Source: Escherichia coli (lineage in GTDB: Bacteria > Pseudomonadota > Gammaproteobacteria > Enterobacterales > Enterobacteriaceae). From it: a DNA stretch of 64,000 nucleotides. How positions within the stretch are numbered: the stretch's first letter is position 1; each line of letters starts with the position of its first letter. This document shows, in pieces, positions 1-64,000 of this stretch. The translations under genes and the position numbers were made by a program. Location: assembly GCF_003018255.1 (NCBI RefSeq), contig NZ_CP027440.1; one strand, 5' to 3'. The notes under the pieces were generated by a model. The model had not been told where the DNA came from and searched no databases. It saw only the letters and a program-made list of their open reading frames with translations.

Positions 1-52
1 GACAAATATTGATAGCCTGAATCAGTATTGATCTGCTGGCAAGAACAGACTA

Positions 53-68
53 CTGTATATAAAAACAG
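53..68. promoter_or_regulatory. LexA (SOS) operator of the umuDC promoter
   Basis: The palindrome taCTGTatataaaaACAGta (CTGT-N8-ACAG) lies about 20 nt upstream of the umuD ATG and matches the LexA box consensus. Confidence 0.9.
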
Positions 69-89
69 TATAACTTCAGGCAGATTATT

Positions 90-509
90 ATGTTGTTTAT
101 CAAGCCTGCGGATCTCCGCGAAATTGTGACTTTTCCGCTATTTAGCGATCTTGTTCAGTGTGGCTTTCCTTCACCGGCAGCAGATTACGTTGAACAGCGC
201 ATCGATCTGAATCAACTGTTGATCCAGCATCCCAGCGCGACTTACTTCGTCAAAGCAAGTGGTGATTCTATGATTGATGGTGGAATTAGTGACGGTGATT
301 TACTGATTGTCGATAGCGCTATTACCGCCAGCCATGGTGATATTGTCATCGCTGCTGTTGACGGCGAGTTTACGGTGAAAAAATTGCAACTACGCCCGAC
401 AGTGCAGCTTATTCCCATGAACAGTGCGTACTCGCCCATTACCATCAGTAGCGAAGATACGCTGGATGTCTTTGGTGTGGTGATCCACGTCGTTAAGGCG
501 ATGCGCTGA
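90..509 (+). CDS. umuD: UmuD, SOS mutagenesis protein (LexA-like S24 self-cleaving peptidase, Pol V subunit)
   Basis: A 139-aa ORF recognised as UmuD. It has the Cys-Gly cleavage context [10 protein letters not shown] and the Ser nucleophile motif GDSM, and a LexA box lies upstream. Confidence 0.97.
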
Positions 510-1777
510 TGTTTGCCCTCTGTGATGTAAACGCGTTTTATGCCAGCTGTGAGACGGTGTTTCGCCCTGATTTATGGGGTAAACCGGTGGTTGTGCTATC
601 GAATAATGACGGTTGCGTTATCGCCCGAAACGCTGAGGCAAAGGCGTTGGGCGTTAAAATGGGCGATCCCTGGTTCAAACAAAAAGATCTGTTTCGCCGC
701 TGTGGCGTGGTTTGCTTTAGCAGTAACTATGAGCTTTACGCCGATATGAGCAATCGGGTGATGTCGACGCTGGAAGAATTATCGCCCCGCGTCGAGATTT
801 ACAGTATTGATGAGGCATTCTGCGATCTGACCGGTGTGCGTAATTGTCGCGATCTGACTGATTTTGGCCGAGAAATTCGCGCAACGGTGCTACAACGTAC
901 CCATCTTACTGTTGGCGTGGGGATCGCCCAGACCAAAACGCTGGCTAAGCTTGCCAATCATGCGGCAAAAAAATGGCAGCGGCAGACGGGTGGGGTGGTG
1001 GATTTATCAAATCTGGAACGCCAGCGTAAATTAATGTCTGCTCTCCCCGTGGATGAAGTCTGGGGGATTGGACGGCGGATCAGCAAAAAACTGGACGCGA
1101 TGGGGATCAAAACCGTTCTCGATTTGGCGGGTACAGATATCCGGTTTATCCGTAAACATTTTAATGTCGTGCTCGAAAGAACGGTGCGTGAACTGCACGG
1201 TGAACCCTGTTTGCAACTGGAAGAGTTTGCACCGACGAAGCAGGAAATTATCTGTTCCCGTTCGTTTGGTGAACGCATCACGGATTATACGTCGATGCGG
1301 CAGGCCATTTGTAGTTACGCTGCCCGGGCGGCGGAAAAACTTCGCAGTGAGCATCAATATTGTCGGTTTATTTCCACGTTTATTAAGACGTCACCATTTG
1401 CGCTCAATGAACCTTATTACGGCAATAGCGCGTCGGTAAAACTGCTGACGCCCACTCAGGACAGCAGGGATATCATTAACGCCGCTACGCGATCTCTGGA
1501 TGCCATCTGGCAAGCGGGCCATCGCTACCAAAAAGCGGGCGTGATGCTGGGAGATTTCTTCAGTCAGGGAGTCGCGCAGCTCAATTTATTCGATGACAAC
1601 GCACCGCCCCCCGGGAGTGAGCAATTGATGGCGGTAATGGATACTCTGAATGCTAAAGAGGGCAGAGGAACACTCTATTTTGCCGGGCAGGGGATCCAAC
1701 AACAATGGCAGATGAAGCGAGCTATGCTTTCACCACGTTATACAACGCGAAGTTCTGATTTACTGCGGGTCAAATAA
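509..1777 (+). CDS. umuC: UmuC, Y-family DNA polymerase V catalytic subunit
   Basis: A 422-aa ORF whose start overlaps the umuD stop (TGATG). The N-terminus [15 protein letters not shown] is typical of the Y-family polymerase palm. Confidence 0.97.
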   Translation: MFALCDVNAFYASCETVFRPDLWGKPVVVLSNNDGCVIARNAEAKALGVKMGDPWFKQKDLFRRCGVVCFSSNYELYADMSNRVMSTLEELSPRVEIYSIDEAFCDLTGVRNCRDLTDFGREIRATVLQRTHLTVGVGIAQTKTLAKLANHAAKKWQRQTGGVVDLSNLERQRKLMSALPVDEVWGIGRRISKKLDAMGIKTVLDLAGTDIRFIRKHFNVVLERTVRELHGEPCLQLEEFAPTKQEIICSRSFGERITDYTSMRQAICSYAARAAEKLRSEHQYCRFISTFIKTSPFALNEPYYGNSASVKLLTPTQDSRDIINAATRSLDAIWQAGHRYQKAGVMLGDFFSQGVAQLNLFDDNAPPPGSEQLMAVMDTLNAKEGRGTLYFAGQGIQQQWQMKRAMLSPRYTTRSSDLLRVK

Positions 1778-1795
1778 ACATAGCGGCAGGAAAAA

Positions 1796-1815
1796 AGCGC
1801 TCCCGCAGGAGCGCT
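1796..1815 (-). terminator. Rho-independent terminator after dsbB (also closes umuC)
   Basis: Hairpin agcgctcc-cgca-ggagcgct, followed on the minus strand by TTTTTT. Confidence 0.75.
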
Positions 1816-1822
1816 GAATGGA

Positions 1823-2353
1823 TTAGCGACCGAACAGGTCACGTTTTTTCGCTTTAAACGGCTGGGAAATCACCACCAGCACCGCGACAATCAGGTAAGC
1901 GATAAAAATACCGAGCAACCACTGCGGCATTTCCAGACCTAAAAAATCCCACTGACGCTCGGCGCAATCGCCAGAGGCGACAAACACTTGCGGCACCCAT
2001 TTATCCAGCGGCAGCCATTCCGGGAAACGAACCATAAAATCACAGGTCGCAAACGGCGAAGGATAGAGCTGAAGCATGGTGTGCTCGTAAGTTAACTGCA
2101 CACCGCGGAACGCACTATACAACCAGATAACCATCGCTACATAACGCAGCGGAGTTTTCGGGGCGATCGCGCCAATCAGCGCAGCACCCAGAACGCCGAA
2201 TAATGCGCAGCGTTCATAAATACAGAGCACGCAAGGTTTCAGTAACATCACATGCTGGAACCACAGTGCCGTCAGTTCCAGTGCCAGAGCGGTAAACGCC
2301 ATCAACAGCCACGCGCCCCGGCCTTGTGAACATTGGTTCAAAAATCGCAACAT
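1823..2353 (-). CDS. dsbB: DsbB, membrane disulfide oxidoreductase
   Basis: The track ORF is 1823-2359. I moved the start to ATG 2353 ([10 protein letters not shown]), giving 176 aa. It has four TM segments, a CVLC pair and a second Cys pair. Confidence 0.95.
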
Positions 2354-2457
2354 AATCATTTCCCTGCAATATGCATAGAGTGCGCAGTTTAAACCAATTC
2401 ATTCGCTGCGCCACCAGGAGGCAGCAAAAATAGGACGCAATTGGACAATTATCGGGC

Positions 2458-2489
2458 GAAAAGGCAAACCGGGCATTTATATGCCCGGT
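2458..2489 (-). terminator. Rho-independent terminator after nhaB
   Basis: Hairpin accgggcat-ttat-atgcccggt, followed on the minus strand by ttgcctttt. Confidence 0.65.
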
Positions 2490-2498
2490 AAGTTGTTA

Positions 2499-4040
2499 TC
2501 AAAGCGTTGCTATCCAGCCCATTTGCATAAACCATTCGGTTACAGGGGCAAGCGTAAACTCGACGCAAAGTAGTCCGACGAGTGTCAGGACGAGGGTGTA
2601 AGGCAGGGCCATCCACACCATGCGGCCATAAGAGAGGCGAATCAATGGCGCGAGTGCAGAGGTCAGCAGGAACAGGAACGCAGCCTGACCGTTCGGCGTA
2701 GCGACAGAGGGCAGATTGGTACCGGTATTAATGGCGACCGCCAGCAGCTCGTATTGCTTCAACGTGATAGCGCCACTTTCCATTGCCGCTTTCGCTTCGT
2801 TGATATAAATCGTCCCCACGAAGACGTTATCCGAAATGGATGACAGCAGACCGTTGAAAATATAGAACAGCGACAGCTGAGCATGTTCCGATGCCTGCAA
2901 CACAAACTGAATAATCGGCGAAAACAGTTGTTGGTCGATAATCACCGCGACTACCGAGAAAAACACCGTCAACAGTGCGGTGAATGGCAGAGATTCGGTG
3001 AAGGCTTTACCGATAGCATGTTCATCGGTGACACCGGTCAATGATGTCGCCAGAATAATGACTGACAAACCAATCAAGCCAACTTCCGCCAGATGCAACG
3101 CCAGCGCAGTCACCAGCCAGACGCCAATAATCGCCTGGACAATCAGACGGATTTTATCCTGACGGGTACGCTGGTGGCGGCTTTGATCGTCAAACTGTTG
3201 CAGTACTTCGCGGACTTTCTCCGGCAGCGTTTCACCATAGCCAAACCAACGCAGCTTCTCTACCAGCAGGCAGGTTAACAGGCCACAAATCAGAACCGGA
3301 ACGGTCACTGGCGACATGCGCAGGAAGAAATCGCCAAAATGCCAGCCAGCCGCTTTAGCGATGATCAGGTTCTGTGGTTCGCCCACCATGGTCATTACGC
3401 CGCCTAATGCGGTGCCGACACCGGCATGCATCATCAGGCTACGCAGAAAGCCACGGAACTGTTCCAGAACCACTTTGTAATGCTTGTCGATATGACTATC
3501 GTCTTGCAGGTCGGTATCTTCGGTACGGGAAGAGGCTACGCGGTGATAAATCCCATAAAAACCGACTGCAACGCTGATCACCACCGCCACGACGGTTAAG
3601 GCATCGAGGAACGCGGAGAGGAACGCCGCCGCCACGCAAAAAGAGAGCGACAGCAGCATTTTGGAGCGAATGCTTAACAGCAAACGGGTAAATATGAACA
3701 GCAACAGCTGTTTCATAAAATAGATACCCGCCACCATAAACATCAGTAACAGCAAGACTTCAAGATTTGCCGCCACCTCTTCACGGACGTGTTCCGCGCT
3801 GGTCATGCCGATGAATACCGCTTCGATAGCCAACAGGCCACCGGGGAGTAGCGGGTAGCATTTCAGGGCCATCGCCAGAGTGAAAATAAATTCCGCTACC
3901 AGCAACCAGCCAGCGACGAAAGGGCTGATGAGGAAAATTAACGGATTTACGATTAAGAAAATGATGAGGGCGAGTTTGTACCAGTCGGGGGACTGGCCCA
4001 AAAAATTGCGCCATAACGCGCGGCCCCAGGAGATCTCCAT
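2499..4040 (-). CDS. nhaB: NhaB Na+/H+ antiporter
   Basis: The track ORF is 2499-4094. The start is at ATG 4040 ([10 protein letters not shown]), giving a 513-aa polytopic membrane protein recognised as NhaB. Confidence 0.95.
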
Positions 4041-4261
4041 GATGGTTTCCCTTACCTTACAAATAATCAATGATGTTTTTATGTTTAAACGCAAAGCTTA
4101 ACGGTCAGGCAGGAGTGAGGCAAGTCTTGATAGTCAAGGGTAAAGAGATGCGGAAAATGAAGCCTTGATCCCTTTTTTCTTCTTTTTGTCTGCTATCAGC
4201 GTAGTTAGCCCTCTGGTATGATGAGTCCAACTTTGTTTTGCTGTGTTATGGAAATCTCACT

Positions 4262-4981
4262 ATGGTCATTAAGGCGCAAAGCCCGGCGGGTTTCGCGGAA
4301 GAGTACATTATTGAAAGTATCTGGAATAACCGCTTCCCTCCCGGGACTATTTTGCCCGCAGAACGTGAACTTTCAGAATTAATTGGCGTAACGCGTACTA
4401 CGTTACGTGAAGTGTTACAACGTCTGGCACGAGATGGCTGGTTGACCATTCAACACGGCAAGCCGACGAAGGTGAATAATTTCTGGGAAACCTCCGGTTT
4501 AAATATCCTTGAAACACTGGCACGACTGGATCACGAAAGTGTGCCGCAGCTTATTGATAATTTGCTGTCGGTGCGTACCAATATTTCAACGATTTTTATT
4601 CGCACCGCGTTTCGTCAGCATCCTGATAAAGCGCAGGAAGTACTGGCAACCGCTAATGAAGTGGCCGATCACGCCGATGCCTTTGCCGAGCTGGATTACA
4701 ACATATTCCGCGGTCTGGCATTTGCTTCCGGCAACCCGATTTACGGTCTGATCCTTAACGGGATGAAAGGGCTGTATACGCGCATTGGTCGTCACTATTT
4801 CGCCAATCCGGAAGCGCGCAGTCTGGCGCTGGGTTTCTACCACAAACTGTCGGCATTGTGCAGTGAAGGCGCACACGATCAGGTATACGAAACAGTGCGT
4901 CGCTATGGGCATGAGAGCGGCGAGATTTGGCACCGGATGCAGAAAAATCTGCCGGGTGATTTAGCCATTCAGGGGCGATAA
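4262..4981 (+). CDS. fadR: FadR, GntR-family fatty-acid metabolism regulator
   Basis: The start is at ATG 4262 ([10 protein letters not shown]), giving 239 aa. It has the winged-HTH segment [17 protein letters not shown]. Confidence 0.96.
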
Positions 4982-5002
4982 TCCCTTCCGTTTAAAAAGC
5001 AA

Positions 5003-5030
5003 ACCCCTCAAACGAGGGGTTTTGTTGTTT
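5003..5030 (+). terminator. Rho-independent terminator after fadR
   Basis: Hairpin acccctc-aaac-gaggggt, followed by tttgttgttttt. Confidence 0.85.
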
Positions 5031-6563
5031 TTACAGATTTCCCATTCTCGGCGGGCAACGTTCCAGCAACTCGACGCTGCCGTCTTCGTTTTGCTGTTCC
5101 AGCATTACATCAAATCCCCACAGGCGATGCACATGCTTCAGTACTTCTTTGCGCCCCCGATCTAGCGGTGCGCGATTATGTGGAATGTAACGCAGCGTCA
5201 GCGAACGGTCGCCGCGCAAATCCACGTTCCAGATCTGAATATTCGGCTCCAGATTACTTAAATTATATTGAGACGATAACCGGTTACGGATCTCCCGATA
5301 ACCTTCTTCATTATGAATAGCGGAAATCTCCAGATAATTATGCCGATCGTCATCCAGCACGGTGAAGAAGCGGAAATCACGCATCACTTTCGGTGACAGG
5401 AACTGGCTGATAAAACTCTCATCTTTGAAATCACGCATCGCGAAATGCAGCGTTTCCAGCCAGTCGGAACCGGCGATATCCGGGAACCAGTATTTGTCTT
5501 CTTCCGTTGGCGACTGACAAATCCGTTTAATATCCTGGAACATGGCGAACCCGAGGGCATACGGGTTGATGCCGCTGTACCACGGGCTGTTATAGGGTGG
5601 CTGGAAGACCACATTGGTGTGGCTGTGCAAAAACTCCAGCATAAAACGTTCCGTTACTTTCCCTTCATCATACAGATGGTTAAGGATGGTGTAGTGCCAG
5701 AAGGTCGCCCAGCCTTCGTTCATCACCTGAGTCTGTTTTTGCGGATAAAAATACTGGCTCACCTTACGCACAATACGCAGAATTTCACGCTGCCATGATT
5801 CCAGCAGTGGCGCATTTTTCTCCATAAAATAGAGCAGGTTTTCTTGTGGCTCGGACGGATAGCGGCGCGCTTCAGCAACCGTTTTCTCTTCCTCGCGCTT
5901 CGGCAGGGTACGCCAGAGCATATTGACCTGACTTTGCAGATACTCTTCGCGACTTTTCTGCCGGGCTTTCTCTTCTTGCAGCGAGATTTTTTGCGGGCGT
6001 TTGTACCGGTCCACGCCGTAGTTCATCAGCGCGTGGCACGAGTCCAGAAGCCGTTCTACTTCATCAACGCCATAACGTTCTTCGCACTCGGTAATATATT
6101 TACGGGCAAAAATCAGATAATCGACAATCGAACTGGCGTCGGTCCAGCTACGGAATAAGTAATTGTTTTTGAAGAAAGAGTTATGCCCATAGCAGGCGTG
6201 TGCCATCACCAGCGCTTGCATGGTAATGGTGTTTTCTTCCATCAGGTAAGCGATACACGGGTTAGAGTTAATGACGATTTCATAGGCCAGTCCTTGCTGA
6301 CCGTGCTTATACAGCCGTTCAGTCTCGATAAACTTTTTACCGAATGACCAGTGCGGATAGTTAATTGGCATGCCGACGCTGGAGTAGGCATCCATCATCT
6401 GTTCTGAGGTTATCACTTCAATCTGGTGCGGGTAGGTATCCAGCCGGTAGAGTTTCGCCACCCGGTCTATCTCTGCCAGATAAACATCCAGCAGGTCGAA
6501 CGTCCAGTCGGGTCCATCGCTCAAACGTGTGGTGTCCTTATTCATAGAATCGATCGTCGCCAT
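5031..6563 (-). CDS. ycgB: YcgB, SpoVR-family protein
   Basis: A 510-aa ORF recognised as YcgB (SpoVR-like). Confidence 0.93.
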   Translation of the reverse strand: MATIDSMNKDTTRLSDGPDWTFDLLDVYLAEIDRVAKLYRLDTYPHQIEVITSEQMMDAYSSVGMPINYPHWSFGKKFIETERLYKHGQQGLAYEIVINSNPCIAYLMEENTITMQALVMAHACYGHNSFFKNNYLFRSWTDASSIVDYLIFARKYITECEERYGVDEVERLLDSCHALMNYGVDRYKRPQKISLQEEKARQKSREEYLQSQVNMLWRTLPKREEEKTVAEARRYPSEPQENLLYFMEKNAPLLESWQREILRIVRKVSQYFYPQKQTQVMNEGWATFWHYTILNHLYDEGKVTERFMLEFLHSHTNVVFQPPYNSPWYSGINPYALGFAMFQDIKRICQSPTEEDKYWFPDIAGSDWLETLHFAMRDFKDESFISQFLSPKVMRDFRFFTVLDDDRHNYLEISAIHNEEGYREIRNRLSSQYNLSNLEPNIQIWNVDLRGDRSLTLRYIPHNRAPLDRGRKEVLKHVHRLWGFDVMLEQQNEDGSVELLERCPPRMGNL

Positions 6564-6779
6564 ACGCGCACCTCATTGTTGTCGGCGCTCTCTGTGTGGA
6601 GCACCTCATTTCAAGCATAGAACACCTGTTAAAAACCGCGTCGCCGGAGAATTTTTTTCTTTGCGATTTCTTATTATCAGAGTGCCACTAATCCGCTTCT
6701 GAACGGAATTTTATGCTGGATAAAAAGGGCGTTCAGCAGGAGATACTAAAGACGCCATATTGCCGCAGAGTCAGGGAGA

Positions 6780-6795
6780 TGTGAGCCAGCTCACC
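6780..6795. promoter_or_regulatory. Candidate CRP site in the dadAX promoter region
   Basis: The sequence TGTGAgccagcTCACc matches 9 of 10 core positions of TGTGA-N6-TCACA. It lies about 100 nt upstream of dadA, and the dad operon is known to be catabolite sensitive. Confidence 0.5.
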
Positions 6796-6847
6796 ATAAA
6801 AAAGCCGCATGTTGAATAATATTTTCAACTGAGTTATCAAGATGTAA

Positions 6848-8191
<1,344 letters not shown>

Positions 8192-8200
8192 GGAAACGAG

Positions 8201-9271
8201 ATGACCCGTCCGATACAGGCCAGCCTCGATCTGCAGGCATTAAAACAGAATCTGTCCATTGTCCGCCAGGCTGCGCCGTACGCGCGCGTCTGGTCGGTGG
8301 TAAAAGCAAACGCTTACGGGCACGGTATTGAGCGTATCTGGAGCGCGCTCGGGGCCACCGATGGCTTTGCATTGCTTAATCTGGAAGAGGCAATAACGTT
8401 ACGTGAGCGCGGCTGGAAAGGACCGATCCTGATGCTGGAAGGATTTTTCCATGCTCAGGATCTGGAGATTTATGACCAGCACCGCCTGACCACCTGCGTA
8501 CACAGCAACTGGCAGCTCAAAGCACTGCAAAATGCGCGGCTAAAAGCACCGTTGGATATTTATCTTAAAGTGAACAGTGGGATGAATCGGTTGGGCTTCC
8601 AGCCCGATCGCGTGCTTACCGTCTGGCAGCAGTTGCGGGCGATGGCGAATGTTGGCGAAATGACCCTGATGTCGCATTTTGCCGAGGCGGAACATCCTGA
8701 TGGAATTTCCAGCGCGATGGCGCGTATTGAGCAGGCGGCGGAAGGGCTGGAGTGTCGGCGTTCGTTGTCCAATTCGGCGGCGACTCTGTGGCACCCGGAA
8801 GCGCATTTTGACTGGGTTCGGCCTGGCATTATTTTGTATGGCGCTTCGCCGTCCGGTCAGTGGCGTGATATCGCCAATACCGGATTACGTCCGGTGATGA
8901 CGCTAAGCAGTGAGATTATTGGTGTCCAGACGCTAAAAGCGGGCGAGCGTGTGGGCTACGGCGGTCGCTATACTGCGCGCGATGAACAGCGAATCGGCAT
9001 TGTCGCCGCAGGATACGCCGACGGTTATCCGCGCCATGCGCCTACCGGTACTCCTGTTTTAGTGGACGGCGTGCGCACCATGACGGTGGGGACCGTCTCG
9101 ATGGATATGCTGGCGGTTGATTTAACGCCTTGCCCGCAGGCGGGGATTGGTACGCCGGTTGAGCTGTGGGGCAAGGAGATCAAAATTGATGATGTCGCCG
9201 CCGCTGCCGGAACGGTGGGCTATGAGTTGATGTGCGCGCTGGCGTTACGTGTCCCGGTTGTGACAGTGTAA
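8201..9271 (+). CDS. dadX: DadX, catabolic alanine racemase (PLP)
   Basis: A 356-aa ORF with the PLP-lysine motif [10 protein letters not shown], lying 9 nt after dadA. Confidence 0.96.
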
Positions 9272-9280
9272 CTTGTTATC

Positions 9281-9308
9281 GCTGGATGCGACCAGCGTCG
9301 TATCCAGC
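9281..9308. terminator. Hairpin between the convergent genes dadX and cvrA
   Basis: Imperfect 12-bp stem gctggatgcgac-cagc-gtcgtatccagc (one mismatch). There is no strong T-run. Confidence 0.45.
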
Positions 9309-9327
9309 GTTACAAAACACATTAAAC

Positions 9328-11112
<1,785 letters not shown>

Positions 11113-11158
11113 TTAGCGGCAGAGACAGCGTTTTACTTAGCCCTGAAGCGTGATTTTT

Positions 11159-12784
<1,626 letters not shown>

Positions 12785-12785
12785 A

Positions 12786-13520
12786 TCAGTCGCGCACTTT
12801 GTCCGCTTTCTCCCGAGCTTCCCGCTCGAGAGAGAAAATAATCCGTTGTAATTGCCGCTCCACCGTCGGGCTGACGTTAAGAAAACGGAAGCTCAGACGG
12901 GGAGTGGTGATGGTTTCATTCCTGCCATCAATCACTTTGCGCTCGCTGATGGAGATTAACTGGGCGTCAAAGTGAAAAACACCCCATTGCCCCATGTTGA
13001 CTTCAATCTGAGCGAAGCGCATGCCTTCGTGCAATCCGGCAGGCTTTGTTGTTTCCAGTAATGCGCCCATGCCGCCTAACGACAAATCATACAGGCGGAA
13101 ACGTAACGTACTGTTATCCGCCAGTTTGGTCTGGCAAAAATATGGCGGATGGAGTGGGGCGGTGATGCGGAAATATCGGCGTCGTTGTACAAACCATAAG
13201 GTGGGAGGCGGTACGGTAATAAATGCCGGAAGCTGCAAGTATTCACTCTGCTGTAGTTGTTCAACAGTAAACTCGACTTTCGCACCCTGAGTTTCGGCGG
13301 TAATGGTAATGTGCTGCGCCTTTAGCACGGCGATGTTGTCTTCGGCCCGGCTGCCGAAATCCAGCACCAGTTTATCCGGAGTTATTGCCAGTATTTTGCT
13401 GATCAGCTGCCCGCCATTCCAGCTAATACGCAAAGGAATTGCGGCTTTGTGCAAATCGCGTAACACGCCCAGGACGGCTAACGGATTTTGTTTCAGGAAC
13501 TGCTCATGGTAATGACTCAC
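12786..13520 (-). CDS. ycgR: YcgR, c-di-GMP binding PilZ flagellar brake
   Basis: A 244-aa ORF with the PilZ motifs RRRYFR and DLSLGG. Confidence 0.95.
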   Translation of the reverse strand: MSHYHEQFLKQNPLAVLGVLRDLHKAAIPLRISWNGGQLISKILAITPDKLVLDFGSRAEDNIAVLKAQHITITAETQGAKVEFTVEQLQQSEYLQLPAFITVPPPTLWFVQRRRYFRITAPLHPPYFCQTKLADNSTLRFRLYDLSLGGMGALLETTKPAGLHEGMRFAQIEVNMGQWGVFHFDAQLISISERKVIDGRNETITTPRLSFRFLNVSPTVERQLQRIIFSLEREAREKADKVRD

Positions 13521-13720
13521 GCGGAAAAACTCCTGACTGACAAACTGTCTTAGGTTTATCGGTCACAGTTAACAAAACTTAATACAAATGCGTGAATGTT
13601 TTTTACATGTCGTTCTTAAATCAGCCGACATACGCCCAGCATCGATCCCGCCCTTGCCTATACTTAGAGCGTTGACGTAAGCATTTCTTGCGTCCGATTC
13701 ATCGAAACGAGGGCCTGAAC

Positions 13721-13975
13721 ATGGGAATTATTGCCTGGATTATTTTTGGCCTGATAGCCGGCATAATCGCCAAGCTAATCATGCCGGGACGTGATGGTGG
13801 TGGATTTTTCCTGACCTGTATTCTCGGGATAGTCGGTGCGGTGGTCGGCGGCTGGCTGGCGACCATGTTTGGCATTGGCGGCTCCATCAGTGGTTTTAAT
13901 TTGCACAGCTTCCTGGTGGCGGTGGTGGGCGCTATCCTGGTGCTGGGCGTATTCCGCCTTCTGCGAAGAGAATAA
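13721..13975 (+). CDS. ymgE: YmgE, small GlsB/YeaQ/YmgE-family membrane protein
   Basis: The start is at ATG 13721 (MGIIAWIIFG), giving 84 aa. It is a Gly-rich two/three-TM protein. Confidence 0.9.
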   Translation: MGIIAWIIFGLIAGIIAKLIMPGRDGGGFFLTCILGIVGAVVGGWLATMFGIGGSISGFNLHSFLVAVVGAILVLGVFRLLRRE

Positions 13976-13987
13976 GATTTTCATAAG

Positions 13988-14020
13988 GCGGATAGCGATA
14001 CATATGCCGCTATCCGCTTT
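13988..14020 (+). terminator. Terminator hairpin after ymgE, at the left edge of the island
   Basis: Perfect 10-bp stem gcggatagcg / cgctatccgc with a 10-nt loop, followed by ttt. It lies between the convergent stops of ymgE and the receptor gene. Confidence 0.7.
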
Positions 14021-14024
14021 CACA

Positions 14025-15995
14025 TCAGAACGTATACTCGATACCTGCCCAGAAATTGCGACCTTCTTCAATAAACCCTTCACTGTAGGCATATTTGGTA
14101 TCAAACAGGTTATTGACCGACGCATTGACGCTGAAGCCATGACCTAAGGTGTAATCGGCTCGAATGTGAGTCACCGCAAAACCGGCGGCTTTTTGTGAAC
14201 CGTCACTGTTGCTGTAGCTGGAGGAACGCGCCTCTTCCGACAGCGTTACGCTTAACGGCTCCCACGGTTTGAGAGTCATCCATGCGGTCATTGTCTGCGT
14301 TGGCAGATCGGTTATCTTGCCGATGTCTTTGCGTTTGGCATCAGCGTGGATCAGGGCGTAGCTCAATCCTACATCCAGTATATTGCTGATTTTCCCCTTA
14401 ATACCGGCATCCAGACCGCTGTAATCCACCGTGCCGCTGTTCTGATTTTGAATGGTATCGGCATCGATATTGTGCGAGAGGATGGCATCACTCACCCGGT
14501 TATAGTAAACGCTGACCTCAAACCCCCAGTCGTGCGTGAAGGCACCATTCCAGGTTAAATCCACCCCGCGCGCGCGTTCCGGCTTGAGCTGCGGGTTAAC
14601 AATCGCTATCTGGTTATACGCAGGTTTGGACGTGGTATAGCGTTCTTTCAGCGTCGGAAAGCGTGTGCGGTCATAGTACGAAAGCGCCAGCGTGTCTTCA
14701 TTGGCAAAGTGGTATTTCCCCATCACCTGCCAGTTAAAAGCTGACTGATTGTTGTCGTCATAATGGGTGATACTGCCATCTTTCTCATGTTTTTTCGCTT
14801 CTACGCTATCGCGCCAGTCATAGCTGATTCCAGCCACGACATCGACATTATCGGCAGCAGCCCATTGATATTCACTGGCGAGCGACCAGGTACGATCTTC
14901 ATAGCGATCGTAAGCGGCGTGCGGCGCACCTTTTTCCCGGTGTACGTCATCTTTCCAGTTAACGGCAAACGACAGCAGATCGTTTTCACGCACATCGGCT
15001 GCCAGTTGTAACCCGGCACCGTCGCTGTAATCGGAATAATGGCTGTAGCTGCCTTTTTTATTTTTCAAATCAGCCAGCGAGTTGTACATCATCAGCGTAT
15101 TTTCAAAGGTATCGCGATACAGCCGACTTTTCAGGGTAAAACGATCGTTTAGTTGGGTCGTTCCCTGATAATAAAAACTTTCTTTGTCATACTCTGGCCA
15201 CTGCCAGTAGCGTGATTTTTGACCACTATTTCCACTGTATGGCGGATTATCTTTTTCACCATCCTGCTTAATGTAAGTCAATGTGTATTCATCGTTTTCG
15301 CGTGGTGTAAAACCGAGCTTCACAATGCCGCGTTTATCATCAGCCGATGAATTAATCATCTTGCCGTGTTTGCCTGCAATATCATTATTTACACCATGCG
15401 GCAGGCCGAGAAAATCCTGCTTTAGCTGGCTACCGCTGACTTGCAAATACCCCAGATCGCTGCTGGCGGCAAATGAAGCATGCATATCGTAGGCATTGTC
15501 CTGGCTACGGCTCCATCCCTGGCGATATCCCAGATTTGCTTCCAGAGGTTTTGTTGGCTTCTGGGTGGTGATATTAATGGCTCCGCCCATCTGATTAGGC
15601 CCCTGAAGCAGCGACGAATACCCTTTGGAAACTTCAACTGCCCCCAAATTGTTGGTCAGAATCCGCGCCAGATCGAGGTTGCCGTCATAGGGAACATAAA
15701 TGGGCACACCGTCGAAATAGACTGGCACCTGACGACTATCAAAGCCACGAACTTTGACCTGTTCTTCGTTGCGGCTACCTGACTTTTGCAGCACCACGCC
15801 GGGGACGACACTTAATGCCTGAGCGACATTCTGTTTATCCAGGGCCTTCATGGTGGGGTGATCGAGAACGGTGGTCGTCGTCGATGATACCGGACTGGAC
15901 CATACGGTCAGCGTGTCACTCTCCTGAGCCGCTAAGGCCTGCTGGGTAAAGGCAAGTGATAATGCTGTGCAGAGATAACGTTTTTTGAGTCTCAT
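14025..15995 (-). CDS. TonB-dependent outer-membrane receptor (chelate/siderophore class), substrate unknown
   Basis: The start is at ATG 15995 (signal peptide MRLKKRYLCTALSLAFTQQALA). It has the TonB-box-like segment DTLTVWS, a plug segment and a long beta-barrel ending in the aromatic terminus GIEYTF. There is no N-terminal signalling extension. Confidence 0.88.
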   Translation of the reverse strand: MRLKKRYLCTALSLAFTQQALAAQESDTLTVWSSPVSSTTTTVLDHPTMKALDKQNVAQALSVVPGVVLQKSGSRNEEQVKVRGFDSRQVPVYFDGVPIYVPYDGNLDLARILTNNLGAVEVSKGYSSLLQGPNQMGGAINITTQKPTKPLEANLGYRQGWSRSQDNAYDMHASFAASSDLGYLQVSGSQLKQDFLGLPHGVNNDIAGKHGKMINSSADDKRGIVKLGFTPRENDEYTLTYIKQDGEKDNPPYSGNSGQKSRYWQWPEYDKESFYYQGTTQLNDRFTLKSRLYRDTFENTLMMYNSLADLKNKKGSYSHYSDYSDGAGLQLAADVRENDLLSFAVNWKDDVHREKGAPHAAYDRYEDRTWSLASEYQWAAADNVDVVAGISYDWRDSVEAKKHEKDGSITHYDDNNQSAFNWQVMGKYHFANEDTLALSYYDRTRFPTLKERYTTSKPAYNQIAIVNPQLKPERARGVDLTWNGAFTHDWGFEVSVYYNRVSDAILSHNIDADTIQNQNSGTVDYSGLDAGIKGKISNILDVGLSYALIHADAKRKDIGKITDLPTQTMTAWMTLKPWEPLSVTLSEEARSSSYSNSDGSQKAAGFAVTHIRADYTLGHGFSVNASVNNLFDTKYAYSEGFIEEGRNFWAGIEYTF

Positions 15996-16020
15996 AGAAT
16001 AAATTCCGTTTAACAAAGAA

Positions 16021-16875
16021 TTAAATAGAGGCTGCGGGTTGCAGACTGACTTTAATGTCAGCTGGTGTCGCGTAATAAGGCGCGGAGGTAATAAAAAGGC
16101 GAATGCCGCAGTCGAGGTAATTTTTGAGTGTTGTCAGATTAATTCCGCCGGTCAGAGCCAGCGTGCAGTGAGGAGCCAGCGACGGTGCTATTTGCGCAAT
16201 TTCAGTTGCCTGTTGCGGATTAAATTTGTCGAGCTGAAGTACGTCTGGTTGCGCGCGTAACGCGGCGATTGCCTCTTTCGGCGTGTCGGCTTCAACAACT
16301 ATTTTCTTCTCGGGTGCGTGGCGGCGTAACTGATTGATTGCGCCTGACCAGTCCTGATTGTCATGAAGAAAATGACGGTGGTTGGCAAACAATAATATGG
16401 TTTCCGCACATCCGGCACGATGAATCAGTCCTCCGGCAGCCAGAATTGCCTGCGAGGCCAGTAAGCGGGTGCCCGGAATTGCTTTTCGGGTGCAGGCGAT
16501 ATTGCCATCAGGGTAACGTTCACGAAGTAACGCCAGCATTTGAGCGAGATAATCAGAAACACCGCAACTCCACTCCAGCACATTCTGGACTGCCTTCCAT
16601 CCCTGATGAAGTGCTGCGGCATTACCCTGCGCACGGATTAGCCGCTGACCCGCGTTCGCTTGTGAACCGTCGCTGACTGCGTCATCAATAGTTAATCCCA
16701 GCGTAGTTAACATCTTACACGCGACAGAAATTCCGCTGACGCAGCCGCCCTGACGGTGAAAAAACTCTATATAGCCATGCTGGTGTCCAATATTTAATGC
16801 TCGCGTGGTCAGGTCACCGCCCTGGATATCTTCCAGAAGTAACGCATCGATTTGTGCCTGAGAAAGGAAAATCAT
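16021..16875 (-). CDS. modD: ModD-family protein (quinolinate/nicotinate phosphoribosyltransferase fold), function unknown
   Basis: A 284-aa ORF with the type II PRTase core TRKAIPGTRLLASQAILAAGGLIHRAGCAETILLFANH. The ATG overlaps the upstream stop (ATGA at 16872-16875). Confidence 0.8.
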   Translation of the reverse strand: MIFLSQAQIDALLLEDIQGGDLTTRALNIGHQHGYIEFFHRQGGCVSGISVACKMLTTLGLTIDDAVSDGSQANAGQRLIRAQGNAAALHQGWKAVQNVLEWSCGVSDYLAQMLALLRERYPDGNIACTRKAIPGTRLLASQAILAAGGLIHRAGCAETILLFANHRHFLHDNQDWSGAINQLRRHAPEKKIVVEADTPKEAIAALRAQPDVLQLDKFNPQQATEIAQIAPSLAPHCTLALTGGINLTTLKNYLDCGIRLFITSAPYYATPADIKVSLQPAASI

Positions 16876-17684
16876 CGCAGTGCCTCTTGCGGTACGCTAT
16901 CCCACCAGATGAGCGCCCAGTCGCGGCTGGCAGGGGCGAGGGCACGAGCATCTTGTTGTTGATACCAGCGATATAACCGCTCACGCTCATCGTCGTTAAG
17001 CGCGCCCAGACTCCAGCTGACGTTCTGCTCAAAACGTTCCCAGGTGCTGTTATCCTGTTGGCAATTTTGTCCGCGGATAAAATCAACGTGAGCATAAATT
17101 CCCATCTGATACAGGACGTTGAGCGCAAAGATATAGTTGGGTAATTCGACCACTTCCCGACCAGCCGCCCGCTGAATGGCTGGAGAGACGAACGAGGTGC
17201 TGACCAGATGAGTCGTATAGACGCGAAGCCGTGCCTGATTATTCAGTTTGCTCATTGCCTGGCGCATATCAGCCACCAGAGTGGAGCGGGAAGCCACGGC
17301 AATATCGCAGCGTGGCAGGTCACTCCAGTCCTCTTCCCAGGCGCGCTGGATCCAGTGGACATTGTCTGCCTTTAGCGCGGCGGCGCGACGGGCGGCAACG
17401 TTCAGCATCCCCTGACTGTAATCAACGCCATAAATCGTCGTGAGTTTGTCCGCCAGCGCCAGCGATACGGTACCCGGTCCGCAGCCCATATCGAATAAGG
17501 TTTGCGCGCCTTGCAGGTCAATTTTTGAGGTCAGTTGTTGCAGGTAGCTGTCCGTCGGCGAGGCGCAATTTTCCGCCATTTTTTCCGCCCGTTGATCCCA
17601 GTGATCCGGCGTTTTTTCTGTGCGATGGGCCAGCCTGAGTTGCTGAAGGTAAAGGTCTGCAAAATCAATATCGTCAATGAGCAT
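16872..17684 (-). CDS. Class I SAM-dependent methyltransferase, substrate unknown
   Basis: A 270-aa ORF with SAM motif I LFDMGCGPGTVSLALA, followed by the acidic motif II IYGVDYS. Confidence 0.8.
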   Translation of the reverse strand: MLIDDIDFADLYLQQLRLAHRTEKTPDHWDQRAEKMAENCASPTDSYLQQLTSKIDLQGAQTLFDMGCGPGTVSLALADKLTTIYGVDYSQGMLNVAARRAAALKADNVHWIQRAWEEDWSDLPRCDIAVASRSTLVADMRQAMSKLNNQARLRVYTTHLVSTSFVSPAIQRAAGREVVELPNYIFALNVLYQMGIYAHVDFIRGQNCQQDNSTWERFEQNVSWSLGALNDDERERLYRWYQQQDARALAPASRDWALIWWDSVPQEALR

Positions 17685-17693
17685 GATTTTTCC

Positions 17694-18452
17694 TTAGTGC
17701 TTAATTGCAGAGAGGTGATGGTGAATCTGGTCGGCAGAAACCCGGTACAGGGCAGCCAGTTTTTTCGTTGTTAACTGTTCGGTCGGTAAGCCTTGTGTTA
17801 CTCGTCCATCTGGCTCTACCTGGATAATGCTGTCGGCAATGGCGTTTGCATGGAGCGGATGATGAGTCGACATTAACATTGTCATGCCGTTATTTTTGAG
17901 CTGCGCCAGCGTGTCCAGAAGTTGGATCTGATGACCGAAATCGAGGCTAGAGGCAGGCTCATCCAGTAATAACAAGCGCGGTTGCTGGACGAGTGCACGG
18001 GCGATTAAAGCCAGCTGACGTTCACCGCCGCTAAGCGTATTCCAGCGTCGTGTCGCCAGATGCAAAATGCCCAGCTTTTCCAGTTGCTCCGTTGCTTTCA
18101 GGCGTTCTTGCTTACCGGGAACGGAAAAAGCGCCTATGGTGGGGGCCTGGCCCATCAACACCATATCCAGCACACTAAAAGCAAAAATGCCGTCGTGCGC
18201 CTGCGGCACCCAGGCAATAGCCTGCGCGCGCTGGCGATGGCTGAGTGTCTGCACAGGGAGGCTATCCAGTAAGATCTCGCCTTTTAATAACGGTATAACG
18301 CCAAGAATGGAGCGCATGAGTGTGGTTTTGCCGCAACCATTGGCTCCTAACAGACAACAAATTGTTCCTTGCGACAGGGTGAAGGACACGTCGCGTAGCA
18401 CCGGATGGCGGGAGTAACCCAGAGACGCATGACGGACGGCAAGCAAAGTCAC
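17694..18452 (-). CDS. ABC transporter ATPase (FepC/FecE/BtuD type)
   Basis: It has Walker A GANGCGKTT, signature LSGGERQ and Walker B LLLLDEP. I chose the GTG start at 18452 because GGAGG precedes it and it overlaps the permease stop (GTGA). The longer track ORF up to 18590 would run 140 nt into the permease gene. Confidence 0.85.
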   Translation of the reverse strand: MTLLAVRHASLGYSRHPVLRDVSFTLSQGTICCLLGANGCGKTTLMRSILGVIPLLKGEILLDSLPVQTLSHRQRAQAIAWVPQAHDGIFAFSVLDMVLMGQAPTIGAFSVPGKQERLKATEQLEKLGILHLATRRWNTLSGGERQLALIARALVQQPRLLLLDEPASSLDFGHQIQLLDTLAQLKNNGMTMLMSTHHPLHANAIADSIIQVEPDGRVTQGLPTEQLTTKKLAALYRVSADQIHHHLSAIKH

Positions 18453-19429
18453 TGGCGACCTCCGCGTAACAACAAAAACAGGAAAAACGGTGCGCCAACA
18501 AAAGCGGTCAGAATGCCAAGTGGGATTTCTGTTGTTCCAATGCTGCGTGCCAGCGTATCGGTAAGCAGGAGCAGAATCGCGCCAGTACACATTGCCATGG
18601 GCAACAGCTGCTGATGGTTATGACCGGTCAACAAGCGGGCAATGTGCGGAACGACCAGGCCGACCCAACCAATTATGCCCGCTATTGCTACCGTGCTGGC
18701 GGTGATGAGTGTGGCACAGACAATCAATCCAAAGCGCAGACGTGTCACGTTCAGTCCCAGCGAACGGGCTTCGTCGTCGGAAAGCGTGAGTAAATTCATG
18801 CGCCAGCGGAGAAAAAACAGGGGCAAGGAGCCTATGAGAATGATCGGTGCAGCATAGCAGAGATCGCGTAAGGTCACGGTGGACAGCCCCCCCAGCAACC
18901 AGAAGGTAATTGACGGTAACTGGGTATAAGGATCGGCCAGCGTTTTTATTAGCGATATCCCCGCTCCGCACAACGTTCCTAACGCAATGCCTACCAGCAC
19001 CAGGGTTAAGATCGGATCGTGGCGGGTCACCCGACGCGTAATCAACCAGACGCCCGCGACCACCATCAGCCCGCCGCAAAATGCGTACAGCTGGATGTAA
19101 ACAATGGATAATCCCCACAGGATTGCCGCGCAGGCACCAAGTCCGGCACCGGCGGAGACGCCTAAAATATCCGGTGACACTAAGGGATTACGGAACATTC
19201 CCTGATAGGTGGTTCCGGCCCCTGCCAGCGCCGCGCCCAGAAACAGCGCAGCAAGAATACGCGGCACGCGGATTTGCCAGAAGACAATTTGTTCCTGCAC
19301 AGTAACATTTTCTTGACGAAGAATGAGCGCCAGCAGTTGCTGCATATCGAGATGATAAGCCCCACTTACGGCGGCAAAAGTGATACTGATAGCTGCCAGC
19401 AGCAAAATACATCCGTTTACGGTTCTCAT
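18449..19429 (-). CDS. FecCD/BtuC-family ABC permease
   Basis: A 326-aa polytopic ORF with typical FecCD-family organisation. The ATG shares one nt with the upstream TAA (TAATG). Confidence 0.87.
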   Translation of the reverse strand: MRTVNGCILLLAAISITFAAVSGAYHLDMQQLLALILRQENVTVQEQIVFWQIRVPRILAALFLGAALAGAGTTYQGMFRNPLVSPDILGVSAGAGLGACAAILWGLSIVYIQLYAFCGGLMVVAGVWLITRRVTRHDPILTLVLVGIALGTLCGAGISLIKTLADPYTQLPSITFWLLGGLSTVTLRDLCYAAPIILIGSLPLFFLRWRMNLLTLSDDEARSLGLNVTRLRFGLIVCATLITASTVAIAGIIGWVGLVVPHIARLLTGHNHQQLLPMAMCTGAILLLLTDTLARSIGTTEIPLGILTAFVGAPFFLFLLLRGGRQ

Positions 19430-20451
19430 TAGCTCGCCACCAATTTTTGATAGTCGGCGTCACTTAATGGGCAATGCCAGAACAGTTGGGCGTAATGCTG
19501 CATGTCACTTTTAAACTGGCGATTGATGGCGGGATCCAGCCAGGCGTGAAGTCTGCGTAATCCCAGAAGACGGTTGATTCCCGGCGGGGCATCCAGCCAG
19601 CCAAAGGGCAGGCCACTTAAAAATAAGATGCGTTGTTCCGCAACCGCTTTCACGCCCTGCCAGAGAGGATCACGACGAATAAAATCTGCAGTAACGGCCT
19701 CCTGAACCAGAATAATATCCGGCTGCCAGCGCAGGAGATTTTCCATGGAAACCTGTGTCAGACCGTGGCGATCGGCTATTTGCGCGACGTTGTGCAAACC
19801 TAATAATTCCGCCGCCTCGGTATGCAACGAACCCTGTAAGCCCGTTTCCAGCCCTCGAGGACCGCGCGCAGCATAAAAGCTGAGATTAGCGGCGGGTGAG
19901 GTGGCGAATGCCTGAGCTTCACCAACGAAGCGGCTGGCGAGATTGGCTTGTTCTGCGGCGCGGTGCTCTTCGCCTAACGTTTTGCCAAGCGTTGTTAACT
20001 GTTCTGCTGATTGTTCCAGTTTCCCGTTAAGCAATAACCAGGGTATTTGTGTCTGTTCGCTAACCTGCCGTGCCTGGGAGATCCAGGTTTCATCCGTATT
20101 GCCGCAATCAACGACCAAATCGGGATGTAACGCCATAAGCCCTTCCAGCGAGAGTGTACTGGCGCGCCCGGCGAGTCGTCCCAGCCTGGGGAACTGGCGA
20201 ATGTGCTCTGGCAATGGAATTAATGCCTGACGGGCAAAATCAAAAGAGGAAAAACCGACCATTTTTTCTGGCGCGACAGCCAGCAATAGTAAATCGGCGG
20301 GCGCGCCTGCGCTGACGATGCGTGTAATGTTTTGGGCTTCGGGAAGCGTCAGTGAGGCCCAGAATTTGACTGATTGTGCAAAGGACGGCAGATGATGCAG
20401 GAACAATGTCGACGCAAGAATCTGTGTAAACCTCCGTCTGGTTAGTGACAT
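19429..20451 (-). CDS. Periplasmic substrate-binding protein (class III, FhuD/BtuF-like) with a twin-arginine type signal
   Basis: The preferred start is ATG 20451 (MSLTRRRFTQILASTLFLHHLPSFA-QS), preceded by AGGA. The track ORF start at 20493 adds 14 residues ahead of the signal n-region. Confidence 0.8.
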   Translation of the reverse strand: MSLTRRRFTQILASTLFLHHLPSFAQSVKFWASLTLPEAQNITRIVSAGAPADLLLLAVAPEKMVGFSSFDFARQALIPLPEHIRQFPRLGRLAGRASTLSLEGLMALHPDLVVDCGNTDETWISQARQVSEQTQIPWLLLNGKLEQSAEQLTTLGKTLGEEHRAAEQANLASRFVGEAQAFATSPAANLSFYAARGPRGLETGLQGSLHTEAAELLGLHNVAQIADRHGLTQVSMENLLRWQPDIILVQEAVTADFIRRDPLWQGVKAVAEQRILFLSGLPFGWLDAPPGINRLLGLRRLHAWLDPAINRQFKSDMQHYAQLFWHCPLSDADYQKLVAS

Positions 20452-20628
20452 AAGTAATATCCTGATAATTAAAACCGCTATATACTTACACATATAGCGA
20501 AAAAGATCATGTTTGATGTCAAAATTTGTCTAAAGAGACGGAATGATTTGCTTGTTGCTTAAATAACACTTTGTTCCACAAGAAAATTGTCAGGGAGAAT
20601 GGGGAGTGGGGGAAAATATAAATAGAGG

Positions 20629-20647
20629 TGTAATGATTAACAAGTTG
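20629..20647 (-). promoter_or_regulatory. Candidate sigma70 promoter with an overlapping Fur-like box for the island operon
   Basis: The minus strand reads TTGTTA-17 nt-TATATT. The overlapping caacttgttaatcattaca matches the 19-bp Fur consensus GATAATGATAATCATTATC at 12/19 positions. The match is weak and this is a prediction only. Confidence 0.3.
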
Positions 20648-20729
20648 ATAAAATAAAATTAAAATCTTCTCTAATAAAAGAAAATAAAGGCATAGACCGT
20701 AGAAAGAGTGGTATTTGGTATTTCGTGGT

Positions 20730-20773
20730 GAAGAAAGAGCAATGCCAATTTTATGCACGTAATGGCATTGCTC
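20730..20773 (-). terminator. Rho-independent terminator after treA
   Basis: Perfect 11-bp stem gagcaatgcca / tggcattgctc with a 15-nt loop, followed on the minus strand by tctttctt. Confidence 0.7.
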
Positions 20774-20787
20774 GATATACAGTAAAG

Positions 20788-22485
20788 TTAAGGCGTAGGT
20801 TCCGCCTCATTTTGTTTTACCGGCTGTGTTGTTGATTCACTGAGTGGACGCGTCGCCGGAACATTGTCGCACGGTTGCTCTTTCGGGCAGATCAAATCCA
20901 GCATTTTCAGCGTCACGCCATTGGTCCAGCCAAAGCCATCCTGTAATGGATATTCGCCACCGCCGCCCCCTGTTCCGGTGGTGCTGACATCATATTTTTC
21001 CACCAGCTTTTTCTCCCGGTCATAGGTGTGCTGAACATTGGTCAGGAAGTGCCAGCTAATGTCCATCGCCACCTCTTTTTGCCCGTAGTTTTGTAATCCT
21101 TCTGTCGCGACCCACTGCAACGGTGCCCAGCCGTTTGGCGCATCCCATTGTTGCCCACTTTTCACCGACGTGGTGTTCAGGCCGCCTGGTTGCAGCAGAT
21201 GTGTTTTCGTCGCCGTCGCCATTTTGCTGGCGCGATCTTTCGCTGCCGCATTGACGTACAGCGGGAACAGGGCGGCCGCGGTTAACTGATTGCGCACTTT
21301 ATGACTTTTCAGGTCGTAATCGGCATACCAGCCTTGTTGATCGTTCCACAGGTATTTTTCGATCCCTTTTTGACGGGCATTCGCCAGCGTTTCGTACTGG
21401 TTTGCCATCGCGTTATCTCCGGCAGCTTTGCTGGCGCGGGCGAGGATTTTTTCCATTTTAAACATCAGGCTGTTCAGATCGACCGGTACGATGCTGGTGG
21501 TGCGTAAGGTATTTAACTGCTGCGGATTGTCCATCCAGCGCGAGCTGAAATCCCAGCCAGACGCAGCGGCAGAGCGCAGGTCGCGGTAAATTTCAGTGGC
21601 AGGTCGATTCGGATTGCTTTTGGCGGTGGCAATATCTTCCACCCATGACTCTGGTCGTGGCGTATCGCGATCGTCCCAGTAGCGGTTGAGAAGGGTACCA
21701 TCCTGAAGTTTGACAACGCGTTTTTCCTGTTGTCCGGCTTGCAGGTTTTCAACACCGTCCATCCAGTAAGCATATTCTTTTTGCATTTGCGGCAGGTATT
21801 GCTTCAACGCGGCATCGCCTTCATGCTGCGCCAGTAACTCTACCATCAGGGCAAAGAATGGCGGTTGTGAGCGGCTTAAATAGTAACTGCGGTTGCCGTT
21901 GGGAATATGCCCGTAAGTGTCTATTTCATGAGCAAAATTGGCCACCATATCCGCGACTTTATCCCAGTGACCACTTTCGGCAAGCCCTAACATGGTGAAG
22001 TAACTGTCCCAGTAATATACCTCGCGAAAACGTCCGCCCGGCACAACATAAGGTTCCGGCAGCGGTAACAGAGAATCCCATTTTTCGGTATTTTCGGTAG
22101 AACGCGTTAATACCGGCCAAAGTCCGTCAATATGTTCGCGTAGTGATTGCCCCTCTGGCGGAACATATTTCTCGCCCTCTTTCGGCAGGGTGAAATTGAC
22201 GTTAACGAAATGGCGTAGATCAAATCCGCTCTGGTTTTGCTGCATCCGATAATCAGCAAGGATCATCAGCGGATCGCTGTTCGGCACGGCATCGGCAAAG
22301 GTTTTTTGGTCCGGAAAAAGTTTGGCGTTTTGCACATCATTAAACAGCGGCCCTAATAAAATATCAGGCGGCTGTGGCGTTACCGGTGTTTCTTCTGCCT
22401 GCACCGATAGCGCAGCGAAACACAAAAAGATGCAGGCTGGAATTAACGCCATTTTTAGCGGGCGAGAAGCTGCGGGGGATTTCAT
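20788..22485 (-). CDS. treA: TreA, periplasmic trehalase (GH37)
   Basis: The start is at ATG 22485 ([30 protein letters not shown], a signal peptide) after AAGGAG, giving 565 aa. Recognised as TreA. Confidence 0.96.
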
Positions 22486-22769
22486 CAATCATTCTCCTTT
22501 GGCGAAACCGAATAAAACGGTATTCAAGTATCAGAAAACCTTAGTTCAGGATCGCACTAGCTGCATGATCGAAATCTCATTCTGCGAACGGTCAGGCATT
22601 TTAGAAAAGGGAATTAAAGGGATAAATAACGTCGAAATAGAGTGATCAAATAACGTCTGTTTGTTAGCCAGCCAGCGGCGTTGGGTTCGCGATTAGCGCC
22701 GAAAAAATCATCATGATTTGGTAAAAAATATAACAGGTAGTTAAAAATCATCCGTGCAGAGTAAATAGC

Positions 22770-22796
22770 CGGATGGCATCAGAACGATGCCATCCG
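22770..22796 (-). terminator. Terminator hairpin after dhaM
   Basis: Perfect 11-bp stem cggatggcatc-agaac-gatgccatccg, 10 nt after the dhaM stop. Confidence 0.6.
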
Positions 22797-22805
22797 AACG
22801 GTGGT

Positions 22806-24224
22806 TTAACCCTGACGGCTGAAACGTTGCGTTTTAACGTCCAGCGTTAGCGTTTCTTCTGGTTGTATCGCATACAGTTTCTCACCCTGCTGGCAAATCC
22901 AGCCAATCCCCAGTTCACGGGCGATCAGGGCGCTGTGGGATAGCGGACTTCCGGCGCTAAGGCAGATACCTTTTACAACCGCCGGATCCAGTTGCAGTAT
23001 TGTGGAGGGATAGATGTTCTCCGCCAGTAGAATAGTTGGCGAGTTAAACTGCGGGAGTTCTTCTTTCGTTTGGGTCAGGTGGACCAGGGTGCGATGCAGA
23101 AGATCGTCCACATCAATATAGCGAGCCTGTAGATATTCATCATCCAGTTGCTGGTATTGCTGGCTAAGTTCTTTAAGAACTTGCTGCCAGGCATATTCTG
23201 CCGTGCAATGTTCATGCTGAAGGAGTTCGCTTGCCGCCGCCAGCAGTTCCGGATCATCTAACAGTGTATGGTGACCAGAAAAGATTGCGGCAATATCGTC
23301 AAGCCCGCTGGCTTCTGCTTTCGCTGTTAACGTCATCAGATCTAATAACGTGAAGTCAATGGCCTGGCGTAATCGTTCTTGTTCTTCATCCACGGTCAGG
23401 GTTGATTTTGCCTGTACCGTACATAAAACCGGTTGATAATAAAAGGCTTTACCCGAAACAGGCGGAACGGGACGCAGAATAGGTGGAGCAACTTCCTCCG
23501 TTTCACCAAAGTTATCTTCAGCCAGCTGACGGAAAGCGATCAGTGCCTCTTCAGCTTCTGGCCCTTTCGCAATCAGGCGCAGCGTATCGTTATAGCGAAC
23601 TTGTAGTAACGCAATCTGGTTAATACTCTCCGGTGTGACGCATTTGCCGTTTTTCTCCAGCAACATATCGGCATTAAATGTCGATAAGGTATAAACCAGC
23701 CGGGAGGCCGGACGTACATGCAGGCCGTTACGGTTTTTTATGACCACCGCCAGAGAACGGGCTTCTTCATCGTACGAAGGACATGTGTCAGAGATTTCAG
23801 TGTTGGAGGAGGGTAAACCCAGTTGTTCACGTTTGGCTTCCAGCGCATGCATGGCGTCAAAGATCACTTTGTCGATCTCCGCCCCCGAGGCCGCGCTAAC
23901 CGTTGCTGCCAGTGTACCTTCGACCAACGGCGCAGCACACAAACGTACTTTTGCGGCGATCTCGGGAGCCAGCAATTCCAGCGCAGTTTCAGCACTCAAT
24001 AATGCGCTTCCTATATCCATCATGACCAGCACATGGTCGGTATCGGCAACAGATTCGATGGCCTCCATCACTTTGACGGCATCGGTACCAATGGGATTTT
24101 GTGGATCGTCAATTCCCGCGGCAATGGCGATTTTACAATTATCACTCATTAACATCTGACGGGCTAATTCACCGACGCCTTCTCCCAGTCGGCTGCTATG
24201 TGAAACTATGACCAGGTTTACCAT
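22806..24224 (-). CDS. dhaM: DhaM, PTS-dependent dihydroxyacetone kinase phosphotransferase subunit
   Basis: The start is at ATG 24224 (MVNLVIVSHS), giving 472 aa. It has EIIA-like, HPr-like and EI-N-like segments. Confidence 0.95.
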   Translation of the reverse strand: MVNLVIVSHSSRLGEGVGELARQMLMSDNCKIAIAAGIDDPQNPIGTDAVKVMEAIESVADTDHVLVMMDIGSALLSAETALELLAPEIAAKVRLCAAPLVEGTLAATVSAASGAEIDKVIFDAMHALEAKREQLGLPSSNTEISDTCPSYDEEARSLAVVIKNRNGLHVRPASRLVYTLSTFNADMLLEKNGKCVTPESINQIALLQVRYNDTLRLIAKGPEAEEALIAFRQLAEDNFGETEEVAPPILRPVPPVSGKAFYYQPVLCTVQAKSTLTVDEEQERLRQAIDFTLLDLMTLTAKAEASGLDDIAAIFSGHHTLLDDPELLAAASELLQHEHCTAEYAWQQVLKELSQQYQQLDDEYLQARYIDVDDLLHRTLVHLTQTKEELPQFNSPTILLAENIYPSTILQLDPAVVKGICLSAGSPLSHSALIARELGIGWICQQGEKLYAIQPEETLTLDVKTQRFSRQG

Positions 24225-24234
24225 CACCAATTCC

Positions 24235-24867
24235 TTACTCTTTTGCGGCTAACGCCAACATTTGCATCATAAACATCACCGAGGTCGCACCGGGGTCCTG
24301 GTGACCAATACTGCGTTCACCGAGATAACTGGCACGGCCTTTGCGAGCTTGCATCGTAATCGTACTTTGTGCAGCGGATTCGGCGACGCTACTGGCAGCT
24401 TCGAGCGCCGCCGGAATAGAGAGATTTTGCTCGCTGGACTGACGTAACGATTCCACCACCGGCACCCACACATCACACATGGTTTTATCGCCAGGTTCGG
24501 CTTTCCCGCGACTGATTACGCCGTCCGCGCCATCGCGGAACATCTGATAAAGCTCTTCCAGCGTCAGGCTTTGCCGTGCCTGGGTCGCCTGTGCGGCGCG
24601 GATAAAGAAGGTACCGAAAAGCGGACCACTGGCACCACCGACGCTGGAAAGTAGCGTCATACCGGTATTCTTGAGAATGAAACCGATATCTTTATCTGCG
24701 ATAGCAGGGAGTTTTTCCACCACTTTGCTAAAGCCTCGGTTCATATTTAGCCCGTGGTCAGCGTCGCCAATTTCGCGATCCAGTCCGGTAAGATACTCGC
24801 TCTCGGTGCTGAAAATATCGCCACAACGAGTGAGCCAGTTAACAATTTGAGTTCTGCTCAGTGACAT
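24235..24867 (-). CDS. dhaL: DhaL, dihydroxyacetone kinase ADP-binding subunit
   Basis: The start is at ATG 24867 (MSLSRTQIVNW), giving 210 aa. Confidence 0.95.
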   Translation of the reverse strand: MSLSRTQIVNWLTRCGDIFSTESEYLTGLDREIGDADHGLNMNRGFSKVVEKLPAIADKDIGFILKNTGMTLLSSVGGASGPLFGTFFIRAAQATQARQSLTLEELYQMFRDGADGVISRGKAEPGDKTMCDVWVPVVESLRQSSEQNLSIPAALEAASSVAESAAQSTITMQARKGRASYLGERSIGHQDPGATSVMFMMQMLALAAKE

Positions 24868-24877
24868 TGCTATCTCC

Positions 24878-25948
24878 TTATTTACCCCAGTTAAGGGCCG
24901 GGGTGTGGACCGGGGCGTCCCAGAGTGCCAGCGTTTCGTCATCAACTTTCAGTAAGGTGATTGAGAAACCGGTCATATCCAGTGAGGTGCAGTACGCGCC
25001 AATTAAATTACGCTCGATAGTCAATCCCGCTTGCTGGCAACGTGTGGTCAGGCGGTTATAGACGCCGTACAGCTCAGAAAGCGGAGTTGCGCCAAGATTG
25101 TTAACCAGCGCAATCAACCGATCGCCAGACTGGAGCGGTTGTTTAGTTTGTGATTCTTCCTGCCAACTGCCTTGTTGATAATCCCAGAAACGCAAAGTGC
25201 GATGGTATGAGCCATTTTCCAGCAGGGTGTCGAACATTTCATCGACGGTTTGATCAAGGGAAGAGAAGGGACGGCGGTCAATACCTGGCTCACCATGAAT
25301 GCCGACGCCAAACTCCATCTCATTGTCCGCCAGGGTAAAAGAAGGTTTGCCCGCGGCAGGAACGGTACAGGCACCGAGAGCGATACCTATTGAGTGGCCT
25401 TGATTATTCAACTTACGCCCCAGTTCCGCACAGGCGTCCAGTGAGTCGCCACGCTCGGCCGCTGCGCCTACGAGTTTTTCAATTAATACGGTGTTGGCAA
25501 CGCCGCGTCGCCCGGCGGTATAAAGACTGTCTTTTACCGCAACGTCGTCATCAATGACCACAGTGGTCACTTTTACGCCGCTATCGTGCAGTAACTCGGT
25601 CGCTGTTTCAAAGTTAAGAATATCGCCGGTGTAATTTTTGATAATCAACAGTACACCTTCGCCGCCATCAATTTGCATGGCGCATTCAAAGATTTTATCG
25701 GGCGTCGGTGAGGTGAAAATTTCGCCCGGACAGGCCCCCGAAAGCATCCCCTGACCGATATAACCACAATGCATCGGCTCGTGTCCGCTGCCGCCACCCG
25801 ACAGCAGGGCGACTTTACCTGCAACGGGGGCATCAGATCGGGTGACATACACCGGATCCTGGTGCAGTGTCAGAGATGGATGCGCTTTCGCTAGTCCTGC
25901 CAGTTGTTCGTCCAGTACGTCTTGCACATCATTGATCAATTTTTTCAT
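24878..25948 (-). CDS. dhaK: DhaK, dihydroxyacetone kinase substrate-binding subunit
   Basis: The start is at ATG 25948 (MKKLINDVQDV), giving 356 aa. Confidence 0.95.
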   Translation of the reverse strand: MKKLINDVQDVLDEQLAGLAKAHPSLTLHQDPVYVTRSDAPVAGKVALLSGGGSGHEPMHCGYIGQGMLSGACPGEIFTSPTPDKIFECAMQIDGGEGVLLIIKNYTGDILNFETATELLHDSGVKVTTVVIDDDVAVKDSLYTAGRRGVANTVLIEKLVGAAAERGDSLDACAELGRKLNNQGHSIGIALGACTVPAAGKPSFTLADNEMEFGVGIHGEPGIDRRPFSSLDQTVDEMFDTLLENGSYHRTLRFWDYQQGSWQEESQTKQPLQSGDRLIALVNNLGATPLSELYGVYNRLTTRCQQAGLTIERNLIGAYCTSLDMTGFSITLLKVDDETLALWDAPVHTPALNWGK

Positions 25949-26063
25949 TATTTTGCTCCAGCAATTACGGTAGGGCATGGATGATGTTCAACGACACGGC
26001 GACCACTGACTGCCGATGAATCCATTGTGCATCAGGCAAGGGAAAAGAAAATTAGCCCAAATT

Positions 26064-26112
26064 ATGTTTCATAGTGAAACATATTCTTTAATGAATGTTC
26101 CATATTGAAACT
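26064..26112. promoter_or_regulatory. Paired inverted repeats in the dhaK-dhaR divergent region (probable DhaR operator)
   Basis: The perfect palindrome atgtttca-tag-tgaaacat is followed 12 nt later by the related atgttccatattgaaac. Confidence 0.4.
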
Positions 26113-26175
26113 TTTACGTGTATTAATACTTAAAATTGCGAGCCGGAACACCTTTTGTCATAAGGGATGCGGGAT

Positions 26176-28095
26176 ATGAGTAGCGCTTTTAACAACGATG
26201 GTCGGGACATATCTCCCTTAATTGCAACCTCCTGGGAGCGATGCATTAAGCTGATGAAACGGGATACATGGAACGTACCACACCAGGCCCAGGGCGTGAC
26301 ATTTGCGTCTATTTATCGGCGTAAGAAAGCGATGCTGACGCTCGGGCAGGCTGCGCTGGAAGATGCCTGGGAATATATGGCACCGCGAGCGTGTGCGCTG
26401 CTTATCCTCGATGAAACCGCCTGCATTCTCAGCCGTAATGGCGATCCGCAAACCTTGCAGCAACTAAGTGCACTGGGATTCAATGACGGCACGTATTGCG
26501 CCGAGGGAATTATTGGTACTTGTGCGCTATCGTTAGCGGCTATCTCTGGTCAGGCCGTGAAAACGATGGCCGATCAACATTTCAAACAGGCACTCTGGAA
26601 CTGGGCCTTTTGTGCAACGCCGTTGTTTGACAGCAAGGGCCGATTGACGGGAACAATAGCGCTGGCGTGTCCGGTTGAGCAAACTACCGCAGCTGATTTG
26701 CCGTTGACGTTGGCAATCGCACGCGAGGTCGGAAATTTACTGCTGACGGACAGTTTGCTCGCTGAAACTAACCGTCATTTAAATCAACTTAATGCCCTGT
26801 TAGAAAGTATGGATGATGGCGTGATTAGCTGGGACGAGCAGGGTAATTTGCAATTTATTAATGCCCAGGCGGCGCGGGTCTTACGCCTTGACGCGACGGC
26901 AAGTCAGGGACGGGCAATCACTGAACTCTTAACGTTACCCGCCGTATTGCAACAAGCAATAAAACAGGCACATCCGCTCAAACACGTAGAAGCAACCTTT
27001 GAAAGCCAGCACCAGTTTATTGATGCGGTGATAACCCTTAAACCGATAATAGAAACGCAGGGAACCAGCTTTATTTTGTTGCTCCATCCTGTGGAACAGA
27101 TGCGGCAGTTAATGACCAGTCAATTAGGAAAAGTCAGCCATACTTTCGCTCATATGCCACAAGAGGATCCGCAAACCCGCCGTTTGATTCATTTTGGTCG
27201 CCAGGCGGCGCGCAGTAGCTTTCCTGTCCTGCTTTGTGGAGAAGAGGGCGTGGGCAAGGCACTGCTAAGTCAGGCAATTCATAATGAAAGTGAGCGTGCA
27301 GCAGGGCCTTATATCGCCGTCAATTGTGAGTTATATGGTGATGCGGCGCTGGCGGAAGAATTTATTGGCGGCGATCGCACGGACAATGAAAATGGTCGTT
27401 TGAGTCGACTGGAACTGGCGCACGGCGGCACGCTGTTTCTTGAAAAGATTGAATATCTGGCGGTGGAGTTACAGTCTGCTTTGCTTCAGGTTATCAAGCA
27501 GGGTGTTATCACGCGACTGGATGCGCGGCGTTTAATACCCATTGATGTCAAAGTGATTGCCACAACGACCGCGGACCTGGCAATGCTGGTGGAACAAAAT
27601 CGTTTTAGTCGCCAGCTGTATTACGCGCTGCATGCATTTGAAATTACCATCCCGCCTCTGCGTATGCGGCGTGGCAGCATTCCGGCGCTGGTGAATAACA
27701 AATTACACAGTCTTGAAAAACGCTTCTCTACGCGGCTGAAAATTGATGACGATGCCCTCGCTCGCCTGGTTTCCTGTGCATGGCCTGGCAACGATTTTGA
27801 ACTTTACAGCGTCATCGAGAATCTTGCTCTGAGTAGTGATAACGGGCGCATTCGCGTCAGTGATTTACCTGAACATCTCTTTACCGAGCAGGCGACAGAT
27901 GATGTCAGCGCCACTCGCCTTTCCACCAGTCTGTCATTTGCGGAAGTTGAAAAAGAGGCAATTATTAACGCAGCCCAGGTCACAGGCGGTCGCATTCAGG
28001 AAATGTCGGCTTTACTTGGAATCGGCCGCACTACGCTGTGGCGGAAAATGAAGCAACATGGCATTGATGCAGGGCAGTTTAAGCGCCGTGGATAG
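26176..28095 (+). CDS. dhaR: DhaR, AAA+ enhancer-binding-type activator of dhaKLM
   Basis: The start is at ATG 26176 (MSSAFNNDGR), giving 639 aa. It has a GAF/PAS N-terminus, Walker A GEEGVGK and a C-terminal Fis-type HTH. Confidence 0.95.
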   Translation: MSSAFNNDGRDISPLIATSWERCIKLMKRDTWNVPHQAQGVTFASIYRRKKAMLTLGQAALEDAWEYMAPRACALLILDETACILSRNGDPQTLQQLSALGFNDGTYCAEGIIGTCALSLAAISGQAVKTMADQHFKQALWNWAFCATPLFDSKGRLTGTIALACPVEQTTAADLPLTLAIAREVGNLLLTDSLLAETNRHLNQLNALLESMDDGVISWDEQGNLQFINAQAARVLRLDATASQGRAITELLTLPAVLQQAIKQAHPLKHVEATFESQHQFIDAVITLKPIIETQGTSFILLLHPVEQMRQLMTSQLGKVSHTFAHMPQEDPQTRRLIHFGRQAARSSFPVLLCGEEGVGKALLSQAIHNESERAAGPYIAVNCELYGDAALAEEFIGGDRTDNENGRLSRLELAHGGTLFLEKIEYLAVELQSALLQVIKQGVITRLDARRLIPIDVKVIATTTADLAMLVEQNRFSRQLYYALHAFEITIPPLRMRRGSIPALVNNKLHSLEKRFSTRLKIDDDALARLVSCAWPGNDFELYSVIENLALSSDNGRIRVSDLPEHLFTEQATDDVSATRLSTSLSFAEVEKEAIINAAQVTGGRIQEMSALLGIGRTTLWRKMKQHGIDAGQFKRRG

Positions 28096-28131
28096 CGGGA
28101 GAGTATGTACTTTCCCGCTATGAATTGCTAA

Positions 28132-28308
28132 TTAATAGCGACCATGACTGCCGTGATTTGGTCCACCATTTGAAGGTGGCATTGGCTTACCGGAGGGCGC
28201 AGGACCACGAGGGCCATCGCTGTGGCGGTGATGATGGTGGGGAACACAAGCACTTAACAGGCTCGCAAAGACAATTGCTAACAGGCTGAAGGTAAATGTT
28301 TTTTTCAT
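28132..28308 (-). CDS. Hypothetical 58-aa lipoprotein with a His/Pro/Gly-rich mature part
   Basis: ATG 28308 is preceded by AAGAG. The signal peptide carries the lipobox MKKTFTFSLLAIVFASLLSA-C. The 38-residue mature part is CVPHHHHRHSDGPRGPAPSGKPMPPSNGGPNHGSHGRY. I do not recognise a homolog. Confidence 0.55.
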   Translation of the reverse strand: MKKTFTFSLLAIVFASLLSACVPHHHHRHSDGPRGPAPSGKPMPPSNGGPNHGSHGRY

Positions 28309-28334
28309 GACAAACTCTTGAACGGTTAATGCAC

Positions 28335-28350
28335 TGTGATTGTTATCACA
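28335..28350. promoter_or_regulatory. Perfect CRP-type half-sites upstream of the small lipoprotein ORF
   Basis: The sequence is TGTGAttgttaTCACA (TGTGA-N6-TCACA; the arms extend to tgtgat/atcaca). It is centred 34.5 nt upstream of ATG 28308. Confidence 0.5.
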
Positions 28351-28433
28351 TAAAAGGCACATTGTTAATATTGCCAGGAGTCTGATTATGATTTTCGATA
28401 ACTCAGAATTGAAAGAAGCCGCGTAGCAGGCGT

Positions 28434-28466
28434 AAAAAAGCCATTATGTGCGACTCACATAATGGC
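28434..28466 (-). terminator. Rho-independent terminator after ychF
   Basis: Perfect 11-bp stem gccattatgtg-cgact-cacataatggc, followed on the minus strand by TTTTTT. Confidence 0.85.
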
Positions 28467-28498
28467 TCATTATTAACCGTCAGGGTATTACGTGGAAT

Positions 28499-29590
28499 TT
28501 AGACGTTGAACAGGAAGTTCATCACATCGCCATCTTTAACGATGTAATCTTTACCTTCTGCACGCATTTTGCCTGCTTCTTTCGCGCCTTGTTCACCTTT
28601 GTAAGTGATGAAATCTTCAAACGAGATAGTCTGTGCGCGGATAAAGCCTTTTTCGAAATCGGTATGGATTTTGCCAGCCGCTTGCGGTGCAGTTGCGCCG
28701 ACGGGGATGGTCCATGCGCGCACTTCTTTCACCCCAGCGGTGAAGTAAGTTTGCAGGTTCAGCAGTTTATAACCGGCACGGATCACACGGTTCAGGCCCG
28801 GCTCTTCCAGTCCCAGTTCCTGCATAAACTCTTCACGTTCTTCATCGTCCAGTTCGGCAATGTCTGCTTCAACAGCTGCACAAACCGGAACCACAACAGA
28901 ACCTTCTTTCGCCGCGATTTCACGCACCTGGTCAAGATACGGGTTGTTTTCAAAACCGTCTTCGTTGACGTTGGCGATGTACATCGTCGGTTTCAGCGTC
29001 AGGAAGCTCAGGTAACGAATAGCCGCTTTTTCTTCTGCGCTTAAATCCAGCGCGCGCAGCATGCCCGCGTTTTCCAGCTGTGGAAGGCATTTTTCCAGTA
29101 CTGCCAGTTCGGCTTTCGCGTCTTTATCGCCGCCTTTGGCTTTCTTCTGTACGCGGTGAATCGCGCGCTCGCAGGTGTCGAGATCCGCCAGTGCCAGTTC
29201 GGTATTGATAACTTCAATATCGTCCGCCGGGTTAACTTTACCGGAAACGTGAATGATATTGTCATTCTCAAAGCAGCGAACAACGTGGCCGATCGCTTCG
29301 GTTTCACGAATGTTGGTCAGGAACTGGTTACCCAGACCTTCACCTTTCGACGCGCCCTTTACCAGACCGGCGATATCGACAAATTCCATGGTAGTGGGAA
29401 GCGTACGCTGCGGTTTTACGATTTCAGCCAGTTGATCCAGGCGAGGGTCAGGCATTGGTACGACGCCCGTGTTCGGCTCAATGGTACAGAATGGAAAGTT
29501 GGCCGCTTCAATACCGGCTTTGGTCAGCGCGTTGAACAGGGTAGATTTCCCGACGTTGGGCAAACCGACGATACCGCATTTGAATCCCAT
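28499..29590 (-). CDS. ychF: YchF, ribosome-associated Obg-family ATPase
   Basis: A 363-aa ORF with the P-loop GLPNVGKST. Confidence 0.97.
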
Positions 29591-29706
29591 GATTTAAATC
29601 ACCTTAATATCTTAATAATCAACCTGTTATTGCTAACAGATTGCAGAAATGGAAATAACTTTGCCTATTATACACGGCACTCGGCAAAAATGCCGCAGAC
29701 AACGAC

Positions 29707-30291
29707 TTATTGCGCTTTAAAGGCGTGCAATCGGTTCGTTGCTTTGGTCAAGCCATCTGTAAACCATATTTCAGTACAACGTGCCGCTTCGTCGATGGCT
29801 TCATCAATTAACTTCTGTTCACTAACAGGCGGTTTGCCTAACACAAAACCGACAACTTTATTTTTATCGCCTGGATGACCAATTCCGATGCGTAAACGGT
29901 GAAAGTTAGGGTTATTACCCAATTTACTGATGATGTCTTTCAGTCCATTGTGACCACCATGGCCACCGCCCAACTTAAATTTGGCGACGCCAGGAGGCAG
30001 ATCCAGTTCGTCGTGGGCCACCAGAATCTCGTCCGGATTAATGCGGAAAAAACTGGCCATCGCCGCAACGGCTTTGCCGCTGAGATTCATAAATGTAGTC
30101 GGGACTAACAGGCGGACATCTTCGCCTCCAAGGGTGACTCGCGAAGTATAACCAAAGAATTTAGCCTCTTCGCGCAGCGGAGCGCGCAATCGCTCTGCCA
30201 GTAAGTCAACGAACCAGGCACCAGCATTATGTCGCGTTGCGGCGTATTCAGCGCCGGGGTTCGCCAGGCCGACAATCAATTTAATCGTCAC
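29707..30291 (-). CDS. pth: Peptidyl-tRNA hydrolase
   Basis: A 194-aa ORF ([13 protein letters not shown]...HNG motif) recognised as Pth. Confidence 0.97.
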
Positions 30292-30568
30292 GTTTTTTTG
30301 TCCTGAGTGTGTACATAACTGGCGCGTAGTTTACTGTTTGCGGCCCCGCTTGACAAAAAACTGCGTATCAAATGCAGATAACGCAATAATTGCCTAAGTG
30401 GACTATTAGAAAGTCAAGGTGTTCAGGCGTTTATTTGTAAAGTTTTGTTGAAATAAGGGTTGTAATTGTGATCACGCCCGCACATAACCCACAGGGTGTT
30501 GTCTATACTTTACACATAAGGAAGAGGGGTATTCCCTGTTACAACCCAGAAAGTTCCGGAGGTGACAT

Positions 30569-30847
30569 ATGAAACGCAAAAACGCTTCGTTACTCGGTAA
30601 CGTGCTCATGGGGTTGGGTCTGGTGGTAATGGTGGTCGGCGTGGGGTATTCAATCCTCAACCAGTTACCACAGTTTAATATGCCCCAGTATTTCGCACAT
30701 GGTGCAGTGCTAAGTATTTTCGTCGGTGCCATTCTCTGGCTGGCGGGTGCCCGTGTTGGCGGGCATGAACAGGTGTGCGACCGTTACTGGTGGGTTCGCC
30801 ACTATGACAAACGTTGCCGCCGTAGCGATAATCGCCGTCATAGCTAA
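30569..30847 (+). CDS. ychH: YchH, small stress-induced membrane protein
   Basis: A 92-aa ORF with two TM segments and a basic C-terminus. Confidence 0.85.
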   Translation: MKRKNASLLGNVLMGLGLVVMVVGVGYSILNQLPQFNMPQYFAHGAVLSIFVGAILWLAGARVGGHEQVCDRYWWVRHYDKRCRRSDNRRHS

Positions 30848-30864
30848 CAAATAATGCGGTTTGC

Positions 30865-30892
30865 TGACCAGTCAGTTTGCGCTGACTGGTCA
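30865..30892. terminator. Bidirectional hairpin between ychH and dauA
   Basis: Perfect 11-bp stem tgaccagtcag-tttgcg-ctgactggtca. Confidence 0.6.
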
Positions 30893-30901
30893 ATTTCGTA
30901 C

Positions 30902-32581
30902 TTATAAATCCGCCATCGCCGCGCGACGATTCGGGAAGAACGCCAGGCGTCCCGGGATCGGTTGAATGCCTGCGCGAGCCATAGTGCGCAGTGGCTGGAA
31001 TTCCACGTTGCACACGCGCAGTTCACATCCTTCGGGTAGACGCTTCACAAAACGCTGGAACGCATCAAGACCACCAGCATCAAGTACCGGAACGGCATCC
31101 CACTTCAGAATCACAATCCGTTTGCCTTCAAGACGTGACTCCAGGTCCGTGAACAAGCCTTCAGCGGCAGCAAAGAACAGCGGGCCAATAACGCGCAGAA
31201 CCAGAACATCGTCTGGAACGTCTACGACTACCGGTGCCAGGCGAGTCATACGTGCGATACGACGCATAAACAGTAGCGATGCCAGCACGATCCCCACGCT
31301 GATGGCAATAACCATATCAAACAGCACGGTCAGCGACATGCACAGCAGCATGACGATGATGTCATCTTTCGGCGCATGACGCAGCAAGTCGACCACTTTG
31401 TGCGCTTCACTCATGTTCCACGCCACCATCAACAGCAGGGCAGCCATGGCGGAAAGAGGCAGCCAGGAGAGCAGCGGTGCCAGTACCAGCAGGGCAAGAA
31501 TAACCAGAATAGAGTGGATCACCGCCGAGATAGGGGAAGTTGCCCCGGCACGGACGTTAGCGGCAGAACGCGCGATGGCAGCTGTAGCGGTAATACCACC
31601 AAAGAACGGAGCGATGATATTCCCCAGTCCCTGTCCAACCAGTTCACTGTTCGCTTTGTGTTTCGTCCCGGTCATACCATCCAGCACCACGGCGCAGAGC
31701 AGTGATTCAATTGCCCCTAACATCGCCATCGAAAATGCTGCCGGAAGCAGAGTGCGAATGGAGTCCCAGGTGAGGGTAAATTCGGAATTGGGCAGGTCCC
31801 ACGGCAGTACCAGTTGCGGCAGCAGTTGCGGAATACCGTTACCCTGAGAACCATCGGCCAGAACGTAGTGGAATTGCGAACCGATGGTAGCAACATGTCC
31901 GCCGAGCAGGTTAACAATCCCCATCACCGCGCAACCAGCCAGCAAGGCCGGAAGGTGACCGGGTAAACGAATGCCCAGACGTGGCCAGAAAACCAGAATG
32001 CCAAGCGTCACAATGCCAATGGCAGCATCACCCACATTAATGGTCGGCAACGCCATAAATAATGCGCCGACTTTTTGTAGATAATGTTCAGGGACATGGG
32101 CCATTTGCAGACCGAGAAAATCTTTAATCTGCATGGTACCGATGGTGATCCCGATACCGGAAGTAAAACCTAAGGTAACGGAAACCGGAATATATTCAAT
32201 CAAGCGTCCAAAACGTGCCAGCCCCATCAGGATCAAAAAGACACCTGACATGAGTGTCGCGACCAGCAGTCCTGCCAGTCCAAACTGTTGCGAAACGGGA
32301 TAGAGAATTACCACAAATGCCGCAGTCGGACCGGAAACGCTAAAGCGTGACCCACCCGTCAGAGCAATGACAATCCCCGCAACAGCTGCGGTATATAAAC
32401 CGTACTGGGGTGCCACACCACTACCAATAGCCAACGCCATTGCCAGCGGGATAGCAATAATCCCGACGGTTATCCCGGCAATCAGGTCACGGGTAAACCG
32501 TGCGGCAGTATATTTTTCTTTCCAGCAAGCGTCGATCAGAGCGCGGAAAGGCATCACATGTGAGGAAAATATTTTGTTCAC
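30902..32581 (-). CDS. dauA: DauA (YchM), SulP-family C4-dicarboxylate transporter with a STAS domain
   Basis: A 559-aa ORF with a polytopic SulP core and a C-terminal STAS domain. Confidence 0.95.
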
Positions 32582-32665
32582 AATAATGTTTCATCCGTGA
32601 GCGCATCATCTGTCAACTAAATGGCAGGTGAAGGAGGCATAGGTCATACAAATGGATATTACAGA

Positions 32666-32688
32666 CAAAAAAACCCGCCGCAGCGGGT
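32666..32688 (-). terminator. Rho-independent terminator after prs
   Basis: Hairpin acccgc-cgca-gcgggt, followed on the minus strand by TTTTTTT. Confidence 0.85.
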
Positions 32689-32705
32689 CTTTGAGCCGGG
32701 TTCGA

Positions 32706-33779
<1,074 letters not shown>

Positions 33780-33803
33780 TCACCGAAACTCAGCTTGCCC
33801 GGC

Positions 33804-34654
33804 TTAAAGCATGGCTCTGTGCAATGGGGAAAGATTAACGCCTTTCGCCACAAAGCCATTGAGCCATTCCGGGGCTTGCTCTAGCACCTGGCGGGCTTCA
33901 GACTCTGTATCAAATTCAGCAAAGACACAGGCCCCTGTCCCAGTCAGGCGCGACGGGGCGTATTCTAACAGCCAGGAAAGCACCGCATCAACCTCGCGAA
34001 AACGTTTTCTTGCGATAACCTCGCAATCATTGCTGAATTCACATTTTAGCAACGTTTCTATTGACCTTTTTGGCGTATTGCGCGGGAGTTCAGGATCTTT
34101 AAAAATCACCGGTGTCGGAATACTTACACCAGGGTGCGCCACCAAGTACCACTTCTCTGGCGGATCCACCGGCGTTAGTATTTCACCAACGCCTTCGGCA
34201 AACGCGGCATGCCCCCGAACAAAGACAGGAACATCTGCGCCCAGCGTCAGCCCCATTTCCGCCAGCTCATCCATGCTTAGCCCGCATTGCCAGAGATGGT
34301 TTAATGCCACCAGCACCGTCGCGGCATTGGATGAACCACCACCCAGACCGCCGCCCATCGGCAAACGCTTGTCAATACTGATTTCTGCACCGCTTCCCGT
34401 AGGAAGACGCCCGCTGTCTGCCGCTGTTTTCATCAGCAACCGTGCTGCGCGAACGATCAGGTTATCTTCATGTTCCACGCCTTCAACGGGTGTTAACAGA
34501 CGAATATCCCCATCGTCACGAAGCTCAATGCTGATGGTGTCGCCGTAATCCAGGAACTGAAACAGCGTTTGCAGCGTGTGGTAACCGTCCGCACGCTGAC
34601 CGGTAATGTATAAAAACAGATTAAGTTTTGCCGGAGAGGGCCACTGTGTCCGCA

Positions 34655-34655
<1 letters not shown>
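33804..34655 (-). CDS. ispE: IspE, 4-diphosphocytidyl-2-C-methylerythritol kinase
   Basis: A 283-aa ORF with the GHMP kinase motif [14 protein letters not shown]. Confidence 0.96.
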
Positions 34656-35347
<692 letters not shown>

Positions 35348-35491
35348 CTATGTTCAAGTTGTCTTAATTGCCAGAATCTAACGGCTTTCGGCAATTACTC
35401 CAAAAGGGGGCGCTCTCTTTTATTGATCTTACGCATCCTGTATGATGCAAGCAGACTAACCCTATCAACGTTGGTATTATTTCCCGCAGAC

Positions 35492-36748
35492 ATGACCCTT
35501 TTAGCACTCGGTATCAACCATAAAACGGCACCTGTATCGCTGCGAGAACGTGTATCGTTTTCGCCGGATAAGCTCGATCAGGCGCTTGACAGCCTGCTTG
35601 CGCAGCCGATGGTGCAGGGCGGCGTGGTGCTGTCGACGTGCAATCGCACGGAACTTTATCTTAGCGTTGAAGAGCAGGATAACCTGCAAGAGGCGTTAAT
35701 CCGCTGGCTTTGCGATTATCACAATCTTAATGAAGAAGACCTGCGTAAAAGCCTCTACTGGCATCAGGATAACGACGCGGTTAGCCATTTAATGCGTGTT
35801 GCCAGCGGCCTGGATTCACTGGTTTTGGGGGAGCCGCAGATCCTCGGTCAGGTTAAAAAAGCGTTTGCCGATTCGCAAAAAGGCCATATGAAGGCCAGCG
35901 AACTGGAACGCATGTTTCAGAAATCTTTCTCTGTAGCGAAACGTGTTCGCACTGAAACAGATATCGGTGCCAGCGCTGTTTCTGTCGCTTTTGCGGCTTG
36001 TACGCTGGCGCGGCAGATCTTTGAATCGCTCTCTACGGTGACGGTACTGCTGGTGGGTGCGGGCGAAACCATCGAGCTGGTGGCGCGTCATCTGCGCGAA
36101 CACAAAGTACAGAAGATGATTATCGCCAACCGCACTCGCGAACGTGCCCAAATTCTGGCAGATGAAGTCGGCGCGGAAGTTATTGCCCTGAGTGATATCG
36201 ACGAACGTCTGCGCGAAGCCGATATCATCATCAGTTCCACCGCCAGCCCGTTACCGATTATCGGGAAAGGCATGGTGGAGCGCGCATTAAAAAGCCGTCG
36301 CAACCAACCAATGCTGTTGGTGGATATTGCCGTTCCGCGCGATGTTGAGCCGGAAGTTGGCAAACTGGCGAATGCTTATCTTTATAGCGTGGACGATCTG
36401 CAAAGCATCATTTCGCACAACCTGGCGCAGCGTAAAGCCGCAGCGGTTGAGGCGGAAACTATTGTCGCTCAGGAAACCAGCGAATTTATGGCGTGGCTGC
36501 GTGCACAAAGCGCCAGCGAAACCATTCGCGAGTATCGCAGCCAGGCAGAGCACGTTCGCGATGAGTTAACTGCCAAAGCGTTAGCGGCCCTTGAGCAGGG
36601 CGGTGACGCTCAAGCCATTATGCAGGATCTGGCATGGAAACTGACTAACCGCCTGATCCATGCGCCAACGAAATCACTTCAACAGGCCGCCCGTGACGGG
36701 GATAACGAACGCCTGAATATTCTGCGCGACGGCCTCGGGCTGGAGTAG
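35492..36748 (+). CDS. hemA: HemA, glutamyl-tRNA reductase
   Basis: The start is at ATG 35492 ([14 protein letters not shown]), giving 418 aa. The track ORF is extended 66 codons upstream. Confidence 0.96.
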
Positions 36749-36789
36749 CAGTACATCATTTTCTTTTTTTACAGGGTGCATTTACGCCT

Positions 36790-37872
36790 ATGAAGCCTTC
36801 TATCGTTGCCAAACTGGAAGCCCTGCATGAACGCCATGAAGAAGTTCAGGCGTTGCTGGGTGACGCGCAAACTATCGCCGACCAGGAACGTTTTCGCGCA
36901 TTATCACGCGAATATGCGCAGTTAAGTGATGTTTCGCGCTGTTTTACCGACTGGCAACAGGTTCAGGAAGATATCGAAACCGCACAGATGATGCTCGACG
37001 ATCCTGAAATGCGTGAGATGGCGCAGGATGAACTGCGCGAAGCTAAAGAAAAAAGCGAGCAACTGGAACAGCAATTACAGGTTCTGTTACTACCAAAAGA
37101 TCCTGATGACGAACGTAACGCCTTCCTCGAAGTCCGTGCCGGAACCGGCGGCGACGAAGCGGCGCTCTTCGCTGGCGATCTGTTCCGTATGTACAGCCGT
37201 TACGCCGAAGCCCGCCGCTGGCGTGTAGAAATCATGAGCGCCAGCGAGGGTGAACATGGTGGTTATAAAGAGATCATCGCCAAAATTAGCGGTGATGGTG
37301 TATATGGTCGTTTGAAATTCGAATCTGGCGGTCATCGCGTGCAGCGTGTGCCTGCTACGGAATCGCAGGGTCGAATTCATACTTCCGCTTGTACCGTTGC
37401 GGTAATGCCAGAACTGCCTGACGCAGAACTGCCGGACATCAACCCAGCAGATTTGCGCATTGATACTTTCCGCTCGTCAGGGGCGGGTGGTCAGCACGTT
37501 AACACCACCGATTCGGCAATTCGTATTACTCACTTGCCGACCGGGATTGTTGTTGAATGTCAGGACGAACGTTCACAACATAAAAACAAAGCTAAAGCAC
37601 TTTCTGTACTCGGTGCTCGCATCCACGCTGCAGAAATGGCAAAACGGCAACAGGCCGAAGCGTCTACCCGTCGTAACCTGCTGGGGAGTGGCGATCGCAG
37701 CGACCGTAACCGTACTTACAACTTCCCACAGGGGCGCGTTACCGATCACCGCATCAACCTGACGCTCTACCGCCTGGATGAAGTGATGGAAGGTAAGCTG
37801 GATATGCTGATTGAACCGATTATCCAGGAACATCAGGCCGACCAACTGGCGGCGTTGTCCGAGCAGGAATAA
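36790..37872 (+). CDS. prfA: Peptide chain release factor 1
   Basis: A 360-aa ORF with the RF1 tripeptide PAT (RVPATES) and the GGQ motif (SGAGGQHVN). Confidence 0.98.
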
Positions 37873-38705
37873 TGGAATATCAACACTGGTTACGTGAAGC
37901 AATAAGCCAACTTCAGGCGAGCGAAAGCCCGCGGCGTGATGCTGAAATCCTGCTGGAGCATGTTACCGGCAGAGGGCGTACTTTTATTCTCGCCTTTGGT
38001 GAAACGCAGCTGACTGACGAACAATGTCAGCAACTTGATGCGCTACTGACGCGTCGTCGCGATGGTGAACCCATTGCTCATTTAACCGGGGTGCGAGAAT
38101 TCTGGTCGTTGCCGTTATTTGTTTCGCCAGCGACCTTAATTCCGCGCCCGGATACGGAGTGTCTGGTGGAGCAGGCACTGGCGCGGTTGCCTGAACAACC
38201 TTGCCGTATTCTCGATCTCGGGACGGGTACCGGGGCGATTGCGCTGGCGCTGGCCAGCGAGCGTCCGGACTGCGAAATTACCGCTGTAGATCGTATGCCA
38301 GATGCTGTCGCCCTGGCGCAACGTAATGCCCAGAATCTGGCGATCAAAAACATCCATATTCTGCAAAGCGACTGGTTTAGCGCGCTAGCCGGGCAGCAGT
38401 TTGCGATGATTGTCAGTAATCCGCCGTATATTGACGAGCAGGACCCACATCTTCAACAAGGCGATGTCCGCTTTGAGCCGCTCACTGCGCTGGTTGCGGC
38501 AGACAGTGGAATGGCAGACATCGTGCATATCATCGAACAGTCGCGTAACGCGCTGGTATCCGGCGGCTTTCTGCTTCTGGAACATGGTTGGCAGCAGGGC
38601 GAAGCGGTGCGACAGGCATTTATCCACGCGGGATATCATGACGTCGAAACCTGTCGGGACTATGGTGATAACGAGCGCGTAACGCTCGGCCGCTATTATC
38701 AATGA
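37872..38705 (+). CDS. prmC: PrmC (HemK), release-factor glutamine N5-methyltransferase
   Basis: A 277-aa ORF with the NPPY motif (VSNPPYI) and the SAM motif LDLGTGTG. The start overlaps the prfA stop. Confidence 0.96.
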   Translation: MEYQHWLREAISQLQASESPRRDAEILLEHVTGRGRTFILAFGETQLTDEQCQQLDALLTRRRDGEPIAHLTGVREFWSLPLFVSPATLIPRPDTECLVEQALARLPEQPCRILDLGTGTGAIALALASERPDCEITAVDRMPDAVALAQRNAQNLAIKNIHILQSDWFSALAGQQFAMIVSNPPYIDEQDPHLQQGDVRFEPLTALVAADSGMADIVHIIEQSRNALVSGGFLLLEHGWQQGEAVRQAFIHAGYHDVETCRDYGDNERVTLGRYYQ

Positions 38706-39094
38706 CAAGTTTTTCTACACTGCTTAGTGTTCATCTTATTAGTATCGCGCTTTCAGTTGGGCTATTAACCTTACGTTTCTGGCTACGTTATCAGAAGCAT
38801 CCACAGGCATTTGCGCGCTGGACGCGCATTGTGCCGCCGGTTGTCGATACGCTGTTATTGTTAAGCGGCATTGCGTTGATGGCTAAAGCGCACATCCTGC
38901 CATTTTCCGGGCAGGCACAGTGGCTGACTGAAAAGCTGTTTGGAGTTATCATTTATATCGTTTTGGGTTTTATTGCACTCGATTATCGTCGTATGCACAG
39001 TCAGCAGGCGCGCATTATTGCCTTCCCGCTGGCGTTGGTGGTGCTGTACATCATCATTAAACTCGCCACCACAAAAGTACCGTTACTGGGGTAA
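38702..39094 (+). CDS. ychQ: YchQ (SirB2) inner-membrane protein
   Basis: A 130-aa four-TM ORF whose start overlaps the prmC stop (ATGA). Confidence 0.9.
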   Translation: MTSFSTLLSVHLISIALSVGLLTLRFWLRYQKHPQAFARWTRIVPPVVDTLLLLSGIALMAKAHILPFSGQAQWLTEKLFGVIIYIVLGFIALDYRRMHSQQARIIAFPLALVVLYIIIKLATTKVPLLG

Positions 39095-39097
39095 GTC

Positions 39098-39907
39098 ATG
39101 AGATCGTTAGCTGATTTCGAATTTAATAAAGCGCCATTGTGCGAAGGCATGATCCTGGCTTGCGAAGCAATCCGCCGCGATTTTCCCTCGCAAGATGTTT
39201 ACGACGAACTGGAGCGTCTCGTTAGTCTGGCGAAGGAAGAAATCAGCCAGCTTCTGCCTTTAGAAGAGCAGCTGGAAAAACTGATCGCGCTGTTTTACGG
39301 CGACTGGGGATTTAAAGCCTCACGCGGCGTTTATCGTCTTTCCGATGCATTATGGCTGGACCAGGTGTTAAAGAATCGACAGGGCAGTGCGGTATCATTA
39401 GGTGCCGTTTTATTATGGGTCGCGAATCGTCTTGATTTGCCGCTGCTGCCGGTGATTTTCCCTACGCAGCTGATATTGCGCATTGAATGTCCGGATGGCG
39501 AAATTTGGCTGATTAATCCTTTTAACGGTGAATCGTTAAGCGAACATATGCTGGACGTATGGTTAAAGGGAAATATCAGCCCGTCGGCGGAACTGTTTTA
39601 TGAAGACCTTGATGAAGCTGATAACATTGAGGTAATCCGCAAATTGCTGGATACACTCAAAGCTTCGTTGATGGAAGAGAATCAGATGGAGCTGGCGTTA
39701 CGCACCAGCGAAGCTTTATTACAATTCAACCCGGAAGATCCCTATGAAATTCGCGATCGCGGGTTGATTTATGCGCAACTGGATTGCGAACACGTTGCGT
39801 TGAACGATTTAAGTTATTTCGTTGAACAGTGTCCGGAAGACCCGATCAGCGAAATGATCCGTGCGCAAATAAATAACATCGCGCATAAACATATTGTGCT
39901 GCATTAA
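39098..39907 (+). CDS. sirB1: SirB1 (YchA), transglutaminase-like/TPR protein
   Basis: A 269-aa ORF recognised as YchA/SirB1. Confidence 0.9.
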   Translation: MRSLADFEFNKAPLCEGMILACEAIRRDFPSQDVYDELERLVSLAKEEISQLLPLEEQLEKLIALFYGDWGFKASRGVYRLSDALWLDQVLKNRQGSAVSLGAVLLWVANRLDLPLLPVIFPTQLILRIECPDGEIWLINPFNGESLSEHMLDVWLKGNISPSAELFYEDLDEADNIEVIRKLLDTLKASLMEENQMELALRTSEALLQFNPEDPYEIRDRGLIYAQLDCEHVALNDLSYFVEQCPEDPISEMIRAQINNIAHKHIVLH

Positions 39908-39933
39908 TTAATCGACATTTTACTCAAGATTAA

Positions 39934-40797
<864 letters not shown>

Positions 40798-40816
40798 TCT
40801 TTTTTGCCTGAAAACT

Positions 40817-40849
40817 AAAGCCTTAGCGTTCTGCGTTAAGGCTTTTTTC
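40817..40849 (+). terminator. Rho-independent terminator after kdsA
   Basis: Hairpin aagcctta...taaggctt, followed by tttttt. Confidence 0.8.
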
Positions 40850-40945
40850 ATGGGGGCCGGATACAAAAAGGGCCGCAGGCTGTTACCCCTGCGGCCGGTT
40901 TCGGGCGCATATTGCCATCACGGCAGCCTGACGCCCGTTTTCGCC

Positions 40946-41053
40946 TTACTTCCGGTTACGCCACCAGCCGACAATCGCTGCGGTAATAATTCCCGCCAGG
41001 ATCGGTGCTGCCAGGTCGTGCCAGAAAATCACGGTAAACTGCGCGAGCGTCAT
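40946..41053 (-). CDS. ldr: Ldr-family type I toxin peptide (35 aa)
   Basis: This ORF is not in the track because it is under 60 aa. My own translation gives MTLAQFTVIFWHDLAAPILAGIITAAIVGWWRNRK, which is near-identical to the K-12 LdrA-D peptides as I remember them. Confidence 0.9.
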   Translation of the reverse strand: MTLAQFTVIFWHDLAAPILAGIITAAIVGWWRNRK

Positions 41054-41100
41054 ATAGCCGCCTTGTTGTAATGACAACATTTTGCGGCTATTCTTGAATT

Positions 41101-41167
41101 GTTCTGGTTCAAGATTAGCCCCCGTTCTGTTGTCAGGTTATACCTCTCAACGTGCGGGGGTTTTCTC
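41101..41167 (+). ncRNA. rdl: Rdl antisense RNA (antitoxin of ldr)
   Basis: The sequence gttctggttcaagattagcccccgttctgttgtcaggttatacctctcaacgtgcgggggttttctc closely matches the remembered rdlA sequence. It ends in the hairpin cccccg...cggggg plus ttttctc and lies antisense to the ldr 5' leader. The ends are approximate. Confidence 0.75.
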
Positions 41168-41457
41168 TTTCCAGCAACCAATGCCACCAGGGATAAAGCC
41201 CCCGCAACATTGCGCCTCACCGGATAACGCCGGCTTGGTGTGGATACTACGACTCAATTCATCTTCACTTCATCCCTGAAATGTTTGCAATGAAGAGTGC
41301 ATTCCGGTTTTTCAACAGCTGTTACAGTCGTTTCGTGCAGGTTGTGGTTCAGGCTCGCAATTCTGATTAACAACCTGTCCAGGTAGTATGAAGAAATACA
41401 ATAAGCAGGAATTTATATTATCTCCCCCGATTTCCGTCATCGGAGGAGATATAACTG

Positions 41458-42558
41458 TCAGGCAAATATCGTCATCAAATAGGCGGCAAACAGTGCCAGA
41501 TGCGCTGCGCCATTGAGCACGTTAGTACGTCCGGTGGAGAAGGAGATATGACACAGCACTAAAGAGGCCACCATCACCACCATTTCTGGCGCACCAAGTG
41601 CAAACTGCAATTCGTTACCCGTCATAAAGGCAATTAGCGTGACGACAGGTACGGTAAGCGAAATGGTTGCTAACACTGAACCAAAGAACAGATTCATCGC
41701 GCGCTGGACCTGGTTGTTCAACACTGCTTTTAACGCACCTAAACCTTCCGGCGACAGAATCAACAGAGCCACCAGGAAGCCAGTAAAGGCGACAGGGGCA
41801 TTCATGCTGTCGAGCAATGTCTCCAGCGGGCTGGCGTTCATTTTGGTCACCGCAATAACGGCAATCAGATGGACAATCAACCAGATAGCATGCCACAGGC
41901 TGCTATGGGCAGACGGTTTACCGTGATGCGGGTCGTCGTCATCACTGTCATCTTCGTGCTCGTAGACAAACAAACTTTGATGCGTTTTGGTCTGGATCAG
42001 CAAAAATACGCCATACATTGCCGCAGAAATTAATGCTACCAGTAACGCCTGACCGGTTGAAAAATTCGCCGCAGGCAGAGCCATTGGAAATACCAGTACG
42101 ATTATCGCCAGGGGGAACAGCGCAATTAAATACTGCTTGATACCAAACAGATTCATATATTGGGTGGCAAACTTGCGTCCGCCCAACAATAATGAAAAGC
42201 CAACCAGCCCACCGGTAACAATCATAATGATTGAATAGAGCGTATCACGCATTAGCGTTGGCGCGGCGTCGCCGGTTGCCATTAAAGCTGAAATCAAACT
42301 GACTTCAAGAATAACCACTGAAAGGCTAAGAATAAGCGAACCGTAAGGCTCTCCCAGGCGATGGGCTAATACGTCCGCATGACGGACAACACTAAAGGCG
42401 CTACTTAAAATACCAATAAGAGCAAGAAGATTGATGGCAATGACCACTGGTAGTGTCTGGCTGCTTCCCCACAGGAACAGCACTACCAGCGCCAGAACCG
42501 GGAAAATAAGCGAAGTCTCCTTGTGGCGGGTTTTTACCGCCTCTTGAGCATTTGACAT
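41458..42558 (-). CDS. chaA: ChaA, Ca2+(Na+,K+)/H+ antiporter
   Basis: The start is at ATG 42558 (MSNAQEAVKTRHK), giving 366 aa. It has the acidic loop EHEDDSDDDD. Confidence 0.95.
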   Translation of the reverse strand: MSNAQEAVKTRHKETSLIFPVLALVVLFLWGSSQTLPVVIAINLLALIGILSSAFSVVRHADVLAHRLGEPYGSLILSLSVVILEVSLISALMATGDAAPTLMRDTLYSIIMIVTGGLVGFSLLLGGRKFATQYMNLFGIKQYLIALFPLAIIVLVFPMALPAANFSTGQALLVALISAAMYGVFLLIQTKTHQSLFVYEHEDDSDDDDPHHGKPSAHSSLWHAIWLIVHLIAVIAVTKMNASPLETLLDSMNAPVAFTGFLVALLILSPEGLGALKAVLNNQVQRAMNLFFGSVLATISLTVPVVTLIAFMTGNELQFALGAPEMVVMVASLVLCHISFSTGRTNVLNGAAHLALFAAYLMTIFA

Positions 42559-42827
42559 TATGGTTATCCCTTTGCAGATGAATTTATCGAAAATGTAAAA
42601 AATAGGTAGGAAAAATAACAGAAAGTGTCTGGATATCGGTAACATTTTACGAATTTTTACCCCGCTGTCGATTTTTTACTCATTTGGGCATAAAAATAAG
42701 TAATACGTTTAGACAATGTTTGTTTTAGCACTTCTTAAGAAGAGTCTGACATGAAAATTCTTATGTTTTGGCAAGAGTAGATATTGTTGACCACACTTAA
42801 TGTTCAACTTTGTAAAAGGAGTCAACG

Positions 42828-43058
42828 ATGCCGTATAAAACGAAAAGCGATCTGCCGGAAAGCGTAAAGCACGTGCTTCCGTCTCATGCCCAGGATATCT
42901 ATAAAGAAGCGTTCAACAGCGCATGGGATCAATATAAAGATAAAGAAGATCGGCGTGATGACGCCAGTCGCGAAGAAACAGCGCATAAAGTGGCCTGGGC
43001 TGCTGTGAAGCATGAATATGCCAAAGGGGATGATGATAAATGGCATAAAAAATCGTAA
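42828..43058 (+). CDS. chaB: ChaB, cation transport regulator-like protein
   Basis: A 76-aa ORF recognised as ChaB. Confidence 0.92.
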   Translation: MPYKTKSDLPESVKHVLPSHAQDIYKEAFNSAWDQYKDKEDRRDDASREETAHKVAWAAVKHEYAKGDDDKWHKKS

Positions 43059-43215
43059 AACCGGTAGCTTAGTTAAAGCTATTCGTGCGGTGTTGCCTTG
43101 CAAGTGGTCCGTGGATTGCATATTGTCCCGTTAGTGGTTTCAAAATGAGCAGTAAAAATGTCCGGAAGACACCAAAAAGTTGTCGCAGGGAAGTATGCAG
43201 TGGCGGAGGTGTAAG

Positions 43216-43911
43216 GTGATAACGCGTGATTTCTTGATGAATGCCGATTGTAAAACGGCATTTGGTGCCATTGAAGAATCACTCTTATGGTCAGCAGAAC
43301 AACGGGCGGCTTCGCTGGCGGCGACGCTGGCTTGTCGACCTGATGAGGGACCGGTGTGGATCTTCGGTTATGGATCGTTGATGTGGAATCCGGCACTGGA
43401 GTTTACCGAGTCGTGCACCGGTACACTGGTTGGATGGCATCGTGCGTTTTGCCTGCGCCTGACCGCCGGGCGCGGGACTGCGCACCAGCCGGGACGGATG
43501 CTTGCACTGAAAGAGGGCGGACGCACCACAGGCGTCGCCTATCGACTGCCAGAAGAGACGCTGGAGCAGGAACTAACCCTGTTGTGGAAGCGCGAGATGA
43601 TTACCGGCTGTTATCTGCCAACCTGGTGTCAGCTTGATCTTGATGATGGACGCACAGTAAACGCCATTGTGTTTATTATGGACCCGCGACATCCAGAATA
43701 TGAATCTGACACTCGCGCTCAGGTCATCGCGCCGTTGATTGCGGCGGCGAGCGGTCCACTGGGAACCAACGCACAATACCTGTTTTCACTGGAACAGGAG
43801 CTTATCAAACTGGGAATGCAGGACGATGGGCTGAATGATTTGCTGGTATCGGTAAAAAAACTGCTGGCGGAGAATTATCCGGATGGTGTGTTACGGCCGG
43901 GACTCGCCTGA
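43216..43911 (+). CDS. chaC: ChaC, gamma-glutamylcyclotransferase-family glutathione-degrading enzyme
   Basis: A GTG start at 43216 (VITRDFLMNADCK) gives 231 aa. It has the motif FGYGSLMW. Confidence 0.9.
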   Translation: MITRDFLMNADCKTAFGAIEESLLWSAEQRAASLAATLACRPDEGPVWIFGYGSLMWNPALEFTESCTGTLVGWHRAFCLRLTAGRGTAHQPGRMLALKEGGRTTGVAYRLPEETLEQELTLLWKREMITGCYLPTWCQLDLDDGRTVNAIVFIMDPRHPEYESDTRAQVIAPLIAAASGPLGTNAQYLFSLEQELIKLGMQDDGLNDLLVSVKKLLAENYPDGVLRPGLA

Positions 43912-43954
43912 GTAAACTTCCCTCATAGTGGGGCGTCAGACGCCCCCTCAAACA

Positions 43955-44308
43955 TTAAAATGTGAGCACTTTATCGGCTGACAGCGTCCATTGCGCCAGT
44001 TCCACAAGCGTACCGATTTCCACCCCATCAATCAGAGGAAGTGTACTAATCCCGCGCCCGTCGGTACAGGTTTTGCACAATTTCACCGGTACATTCTGAG
44101 CGGTAAGGATCTCCAGCATTTGCTGAATGTTGTAGCCTTCCCCTGGTTTTTGCCCGCGCAACCCGGCTGTGACCGCATCAGACATCAGGAACAGACGCAG
44201 ATCCAGATTGCTCTCCTGCTCTCGTAACGCAATGGCCAGCCGCAAGCTGTTAAATAAGGATTCGCTCCCGTAAGGTGCGCCATTGGCAACGATCACGATT
44301 TTTTGCAT
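43955..44308 (-). CDS. ychN: YchN, DsrE/DsrF-like protein
   Basis: A 117-aa ORF recognised as YchN. Confidence 0.92.
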   Translation of the reverse strand: MQKIVIVANGAPYGSESLFNSLRLAIALREQESNLDLRLFLMSDAVTAGLRGQKPGEGYNIQQMLEILTAQNVPVKLCKTCTDGRGISTLPLIDGVEIGTLVELAQWTLSADKVLTF

Positions 44309-44325
44309 TATTTACTCCTGTATTC

Positions 44326-44429
<104 letters not shown>

Positions 44430-44493
44430 TTGCCAGTAATCGTTATTCTTTAGGGCTATGGTTTTTCATTTTTTACCGGAAGTTACCGACGTT

Positions 44494-45888
44494 TTGAGCC
44501 GTTTCGTTCCTCGCATTATTCCGTTTTATTTACTCTTGCTGGCGGCAGGCGGTACAGCTAACGCACAATCTACCTTCGAGCAAAAAGCGGCAAATCCCTT
44601 TGATAATAACAATGATGGTCTGCCGGATTTAGGCATGGCACCTGAAAATCATGATGGGGAAAAACACTTTGCTGAAATTGTGAAAGATTTCGGCGAAACC
44701 AGTATGAATGATAACGGGCTGGATACTGGCGAGCAGGCAAAAGCTTTCGCATTGGGAAAAGTCCGCGACGCGTTTAGTCAACAGGTTAATCAGCACGTAG
44801 AGTCGTGGCTATCAGCGTGGGGAAATGCCAGTGTTGACGTCAAAGTGGATAACGAAGGACATTTCACCGGCAGTCGTGGAAGCTGGTTTGTGCCGTTACA
44901 AGATAATGATCGTTATCTCACCTGGAGCCAGCTTGGTCTTACTCAGCAGGATGATGGGCTGGTGAGCAATGTGGGCGTTGGGCAACGCTGGGCGCGCGGC
45001 AGCTGGCTGGTGGGTTATAACACTTTTTATGACAACTTGCTGGACGAAAATCTTCAGCGAGCGGGCTTCGGTGCCGAAGCGTGGGGCGAATATTTGCGAC
45101 TATCGGCAAACTTTTATCAGCCGTTTGCTGCATGGCATGAACAGACAGCCACGCAGGAACAACGGATGGCGCGCGGGTACGACCTGACAGCCCGGATGCG
45201 CATGCCGTTTTATCAACACCTCAATACCAGTGTCAGCGTAGAACAGTATTTTGGTGATCGTGTTGATTTGTTTAACTCTGGTACGGGTTATCACAATCCC
45301 GTCGCGTTGAGTCTGGGATTAAATTATACCCCAGTGCCATTAGTCACTGTGACGGCCCAGCATAAACAGGGTGAAAGTGGCGAAAATCAAAATAACCTCG
45401 GGCTGAATCTTAATTACCGCTTTGGTGTACCGCTCAAAAAACAACTTTCTGCGGGCGAGGTTGCCGAAAGTCAGTCGTTACGTGGTAGTCGCTATGACAA
45501 TCCGCAGCGAAATAATCTACCGACTCTTGAGTACCGACAGCGAAAAACGTTAACGGTGTTTCTGGCGACACCGCCGTGGGATCTAAAACCTGGCGAAACA
45601 GTGCCGCTGAAATTACAAATCCGCAGTCGTTACGGTATTCGGCAACTGATTTGGCAGGGCGATACGCAGATATTAAGTTTGACGCCGGGCGCACAAGCCA
45701 ACAGTGAGGAGGGCTGGACGCTGATCATGCCTGACTGGCAAAACGGGGAAGGCGCAAGCAATCACTGGCGATTGTCAGTGGTGGTGGAAGATAACCAGGG
45801 GCAGCGTGTCTCCTCCAATGAGATCACGCTAACGCTTGTCGAACCGTTCGACGCATTGTCAAACGACGAACTGCGCTGGGAACCGTAA
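44494..45888 (+). CDS. ychO: YchO, invasin/intimin-family outer-membrane protein
   Basis: A TTG start at 44494 gives the signal peptide MSRFVPRIIPFYLLLLAAGGTANA and 464 aa. An ATG at 44458 is the alternative. Confidence 0.85.
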   Translation: MSRFVPRIIPFYLLLLAAGGTANAQSTFEQKAANPFDNNNDGLPDLGMAPENHDGEKHFAEIVKDFGETSMNDNGLDTGEQAKAFALGKVRDAFSQQVNQHVESWLSAWGNASVDVKVDNEGHFTGSRGSWFVPLQDNDRYLTWSQLGLTQQDDGLVSNVGVGQRWARGSWLVGYNTFYDNLLDENLQRAGFGAEAWGEYLRLSANFYQPFAAWHEQTATQEQRMARGYDLTARMRMPFYQHLNTSVSVEQYFGDRVDLFNSGTGYHNPVALSLGLNYTPVPLVTVTAQHKQGESGENQNNLGLNLNYRFGVPLKKQLSAGEVAESQSLRGSRYDNPQRNNLPTLEYRQRKTLTVFLATPPWDLKPGETVPLKLQIRSRYGIRQLIWQGDTQILSLTPGAQANSEEGWTLIMPDWQNGEGASNHWRLSVVVEDNQGQRVSSNEITLTLVEPFDALSNDELRWEP

Positions 45889-46539
45889 TCAGAAAATGCG
45901 CTCCTGATGCACCCATACCGCAGCTTCCACGCGAGACTTTAGCTTCATTTTCTTCAGCATGTGCTTGACGTGAACTTTTACTGTGCTTTCGGTGATGTCC
46001 AGGCGGCGGGCAATCATCTTGTTCGGCAAACCCTGGGCAATTAGCTTGAGAATATCGCGCTCGCGTGGGGTTAACTGGTTAACATCGCGCTCAGTAGTGG
46101 CACGGTTAGCGCGCAAGCTGGCGGCCAGAACAGGCGTTAATGCTTCGCTTAATACCATTTCGCCAGCAGCTGCCTGATGTAACGCTTTCAGCAGATCTTC
46201 CGGTTCCATATCTTTTAACAGATAGCCATCCGCGCCGCGTTTCAGTGCGGTGACCACATCTTCTTCATGGTTAGAGACGCTGAATACCACAATGCGCCCG
46301 GAGAGGGACTTTTCGCGCAGTTTATCCAGCGTTTCCAGACCGTTCATGCCGGGCATATTGAGATCTAACAGGATCAGATCGGGATCAAGAGACTCCGCCA
46401 GTTCAATACCCTGTTCGCCATTACTCGCTTCGCCAACCACGGTGATATCTGGTGCCATACTGATAAGCTGTTTTACGCCAGTTCGCAGCATCGGGTGATC
46501 GTCAATCAGCAGGATAGTAGCCGGTTCCTGATTACTCAT
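45889..46539 (-). CDS. narL: NarL, nitrate/nitrite response regulator
   Basis: The start is at ATG 46539 ([16 protein letters not shown]), giving 216 aa. It has a LuxR-type HTH at the C-terminus and overlaps the narX stop by 8 nt. Confidence 0.97.
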
Positions 46540-48328
46540 GGGTATCTCCTTGGACGTCTGTGAAAGTTTTTTCGGGAATAAAGGTGACCACCACTTCGGT
46601 GCCACCTGATTCACGACGGCGGACGCGGCAATCGCCCCGTAAACTTTGCGCACGGTCGCGCATTATTATCATGCCGTAGTGATTGCTGCGGATGGCATTT
46701 TCAGGCACGCCGCAGCCGTTATCCTGGACGGTCAGTTTGACCTGATTATCGTTTTGCGCCACTGTCACCACGACCTCACTCGCTTGCGAATGTTTGAGGG
46801 CGTTACTTAATGCCTCACGGGCAATTTGCAACAGATGGATTGCCTGATGCGAAGGCACCAGACGAGGCGGCAATTGATAATCCAGCTTCACCGGGAAGCC
46901 AAACCTGGCGCTGTACTCTTCGCAACTCGCCTCCAGCGCCGGACGTAATCCAGGCTCGGTGAGCTGCAAGCGGAATGTGGTGAGCAATTCACGCAACTGC
47001 GCCCAGGATGCATTCAGTTCGTTACGGATCTGACTTAACAGTTCGCGGCTGCTTTCTGGCAGCGCATCGCCCTGCATCTGTAAACAACTCACCTGCATCT
47101 TCATGCAAGAGAGAGATTGGGCAATAGAATCATGCAGTTCGCGCGCAATGGTGGCACGCTCTTCCATCACGATCAACTGTTGCTGACGTTCCTGATGGCG
47201 ATCCAGCGCAAGCGTGGCGGTGAGTTGTTCAACCAGGGTATCCACCAGTTGTTGTTGATCATGACTAAGATGACGCCCCTGCGGCAGGGTTGCCAGCAAA
47301 ATACCGTACTGCGTATGAGAGTCAGCCAGCCGCCACTTCAGGGTTGTGCCGCGATCGCCAACGGGGAGTACACCGCGCGGGCAGAGCTGACAGCCTTTAT
47401 CATCGCAGGTCATATCTGGCTGGCAGGTAAACTCCTGATGATTCTCTTCATCATCAGTGTCATACACCCGCAGTTCGATATCACGTAGCAGGGTTAAATT
47501 CTGTAAGCCGTTGAGTACAGGTGACAAGCGTTCACACAGCGGGGCGCGGGAATGCAAACGGCGGTTAGCCTGCCATAAAAAAGAGAGGATCTGATTTTTA
47601 TGCTCCAGCCCGGCGGTTTTCTCCTGAACCCGCTGCTCAAGTACGGCATAACTTTCGGCCAGTTCTGCAGACATATTGTTCAACGCAGTTCCAAGCATCG
47701 CCATTTCGTTGCGCCCGCTGATGTTCGCGCGTTGGGTAAAATCGCGATGACTGACGGCACTCGCCATTGCCAGCAATTGCCGCCACGGTTGTAGCAGTCG
47801 CGCCCGCAACCAGATAATAGTGAACACCAGTAAAAGTGCCATAAATACCGCCATTACCCGATGGACCAGTACCACTGTCTCAATGCGCATTTCCGTGGTG
47901 CGGTCAAAACCAGATACCAGCTGATCAAGCCCGGCAACAAACTGGCTGACATCCGCTGACACCGTTTCGCGGTTTTGAGCACGCATCAGCGTAGGGATCA
48001 GTTCATTACGCCAGTAATCTTGTAAACCCTGTAATTGCGCCAGTTGTCCGTCTCGTTCTGCTGCTCGGGTTAACTCGGCGCTAAATGCCGTTTGTTCCAT
48101 TTCTTTAATTAAGGGCTTGTCTTTCTCGCTTAATGGCACTGCTGCCAACAGACGGTAACTTTGCATGCGCAGCGATCCCGCTTTGTTGATCGCATGGGCG
48201 CTGCCCTGAACGCCTTGCACTAGCCAGCCAGAAACTGCCATCCCTGCCAGTCCAATAGCAGTAGAAAGCAACACAATAAGCGCAACCTGATTAACCAGGG
48301 TGAGCGGAGAGAGACAACGTTTAAGCAT
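46532..48328 (-). CDS. narX: NarX, nitrate/nitrite sensor histidine kinase
   Basis: A 598-aa ORF with two TM segments flanking the periplasmic P-box, a HAMP domain and the H-box ELHDSIAQ. Confidence 0.97.
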
Positions 48329-48424
48329 GTAAACCTCTTCCTTCAGGCTTTAAATGAGCAATAACCTTAATGAATGTGACGATACATTCTGGAATGGCAG
48401 TATTCTCGGCTATTGGCTGAAGTA

Positions 48425-48451
48425 TACCCATACCCGGAAAGAGTTACTCCT
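48425..48451. promoter_or_regulatory. NarL heptamers upstream of narK
   Basis: TACCCAT (48425-48431) and TACTCCT (48445-48451) match the NarL heptamer consensus TACYYMT. Confidence 0.6.
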
Positions 48452-48593
48452 TATTTGCCGTGTGGTTAGTCGCTTTACATCGGTAAGGGTAGGGATTTTA
48501 CAGCACCGTGAAAAATCTCATAATTTTTATGAAATCACTGTACTCACTATGGATAATGATAAATATCAATGATAGATAAAGTTATCTTATCGT

Positions 48594-48607
48594 TTGATTT
48601 ACATCAA
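48594..48607. promoter_or_regulatory. FNR box of the narK promoter
   Basis: TTGATttacATCAA is a perfect match to TTGAT-N4-ATCAA and lies about 60 nt upstream of the narK ATG. Confidence 0.85.
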
Positions 48608-48666
48608 ATTGCCTTTAGCTACAGACACTAAGGTGGCAGACATCGAAACGAGTATCAGAGGTGTCT

Positions 48667-50058
48667 ATGAGTCACTCATCCGCCCCCGAAAGGGCTACTG
48701 GAGCTGTCATTACAGATTGGCGACCGGAAGATCCTGCGTTCTGGCAACAACGCGGTCAACGTATTGCCAGCCGCAACCTGTGGATTTCCGTTCCCTGTCT
48801 GTTGCTGGCGTTTTGCGTATGGATGTTGTTCAGCGCTGTTGCGGTGAACTTACCGAAAGTCGGTTTTAATTTTACGACCGATCAGCTATTTATGTTGACT
48901 GCGCTGCCTTCGGTTTCTGGCGCGTTATTACGTGTTCCATACTCCTTTATGGTTCCTATCTTTGGTGGTCGTCGCTGGACGGCGTTCAGCACCGGTATTC
49001 TGATTATTCCTTGCGTCTGGCTGGGTTTTGCCGTGCAGGATACCTCCACGCCTTATAGCGTCTTCATCATCATTTCTCTGCTGTGCGGCTTTGCTGGCGC
49101 GAACTTCGCATCCAGTATGGCAAACATCAGCTTCTTCTTTCCGAAACAGAAGCAGGGTGGCGCGCTGGGTCTGAATGGTGGTCTGGGCAACATGGGCGTC
49201 AGCGTCATGCAGTTGGTTGCTCCGCTGGTGGTATCACTGTCGATTTTCGCAGTATTTGGTAGCCAGGGCGTCAAACAGCCGGATGGGACTGAGCTGTATC
49301 TGGCGAATGCGTCCTGGATATGGGTGCCGTTCCTTGCCATCTTCACCATTGCGGCGTGGTTTGGCATGAACGATCTTGCTACCTCGAAAGCCTCCATCAA
49401 GGAGCAGTTGCCGGTACTCAAACGGGGTCATCTGTGGATTATGAGCCTGCTGTATCTGGCAACCTTCGGCTCCTTCATCGGCTTCTCCGCGGGCTTTGCG
49501 ATGCTGTCAAAAACGCAGTTCCCGGATGTTCAGATTCTGCAATACGCTTTCTTCGGGCCGTTTATTGGTGCGCTGGCGCGTTCTGCAGGTGGTGCATTAT
49601 CTGACCGTCTGGGCGGAACTCGTGTCACTCTGGTGAACTTTATCCTGATGGCGATTTTCAGCGGCCTGCTGTTCCTGACCTTACCGACTGACGGACAGGG
49701 CGGAAGCTTCATGGCGTTCTTCGCAGTCTTCCTGGCGCTGTTCCTGACCGCTGGGCTGGGTAGTGGTTCCACTTTCCAGATGATTTCCGTGATCTTCCGT
49801 AAACTGACAATGGATCGTGTGAAAGCAGAAGGGGGTTCTGACGAACGTGCGATGCGTGAAGCGGCAACCGACACGGCGGCGGCGCTGGGTTTCATCTCTG
49901 CGATTGGCGCGATTGGTGGCTTCTTTATCCCGAAAGCGTTTGGTAGCTCGCTGGCATTAACGGGTTCGCCAGTCGGCGCAATGAAAGTATTTTTGATTTT
50001 CTATATCGCCTGCGTGGTGATTACCTGGGCGGTATATGGTCGGCATTCTAAAAAATAA
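48667..50058 (+). CDS. narK: NarK, nitrate/nitrite MFS antiporter
   Basis: The start is at ATG 48667 (MSHSSAPERATG), giving 463 aa with 12 TM segments. Confidence 0.96.
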   Translation: MSHSSAPERATGAVITDWRPEDPAFWQQRGQRIASRNLWISVPCLLLAFCVWMLFSAVAVNLPKVGFNFTTDQLFMLTALPSVSGALLRVPYSFMVPIFGGRRWTAFSTGILIIPCVWLGFAVQDTSTPYSVFIIISLLCGFAGANFASSMANISFFFPKQKQGGALGLNGGLGNMGVSVMQLVAPLVVSLSIFAVFGSQGVKQPDGTELYLANASWIWVPFLAIFTIAAWFGMNDLATSKASIKEQLPVLKRGHLWIMSLLYLATFGSFIGFSAGFAMLSKTQFPDVQILQYAFFGPFIGALARSAGGALSDRLGGTRVTLVNFILMAIFSGLLFLTLPTDGQGGSFMAFFAVFLALFLTAGLGSGSTFQMISVIFRKLTMDRVKAEGGSDERAMREAATDTAAALGFISAIGAIGGFFIPKAFGSSLALTGSPVGAMKVFLIFYIACVVITWAVYGRHSKK

Positions 50059-50081
50059 ATCGTAATATTTGATTATCCTTT

Positions 50082-50107
50082 GCGCGGCATGATGTCGCGC
50101 TTTTTTT
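50082..50107 (+). terminator. Terminator after narK
   Basis: A short GC stem gcgcg...cgcgc, followed by ttttttt. Confidence 0.7.
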
Positions 50108-50182
50108 ATGCGTCATTTAGTTACAACATACTAATGTTGTATGGCTTATTTCGCTGGATTTCATTAAGAGTCATTAATATGT

Positions 50183-50212
50183 TACCCATGGGGAATACTC
50201 CTTAATACCCAT
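50183..50212. promoter_or_regulatory. NarL heptamer cluster of the narG upstream region
   Basis: TACCCAT (50183-50189), TACTCCT (50196-50202) and TACCCAT (50206-50212) lie about 200 nt upstream of the expected narG start site. Confidence 0.8.
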
Positions 50213-50345
50213 CTGCATAAAAATCTTAATAGTTTAAATAACTACAGGTATAAAACGTCTTAATTTACAGCGTGTTATGCCGTAACCGCTAATTATCCTA
50301 AAGGGGTATCTTAGGAATTTACTTTATTTTTCATCCCCATCACTC

Positions 50346-50359
50346 TTGATCGTTATCAA
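50346..50359. promoter_or_regulatory. FNR box of the narG promoter
   Basis: TTGATcgttATCAA is a perfect FNR consensus and lies about 98 nt upstream of the narG ATG. Confidence 0.85.
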
Positions 50360-50450
50360 TTCTCACGCTGTTTCAGAGCGTTACCTTGCCCTTAAACATT
50401 AGCAATGTCGATTTATCAGAGGGCCGACAGGCTCCCACAGGAGAAAACCG

Positions 50451-53400
50451 ATGAGTAAATTCCTGGACCGGTTTCGCTACTTCAAACAGAAGGGTGAAAC
50501 CTTTGCCGATGGGCATGGCCAGCTTCTCAATACCAACCGTGACTGGGAGGATGGATATCGCCAGCGTTGGCAGCATGACAAAATCGTCCGCTCTACCCAC
50601 GGGGTAAACTGCACCGGCTCCTGCAGCTGGAAAATCTACGTCAAAAACGGTCTGGTGACCTGGGAAACCCAGCAGACTGACTATCCGCGTACTCGCCCGG
50701 ACCTGCCAAACCATGAACCTCGCGGCTGCCCGCGCGGTGCCAGCTACTCCTGGTATCTTTACAGCGCCAACCGCCTGAAATACCCAATGATGCGCAAACG
50801 CCTGATGAAAATGTGGCGTGAAGCGAAGGCGCTGCATAGCGATCCGGTTGAGGCATGGGCTTCTATCATTGAAGACGCCGATAAAGCGAAAAGCTTTAAG
50901 CAGGCGCGTGGACGCGGTGGTTTTGTTCGTTCTTCCTGGCAGGAAGTGAATGAACTGATCGCCGCCTCTAACGTTTACACCATCAAAAACTACGGCCCGG
51001 ACCGCGTCGCTGGCTTCTCGCCAATTCCGGCAATGTCGATGGTTTCTTACGCATCGGGTGCACGCTATCTTTCGCTGATTGGCGGTACTTGCTTAAGCTT
51101 CTACGACTGGTACTGCGACCTGCCTCCTGCGTCTCCGCAAACCTGGGGCGAGCAAACTGACGTACCGGAATCTGCTGACTGGTACAACTCCAGCTACATC
51201 ATCGCCTGGGGTTCAAACGTGCCGCAGACGCGTACCCCGGATGCTCACTTCTTTACTGAAGTGCGTTACAAAGGCACCAAAACTGTTGCCGTCACACCAG
51301 ACTACGCTGAAATCGCCAAACTGTGCGATCTGTGGCTGGCACCGAAACAGGGCACCGATGCGGCAATGGCGCTGGCGATGGGCCACGTAATGCTGCGTGA
51401 ATTCCACCTCGACAACCCAAGCCAGTATTTCACCGACTATGTGCGCCGCTACACCGACATGCCGATGCTGGTGATGCTGGAAGAGCGCGACGGTTACTAC
51501 GCTGCGGGTCGTATGCTGCGCGCTGCTGATCTGGTGGATGCGCTGGGCCAGGAAAACAATCCGGAATGGAAAACTGTCGCCTTTAATACCAATGGCGAAA
51601 TGGTTGCGCCGAACGGTTCTATTGGCTTCCGCTGGGGCGAGAAGGGCAAATGGAATCTTGAGCAGCGCGACGGCAAAACTGGCGAAGAAACCGAGCTGCA
51701 ACTGAGCCTGCTGGGTAGCCAGGATGAGATCGCTGAGGTGGGCTTCCCGTACTTTGGTGGCGATGGCACGGAACACTTCAACAAAGTGGAACTGGAAAAC
51801 GTGCTGCTGCATAAGCTGCCGGTGAAACGCCTGCAACTGGCTGATGGCAGCACCGCCCTGGTGACCACCGTTTATGATCTGACGCTGGCAAACTACGGTC
51901 TGGAACGTGGCCTGAACGACGTTAACTGTGCAACCAGCTATGACGATGTGAAAGCTTACACCCCTGCCTGGGCAGAGCAGATTACCGGCGTTTCTCGCAG
52001 CCAGATTATTCGCATCGCCCGTGAATTTGCCGATAACGCTGATAAAACGCACGGTCGTTCGATGATTATCGTCGGCGCTGGGCTGAACCACTGGTATCAC
52101 CTGGACATGAACTATCGTGGTCTGATCAACATGCTGATTTTCTGCGGTTGTGTCGGTCAGAGCGGGGGCGGCTGGGCGCACTATGTAGGTCAGGAAAAAC
52201 TGCGTCCGCAAACCGGCTGGCAGCCGCTGGCGTTTGCCCTCGACTGGCAGCGTCCGGCGCGTCACATGAACAGTACCTCTTATTTCTATAACCACTCCAG
52301 CCAGTGGCGTTATGAAACCGTGACTGCGGAAGAACTGCTGTCGCCGATGGCGGATAAATCTCGCTATACCGGACACTTGATCGACTTTAACGTCCGTGCA
52401 GAACGCATGGGCTGGCTGCCGTCTGCGCCGCAGTTAGGCACTAACCCGCTGACTATCGCTCGCGAAGCAGAAAAAGCCGGGATGAATCCGGTGGACTATA
52501 CGGTGAAATCCCTGAAAGAGGGTTCTATCCGTTTCGCTGCGGAACAGCCGGAAAACGGTAAAAACCACCCGCGTAATCTGTTCATCTGGCGTTCTAACCT
52601 GCTCGGTTCTTCCGGTAAAGGTCATGAGTTTATGCTCAAGTACCTGCTGGGGACGGAGCACGGTATCCAGGGCAAAGACCTGGGGCAGCAGGGCGGCGTG
52701 AAGCCGGAAGAAGTGGACTGGCAGGACAACGGTCTGGAAGGCAAGCTGGATCTGGTGGTGACGCTGGACTTCCGTCTGTCGAGCACCTGTCTCTATTCCG
52801 ACATCATTTTGCCGACGGCGACCTGGTACGAAAAAGACGATATGAATACTTCGGATATGCATCCGTTTATTCACCCGCTGTCTGCGGCGGTCGATCCGGC
52901 CTGGGAAGCGAAAAGCGACTGGGAAATCTACAAAGCCATCGCGAAGAAATTCTCCGAAGTGTGCGTTGGTCATCTGGGTAAAGAAACTGACATCGTCACG
53001 CTGCCTATCCAGCACGACTCTGCCGCTGAACTGGCGCAACCGCTGGATGTGAAAGACTGGAAAAAAGGCGAATGCGACCTGATCCCAGGTAAAACTGCAC
53101 CGCACATTATGGTCGTAGAGCGCGATTATCCAGCAACTTACGAACGCTTTACCTCTATCGGCCCGCTGATGGAGAAAATCGGTAACGGCGGTAAAGGGAT
53201 TGCCTGGAACACCCAGAGCGAGATGGATCTGCTGCGTAAGCTCAACTACACCAAAGCGGAAGGTCCGGCAAAAGGCCAGCCGATGCTCAATACCGCAATT
53301 GATGCGGCAGAGATGATCCTGACGCTGGCACCGGAAACCAATGGTCAGGTAGCTGTAAAAGCCTGGGCTGCCCTGAGCGAGTTTACCGGCCGTGACCATA

Positions 53401-54194
53401 CGCATCTGGCGCTGAATAAAGAAGACGAGAAGATTCGCTTCCGCGATATTCAGGCACAGCCGCGCAAAATCATCTCCAGCCCGACATGGTCTGGCCTTGA
53501 AGATGAACACGTTTCTTACAACGCCGGTTACACCAACGTTCACGAGCTGATCCCGTGGCGTACGCTCTCTGGCCGTCAGCAGCTGTATCAGGATCACCAA
53601 TGGATGCGTGATTTCGGTGAAAGCCTGCTGGTTTATCGTCCGCCGATCGACACCCGTTCGGTGAAAGAAGTGATGGGCCAGAAATCCAATGGCAACCCGG
53701 AAAAAGCGCTCAACTTCCTGACGCCACACCAGAAGTGGGGTATCCACTCCACCTACAGCGACAACCTGCTGATGCTGACTTTAGGTCGCGGTGGTCCGGT
53801 GGTCTGGCTGAGTGAAGCCGATGCCAAAGAGCTGGGTATCGCCGATAACGACTGGATTGAAGTCTTCAACAGCAACGGTGCACTGACTGCCCGTGCGGTT
53901 GTCAGCCAGCGTGTTCCGGCAGGGATGACCATGATGTACCACGCGCAGGAACGTATCGTTAACCTGCCTGGTTCGGAAATTACCCAACAGCGTGGTGGTA
54001 TCCATAACTCGGTCACCCGTATCACGCCGAAACCGACGCATATGATCGGCGGCTATGCCCATCTGGCATATGGCTTTAACTACTACGGCACCGTAGGTTC
54101 TAACCGCGATGAGTTTGTTGTAGTGCGTAAGATGAAGAACATTGACTGGTTAGATGGCGAAGGCAATGACCAGGTACAGGAGAGCGTAAAATGA
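50451..54194 (+). CDS. narG: NarG, respiratory nitrate reductase A alpha subunit (Mo-bisMGD)
   Basis: A 1247-aa ORF with the N-terminal FS0 cluster motif HGVNCTGSCSWKIY. Confidence 0.98.
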   Translation: MSKFLDRFRYFKQKGETFADGHGQLLNTNRDWEDGYRQRWQHDKIVRSTHGVNCTGSCSWKIYVKNGLVTWETQQTDYPRTRPDLPNHEPRGCPRGASYSWYLYSANRLKYPMMRKRLMKMWREAKALHSDPVEAWASIIEDADKAKSFKQARGRGGFVRSSWQEVNELIAASNVYTIKNYGPDRVAGFSPIPAMSMVSYASGARYLSLIGGTCLSFYDWYCDLPPASPQTWGEQTDVPESADWYNSSYIIAWGSNVPQTRTPDAHFFTEVRYKGTKTVAVTPDYAEIAKLCDLWLAPKQGTDAAMALAMGHVMLREFHLDNPSQYFTDYVRRYTDMPMLVMLEERDGYYAAGRMLRAADLVDALGQENNPEWKTVAFNTNGEMVAPNGSIGFRWGEKGKWNLEQRDGKTGEETELQLSLLGSQDEIAEVGFPYFGGDGTEHFNKVELENVLLHKLPVKRLQLADGSTALVTTVYDLTLANYGLERGLNDVNCATSYDDVKAYTPAWAEQITGVSRSQIIRIAREFADNADKTHGRSMIIVGAGLNHWYHLDMNYRGLINMLIFCGCVGQSGGGWAHYVGQEKLRPQTGWQPLAFALDWQRPARHMNSTSYFYNHSSQWRYETVTAEELLSPMADKSRYTGHLIDFNVRAERMGWLPSAPQLGTNPLTIAREAEKAGMNPVDYTVKSLKEGSIRFAAEQPENGKNHPRNLFIWRSNLLGSSGKGHEFMLKYLLGTEHGIQGKDLGQQGGVKPEEVDWQDNGLEGKLDLVVTLDFRLSSTCLYSDIILPTATWYEKDDMNTSDMHPFIHPLSAAVDPAWEAKSDWEIYKAIAKKFSEVCVGHLGKETDIVTLPIQHDSAAELAQPLDVKDWKKGECDLIPGKTAPHIMVVERDYPATYERFTSIGPLMEKIGNGGKGIAWNTQSEMDLLRKLNYTKAEGPAKGQPMLNTAIDAAEMILTLAPETNGQVAVKAWAALSEFTGRDHTHLALNKEDEKIRFRDIQAQPRKIISSPTWSGLEDEHVSYNAGYTNVHELIPWRTLSGRQQLYQDHQWMRDFGESLLVYRPPIDTRSVKEVMGQKSNGNPEKALNFLTPHQKWGIHSTYSDNLLMLTLGRGGPVVWLSEADAKELGIADNDWIEVFNSNGALTARAVVSQRVPAGMTMMYHAQERIVNLPGSEITQQRGGIHNSVTRITPKPTHMIGGYAHLAYGFNYYGTVGSNRDEFVVVRKMKNIDWLDGEGNDQVQESVK

Positions 54195-55729
54195 AAATTC
54201 GTTCACAAGTCGGCATGGTGCTGAATCTCGATAAGTGCATCGGCTGCCACACCTGTTCAGTGACCTGTAAAAACGTCTGGACCAGCCGTGAAGGCGTGGA
54301 ATACGCGTGGTTCAACAACGTGGAAACCAAGCCGGGCCAGGGCTTCCCGACTGACTGGGAAAACCAGGAAAAATACAAAGGCGGCTGGATCCGTAAAATC
54401 AACGGCAAACTGCAGCCGCGCATGGGTAACCGTGCCATGCTGCTGGGTAAAATCTTCGCTAACCCGCATCTGCCGGGGATCGACGATTATTACGAGCCGT
54501 TCGATTTTGATTATCAGAACCTGCATACCGCGCCGGAAGGCAGCAAATCACAGCCGATTGCCCGTCCGCGTTCACTGATTACCGGCGAACGGATGGCGAA
54601 AATCGAAAAAGGGCCGAACTGGGAAGATGACCTGGGCGGTGAGTTTGACAAGCTGGCGAAAGACAAGAACTTCGACAACATCCAGAAGGCGATGTATAGC
54701 CAGTTCGAAAACACCTTCATGATGTATTTGCCGCGCCTGTGCGAACACTGTCTGAACCCGGCATGTGTGGCGACCTGCCCGAGCGGTGCGATTTACAAGC
54801 GTGAAGAAGATGGCATCGTCCTGATCGACCAGGATAAATGCCGTGGCTGGCGTATGTGCATCACCGGATGCCCGTACAAAAAAATCTACTTCAACTGGAA
54901 GAGCGGTAAGTCTGAGAAGTGCATCTTCTGCTATCCGCGTATTGAAGCCGGCCAGCCGACAATATGTTCAGAAACCTGTGTCGGTCGTATCCGTTATCTT
55001 GGCGTGCTGCTGTACGATGCCGACGCGATTGAACGTGCGGCAAGTACCGAGAACGAGAAAGATCTCTACCAGCGTCAGCTGGATGTGTTCCTCGATCCGA
55101 ACGATCCGAAAGTCATCGAGCAGGCGATTAAAGACGGTATTCCGCTGAGCGTTATTGAGGCTGCACAGCAGTCGCCAGTTTATAAAATGGCGATGGAATG
55201 GAAACTGGCGCTGCCGCTGCATCCGGAATATCGCACACTGCCGATGGTCTGGTACGTGCCGCCTCTGTCGCCGATTCAGTCTGCGGCAGACGCGGGTGAA
55301 CTGGGCAGCAACGGCATTCTGCCAGACGTCGAAAGCCTGCGTATTCCGGTACAGTATCTGGCGAATCTGCTGACCGCCGGTGATACCAAACCGGTACTGC
55401 GCGCGCTGAAACGTATGCTGGCGATGCGTCATTACAAACGTGCTGAAACCGTTGACGGTAAAGTCGATACCCGTGCGCTGGAAGAGGTCGGTCTGACCGA
55501 AGCCCAGGCACAGGAGATGTATCGTTATCTGGCTATTGCCAACTACGAAGATCGCTTTGTGGTGCCGAGCAGTCATCGTGAACTGGCGCGGGAAGCCTTC
55601 CCGGAGAAAAATGGCTGCGGCTTTACCTTTGGTGATGGCTGCCACGGTTCAGATACCAAATTCAATCTGTTTAACAGCCGTCGTATCGATGCCATCGACG
55701 TGACCAGTAAAACGGAGCCGCACCCATGA
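54191..55729 (+). CDS. narH: NarH, nitrate reductase A beta subunit (Fe-S)
   Basis: A 512-aa ORF with ferredoxin-type Cys clusters (CIGCHTCSVTC, CEHCLNPAC). It overlaps narG by 4 nt. Confidence 0.98.
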   Translation: MKIRSQVGMVLNLDKCIGCHTCSVTCKNVWTSREGVEYAWFNNVETKPGQGFPTDWENQEKYKGGWIRKINGKLQPRMGNRAMLLGKIFANPHLPGIDDYYEPFDFDYQNLHTAPEGSKSQPIARPRSLITGERMAKIEKGPNWEDDLGGEFDKLAKDKNFDNIQKAMYSQFENTFMMYLPRLCEHCLNPACVATCPSGAIYKREEDGIVLIDQDKCRGWRMCITGCPYKKIYFNWKSGKSEKCIFCYPRIEAGQPTICSETCVGRIRYLGVLLYDADAIERAASTENEKDLYQRQLDVFLDPNDPKVIEQAIKDGIPLSVIEAAQQSPVYKMAMEWKLALPLHPEYRTLPMVWYVPPLSPIQSAADAGELGSNGILPDVESLRIPVQYLANLLTAGDTKPVLRALKRMLAMRHYKRAETVDGKVDTRALEEVGLTEAQAQEMYRYLAIANYEDRFVVPSSHRELAREAFPEKNGCGFTFGDGCHGSDTKFNLFNSRRIDAIDVTSKTEPHP

Positions 55730-56436
55730 TCGAACTCGTGATTGTATCGCGTCTCCTTGAATATCCGGATGCTGCCTTATGGCAGCATCAACAAGAGATG
55801 TTTGAGGCGATTGCCGCGTCGAAAAATCTGCCAAAAGAGGATGCCCATGCGCTGGGCATTTTCCTGCGCGATTTAACGACGATGGATCCGCTCGATGCCC
55901 AGGCGCAGTACAGCGAACTGTTCGACCGTGGCCGCGCCACGTCACTGTTGCTATTTGAACATGTTCACGGTGAATCCCGTGACCGCGGCCAGGCGATGGT
56001 GGATCTGCTGGCGCAGTACGAGCAGCACGGCTTGCAGTTAAACAGCCGCGAATTGCCCGACCATCTGCCGCTGTATCTGGAGTACCTGGCGCAGCTGCCG
56101 CAAAGCGAAGCCGTGGAGGGTTTGAAAGATATTGCGCCGATTCTGGCATTGCTGAGCGCGCGTCTGCAACAGCGTGAAAGCCGTTATGCCGTGCTGTTTG
56201 ATCTGCTGCTGAAACTGGCGAATACCGCCATCGACAGCGACAAAGTGGCGGAAAAAATTGCCGATGAAGCGCGCGACGATACGCCGCAGGCGCTGGATGC
56301 AGTCTGGGAAGAAGAGCAGGTTAAATTCTTTGCTGAAAAAGGCTGCGGTGATTCAGCAATCACTGCTCATCAGCGTCGCTTTGCCGGTGCCGTCGCGCCG
56401 CAATATCTGAATATCACCACCGGAGGACAGCACTAA
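55726..56436 (+). CDS. narJ: NarJ, nitrate reductase assembly chaperone
   Basis: A 236-aa ORF that overlaps narH by 4 nt. Confidence 0.97.
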
Positions 56437-57113
56437 TGCAATTCCTGAATATGTTCTTCTTTGATATCTACCCGTACATAGCCGGGGCGGTCTTCCTGAT
56501 TGGTAGCTGGCTGCGTTATGACTACGGGCAGTACACCTGGCGCGCGGCGTCCAGCCAGATGCTGGATCGCAAAGGGATGAACCTGGCGTCGAACCTGTTC
56601 CATATCGGTATTCTGGGGATTTTTGTTGGTCACTTCTTCGGTATGCTGACGCCGCACTGGATGTATGAAGCCTGGCTGCCGATTGAAGTGAAACAGAAAA
56701 TGGCGATGTTTGCTGGTGGTGCCAGCGGTGTGCTGTGTCTGATTGGCGGCGTGCTGTTGCTGAAGCGTCGTCTGTTCAGCCCACGCGTGCGTGCAACCAC
56801 TACCGGAGCGGATATCCTGATCCTGTCGCTGCTCGTTATCCAGTGCGCGCTGGGCCTGTTGACCATTCCGTTCTCCGCCCAACATATGGACGGTAGCGAG
56901 ATGATGAAACTGGTTGGCTGGGCGCAGTCGGTAGTGACCTTCCACGGTGGCGCTTCTCAACACCTTGATGGTGTGGCGTTTATCTTCCGTCTGCACCTGG
57001 TGTTGGGGATGACGTTATTCCTGCTGTTCCCGTTCTCGCGTCTGGTGCACATCTGGAGCGTACCGGTGGAGTATCTGACACGTAAGTATCAGCTGGTGCG
57101 CGCTCGTCACTAA
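56436..57113 (+). CDS. narI: NarI, nitrate reductase A gamma subunit (cytochrome b)
   Basis: A 225-aa five-TM ORF whose start overlaps the narJ stop. Confidence 0.97.
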
Positions 57114-57132
57114 GCGAATTTTAGTTTGCATA

Positions 57133-57157
57133 GACCCCGCTTCGGCGGGGTTTTTTT
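57133..57157 (+). terminator. Rho-independent terminator after narI
   Basis: Hairpin ccccgc-ttcg-gcgggg, followed by ttttttt. Confidence 0.9.
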
Positions 57158-57179
57158 ATGGGCACGGTACGGGGTGAGT

Positions 57180-57244
57180 TGTCGGATGCGCTTCGCTTAT
57201 CCGACCTACAGGGGAGGATATTGTAGGTCCGGTAAACGCGGTGC
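57180..57244. repeat. REP/BIME-like extragenic palindromes
   Basis: The sequence gtcggatgcgcttcgcttatccgacctac resembles the REP consensus. It is followed by the inverted partial copy tgtaggtccggtaaacgcgg. Confidence 0.65.
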
Positions 57245-57475
57245 CATTGGGCAGAATTAGCTCGGAGTAACAGGTTTTGAGTATTTACAGGAAGTGATGG
57301 TGGTGGAGGAAGGATTACTCAGCGCTGCGCGCTTCGCCCTTCGGGTCGTTGCCTGCGGCCACGCTCTCTCGCTGGCGCTCGAGTCGAACCCTGGTCGAAG
57401 CTTCTCATCCTTCCCCGCTTGGGCAGAATATTTAATCGCGGATTCGTTTGAGAGTTCACGGACTTTTGAAAGTGA

Positions 57476-57494
<19 letters not shown>
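57245..57494 (-). repeat. rttR: rtT-type 178-bp repeat downstream of the tRNA-Tyr genes: one full unit plus a diverged partial unit
   Basis: The 19-nt tRNA 3' end tggtggtgggggaaggatt (57476-57494) recurs as tggtggtggaggaaggatt at 57298-57316, exactly 178 bp away. The flanks share tcactt, ctcaaa and attctgcccaa. Confidence 0.75.
57319..57408 (-). CDS. tpr: Tpr, 29-aa protamine-like peptide ORF inside the rtT unit
   Basis: My own translation gives [29 protein letters not shown], which matches the remembered Tpr sequence nearly exactly. Whether it is expressed as a protein is uncertain. Confidence 0.5.
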
Positions 57495-57560
<66 letters not shown>

Positions 57561-57594
57561 AGGGGTAATTCAAATTTTGAGGTAATGCTTGAGA

Positions 57595-57679
<85 letters not shown>

Positions 57680-57713
57680 AGGGGTAATTCAAATTTTGAG
57701 GTAATGCTTGAGA

Positions 57714-57798
<85 letters not shown>

Positions 57799-57848
57799 AC
57801 GGGGTAATGCTTTTTACTAGCCTGCTCCCTTATCGGGAAGCGGGGCGC

Positions 57849-57876
57849 ATCATATCAAATGACGCGCCGCTGTAAA
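57849..57876 (-). promoter_or_regulatory. tyrT promoter (stringently controlled stable-RNA promoter)
   Basis: The minus strand reads TTTACAgcggcgcgtcatttgaTATGATgcgccccgc. This is -35 TTTACA, a 16-nt spacer, -10 TATGAT and a GC-rich discriminator, matching the classical tyrT promoter. Confidence 0.9.
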
Positions 57877-57957
57877 GTGTTACGTTGAGAAAAATGAACT
57901 GGTTGCGTAATTTTCACCCGTAACGGATTAAAGGTAACCAGTTATTTTTGCTGGCGA

Positions 57958-58800
57958 TTAAAGAATAATCGTCCGATTACCGTAAACAAAGACGCGCTGC
58001 GCCAGTACTTTGTAGAGTGCGCGACTTAAGACGTTTTTCTCGACGTCACGACCTGCGCGCATCATATCTTCAGCTGTGTAGGTATGATCGACATGAATAA
58101 CGTCCTGCATGATGATTGGACCTTCGTCCAGATTGTCATTCACATAGTGAGCGGTAGCGCCAATAATCTTCACGCCACGTTCATAGGCCTGGTGATAAGG
58201 ACGTGCGCCGATAAACGCTGGCAGGAATGAATGGTGAATATTGATGATCTTATTCGGGAAGCGTGCCACAAATTCTGGCGTTAATACCCGCATATACTTC
58301 GCCAGCACCACGTAGTCAGGCTGATAAGCATCAATGGCATCCGCCATCTTTTGATCGTGCTCGTTGCGGCTTAACCCTTCATGGCTTACCAGCTCAAACG
58401 GAATATCAAAACGCTCAACCAGAGAACGTAAAGTATCGTGGTTACCAATAACTGCCGCGATTTCGACATCCAGGCCGCCGTAATTGGCTTTCATCAACAA
58501 ATCGCCAAGGCAATGCGCCTCTTTAGTGACCAGAATCACTATCCGGCGACGACCGGCAGGATTCAGCTCACGTACGGAGCCTTCTGGCAATGCGCTGTCG
58601 AGATCCGCCAGCAGGGTGGAATCATTAAAAATTCCTTCCAGTTCCGTGCGCATAAAAAAGCGCCCGGTACGGTGATCAACAAATTCATTGTTCTGTACGA
58701 TATTTAACTCGTGCTTGTAGCAAATATTGGTAATACGTGCGATCAGACCTTTTTGGTCCGGACAAATAGTACGCAGAACTTTACGTTGGAGTGAATGCAT
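57958..58800 (-). CDS. purU: PurU, formyltetrahydrofolate deformylase
   Basis: A 280-aa ORF with an ACT domain and a formyltransferase core. Confidence 0.96.
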   Translation of the reverse strand: MHSLQRKVLRTICPDQKGLIARITNICYKHELNIVQNNEFVDHRTGRFFMRTELEGIFNDSTLLADLDSALPEGSVRELNPAGRRRIVILVTKEAHCLGDLLMKANYGGLDVEIAAVIGNHDTLRSLVERFDIPFELVSHEGLSRNEHDQKMADAIDAYQPDYVVLAKYMRVLTPEFVARFPNKIINIHHSFLPAFIGARPYHQAYERGVKIIGATAHYVNDNLDEGPIIMQDVIHVDHTYTAEDMMRAGRDVEKNVLSRALYKVLAQRVFVYGNRTIIL

Positions 58801-58849
58801 TGCTGGAAAAACCTTGTTGAGAGTGTTTGCTAAACCGTACCGTCAACCA

Positions 58850-59308
58850 TTATTGGCCGCAGCACTTTTTAAATTTTTTACCTGAACCACAAGGGCAGGG
58901 ATCGTTGCGGCCAAACTGCGGACGTGTACCGTCAATATAGTACCATTGACCGTTTTCTTTCAAAAATCGCGAACGTTCAATTATTGCACCTGTTTTGCTA
59001 CCTTCGGTAAATCGCGCAACAAAACTGACAAATCCGATATTGTCGACGTCCTGCCAACAATGTTCAAATACGGTCAATCCCAACCATTCAGTATGCGCAA
59101 ATCCGGCAATCAATTCGGCACGTAACGTCGCCGCTCCACAAGATGGATGCCAGGTCTTTATTAAATAATCTGCGTCTTTCATCACAAAAGCGCAGTAACG
59201 CGAACGCATGAGATGTTCTGGATCAGGTGCAACCTTTTCACCAGACACATAAGGGTGGCAACATAGGCTATACTCGACAGCACTACCACAGGGACAAAGC
59301 TGAGACAC
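58850..59308 (-). CDS. ychJ: YchJ, SEC-C motif protein
   Basis: A GTG start at 59308 (VSQLCPCGS) gives 152 aa. It has terminal SEC-C zinc motifs ([13 protein letters not shown]). Confidence 0.88.
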
Positions 59309-59420
59309 AAATAATCTCCCTGGAAACAATAACGGCGTATTAACCGCCTGAGTAGCACTATGTTAACCGAGCAGTAGCGATGTTGCTACGATTGCATTCC
59401 AGGGGAATCTTGCGGGAATA

Positions 59421-60326
59421 ATGAGAAAGATAAAAATAGGGCTGGCGCTGGGATCTGGCGCGGCGAGAGGTTGGTCGCATATTGGCGTTATTAATGCGCT
59501 AAAAAAAGTGGGTATTGAAATTGATATCGTTGCAGGATGTTCAATTGGTTCGCTGGTGGGCGCTGCCTATGCATGCGATCGACTATCTGCGCTGGAAGAT
59601 TGGGTGACCTCTTTCAGTTATTGGGATGTTTTACGCCTGATGGATCTCTCCTGGCAGCGCGGTGGGTTACTGCGCGGCGAGCGTGTCTTCAATCAATATC
59701 GCGAAATAATGCCGGAAACAGAGATCGAAAATTGTTCCCGTCGCTTCGCGGCTGTTGCCACCAATTTAAGTACTGGGCGCGAATTATGGTTTACTGAAGG
59801 CGATCTCCATCTTGCTATTCGTGCATCATGCAGTATTCCAGGACTAATGGCACCCGTTGCGCATAACGGCTACTGGCTGGTTGATGGCGCTGTAGTTAAC
59901 CCAATTCCTATTTCCCTCACGCGTGCATTGGGGGCTGATATTGTGATAGCGGTCGACCTGCAGCACGATGCTCATTTGATGCAACAAGATTTGCTCTCCT
60001 TTAATGTCAGTGAAGAAAATAGCGAGAATGGTGATTCTCTGCCGTGGCATGCGCGTCTGAAAGAAAGGTTAGGCAGCATAACGACACGTCGGGCGGTGAC
60101 AGCGCCAACGGCAACAGAGATTATGACCACTTCTATCCAGGTGCTGGAGAACCGCCTTAAAAGGAACCGCATGGCAGGTGATCCGCCCGATATTCTGATT
60201 CAACCTGTTTGCCCGCAAATATCTACGCTTGATTTCCATCGCGCGCACGCTGCCATTGCGGCCGGGCAGCTGGCAGTGGAAAAGAAAATGGACGAACTTT
60301 TGCCGTTGGTACGCACCAACATTTGA
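59421..60326 (+). CDS. rssA: RssA, patatin-like phospholipase
   Basis: A 301-aa ORF with the oxyanion motif GSGAARG and the nucleophile motif GCSIG. Confidence 0.93.
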   Translation: MRKIKIGLALGSGAARGWSHIGVINALKKVGIEIDIVAGCSIGSLVGAAYACDRLSALEDWVTSFSYWDVLRLMDLSWQRGGLLRGERVFNQYREIMPETEIENCSRRFAAVATNLSTGRELWFTEGDLHLAIRASCSIPGLMAPVAHNGYWLVDGAVVNPIPISLTRALGADIVIAVDLQHDAHLMQQDLLSFNVSEENSENGDSLPWHARLKERLGSITTRRAVTAPTATEIMTTSIQVLENRLKRNRMAGDPPDILIQPVCPQISTLDFHRAHAAIAAGQLAVEKKMDELLPLVRTNI

Positions 60327-60417
60327 CCAGAATTTTTATCTACACTTAAGTTAATTCTGACAGGCGCAGGTGGCAATAGCATGCCACTATTGAGTAAAGC
60401 CAGTCAGGGGAGAGAAC

Positions 60418-61431
60418 ATGACGCAGCCATTGGTCGGAAAACAGATTCTCATTGTTGAAGATGAGCAGGTATTTCGCTCGCTTCTGGATTCGTGGTTTTC
60501 CTCATTGGGAGCGACAACGGTACTGGCGGCTGATGGGGTGGATGCCCTTGAGTTGCTGGGAGGTTTCACTCCAGACCTGATGATATGTGATATCGCGATG
60601 CCACGAATGAACGGGCTTAAACTGCTGGAGCATATACGTAACAGAGGCGACCAGACCCCAGTTCTGGTGATATCTGCCACTGAAAATATGGCAGATATTG
60701 CCAAAGCGTTACGTCTGGGCGTTGAAGATGTTTTGCTGAAACCAGTTAAAGATCTGAATCGCTTGCGCGAGATGGTTTTTGCCTGTCTCTATCCCAGCAT
60801 GTTTAATTCCCGCGTTGAGGAAGAGGAAAGGCTTTTTCGCGACTGGGATGCAATGGTTGATAACCCTGCCGCAGCGGCGAAATTATTACAGGAATTGCAA
60901 CCGCCGGTTCAGCAGGTGATTTCCCATTGCCGGGTTAATTATCGTCAATTGGTTGCCGCGGACAAACCCGGCCTGGTGCTTGATATTGCCGCACTTTCGG
61001 AAAACGATCTGGCATTTTACTGCCTTGATGTCACCCGAGCTGGACATAATGGCGTACTTGCTGCCTTGTTATTACGCGCATTGTTTAACGGATTATTACA
61101 GGAACAGCTTGCACACCAAAATCAACGTTTGCCAGAGTTGGGCGCGTTATTGAAGCAGGTAAACCATTTACTCCGTCAGGCCAATCTGCCGGGGCAGTTT
61201 CCGCTATTAGTTGGCTATTATCATCGCGAACTGAAAAATCTCATTCTGGTTTCTGCGGGTCTGAATGCGACGTTAAATACCGGCGAACACCAGGTGCAAA
61301 TCAGTAATGGTGTTCCGTTAGGCACTTTAGGTAACGCTTATTTGAATCAATTGAGCCAGCGATGCGATGCCTGGCAATGCCAAATATGGGGAACCGGTGG
61401 TCGGCTTCGCTTGATGTTGTCTGCAGAATGA
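60418..61431 (+). CDS. rssB: RssB, response-regulator adaptor delivering RpoS to ClpXP
   Basis: A 337-aa ORF with an N-terminal receiver domain (ILIVEDE ... DLMICDIAMP) and a PP2C-like C-terminus. Confidence 0.96.
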   Translation: MTQPLVGKQILIVEDEQVFRSLLDSWFSSLGATTVLAADGVDALELLGGFTPDLMICDIAMPRMNGLKLLEHIRNRGDQTPVLVISATENMADIAKALRLGVEDVLLKPVKDLNRLREMVFACLYPSMFNSRVEEEERLFRDWDAMVDNPAAAAKLLQELQPPVQQVISHCRVNYRQLVAADKPGLVLDIAALSENDLAFYCLDVTRAGHNGVLAALLLRALFNGLLQEQLAHQNQRLPELGALLKQVNHLLRQANLPGQFPLLVGYYHRELKNLILVSAGLNATLNTGEHQVQISNGVPLGTLGNAYLNQLSQRCDAWQCQIWGTGGRLRLMLSAE

Positions 61432-61632
61432 GCAAACGATAACGCGGGCTAAATTTGCATTACCTGCTAATGTCGGCTGGTGGTACTATCGTCGCCATTC
61501 GTATAAGTAATTGTCTTAATTATGCTAACTCGCCTCCTTTTCAGAACTTAGCCCCTTCGGGGTGCTGATATACTGGGATGCGATACAGAAATATGAACAC
61601 GTTCAAAACACGAACAGTCCAGGAGAATTTAA

Positions 61633-62541
61633 ATGGCTGCCATTAATACGAAAGTCAAAAAAGCCGTTATCCCCGTTGCGGGATTAGGAACCAGGATGTT
61701 GCCGGCGACGAAAGCCATCCCGAAAGAGATGCTGCCACTTGTCGATAAGCCATTAATTCAATACGTCGTGAATGAATGTATTGCGGCTGGCATTACTGAA
61801 ATTGTGCTGGTTACTCACTCATCTAAAAACTCTATTGAAAACCACTTTGATACCAGTTTTGAACTGGAAGCAATGCTGGAAAAACGTGTAAAACGTCAAC
61901 TGCTTGATGAAGTGCAGTCTATTTGTCCGCCGCACGTGACTATTATGCAAGTTCGTCAGGGGCTGGCGAAAGGCCTGGGACATGCGGTATTGTGTGCTCA
62001 CCCGGTAGTGGGTGATGAACCTGTGGCTGTTATTTTGCCTGACGTTATTCTGGATGAATATGAATCCGATTTGTCACAGGATAACCTGGCAGAGATGATC
62101 CGCCGCTTTGATGAAACGGGTCATAGCCAGATCATGGTTGAACCGGTTGCTGATGTGACCGCATATGGCGTTGTGGATTGCAAAGGCGTTGAATTAGCGC
62201 CGGGTGAAAGCGTACCGATGGTTGGCGTGGTTGAAAAACCAAAAGCGGATGTTGCGCCGTCTAATCTCGCTATTGTGGGTCGTTACGTACTCAGCGCGGA
62301 TATTTGGCCGTTGCTGGCAAAAACCCCTCCGGGAGCTGGTGATGAAATTCAGCTCACCGACGCAATTGATATGCTGATCGAAAAAGAAACGGTTGAAGCC
62401 TATCATATGAAAGGGAAGAGCCATGACTGCGGTAATAAATTAGGTTACATGCAGGCCTTCGTTGAATACGGTATTCGTCATAACACCCTTGGCACGGAAT
62501 TTAAAGCCTGGCTTGAAGAAGAGATGGGCATTAAGAAGTAA
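61633..62541 (+). CDS. galU: GalU, UTP-glucose-1-phosphate uridylyltransferase
   Basis: A 302-aa ORF with the motif [14 protein letters not shown]. Confidence 0.97.
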
Positions 62542-62565
62542 CATCCGTATCGGTGTTATCCACGA

Positions 62566-62597
62566 AACGGCGTTGAGCAATCGACGCCGTTTTTTTA
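62566..62597 (+). terminator. Rho-independent terminator after galU
   Basis: Hairpin aacggcgt...acgccgtt, followed by ttttttt. Confidence 0.85.
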
Positions 62598-62632
62598 TAG
62601 CTTATTCTTATTAAATTGTCTTAAACCGGACA

Positions 62633-62659
62633 ATAAAAAATCCCGCCAATGGCGGGATT
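62633..62659 (-). terminator. Rho-independent terminator after hns
   Basis: Hairpin atcccgcc-aa-tggcgggat, followed on the minus strand by TTTTTT. Confidence 0.85.
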
Positions 62660-62684
62660 TTAAGCAAGTGTCATCTACAAAAGA

Positions 62685-63098
62685 TTATTGCTTGATCAGG
62701 AAATCGTCGAGGGATTTACCTTGCTCATCCATTGCTTTTTTGATTACAGCTGGAGTACGACCCTGGCCAGTCCAGGTTTTAGTTTCGCCGTTTTCGTCAA
62801 CGTAGCTATATTTTGCCGGACGCTGAGCACGTTTAGCTTTGGTGCCAGATTTAACGGCAGCAAGGCTATTCAGCAGTTCGTTCGGGTCAATACCGTCAGC
62901 GATCAGCATTTCGCGATATTGCTGCAGTTTACGAGTGCGCTCTTCAACTTCAGCAGCAGCCGCGCTTTCTTCTTCGCGACGTTCGTTAACAACAACTTCT
63001 AATTTTTCCAGCATTTCTTCCAGCGTTTCAAGTGTACATTCTCTTGCCTGCGCACGAAGAGTACGGATGTTGTTCAGAATTTTAAGTGCTTCGCTCAT
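62685..63098 (-). CDS. hns: H-NS nucleoid-associated silencer
   Basis: A 137-aa ORF ([20 protein letters not shown] ... TWTGQGRTP) recognised as H-NS. Confidence 0.98.
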
Positions 63099-63701
63099 TG
63101 TAGTAATCTCAAACTTATATTGGGGTGGTTTGTTGAGGTAATAATAGAGCCTTAAATTCAGTTGTGCAATAGCCAGGAATGTAAGGAATTCAAAATTGTT
63201 CTTTATTTTGTGCCGCCAATAAATATCTTTTCATAAAATTAGCCAGAAAAGACGCGGCATATAGCCCTATTTGCGCCGATGATTTCGCAGCACGTGAGGT
63301 TAAAACTTCCTGATTCATGTCACATTTTATGGGGAGATTATCGTAGGCTGACGACCTTTCAGTCTTCTGTATTAGTCGTGTTTACAAGAATTCCCTATTA
63401 AGCGAATGATGAAAAGTAGAACAGTCGCAATAAGAGCAGGGACTTAGTATTGCACTATCTCCTGGAGGTCAACAGAGGGCTATTACTTGCGCAACAGGTT
63501 AAAGATTGTGAATAGTTACCAGCAGTCATTTACCCGCTTATAACAAGCGAGGCAGTTGTAATGATAGCTCAGAAGGATTATGCAAGGCTTCGTAAGGGAG
63601 AACGCATATACCACTTCTGTGCATACTGTTGAGCTGAAAAACTGACGAATTATGATAAACTCCAGCCAACTTTAATTCATATCATTGAGGGCCTGTGGCT
63701 G

Positions 63702-64000
63702 ATGGCACAGCTATATTTCTACTATTCCGCAATGAATGCGGGTAAGTCTACAGCATTGTTGCAATCTTCATACAATTACCAGGAACGCGGCATGCGCACT
63801 GTCGTATATACGGCAGAAATTGATGATCGCTTTGGTGCCGGGAAAGTCAGCTCGCGTATAGGTTTGTCATCGCCTGCAAAATTATTTAACCAAAATTCAT
63901 CATTATTTGATGAGATTCGTGCGGAACATGAACAGCAGGCAATTCATTGCGTACTGGTTGATGAATGCCAGTTTTTAACCAGACAACAAGTATATGAATT
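63702..64000 (+). CDS. tdk: Thymidine kinase, 5' part (truncated by the window end)
   Basis: This ORF is not in the track because it has no stop in the window. My own translation from ATG 63702 gives [45 protein letters not shown], which includes the P-loop. Confidence 0.9.

Follow-up and report, generated by a model that had tools for sequence, protein, structure and literature searches.

Genes and borders of the operon

Our analysis covers a 64,000-nucleotide window of the Escherichia coli genome (contig NZ_CP027440.1), in which the interval between treA and ymgE carries six genes on the minus strand. From the upstream end these encode: a class III periplasmic binding protein (PBP; 19429-20451, PF01497, same start in RefSeq); a FecCD-type (type II) ABC permease (18449-19429; PF01032, 299 bits); an ABC ATPase labelled 'fepC' (17694-18452; PF00005); a class I SAM-dependent methyltransferase labelled 'yc73' (16872-17684; Pfam methyltransferase domains); ModD, a type II phosphoribosyltransferase-like protein with the QPRTase fold (16021-16875; TIGR01334); and a TonB-dependent outer-membrane receptor labelled 'prrA' (Z1961/ECs1693; 14025-15995; Plug and TonB_dep_Rec barrel). 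In the same order, the first two junctions between them are overlaps of 1 and 4 nt, the third is a 9-nt gap, at the fourth the methyltransferase stop and the ModD start share 4 nt, and the last is a 25-nt gap. A sequence-only reading of this DNA had placed six genes at these positions in one tight block, and the open reading frames, the junctions and the RefSeq start of the PBP bear this out; its family calls likewise hold in HMM searches (PF01497, PF01032, PF00005, TIGR01334, Plug/barrel and methyltransferase models). The six-gene order is retained in 52 of 80 loci from about 15 genera.

The PBP begins with a twin-arginine-like signal peptide (TRRRFTQ), and the receptor carries, besides its signal peptide, the TonB box DTLTVWS and the C-terminal residues YTF. 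None of the siderophore, heme, B12 or copper receptor models passes its cutoff for this protein, all equivalogs falling far below, and what similarities it has to siderophore, heme and B12 receptors are weak and sub-threshold. Receptor, class III binding protein, FecCD permease and ABC ATPase together make up a full import architecture, which supports the earlier proposal of a complete route from the outer membrane to the cytoplasm with two enzymes embedded in the operon. This architecture is common to iron and non-iron systems and does not discriminate between them.

The operon corresponds to O-island 55, or S-loop 83 (Z1961-Z1966, ECs1693-ECs1699), of E. coli O157:H7 (PMC1890555; PMC12928451). 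The 'prrA-modD-yc73-fepC' cluster of UPEC and APEC, which has only been called a possible iron uptake system (PMC1890555; PMC12928451), is the same locus, as gene order, gene names and the position by ycgR-ymgE all agree. The sequence-only reading, which knew of no experimental characterisation of this gene set, had thus overlooked a named cluster; it was right that the function is open, as the literature we found on the cluster contains no demonstrated substrate, no regulator and no mention of ModE or molybdenum.

On the downstream side, where ymgE and the receptor gene converge, the operon is bordered by a GC-rich hairpin (13988-14017; GCGGATAGCG, a 10-nt loop, CGCTATCCGC, then TTT), which is also kept in K-12 and is probably a bidirectional terminator. 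On the upstream side, the treA terminator hairpin (20737-20773, minus strand; GAGCAATGCCA, a 15-nt loop, TGGCATTGCTC, then TTTCTT) is the limit of the operon's regulatory region, and the leader between it and the PBP gene is AT-rich, with a GC content of about 0.40. Both hairpins and the leader had been described before, and all are present. Two details of that description need correction: the variable segment is 14049-20827, its two ends falling within the 3' end of the receptor gene and the last 40 nt of treA; and the hairpin in the leader just upstream of the PBP is a predicted ModE-type operator palindrome, not mere leader structure (see below).

Distribution and ancestry of the locus

The block is present, over at least 80% of its length, in 2,139 of 5,426 complete E. 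coli genomes (about 40%), and the remaining genomes match only its first 73 nt. In K-12 J53, ycgY occupies the site instead of the operon. The sequence-only reading was therefore correct in calling the block accessory and missing from K-12, and also in reporting no integrase, IS element, tRNA or flanking direct repeat, none of which occurs at the operon borders. Its implied arrival as an island does not stand. In E. albertii, Citrobacter, Raoultella and others this operon is found at the equivalent site, with treA on one side and ymgE/emtA on the other, and homology of K-12 to the window stops at position 14048, so that a 24-nt remnant of the receptor gene, its last eight codons plus stop, is kept there as a deletion scar (14025-14048, minus strand; K-12 reads TCAGAACGTATACTCGACACCTGC in the same place). 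Because of this synteny across genera and the K-12 remnant, the locus is, as read from genome comparison, an ancestral enterobacterial one that has undergone differential loss in K-12-like lineages rather than gain. Horizontal acquisition as an island was rejected on the same two grounds, together with the lack of border repeats and a coding GC of 0.45-0.57 for the operon genes, which is like that of the flanks.

A conserved ModE-type operator

A palindrome at 20476-20499 (CGCTATATG-TGTAAG-TATATAGCG), ending 24 nt upstream of the PBP start codon, agrees with CGnTATATA-N6-TATATAnCG at 15 of 16 positions, the E. coli ModE consensus being ATCGnTATATA-[N6]-TATATAnCGAT (PMC545781). For comparison, the genuine K-12 modA operator scores 14 of 16 on the same core and is similarly spaced from its start codon. 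The pattern TATAT-N7-TAYAT occurs only once in the 64 kb, at this site, where 0.14 occurrences are expected by chance. The site is conserved: ahead of the first gene, 54 of 56 orthologous operons have a box that scores 13/16 or more, a level reached by 0.8% of random 253-nt windows and 0.2% of shuffles. In addition, 31 loci (Proteus, Morganella, Providencia, Pectobacterium, Serratia and Moellerella) have a second ModE-type box upstream of the receptor gene, and the same motif is found upstream of ModA/WtpA-type genes that adjoin ModD, which serves as an internal positive control. A -35-like hexamer, TTGACA (20517-20522, minus strand), lies 17 nt upstream of the palindrome, and TTGACA/TTGAT recurs with the same 17-nt spacing to the box in most genera, amid otherwise unconserved sequence; the -10 element implied by this spacing is a poor match. 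We predict from these data that 20476-20499 is a conserved ModE operator and the operon a candidate member of the ModE regulon.

The palindrome might instead act in RNA, as a leader hairpin, attenuator or terminator before the ribosome-binding site, since a terminator scan flagged it (11 pairs, then a run starting TTTT) and, folded as RNA, the region is somewhat more stable than shuffled sequences (z = -2.0). What is conserved, however, is its sequence and not its pairing: in 18 of 42 distinct sites the two bases of the one symmetric variable pair are not complementary (C.A in 13 of these), and the pair shows no compensatory change across sites, so that the palindrome behaves as a protein site and not as an RNA stem. 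The right arm in Proteus degenerates yet keeps ATAACG, and the motif equals the ModE consensus (PMC545781) and also stands upstream of modA-type genes. Moreover, by the spacing from the -35-like hexamer, transcription would begin within the palindrome, in which case the full hairpin might not be transcribed. An RNA role is accordingly very improbable.

The high-affinity molybdate transporter ModABC of E. coli, which ModE represses, has an operator of the same type, likewise located just ahead of its first gene, and is presumed to share the feedback by molybdate. ModABC, however, is a type I importer with ModA (SBP_bac_11), has neither an outer-membrane receptor nor enzymes, and belongs to a fold class unrelated to the proteins of the operon.

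Iron as an alternative, improbable cargo

One alternative, in line with the labels in the literature, is that the operon takes up a ferric siderophore, heme or another iron chelate and is induced by iron starvation. In RefSeq and in older papers the genes are annotated as an iron ABC transporter, fepC and a ferric-type receptor; a TonB-dependent receptor with a class III PBP and a FecCD permease is the classic iron-chelate architecture; and the best family matches of the receptor, though sub-threshold, are to siderophore and heme receptors (TIGR01783, 127 bits against a cutoff of 223.5; TIGR01785, 126 against 317). Z1966 is also induced in minimal medium (PMC4048457), an induction that would suit molybdenum acquisition but is equally expected from iron limitation.

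Against this, there is no convincing Fur box at the operon promoter, where the best match is 13/19, a score that 25 other sites in the window equal or exceed, or in the 56 orthologous promoters, where scores are slightly above those of shuffled controls and none reaches 15/19. The conserved element is the ModE-type operator instead, at both promoters where two exist. In addition, no receptor model passes its cutoff, ModD co-occurs elsewhere with ModA/WtpA transporters, and the iron label derives from homology-based naming and not from experiments. We consider iron uptake a poor explanation, although one that deserves more weight than a role in RNA. The operon does resemble BtuB-BtuFCD, FhuA-FhuDBC, FecA-FecBCDE and ShuA/HmuTUV in architecture and energy coupling, but there the control is by Fur or a B12 riboswitch, both signals being absent here; those systems have no counterparts of the two embedded enzymes, and the receptor scores below their model cutoffs.

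Relationship of the importer to MolBC

The best solved relative of the permease in the PDB is MolB (HI1471) of Haemophilus influenzae (219 bits, E 9e-64, 41% identity), ahead of FhuB, HmuU and BtuC. The H. influenzae MolC (HI1470) is the best stand-alone ABC ATPase match of the ATPase in the PDB and the second overall, and identity to a MolC ortholog is 36%. The binding protein is more distant. Its best PDB relative is the uncharacterised 4PAG (94 bits), which has no assigned ligand; its match to MolA in the PDB is partial (34 bits), and identity to a MolA ortholog is 25% over 230 residues. With 4PAG so much closer, the PBP was rejected as an ortholog of MolA. Pectobacterium, Brenneria and Rhizobium contain a distinct MolB-like lineage that shares about 56% identity with MolB, and for this reason the E. 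coli importer is a sister subfamily of MolBC-A, not its ortholog.

MolBC-A (HI1470-HI1472; molybdate/tungstate) is like the operon in having a class III binding protein and a linked modD (HI1473), H. influenzae molABC adjoining this gene (PMC3928620). The E. coli operon differs in that ModD is part of the same operon and a TonB-dependent receptor and a SAM methyltransferase are added, neither of which is seen in two Pasteurellaceae mol loci. A ModE-type box is a further likeness, the single best one lying 46-59 nt upstream of molA in two Pasteurellaceae mol loci. MolBC-A imports molybdate in vivo, and molybdate represses molB via an 'unknown factor' (PMC4031551). MolA binds molybdate with low affinity, the value cited in PMC3928620 being about 100 uM, and given this value the true ligand even of the reference system is debatable.

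Salvage of a corrinoid or another cofactor, in the manner of BtuB/BtuFCD, also has to be considered here, as the permease and ATPase score on BtuC and corrinoid ATPase models, far below the cutoffs, and CpaM, a corrinoid protein-associated methyltransferase, is the top NCBIfam match of the methyltransferase, again far below cutoff. MolB nevertheless beats BtuC for the permease (219 against 147 bits), BtuB models give the receptor 70-80 bits against cutoffs of 600-836, and a ModE box is unexpected for B12 uptake. An Rfam search of positions 13000-23000 (E up to 1) found no cobalamin riboswitch or other match in the leader, the only hit being a chance sRNA match in ycgR. Corrinoid salvage is thus highly unlikely.

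ModD and the methyltransferase

ModD matches TIGR01334 with 501.4 bits (cutoff 178.85) over model positions 1-277 of 277. It was rejected as NadC on account of a TIGR00078 score of 135.7 bits against a cutoff of 198.4 and the replacement of two residues of the quinolinate pocket. In the numbering of Mtb QPRTase, R139/K140, H161/R162, E201 and D222 are kept, whereas R105 is replaced by Lys94 and K172 by Phe163, both replacements being invariant in 20 ModD sequences. In the Mtb QPRTase structure, the residues replaced here are among the cationic ones that bind quinolinate. ModD may be a PRPP-type transferase with an altered acceptor pocket.

In unrelated lineages, where the type II importer is absent, ModD adjoins ModA- or WtpA-type transporters, and it tracks molybdenum/tungsten transporters of two unrelated architectures. 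In modABCD/modDABC operons, such as modDABC of Geobacter sulfurreducens with its predicted ModE site (PMC545781), ModD shares a transcript with a molybdenum transporter under ModE-type control, as is proposed for the present operon, and the same combination occurs in loci of Cedecea, Phytobacter, Orbus and Alcaligenaceae. Unlike our operon, these encode the type I ModABC and lack the methyltransferase and the TonB-dependent receptor.

The AlphaFold model of the methyltransferase has a pLDDT of 91.7, and its nearest folds are small-molecule N/O/C-methyltransferases with 10-19% identity.

A probable role in molybdenum or tungsten acquisition

The conserved ModE operator, the relationship to MolBC and the linkage of ModD to ModA/WtpA transporters together suggest that the operon most likely acquires molybdenum or tungsten, not iron. 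The sequence-only reading had held that the identity of the ligand cannot be read from the sequence, a view that these three lines of evidence do not support. On the whole, the locus is probably an ancestral enterobacterial acquisition system for molybdenum (or tungsten, its analogue) that is repressed by the molybdate sensor ModE and dependent on TonB. When molybdate is plentiful, ModE-molybdate would bind the site at 20476-20499, whose match and conservation were established in silico, and block transcription, as the palindrome should cover the -10 element and the transcription start, lying 17 nt downstream of the conserved TTGACA. Under molybdenum starvation the six genes would be expressed from one transcript. 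The receptor, drawing on TonB energy, would then carry a molybdenum or tungsten species across the outer membrane, and the binding protein would pass it to the MolBC-type type II ABC importer, whose relationship to MolBC is one of homology and whose cargo is presumably the same. In the cytoplasm, ModD and the small-molecule methyltransferase might have the cargo itself or an organic carrier as their substrate, a speculative step.

Several features sit uneasily with molybdenum or tungsten as the cargo. Simple oxyanion uptake does not account for two enzymes whose folds are of the organic-substrate kind, the PBP is only 25% identical to MolA, and what weak likeness the receptor has is to receptors for siderophores, heme and B12. 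A TonB-dependent receptor for free molybdate is unexpected, as this ion can pass through porins by its small size. The operon could be controlled by ModE and import some other compound that is needed when molybdoenzymes fail and is metabolised by ModD and the methyltransferase. Besides the organic small-molecule folds of both enzymes and the lack of a close MolA relationship for the binding protein, such a cargo would suit type II importers and TonB-dependent receptors, which usually carry bulky organic ligands. However, a metal sensor that represses an uptake operon usually does so in feedback from the metal being imported; among importers that have been studied, the nearest is one for molybdate; and ModD stands beside ModA- and WtpA-type oxyanion transporters in unrelated lineages. 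Another cargo under ModE control is unlikely, if slightly less so than iron uptake.

A more tentative version of molybdenum or tungsten acquisition is that the cargo is an organic complex of the metal, which would make the receptor the first dedicated molybdenum/tungsten TonB-dependent transporter and the two enzymes modifiers of the carrier; we regard this as possible but doubtful. One candidate complex is a 'molybdophore', for instance a chelate of the catecholate or pyridine-carboxylate type; another is a cofactor-like compound scavenged in the gut or from the host. With such a cargo, ModD, as a PRPP-dependent transferase with a remodelled acceptor pocket, and the methyltransferase would alter the carrier in the cytoplasm and so release the metal or recycle it. 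If true, many pathogens (ExPEC, EHEC, Proteus, Morganella and Providencia) would possess a molybdenum/tungsten pathway that has been mislabelled as iron uptake since 1998.

A six-gene operon between ymgE and treA

The six minus-strand genes between ymgE and treA (13976-20787) are likely, on the comparisons reported here, to constitute a ModE-repressed, TonB-dependent system for molybdenum/tungsten (Mo/W) acquisition that is ancestral in Enterobacterales and has been lost from K-12-like E. coli. The gene set described in the sequence-only reading is reproduced by RefSeq in carrier genomes, where the same six genes have the same starts, and all of its family calls are upheld by profile matches. 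From the first gene onwards, the operon encodes a binding protein of the Peripla_BP_2 family (19429-20451); a FecCD permease (18449-19429; 299 bits); an ABC ATPase (17694-18452); a class I SAM methyltransferase (16872-17684); ModD (16021-16875), which scores 501 bits against a cutoff of 179 with TIGR01334, the NadC model remaining below its own cutoff; and a TonB-dependent receptor (14025-15995) with Plug and barrel domains, a signal peptide, a TonB box (DTLTVWS) and a carboxy-terminal YTF. The receptor passes the cutoff of no characterised receptor family model. In this order, successive genes overlap by 1, 4 and 4 nt at the first, second and fourth junctions and are separated by 9 and 25 nt at the third and fifth, and the flanking hairpins and AT-rich leader that had been reported are present. 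The observations of that reading are confirmed; its interpretation holds in part. A 79-aa leader ORF (20519-20758) found no support as a gene. The amino terminus of the binding protein (20374-20451) has a twin-arginine-like signal peptide (TRRRFTQ, MSLTRRRFTQILAS), which suggests that this protein may be exported via Tat rather than Sec.

The cluster is already named: it is O-island 55, or S-loop 83, of O157:H7 (Z1961-Z1966, ECs1693-ECs1699). A 2026 comparative paper still gives it as "possibly mediating iron uptake", with citation of Ye & Xu 2001 (PMC12928451). Z1966 is reported to be induced in minimal medium (PMC4048457), and the entire ECs1691-1705 region to be missing or divergent among O157:H7 lineage II strains (PMC1890555). 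In the Sakai annotation, the methyltransferase region appears as two hypothetical ORFs, ECs1695 and ECs1696/Z1963 (PMC1890555 Table 4). The literature that we found on the cluster gives no substrate, regulator or phenotype.

A predicted ModE operator upstream of the operon

A terminator scan flagged a 'hairpin' at 20500..20475, which, read as DNA, is CGCTATATG-TGTAAG-TATATAGCG and ends 24 nt before the start codon of the first gene. This site (20476-20499) matches 15 of the 16 specified core positions of the published E. coli ModE consensus, ATCGnTATATA-[N6]-TATATAnCGAT (PMC545781); the K-12 modA operator (CGTTATATT-GTCGCC-TACATAACG, 22-45 nt upstream of modA) matches 14 of 16. The pattern TATAT-N7-TAYAT occurs only once in the 64-kb window, at this site, against 0.14 occurrences expected by chance in the window.

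Orthologs were drawn from 80 ModD-encoding loci, one genome per species, of which 52, from about 15 genera and with protein identities down to about 45%, keep the six-gene order intact. In 54 of the 56 loci containing the first gene, the best site in the 250 nt before that gene scores at least 13/16, mostly at -33 to -72. Random windows taken from these loci attain such a score in 0.8% of cases and shuffled upstream regions in 0.2%. In 31 loci with a long gap between ModD and the receptor gene (Proteus, Morganella, Providencia, Pectobacterium, Serratia and Moellerella), the receptor gene is preceded by a second box at a distance of 35-145 nt, or of 257 nt in one locus. When the loci are scanned over their full 20 kb, boxes with high scores are found almost only at the first-gene and receptor promoters or before ModA/WtpA-type genes. 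In most genera, TTGACA or TTGAT precedes the box by exactly 17 nt, in surroundings that are not conserved, and this spacing would place the -10 element and the transcription start inside the box, the geometry of a repressor. A generic sigma-70 scan missed the TTGACA element; its only hit was weak and lay about 165 nt before the start codon.

The palindrome might instead be read as an RNA hairpin or attenuator. The one symmetric pair that varies freely, positions 3/22, is complementary in only 18 of the 42 distinct sites, a pattern that favours a protein-binding site over an RNA stem, and the attenuator reading was rejected because covariation is absent and the fold z-score is modest. Searches of the leader against Rfam matched no riboswitch or other known RNA element. 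Control of the operon by ModE is very probable. Regulation by Fur was rejected, since a consensus scan for Fur boxes in the leader and in 56 orthologous promoters gave scores at or near background. The best Fur-box-like matches of the window (14/19) are far from the operon, at 28378-28402, 36368-36386, 44602-44620, 48552-48570 and 54503-54521.

Comparison with the MolBC-A importer

Among solved structures, the best relative of the permease is H. influenzae MolB (HI1471; 219 bits, E 9e-64, 41% identity), well ahead of FhuB, HmuU and BtuC. For the ATPase, MolC (HI1470) ranks first among the stand-alone ABC ATPases of the PDB and second overall. The binding protein is related to MolA only distantly, at 25% identity, and the structure nearest to it is 4PAG, which is without an assigned ligand. 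Judged from these similarities, the E. coli system is to be placed as a sister subfamily of MolBC-A, not as a member of it. In vivo, MolBC-A imports molybdate, which represses molB via an "unknown factor" (PMC4031551); in H. influenzae Rd the mol genes adjoin modD (PMC3928620). Two Pasteurellaceae mol loci were reached via MolB residues recovered from the PDB alignment, and both have the single top-scoring box of their 19 kb (14/16) just before molA, at a distance of 46-59 nt.

In the Aggregatibacter/Haemophilus-type mol locus (L084/L085, 10783-11508), molC overlaps a downstream ModA-like (SBP_bac_11) gene, and the type II importer is therefore co-transcribed with a second, type I-style molybdate-binding protein. 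A second lineage of MolB-like permeases (P0369, P0395, P0405, P0414, P0432 and P0388-P0389), 51-57% identical to H. influenzae MolB, occurs in Pectobacterium, Symbiopectobacterium, Brenneria and Rhizobium. This lineage is distinct from the six-gene operon, which is also present in some of the same genera.

ModD, the methyltransferase and the possible cargo

ModD also occurs without a type II importer, in Cedecea, Phytobacter, Orbus, an Alcaligenaceae MAG and Martelella, where a type I transporter lies alongside whose binding protein is either of ModA type (TIGR01256, above cutoff) or WtpA-like, again with boxes. Being found beside both kinds of importer, ModD evidently tracks Mo/W transport across two unrelated transporter architectures. 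In the numbering of the Mtb QPRTase, ModD keeps R139/K140, H161/R162, E201 and D222, which we take to be the PRPP/ribose-side residues, and invariably replaces R105 with Lys and K172 with Phe, presumably the residues that contact quinolinate. Our search for a solved ModD structure found QPRTases only. The predicted model of the methyltransferase is a confident one, with a pLDDT of 91.7, and a specific identity for this enzyme was set aside, since sequence and fold searches return just generic small-molecule N/O/C-methyltransferases at 10-19% identity. Any role of these two enzymes in a Mo/W system is speculative.

Free molybdate would not be expected to need two enzymes whose folds suit organic substrates together with a TonB-dependent receptor and a type II importer, and the true cargo could accordingly be an organic Mo/W complex. 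The sequence-only reading held that the identity of the ligand could not be read from the sequence, a view that gives way to the conserved ModE-type operator, the MolBC homology and the linkage of ModD to ModA/WtpA. Available reviews of Mo uptake cover inner-membrane systems only (ModABC, MolBC and sulfate transporters), with no energised outer-membrane step. Molybdoenzymes acting on nitrate, DMSO/TMAO and formate help Enterobacterales to respire anaerobically in the inflamed gut and urinary tract, and the metals available to these bacteria are limited by hosts and by competitors. If this operon is a ModE-repressed, TonB-dependent Mo/W route, a 25-year-old "iron uptake" virulence marker of ExPEC/EHEC would be re-assigned; ModD, a protein without a function since its naming, would gain a testable physiological context; and natural Mo limitation would look severe enough for a TonB-powered scavenger to be worthwhile in about 15 genera.

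Edwardsiella (L025, L044, L045 and L053) keeps the methyltransferase and ModD alone, and three of these four loci have a ModE-type box upstream. In L025 (9183-14432), the locus whose neighbouring genes were scanned, the genes that come next encode a PaaA-like ThiF-family enzyme, a 2OG-Fe(II) oxygenase and an EamA exporter, a neighbourhood that looks like a pantocin-A-type peptide antibiotic cluster. The E. tarda protein P0304 has an ABC ATPase domain fused to the methyltransferase, perhaps a remnant of a lost importer. A betaproteobacterial variant, from a Casimicrobiaceae MAG (L072, 2290-7960), consists of ModD, two tandem binding proteins, permease, ATPase and methyltransferase, with a ModE-type box upstream of ModD and no receptor within the contig.

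Distribution and origin of the locus

Of 5426 complete E. coli genomes, 2139 (39%) have the complete block, all remaining genomes matching just its first 73 nt, and in K-12 J53 the ymgE-treA interval is occupied by ycgY; the block is accessory, as the sequence-only reading had proposed. K-12 homology extends 24 nt into the 3' end of the receptor gene, where K-12 retains TCAGAACGTATACTCGACACCTGC, the last eight receptor codons and the stop, and picks up again 40 nt inside treA, the right-hand breakpoint of the polymorphism falling within the treA coding sequence. At the carboxy terminus of TreA (20788-20840), the last ~18 residues differ between this strain and K-12 (…PTVKSATTQPSTKEAQPTP), the rest of the gene being ~98% identical.

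The operon occupies the treA-ymgE/emtA site also in E. albertii, eight Citrobacter loci, Raoultella, Intestinirhabdus and another Enterobacteriaceae genome. In E. albertii (L004, 3167-12904), the treA-ymgE interval contains ycgY as well as the six-gene operon; an ancestor carrying the two is probable, E. coli lineages having since lost either the operon or ycgY. No repeats were found at the block borders, and the GC content of the operon's coding sequence is unremarkable. Together with the K-12 remnant and the synteny in relatives, these features argue that the locus is ancestral, and the E. coli polymorphism is best read as its differential loss. The sequence-only reading had implied that the block arrived, which the synteny and the receptor-gene remnant contradict; horizontal acquisition was rejected on the missing border repeats, the conserved synteny and the K-12 deletion scar.

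Nine E. coli 'plasmid' records (H26-H34), from 150 kb to 4.9 Mb, also carry the operon. Plasmid mobility was rejected because these records are large and all non-mobilizable, and since two of them are of 4.9 Mb, they are almost certainly chromosomal sequence under a plasmid label.

Follow-up and report, generated by a model that had tools for sequence, protein, structure and literature searches.

A six-gene transporter operon of Escherichia coli raises the question of what its transporter imports and what two enzymes, ModD and a SAM-dependent methyltransferase, are doing in the middle of it. The cluster appears in the literature as prrA-modD-yc73-fepC and carries the label 'putative iron uptake' (PMC1890555, PMC12928451). 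Both enzyme genes are already annotated in RefSeq, and the ModD-methyltransferase pairing itself is not new. ModD owes its name to the modABCD operon of Rhodobacter; literature searches for ModD in connection with TonB, a methyltransferase and E. coli yielded nothing but unrelated papers on 'modD' DNA methylases and phasevarions.

We analyzed the operon within a 64-kb stretch of DNA (hereinafter, the window) and compared it with its relatives in other genomes. Starting from the directly observed gene order, coupling, family membership, operator and its conservation, and co-occurrence patterns, we infer ModE binding, repression, the nature of the transported species and the reactions of both enzymes, and propose that the operon encodes a ModE-repressed, TonB-dependent molybdenum acquisition module, a reading to which we assign a probability of roughly 60%. 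Molybdenum scavenging is the probable function because the operon combines a ModE-type DNA signature with a likeness to a known molybdate importer.

Gene organization and translational coupling

The six genes are all located on the minus strand and are tightly coupled. The first encodes a class III periplasmic binding protein (PBP; 19429..20451; Peripla_BP_2, Pfam PF01497); the mechanically called open reading frame starts farther upstream, at 20493, within the predicted operator described below, and this start is probably not used. The PBP stop codon overlaps, as TAATG, the start of the gene for a MolB-like, FecCD-family permease of a type II ABC importer (18449..19429; PF01032, 299 bits). 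The permease stop in turn overlaps, as GTGA with GGAGG ahead of the overlap, what is probably the start codon of the MolC-like ABC ATPase gene, a GTG at 18452 (17694..18452; PF00005). The ATPase gene stops at 17694, 9 nt ahead of the ATG of the gene for the class I SAM-dependent methyltransferase ('yc73', 270 aa; 16872..17684), and the latter gene and the one for ModD (284 aa; 16021..16875; TIGR01334, QRPTase_N and QRPTase_C) share an ATGA overlap, 'ctgcgATGAttttcc'. The last gene encodes the TonB-dependent outer-membrane receptor ('prrA'; 14025..15995; Pfam plug and beta-barrel domains), for which the start is an ATG at 15995 or, alternatively, a TTG at 16016. The whole operon is translationally coupled. 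These gene calls agree with the sequence-only reading of the locus, which had placed the enzyme pair between the ABC ATPase and the receptor genes with an ATGA overlap, and all the motifs that it had reported (TRKAIPGTR, GGLIHR and LFANH in ModD; DMGCGPG, which is SAM motif I, in the methyltransferase) are found.

Phyletic distribution and conserved gene order

The operon belongs to an accessory island of E. coli, and roughly 39% of the complete genomes of E. coli contain the entire stretch; EHEC O157 and CFT073-type ExPEC are among the described carriers of the cluster (PMC1890555, PMC12928451). The ycgY gene of K-12 was considered as a decayed remnant of the island and rejected, the shared sequence being only the 73 nt that adjoin ymgE.

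The identical six-gene order, including the 4-nt overlap between the methyltransferase and ModD genes, is found in Proteus, Pectobacterium, Citrobacter, Raoultella, Serratia, Morganella and Erwinia, and in Edwardsiella the methyltransferase-ModD pair alone is retained, with the overlap still present. Such recurrence of the same order across genera implies that the arrangement is not due to chance. In Shewanella and in a metagenomic operon (L092), the receptor, the importer and the methyltransferase are present and ModD is absent. A Geobacteraceae locus (L013) encompasses, on one strand, genes for the PBP, FecCD permease, ATPase, receptor and methyltransferase followed, after an interval, by modE, ModD and modABC; a gene for a radical-SAM enzyme and one for a protein without an assigned role adjoin the methyltransferase gene. 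The gene order in Desulfosporosinus (L068) is modABC-ModD-PBP-FecCD-ATPase-nif. The two enzymes are thus integral to the transporter operon, as the sequence-only reading had supposed: their co-occurrence with the transporter extends across Enterobacterales, Shewanella and one Geobacteraceae genome.

Additional hints of a link to molybdenum come from accessory genes: a molbindin gene is located 5' of the operon in Pectobacterium and a MOSC gene 3' of it in Raoultella; DUF2478 is present in ModD loci and also in the L092 operon.

A conserved ModE-type operator

A perfect ModE-type palindrome, CGCTATAT-N8-ATATAGCG (20476..20499, with no strand assigned), is located 24 nt ahead of the point where the first gene probably starts. 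This palindrome (CGNTATAT-N8-ATATANCG), which has 0 mismatches to the consensus CGnTATAT-N8-ATATAnCG, is the sole match in the 64-kb window, where about 2e-4 perfect matches would be expected by chance. The operator was compared directly with the modA region of K-12: the modA operator, CGTTATAT-N8-ACATAACG, contains 1 mismatch to the consensus and lies 19 nt 5' of the modA ATG, and the box of the operon matches it in its half-sites, in their spacing and in how far it stands from the start codon.

Upstream of the orthologous operons, the box was detected in 9/9 enterobacterial genera, with 0-3 mismatches (random 303-nt windows, which served as the null, typically yield 5-6). Shewanella possesses two perfect ModE-type boxes, five loci, those of Proteus, Pectobacterium, Serratia, Morganella and Shewanella, have a separate box of this type ahead of the receptor gene, and a Spirochaetota locus has a perfect box 5' of ModD; the E. 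coli-type box is absent from the divergent metagenomic operon L092/L093. A motif of the same type has been published for Geobacter modDABC (PMC545781). The operon has in common with the ModABC/ModE systems (E. coli modABC; modABCD or modDABC of Rhodobacter and Geobacter) the operator type and its position as at modA, and ModD is a frequent member of ModABC/ModE operons in other phyla. The two systems differ in that ModABC, which lacks an outer-membrane receptor, combines a type I importer with a PBP of class II (SBP_bac_11), whereas here a type II importer is combined with a receptor and a methyltransferase.

These features suggest that the operon is probably repressed by molybdate-bound ModE. 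We infer repression solely from the resemblance of the operator position to that at modA and from the data on the mol genes of Haemophilus influenzae (see below); ModE is annotated as a dual regulator, and gene activation is also possible. A consensus search of the whole 64-kb window yielded no Fur box within 3 mismatches, the best Fur-box match at the promoter (13/19) falls inside the null distribution, and there is no Rfam match to a riboswitch or any other RNA element at E<=1 across positions 13500-21000. A sigma-70 scan placed no promoter over the operator and produced only a minus-strand match about 115 nt upstream; a perfect TTGACA is located 20 nt ahead of the TATAT of the box, a spacing too long for a promoter call.

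A MolBC-A-like importer and a receptor of an uncharacterized lineage

The closest solved relative of the permease is HI1471/MolB (2nq2_A; 219 bits, vs 176 for FhuB, 168 for HmuU and 147 for BtuC), and the best single-NBD match of the ATPase in the PDB is HI1470/MolC (2nq2_C; 128 bits). The permease falls below the BtuC equivalog cutoffs (198-242 vs 334-461). The PBP contains a twin-arginine-type signal, MSLTRRRF, in which R5 and R6 show no variation across 23 homologs. In a structural search with its AF2 model (pLDDT 87), the leading neighbors are 4pag, 4ovk and then MolA (3psa), with siderophore, heme and B12 binders behind; MolA is the closest characterized structure (rank 4, TM 0.68, ~20% identity). 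The top structural neighbors are uncharacterized proteins. A phmmer search against the PDB likewise retrieved 4pag and MolA, with partial sequence similarity. Judging by the modeled structure, the PBP belongs to the MolA structural subgroup. Against NCBIfam families, this protein scores at most 32 bits where the cutoffs are at least 205; its RefSeq product name is 'iron ABC transporter substrate-binding protein'.

The resemblance to the H. influenzae system extends to the gene neighborhood. Both MolBC-A (HI1470-HI1472), labeled a 'secondary/low-affinity molybdate transporter', with the adjacent modD (HI1473) and the operon analyzed here combine a type II importer of the FecCD/BtuCD fold and a class III PBP with modD. 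The H. influenzae locus, in the order modA, molCBA, modD, salX, cysU (PMC3928620), as listed lacks a TonB-dependent receptor and a methyltransferase, both of which are present here, and the PBP of our operon is only ~20% identical to MolA. In H. influenzae, molybdate represses the mol genes (PMC4031551) through a regulator described as unknown, and a ModE-type operator such as that found here would fit this repression.

The receptor contains a TonB-box-like sequence, DTLTVWS, near the N-terminus and does not reach the cutoff of any receptor family in NCBIfam (127 vs 223.5 for TIGR01783, 126 vs 316.9 for TIGR01785 and 80 vs 600 for BtuB). It has no relative in the PDB at E<=1e-8 and shows 36% identity over the full length to the receptor of the Geobacteraceae mod locus L013 (E=1e-117). 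By these comparisons, the receptor represents an uncharacterized lineage.

ModD and the methyltransferase

The ModD protein matches TIGR01334 with 501.4 bits (cutoff 178.85), covering profile positions 1-277 of 277, and falls under the equivalog cutoff of the NadC family TIGR00078 (135.7 vs 198.4 bits). It shares with NadC (M. tuberculosis, 1QPN/1QPR) the two-domain fold of type II phosphoribosyltransferases; the context of NadC is NAD synthesis, whereas that of ModD is related to molybdenum. The family signature (TRK..PGT, GG..HR, L.F..H, QLDK and GGI) is present. In an alignment of 96 ModD sequences, the equivalents of R139, K140, H161, R162, H175, E201 and D222 (here and below, M. tuberculosis NadC numbering) are conserved in at least 91 members, with 93/96 for E201 and 91/96 for D222, in agreement with the earlier claim that the phosphoribosyltransferase core is retained. 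E201 and D222 are assigned to PRPP/Mg binding in type II phosphoribosyltransferases. On this basis, we predict that ModD is catalytically active as a PRPP-dependent phosphoribosyltransferase.

The acceptor is a different matter. In the M. tuberculosis enzyme, R105', R139, R162, K172 and H175 are each essential, K172A is inactive, and K172 binds the C2 carboxylate of quinolinate (PMC4065032). Of this set only K172 is lost in ModD: it aligns with F163, and Phe occupies the position in 91/96 family members, whereas the R105' equivalent is K or R. With the C2-carboxylate lysine replaced by Phe, quinolinate is an unlikely substrate of ModD. The proposal in the sequence-only reading of a quinolinate-like dicarboxylate substrate is thereby weakened, even though the other four binding residues are kept.

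The contexts and fusions of ModD point to molybdenum. The name of modD had been traced to a molybdate operon in the sequence-only reading, which did not go on to conclude that the operon itself is a molybdenum system. Neighbors were called in six frames in 80 distant ModD loci, a sample biased to the HRLGLSET subgroup because the loci were retrieved with that subgroup only. Within 10 kb, modA, modB or modE is found in 40 of these loci; nif markers are nearby in 21, and either mod or nif in 49 (61%). In the vicinity of most of the ModDs in the distant loci, receptor and type II importer genes are both absent, and in 79/80 there is no methyltransferase. ModD is also found fused to an ABC ATPase (with ModD at the C-terminus), to NifQ and to TOBE domains. 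In the explanation proposed here, ModD would be an enzyme with a general role in the handling of molybdenum.

The methyltransferase matches only generic Pfam models (Methyltransf_25, _31, _11 and _12), and no substrate-specific subfamily was found for it, the best NCBIfam match being CpaM with 43 bits against a cutoff of 180. A corrinoid- or cobamide-remodelling function, suggested by the weak CpaM and BtuC-like matches, was considered and dropped, given scores far under the cutoffs and the lack of a riboswitch. The best PDB sequence match of the methyltransferase has E=1e-4; in its AF2 model (pLDDT 91), beta and alpha elements alternate, in keeping with a Rossmann-like fold, and its Foldseek neighbors are all SAM methyltransferases, generic small-molecule enzymes with TM of 0.5-0.6 and identity of at most 19%. 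Among 5.8 billion proteins, 165 homologs were detected at E<=1e-5; they belong to Enterobacterales and Shewanella, apart from a few of metagenomic origin, and the Geobacteraceae ortholog shows 31% identity (E=3e-35). The methyltransferase thus represents a narrow family, and its occurrence follows that of the transporter version with a receptor in about eight lineages. Because it occurs without ModD in Shewanella and L092, and ModD occurs without it in nearly all the distant loci, the two enzymes need not share one substrate; phosphoribosylation followed by methylation of a single ligand, as envisaged in the sequence-only reading, receives no direct support.

Alternative explanations

The E. 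coli literature implies an iron or siderophore uptake system, in which the two enzymes would process the siderophore; we consider this the least probable explanation of the operon. Its case is the literature label (PMC1890555, PMC12928451), the RefSeq 'iron' name of the PBP and a set of ferric-chelate-type parts: the receptor with its TonB-box-like sequence, the class III Peripla_BP_2 protein, the FecCD permease and the ATPase are all shared with the Fec/Fhu/Btu/Hmu importers. The label in the cited papers is, however, founded on homology only, and the operon differs from those importers in having neither a Fur box (the match at the promoter is within the null, and none occurs in the window within 3 mismatches) nor a B12 riboswitch and in containing two embedded enzymes; the regulatory position is taken by the conserved ModE-type operator, and the receptor does not reach the cutoff of any model for siderophore or heme receptors. 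The same regulatory features, together with the MolBC-A-like transporter, argue against the siderophore- or cobalamin-variant frame of the sequence-only reading, of which transport combined with processing in the cytoplasm survives as a fair description. Less improbable, and still unlikely, is a scheme, building on the salvage alternative of the sequence-only reading, in which ModE-molybdate activates the operon and an N-heteroaromatic carboxylate or cofactor precursor is imported and salvaged through phosphoribosylation by ModD and the action of the methyltransferase, the link to molybdenum being a downstream need of a molybdoenzyme. The annotation of ModE as a dual regulator would allow this, ModD keeps the catalytic residues along with the carboxylate-binding arginines, and the structural neighbors of the methyltransferase are all small-molecule enzymes. 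Conversely, the distance of 19-34 nt between operator and start codon is like that at the repressed modA promoter, the homologous mol genes of H. influenzae are molybdate-repressed (PMC4031551), ModD resides in modABC/modE operons, that is, among molybdenum-starvation genes, in other phyla, and its fusions with NifQ, TOBE and a ModC-type ATPase suggest a metal rather than a carbon substrate.

Two further possibilities, to each of which we give a little less credence than to salvage, retain the connection to molybdenum and change the role of the enzymes. ModD and the methyltransferase might synthesize a secreted molybdenum chelator, a 'molybdophore', the loaded form of which would be taken up again by the receptor and the ABC importer. 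Biosynthesis and uptake genes under one metal-responsive operator are the standard layout for a metallophore, a TonB-dependent receptor implies a chelate-sized substrate, and the Geobacteraceae locus adds the radical-SAM enzyme and a further protein beside the methyltransferase. Yet an exporter is missing from the operon, secretion is not the usual fate of phosphoribosylated products, a biosynthetic pathway of only two enzymes would be very thin, ModD is absent from Shewanella and L092 although the receptor, importer and methyltransferase are there, and the receptor and type II importer are missing near most ModDs. ModD could instead be non-enzymatic, an oxyanion-binding regulator or store that holds molybdate in the cationic quinolinate/PRPP pocket and gates the transporter, with the methyltransferase detoxifying co-imported oxyanions. 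This would be in line with the C-terminal fusion of ModD to an ABC ATPase, at the place where ModC has its molybdate-sensing TOBE domain, with the TOBE fusions, and with conserved Arg, Lys and His residues that form an anion-binding site. Plain anion binding, however, has no need for the acidic E201 and D222 equivalents, which are kept (93/96 and 91/96), and the methyltransferase does not specifically resemble ArsM or enzymes of the TehB type.

A putative TonB-dependent route for molybdenum

Under the molybdenum acquisition reading that we prefer, the operon would provide a second, TonB-dependent route for molybdenum, and possibly for tungsten too, under metal scarcity. In the suggested order of steps, the receptor would carry a molybdenum species over the outer membrane, the Tat-exported MolA-like PBP would hand it to the MolBC-like type II ABC importer, and the two cytoplasmic enzymes would then act on the imported material. 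ModD, with an acceptor pocket that differs from that of NadC by a Phe in place of the Lys, would use an acceptor other than quinolinate, and the methyltransferase would most likely modify an organic partner of the imported molybdenum. We know of no chemistry by which a phosphoribosyltransferase of the NadC type or a SAM methyltransferase would be tied to molybdenum. MolA's affinity toward molybdate is weak, ~100 uM, which makes the true substrate uncertain even for the MolBC-A model system. Furthermore, free molybdate should pass through porins, so that it is hard to see why a TonB-dependent receptor should be required, except for a substrate that is complexed or extremely scarce.

These considerations lead to a more specific and distinctly tentative idea, which we regard as possible while doubting it: enterobacteria, Shewanella and Geobacteraceae might possess a dedicated TonB-dependent pathway for a complex of molybdenum with an organic ligand (a 'molybdophore' or a host- or diet-derived species) that would be switched on via ModE at molybdenum starvation, with the methyltransferase and ModD dismantling or converting the carrier in the cytoplasm.

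Implications

If the operon is a molybdenum system, its repeated listing as an iron-uptake or virulence-associated locus is wrong, and so is whatever has been concluded from that listing. Molybdoenzyme-dependent anaerobic respiration drives blooms of Enterobacteriaceae when the gut is inflamed, and intervention with tungstate has been proposed; if many strains have an additional, TonB-dependent way of acquiring molybdenum or tungsten, this would matter for both. ModD is now placed in a genetically tractable organism, together with a partner enzyme, a predicted regulator and an active-site difference from NadC, and the question of its function thereby becomes directly testable. MolBC-A serves as a structural model for type II importers although its physiological substrate is doubtful, and the receptor-linked relatives described here suggest where to look for that substrate. 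Should the pathway for a molybdenum-organic ligand complex prove true, it would supply the first biochemical function for ModD and, for MolBC-A-type importers, whose weak affinity for free molybdate has always been puzzling, reveal the class of substrate that they serve physiologically.

Organization and distribution of the island

The six genes form a minus-strand operon between ymgE and treA in a window of E. coli chromosome; dadX, cvrA, ldcA, emtA and ycgR lie on the ymgE side and dhaMLK on the treA side. Pfam and NCBIfam models identify a periplasmic binding protein (PBP; 19429-20451), a FecCD permease (18449-19429), an ABC ATPase (17694-18452), a SAM methyltransferase (16872-17684; matched by generic class I models only), ModD (16021-16875; TIGR01334, 501 bits) and a TonB-dependent receptor (14025-15995). 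The ATGA overlap between the methyltransferase and ModD genes and all motifs quoted in the sequence-only reading are found in the sequence, and other junctions are coupled too: PBP and permease by TAATG, permease and ATPase by GTGA, and ATPase and methyltransferase by a 9-nt gap with a Shine-Dalgarno sequence. The mechanical ORF starts of the PBP and the ATPase are probably wrong. The former, ATG at 20493, falls within the ModE-type palindrome (see next section); translation likely begins at 20451 (ATG), giving the N-terminus MSLTRRRF (20430-20451), a twin-arginine-type signal with both arginines invariant in 23 homologs. The latter, GTG at 18590, would make the ATPase gene run about 140 nt into the permease gene (18449-18590); the GTG at 18452, which is preceded by GGAGG and overlaps the permease stop as GTGA, is probably the true start.

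This stretch is an already known, named accessory island, prrA-modD-yc73-fepC, first noticed on a pathogenicity island of CFT073, equivalent to ECs1693-ECs1699 in O157 Sakai and "proposed to be involved in iron uptake" (PMC1890555; PMC12928451). RefSeq already annotates a "ModD protein" and a "class I SAM-dependent methyltransferase", and, by Megablast, 2139 of the 5426 complete E. coli genomes carry the stretch (6.9 kb) in full. In K-12, the unrelated gene ycgY (1984-2679 of that locus) replaces the island between ymgE and treA, and comparison with window positions 13976-14048 and 20494-20787 shows that only 73 nt, beside ymgE, are common to the two; thus, ycgY and the island occupy a single site as alternative cassettes. 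Three proteins look like products of operon decay (P0400, P0064, P0380): an E. coli PBP joined to the C-terminal ModD domain (23 contigs), a C-terminal ModD fragment (14 contigs) and an Edwardsiella protein that combines ABC ATPase and methyltransferase domains. Versions with internal deletions are thus probably present in some lineages.

A predicted ModE site upstream of the operon

The perfect palindrome CGCTATAT-gtgtaagt-ATATAGCG at 20476-20499 is the sole match of this type in the 64-kb window, where about 2e-4 perfect ModE-type palindromes are expected. It resembles the ModE operator region established by experiment at K-12 modA, CGTTATAT-tgtcgcct-ACATAACG, which ends 19 nt before the ATG; here the distance to the PBP ATG is 24 nt. 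In all genera examined, the orthologous operons have the box upstream, at a distance of 19-34 nt from the start codon, with no mismatches in Pectobacterium and Raoultella, one in Citrobacter, Serratia and Morganella, two in Erwinia and three in Proteus, compared with typically 5-6 in random 303-nt windows. Where the gap between ModD and the receptor is long (Proteus, Pectobacterium, Serratia, Morganella), a second box immediately precedes the receptor gene, and Shewanella yunxiaonensis has two perfect boxes, before the PBP and receptor genes. A site of this kind has been published for Geobacter modDABC (PMC545781). In a terminator scan, the palindrome (20475-20500) is marked as a terminator-like hairpin with T's behind it; its own symmetry and the AT-rich leader most likely account for this hit.

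No Fur box is seen, as the best match (13/19) lies inside the null distribution, and an Rfam search of the operon region for RNA elements gave no match. The siderophore or cobalamin frame of the sequence-only reading does not hold, and the predicted ModE site points to molybdenum, rather than iron or cobalamin, as the regulatory signal.

The transporter resembles MolBC-A

The best solved relative of the permease is H. influenzae HI1471 (MolB; 219 bits, compared with 176 for FhuB, 168 for HmuU and 147 for BtuC), and the best single-domain match of the ATPase is HI1470 (MolC). In PDB, the PBP sequence matches 4pag, an uncharacterised Sulfurospirillum protein, and next MolA; the top neighbours of its AF2 model (pLDDT 87) are 4pag, 4ovk and MolA (3psa, TM 0.68), with siderophore, heme and B12 binders ranking below. 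The transporter is thus MolBC-A-like. MolBC-A imports molybdate as a type II, "secondary, low-affinity" system; the H. influenzae genes for it adjoin modD (HI1473; PMC3928620), and molybdate represses molB transcription via a factor described as unknown (PMC4031551). H. influenzae is the only organism for which a 2020 review on molybdenum and pathogens mentions MolBCA, and among the papers searched none links the E. coli cluster to molybdate.

ModD and the methyltransferase

Residue equivalences were drawn from an alignment to M. tuberculosis (Mtb) QAPRTase and a 96-sequence family alignment. Mtb R139, K140, H161, R162, H175 and E201 correspond to E. coli ModD R130 (R in 95/96), K131 (K in 92/96), H152 (H in 94/96), R153 (R in 94/96), H166 (H in 93/96) and E195 (E in 93/96); D222 corresponds to D216 (D in 66/96, E in 25/96) and R105' to K94 (K in 72/96, R in 21/96). 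The Mtb enzyme holds the quinolinate C2 carboxylate with K172 and R105', and its K172A variant is inactive (PMC4065032); the equivalent of K172 is F163, with F in 91/96. Given that the catalytic residues are kept, K172 is replaced by Phe and the score falls under the NadC equivalog cutoff, ModD appears to be competent as a phosphoribosyltransferase but to use another acceptor, and not to be a quinolinate enzyme, and the quinolinate-type substrate suggested earlier can be set aside.

An exhaustive search yielded 1244 ModD relatives at E<=1e-10, including fusion proteins (P0143, P0148, P0195, P0168): two ABC ATPase-ModD fusions, a ModD-NifQ fusion and a truncated ModD with two TOBE domains. We analyzed 80 distant loci of one ModD subgroup (HRLGLSET motif) in species-representative genomes, mostly of Alpha- and Deltaproteobacteria, Chlorobi and Firmicutes and many of them diazotrophs, with cluster identities confirmed by Pfam. 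Within 10 kb of ModD, modA, modB or modE is found in 40 of the 80 loci, nitrogenase markers in 21, either in 49, a FecCD permease in three and the window-type methyltransferase in one. A Geobacteraceae locus (L013) encodes, on one strand, PBP-FecCD-ATPase-receptor-methyltransferase-radical SAM-unknown-modE-ModD-modABC, with the receptor 36% (E=1e-117) and the methyltransferase 31% (E=3e-35) identical to those of E. coli. In Desulfosporosinus (L068), modABC-ModD-PBP-FecCD-ATPase is followed by nitrogenase genes, and in a spirochaete (Spirochaetota, L037) FecCD-ATPase diverges from ModD-modAABC, and a perfect box directly precedes ModD. ModD thus belongs with molybdenum biology in several phyla.

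Other neighbors deserve mention. The stretch from the methyltransferase to modE in L013 (6688-8888) encodes the radical-SAM enzyme, of 349 aa, and a protein of 400 aa without a Pfam match, both of which may also belong to this pathway. Directly upstream of the Pectobacterium operon is a gene for a molbindin-like protein of 142 aa with two TOBE domains (L003, 3643-4071). In Raoultella, the operon's receptor gene is followed by a MOSC/YiiM-domain gene and by one more TonB-dependent receptor (L086, 9892-12922); the molbindin and MOSC genes also hint at molybdenum. DUF2478 (PF10649; L092, 4556-5101; L093, 2894-3439) occurs in a metagenomic receptor-DUF2478-PBP-FecCD-ATPase-methyltransferase operon without ModD and within 3 kb of ModD in 6/80 distant loci, which suggests another molybdenum-linked protein.

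The methyltransferase family is narrow: a search of 5.8 billion proteins gave 165 at E<=1e-5, which come from Enterobacterales and Shewanella, plus a few of metagenomic origin. The structural model (pLDDT 91) shows only generic likeness to small-molecule methyltransferases. In Shewanella and the divergent metagenomic operon, the methyltransferase accompanies the transporter and receptor without ModD; in Edwardsiella, the methyltransferase/ModD overlap is kept behind a ModE-type box, with no transporter; and MolBC-like importers without the receptor are also without the methyltransferase (L068; H. influenzae gene list). Hence the methyltransferase tracks the receptor-containing system, and ModD tracks molybdenum genes in general.

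A predicted molybdenum acquisition module

Several other roles are possible but less likely. A true iron uptake system would agree with the published proposal, and its expected regulator leaves no box above chance. ModE-activated salvage of an N-heteroaromatic acid would accommodate both the box and a phosphoribosyltransferase. The two enzymes might instead make a molybdophore, and a non-catalytic, molybdate-sensing ModD, to which the TOBE fusion might be related, would have to be reconciled with the conserved catalytic residues.

The best-supported interpretation is that the operon is a module for molybdenum (or tungsten) acquisition that depends on TonB and is repressed by ModE, as predicted from gene content, homology and the operator-like box. 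An importer of the MolBC-A type would form its base, with ModD and the methyltransferase acting as its two cytoplasmic enzymes. The original idea of transport plus modification stands. Given that free molybdate needs no TonB-dependent receptor and that the receptor tracks the methyltransferase, this arrangement suggests that what is transported would be molybdenum in complex with a ligand, or else that the system operates where concentrations are extremely low.
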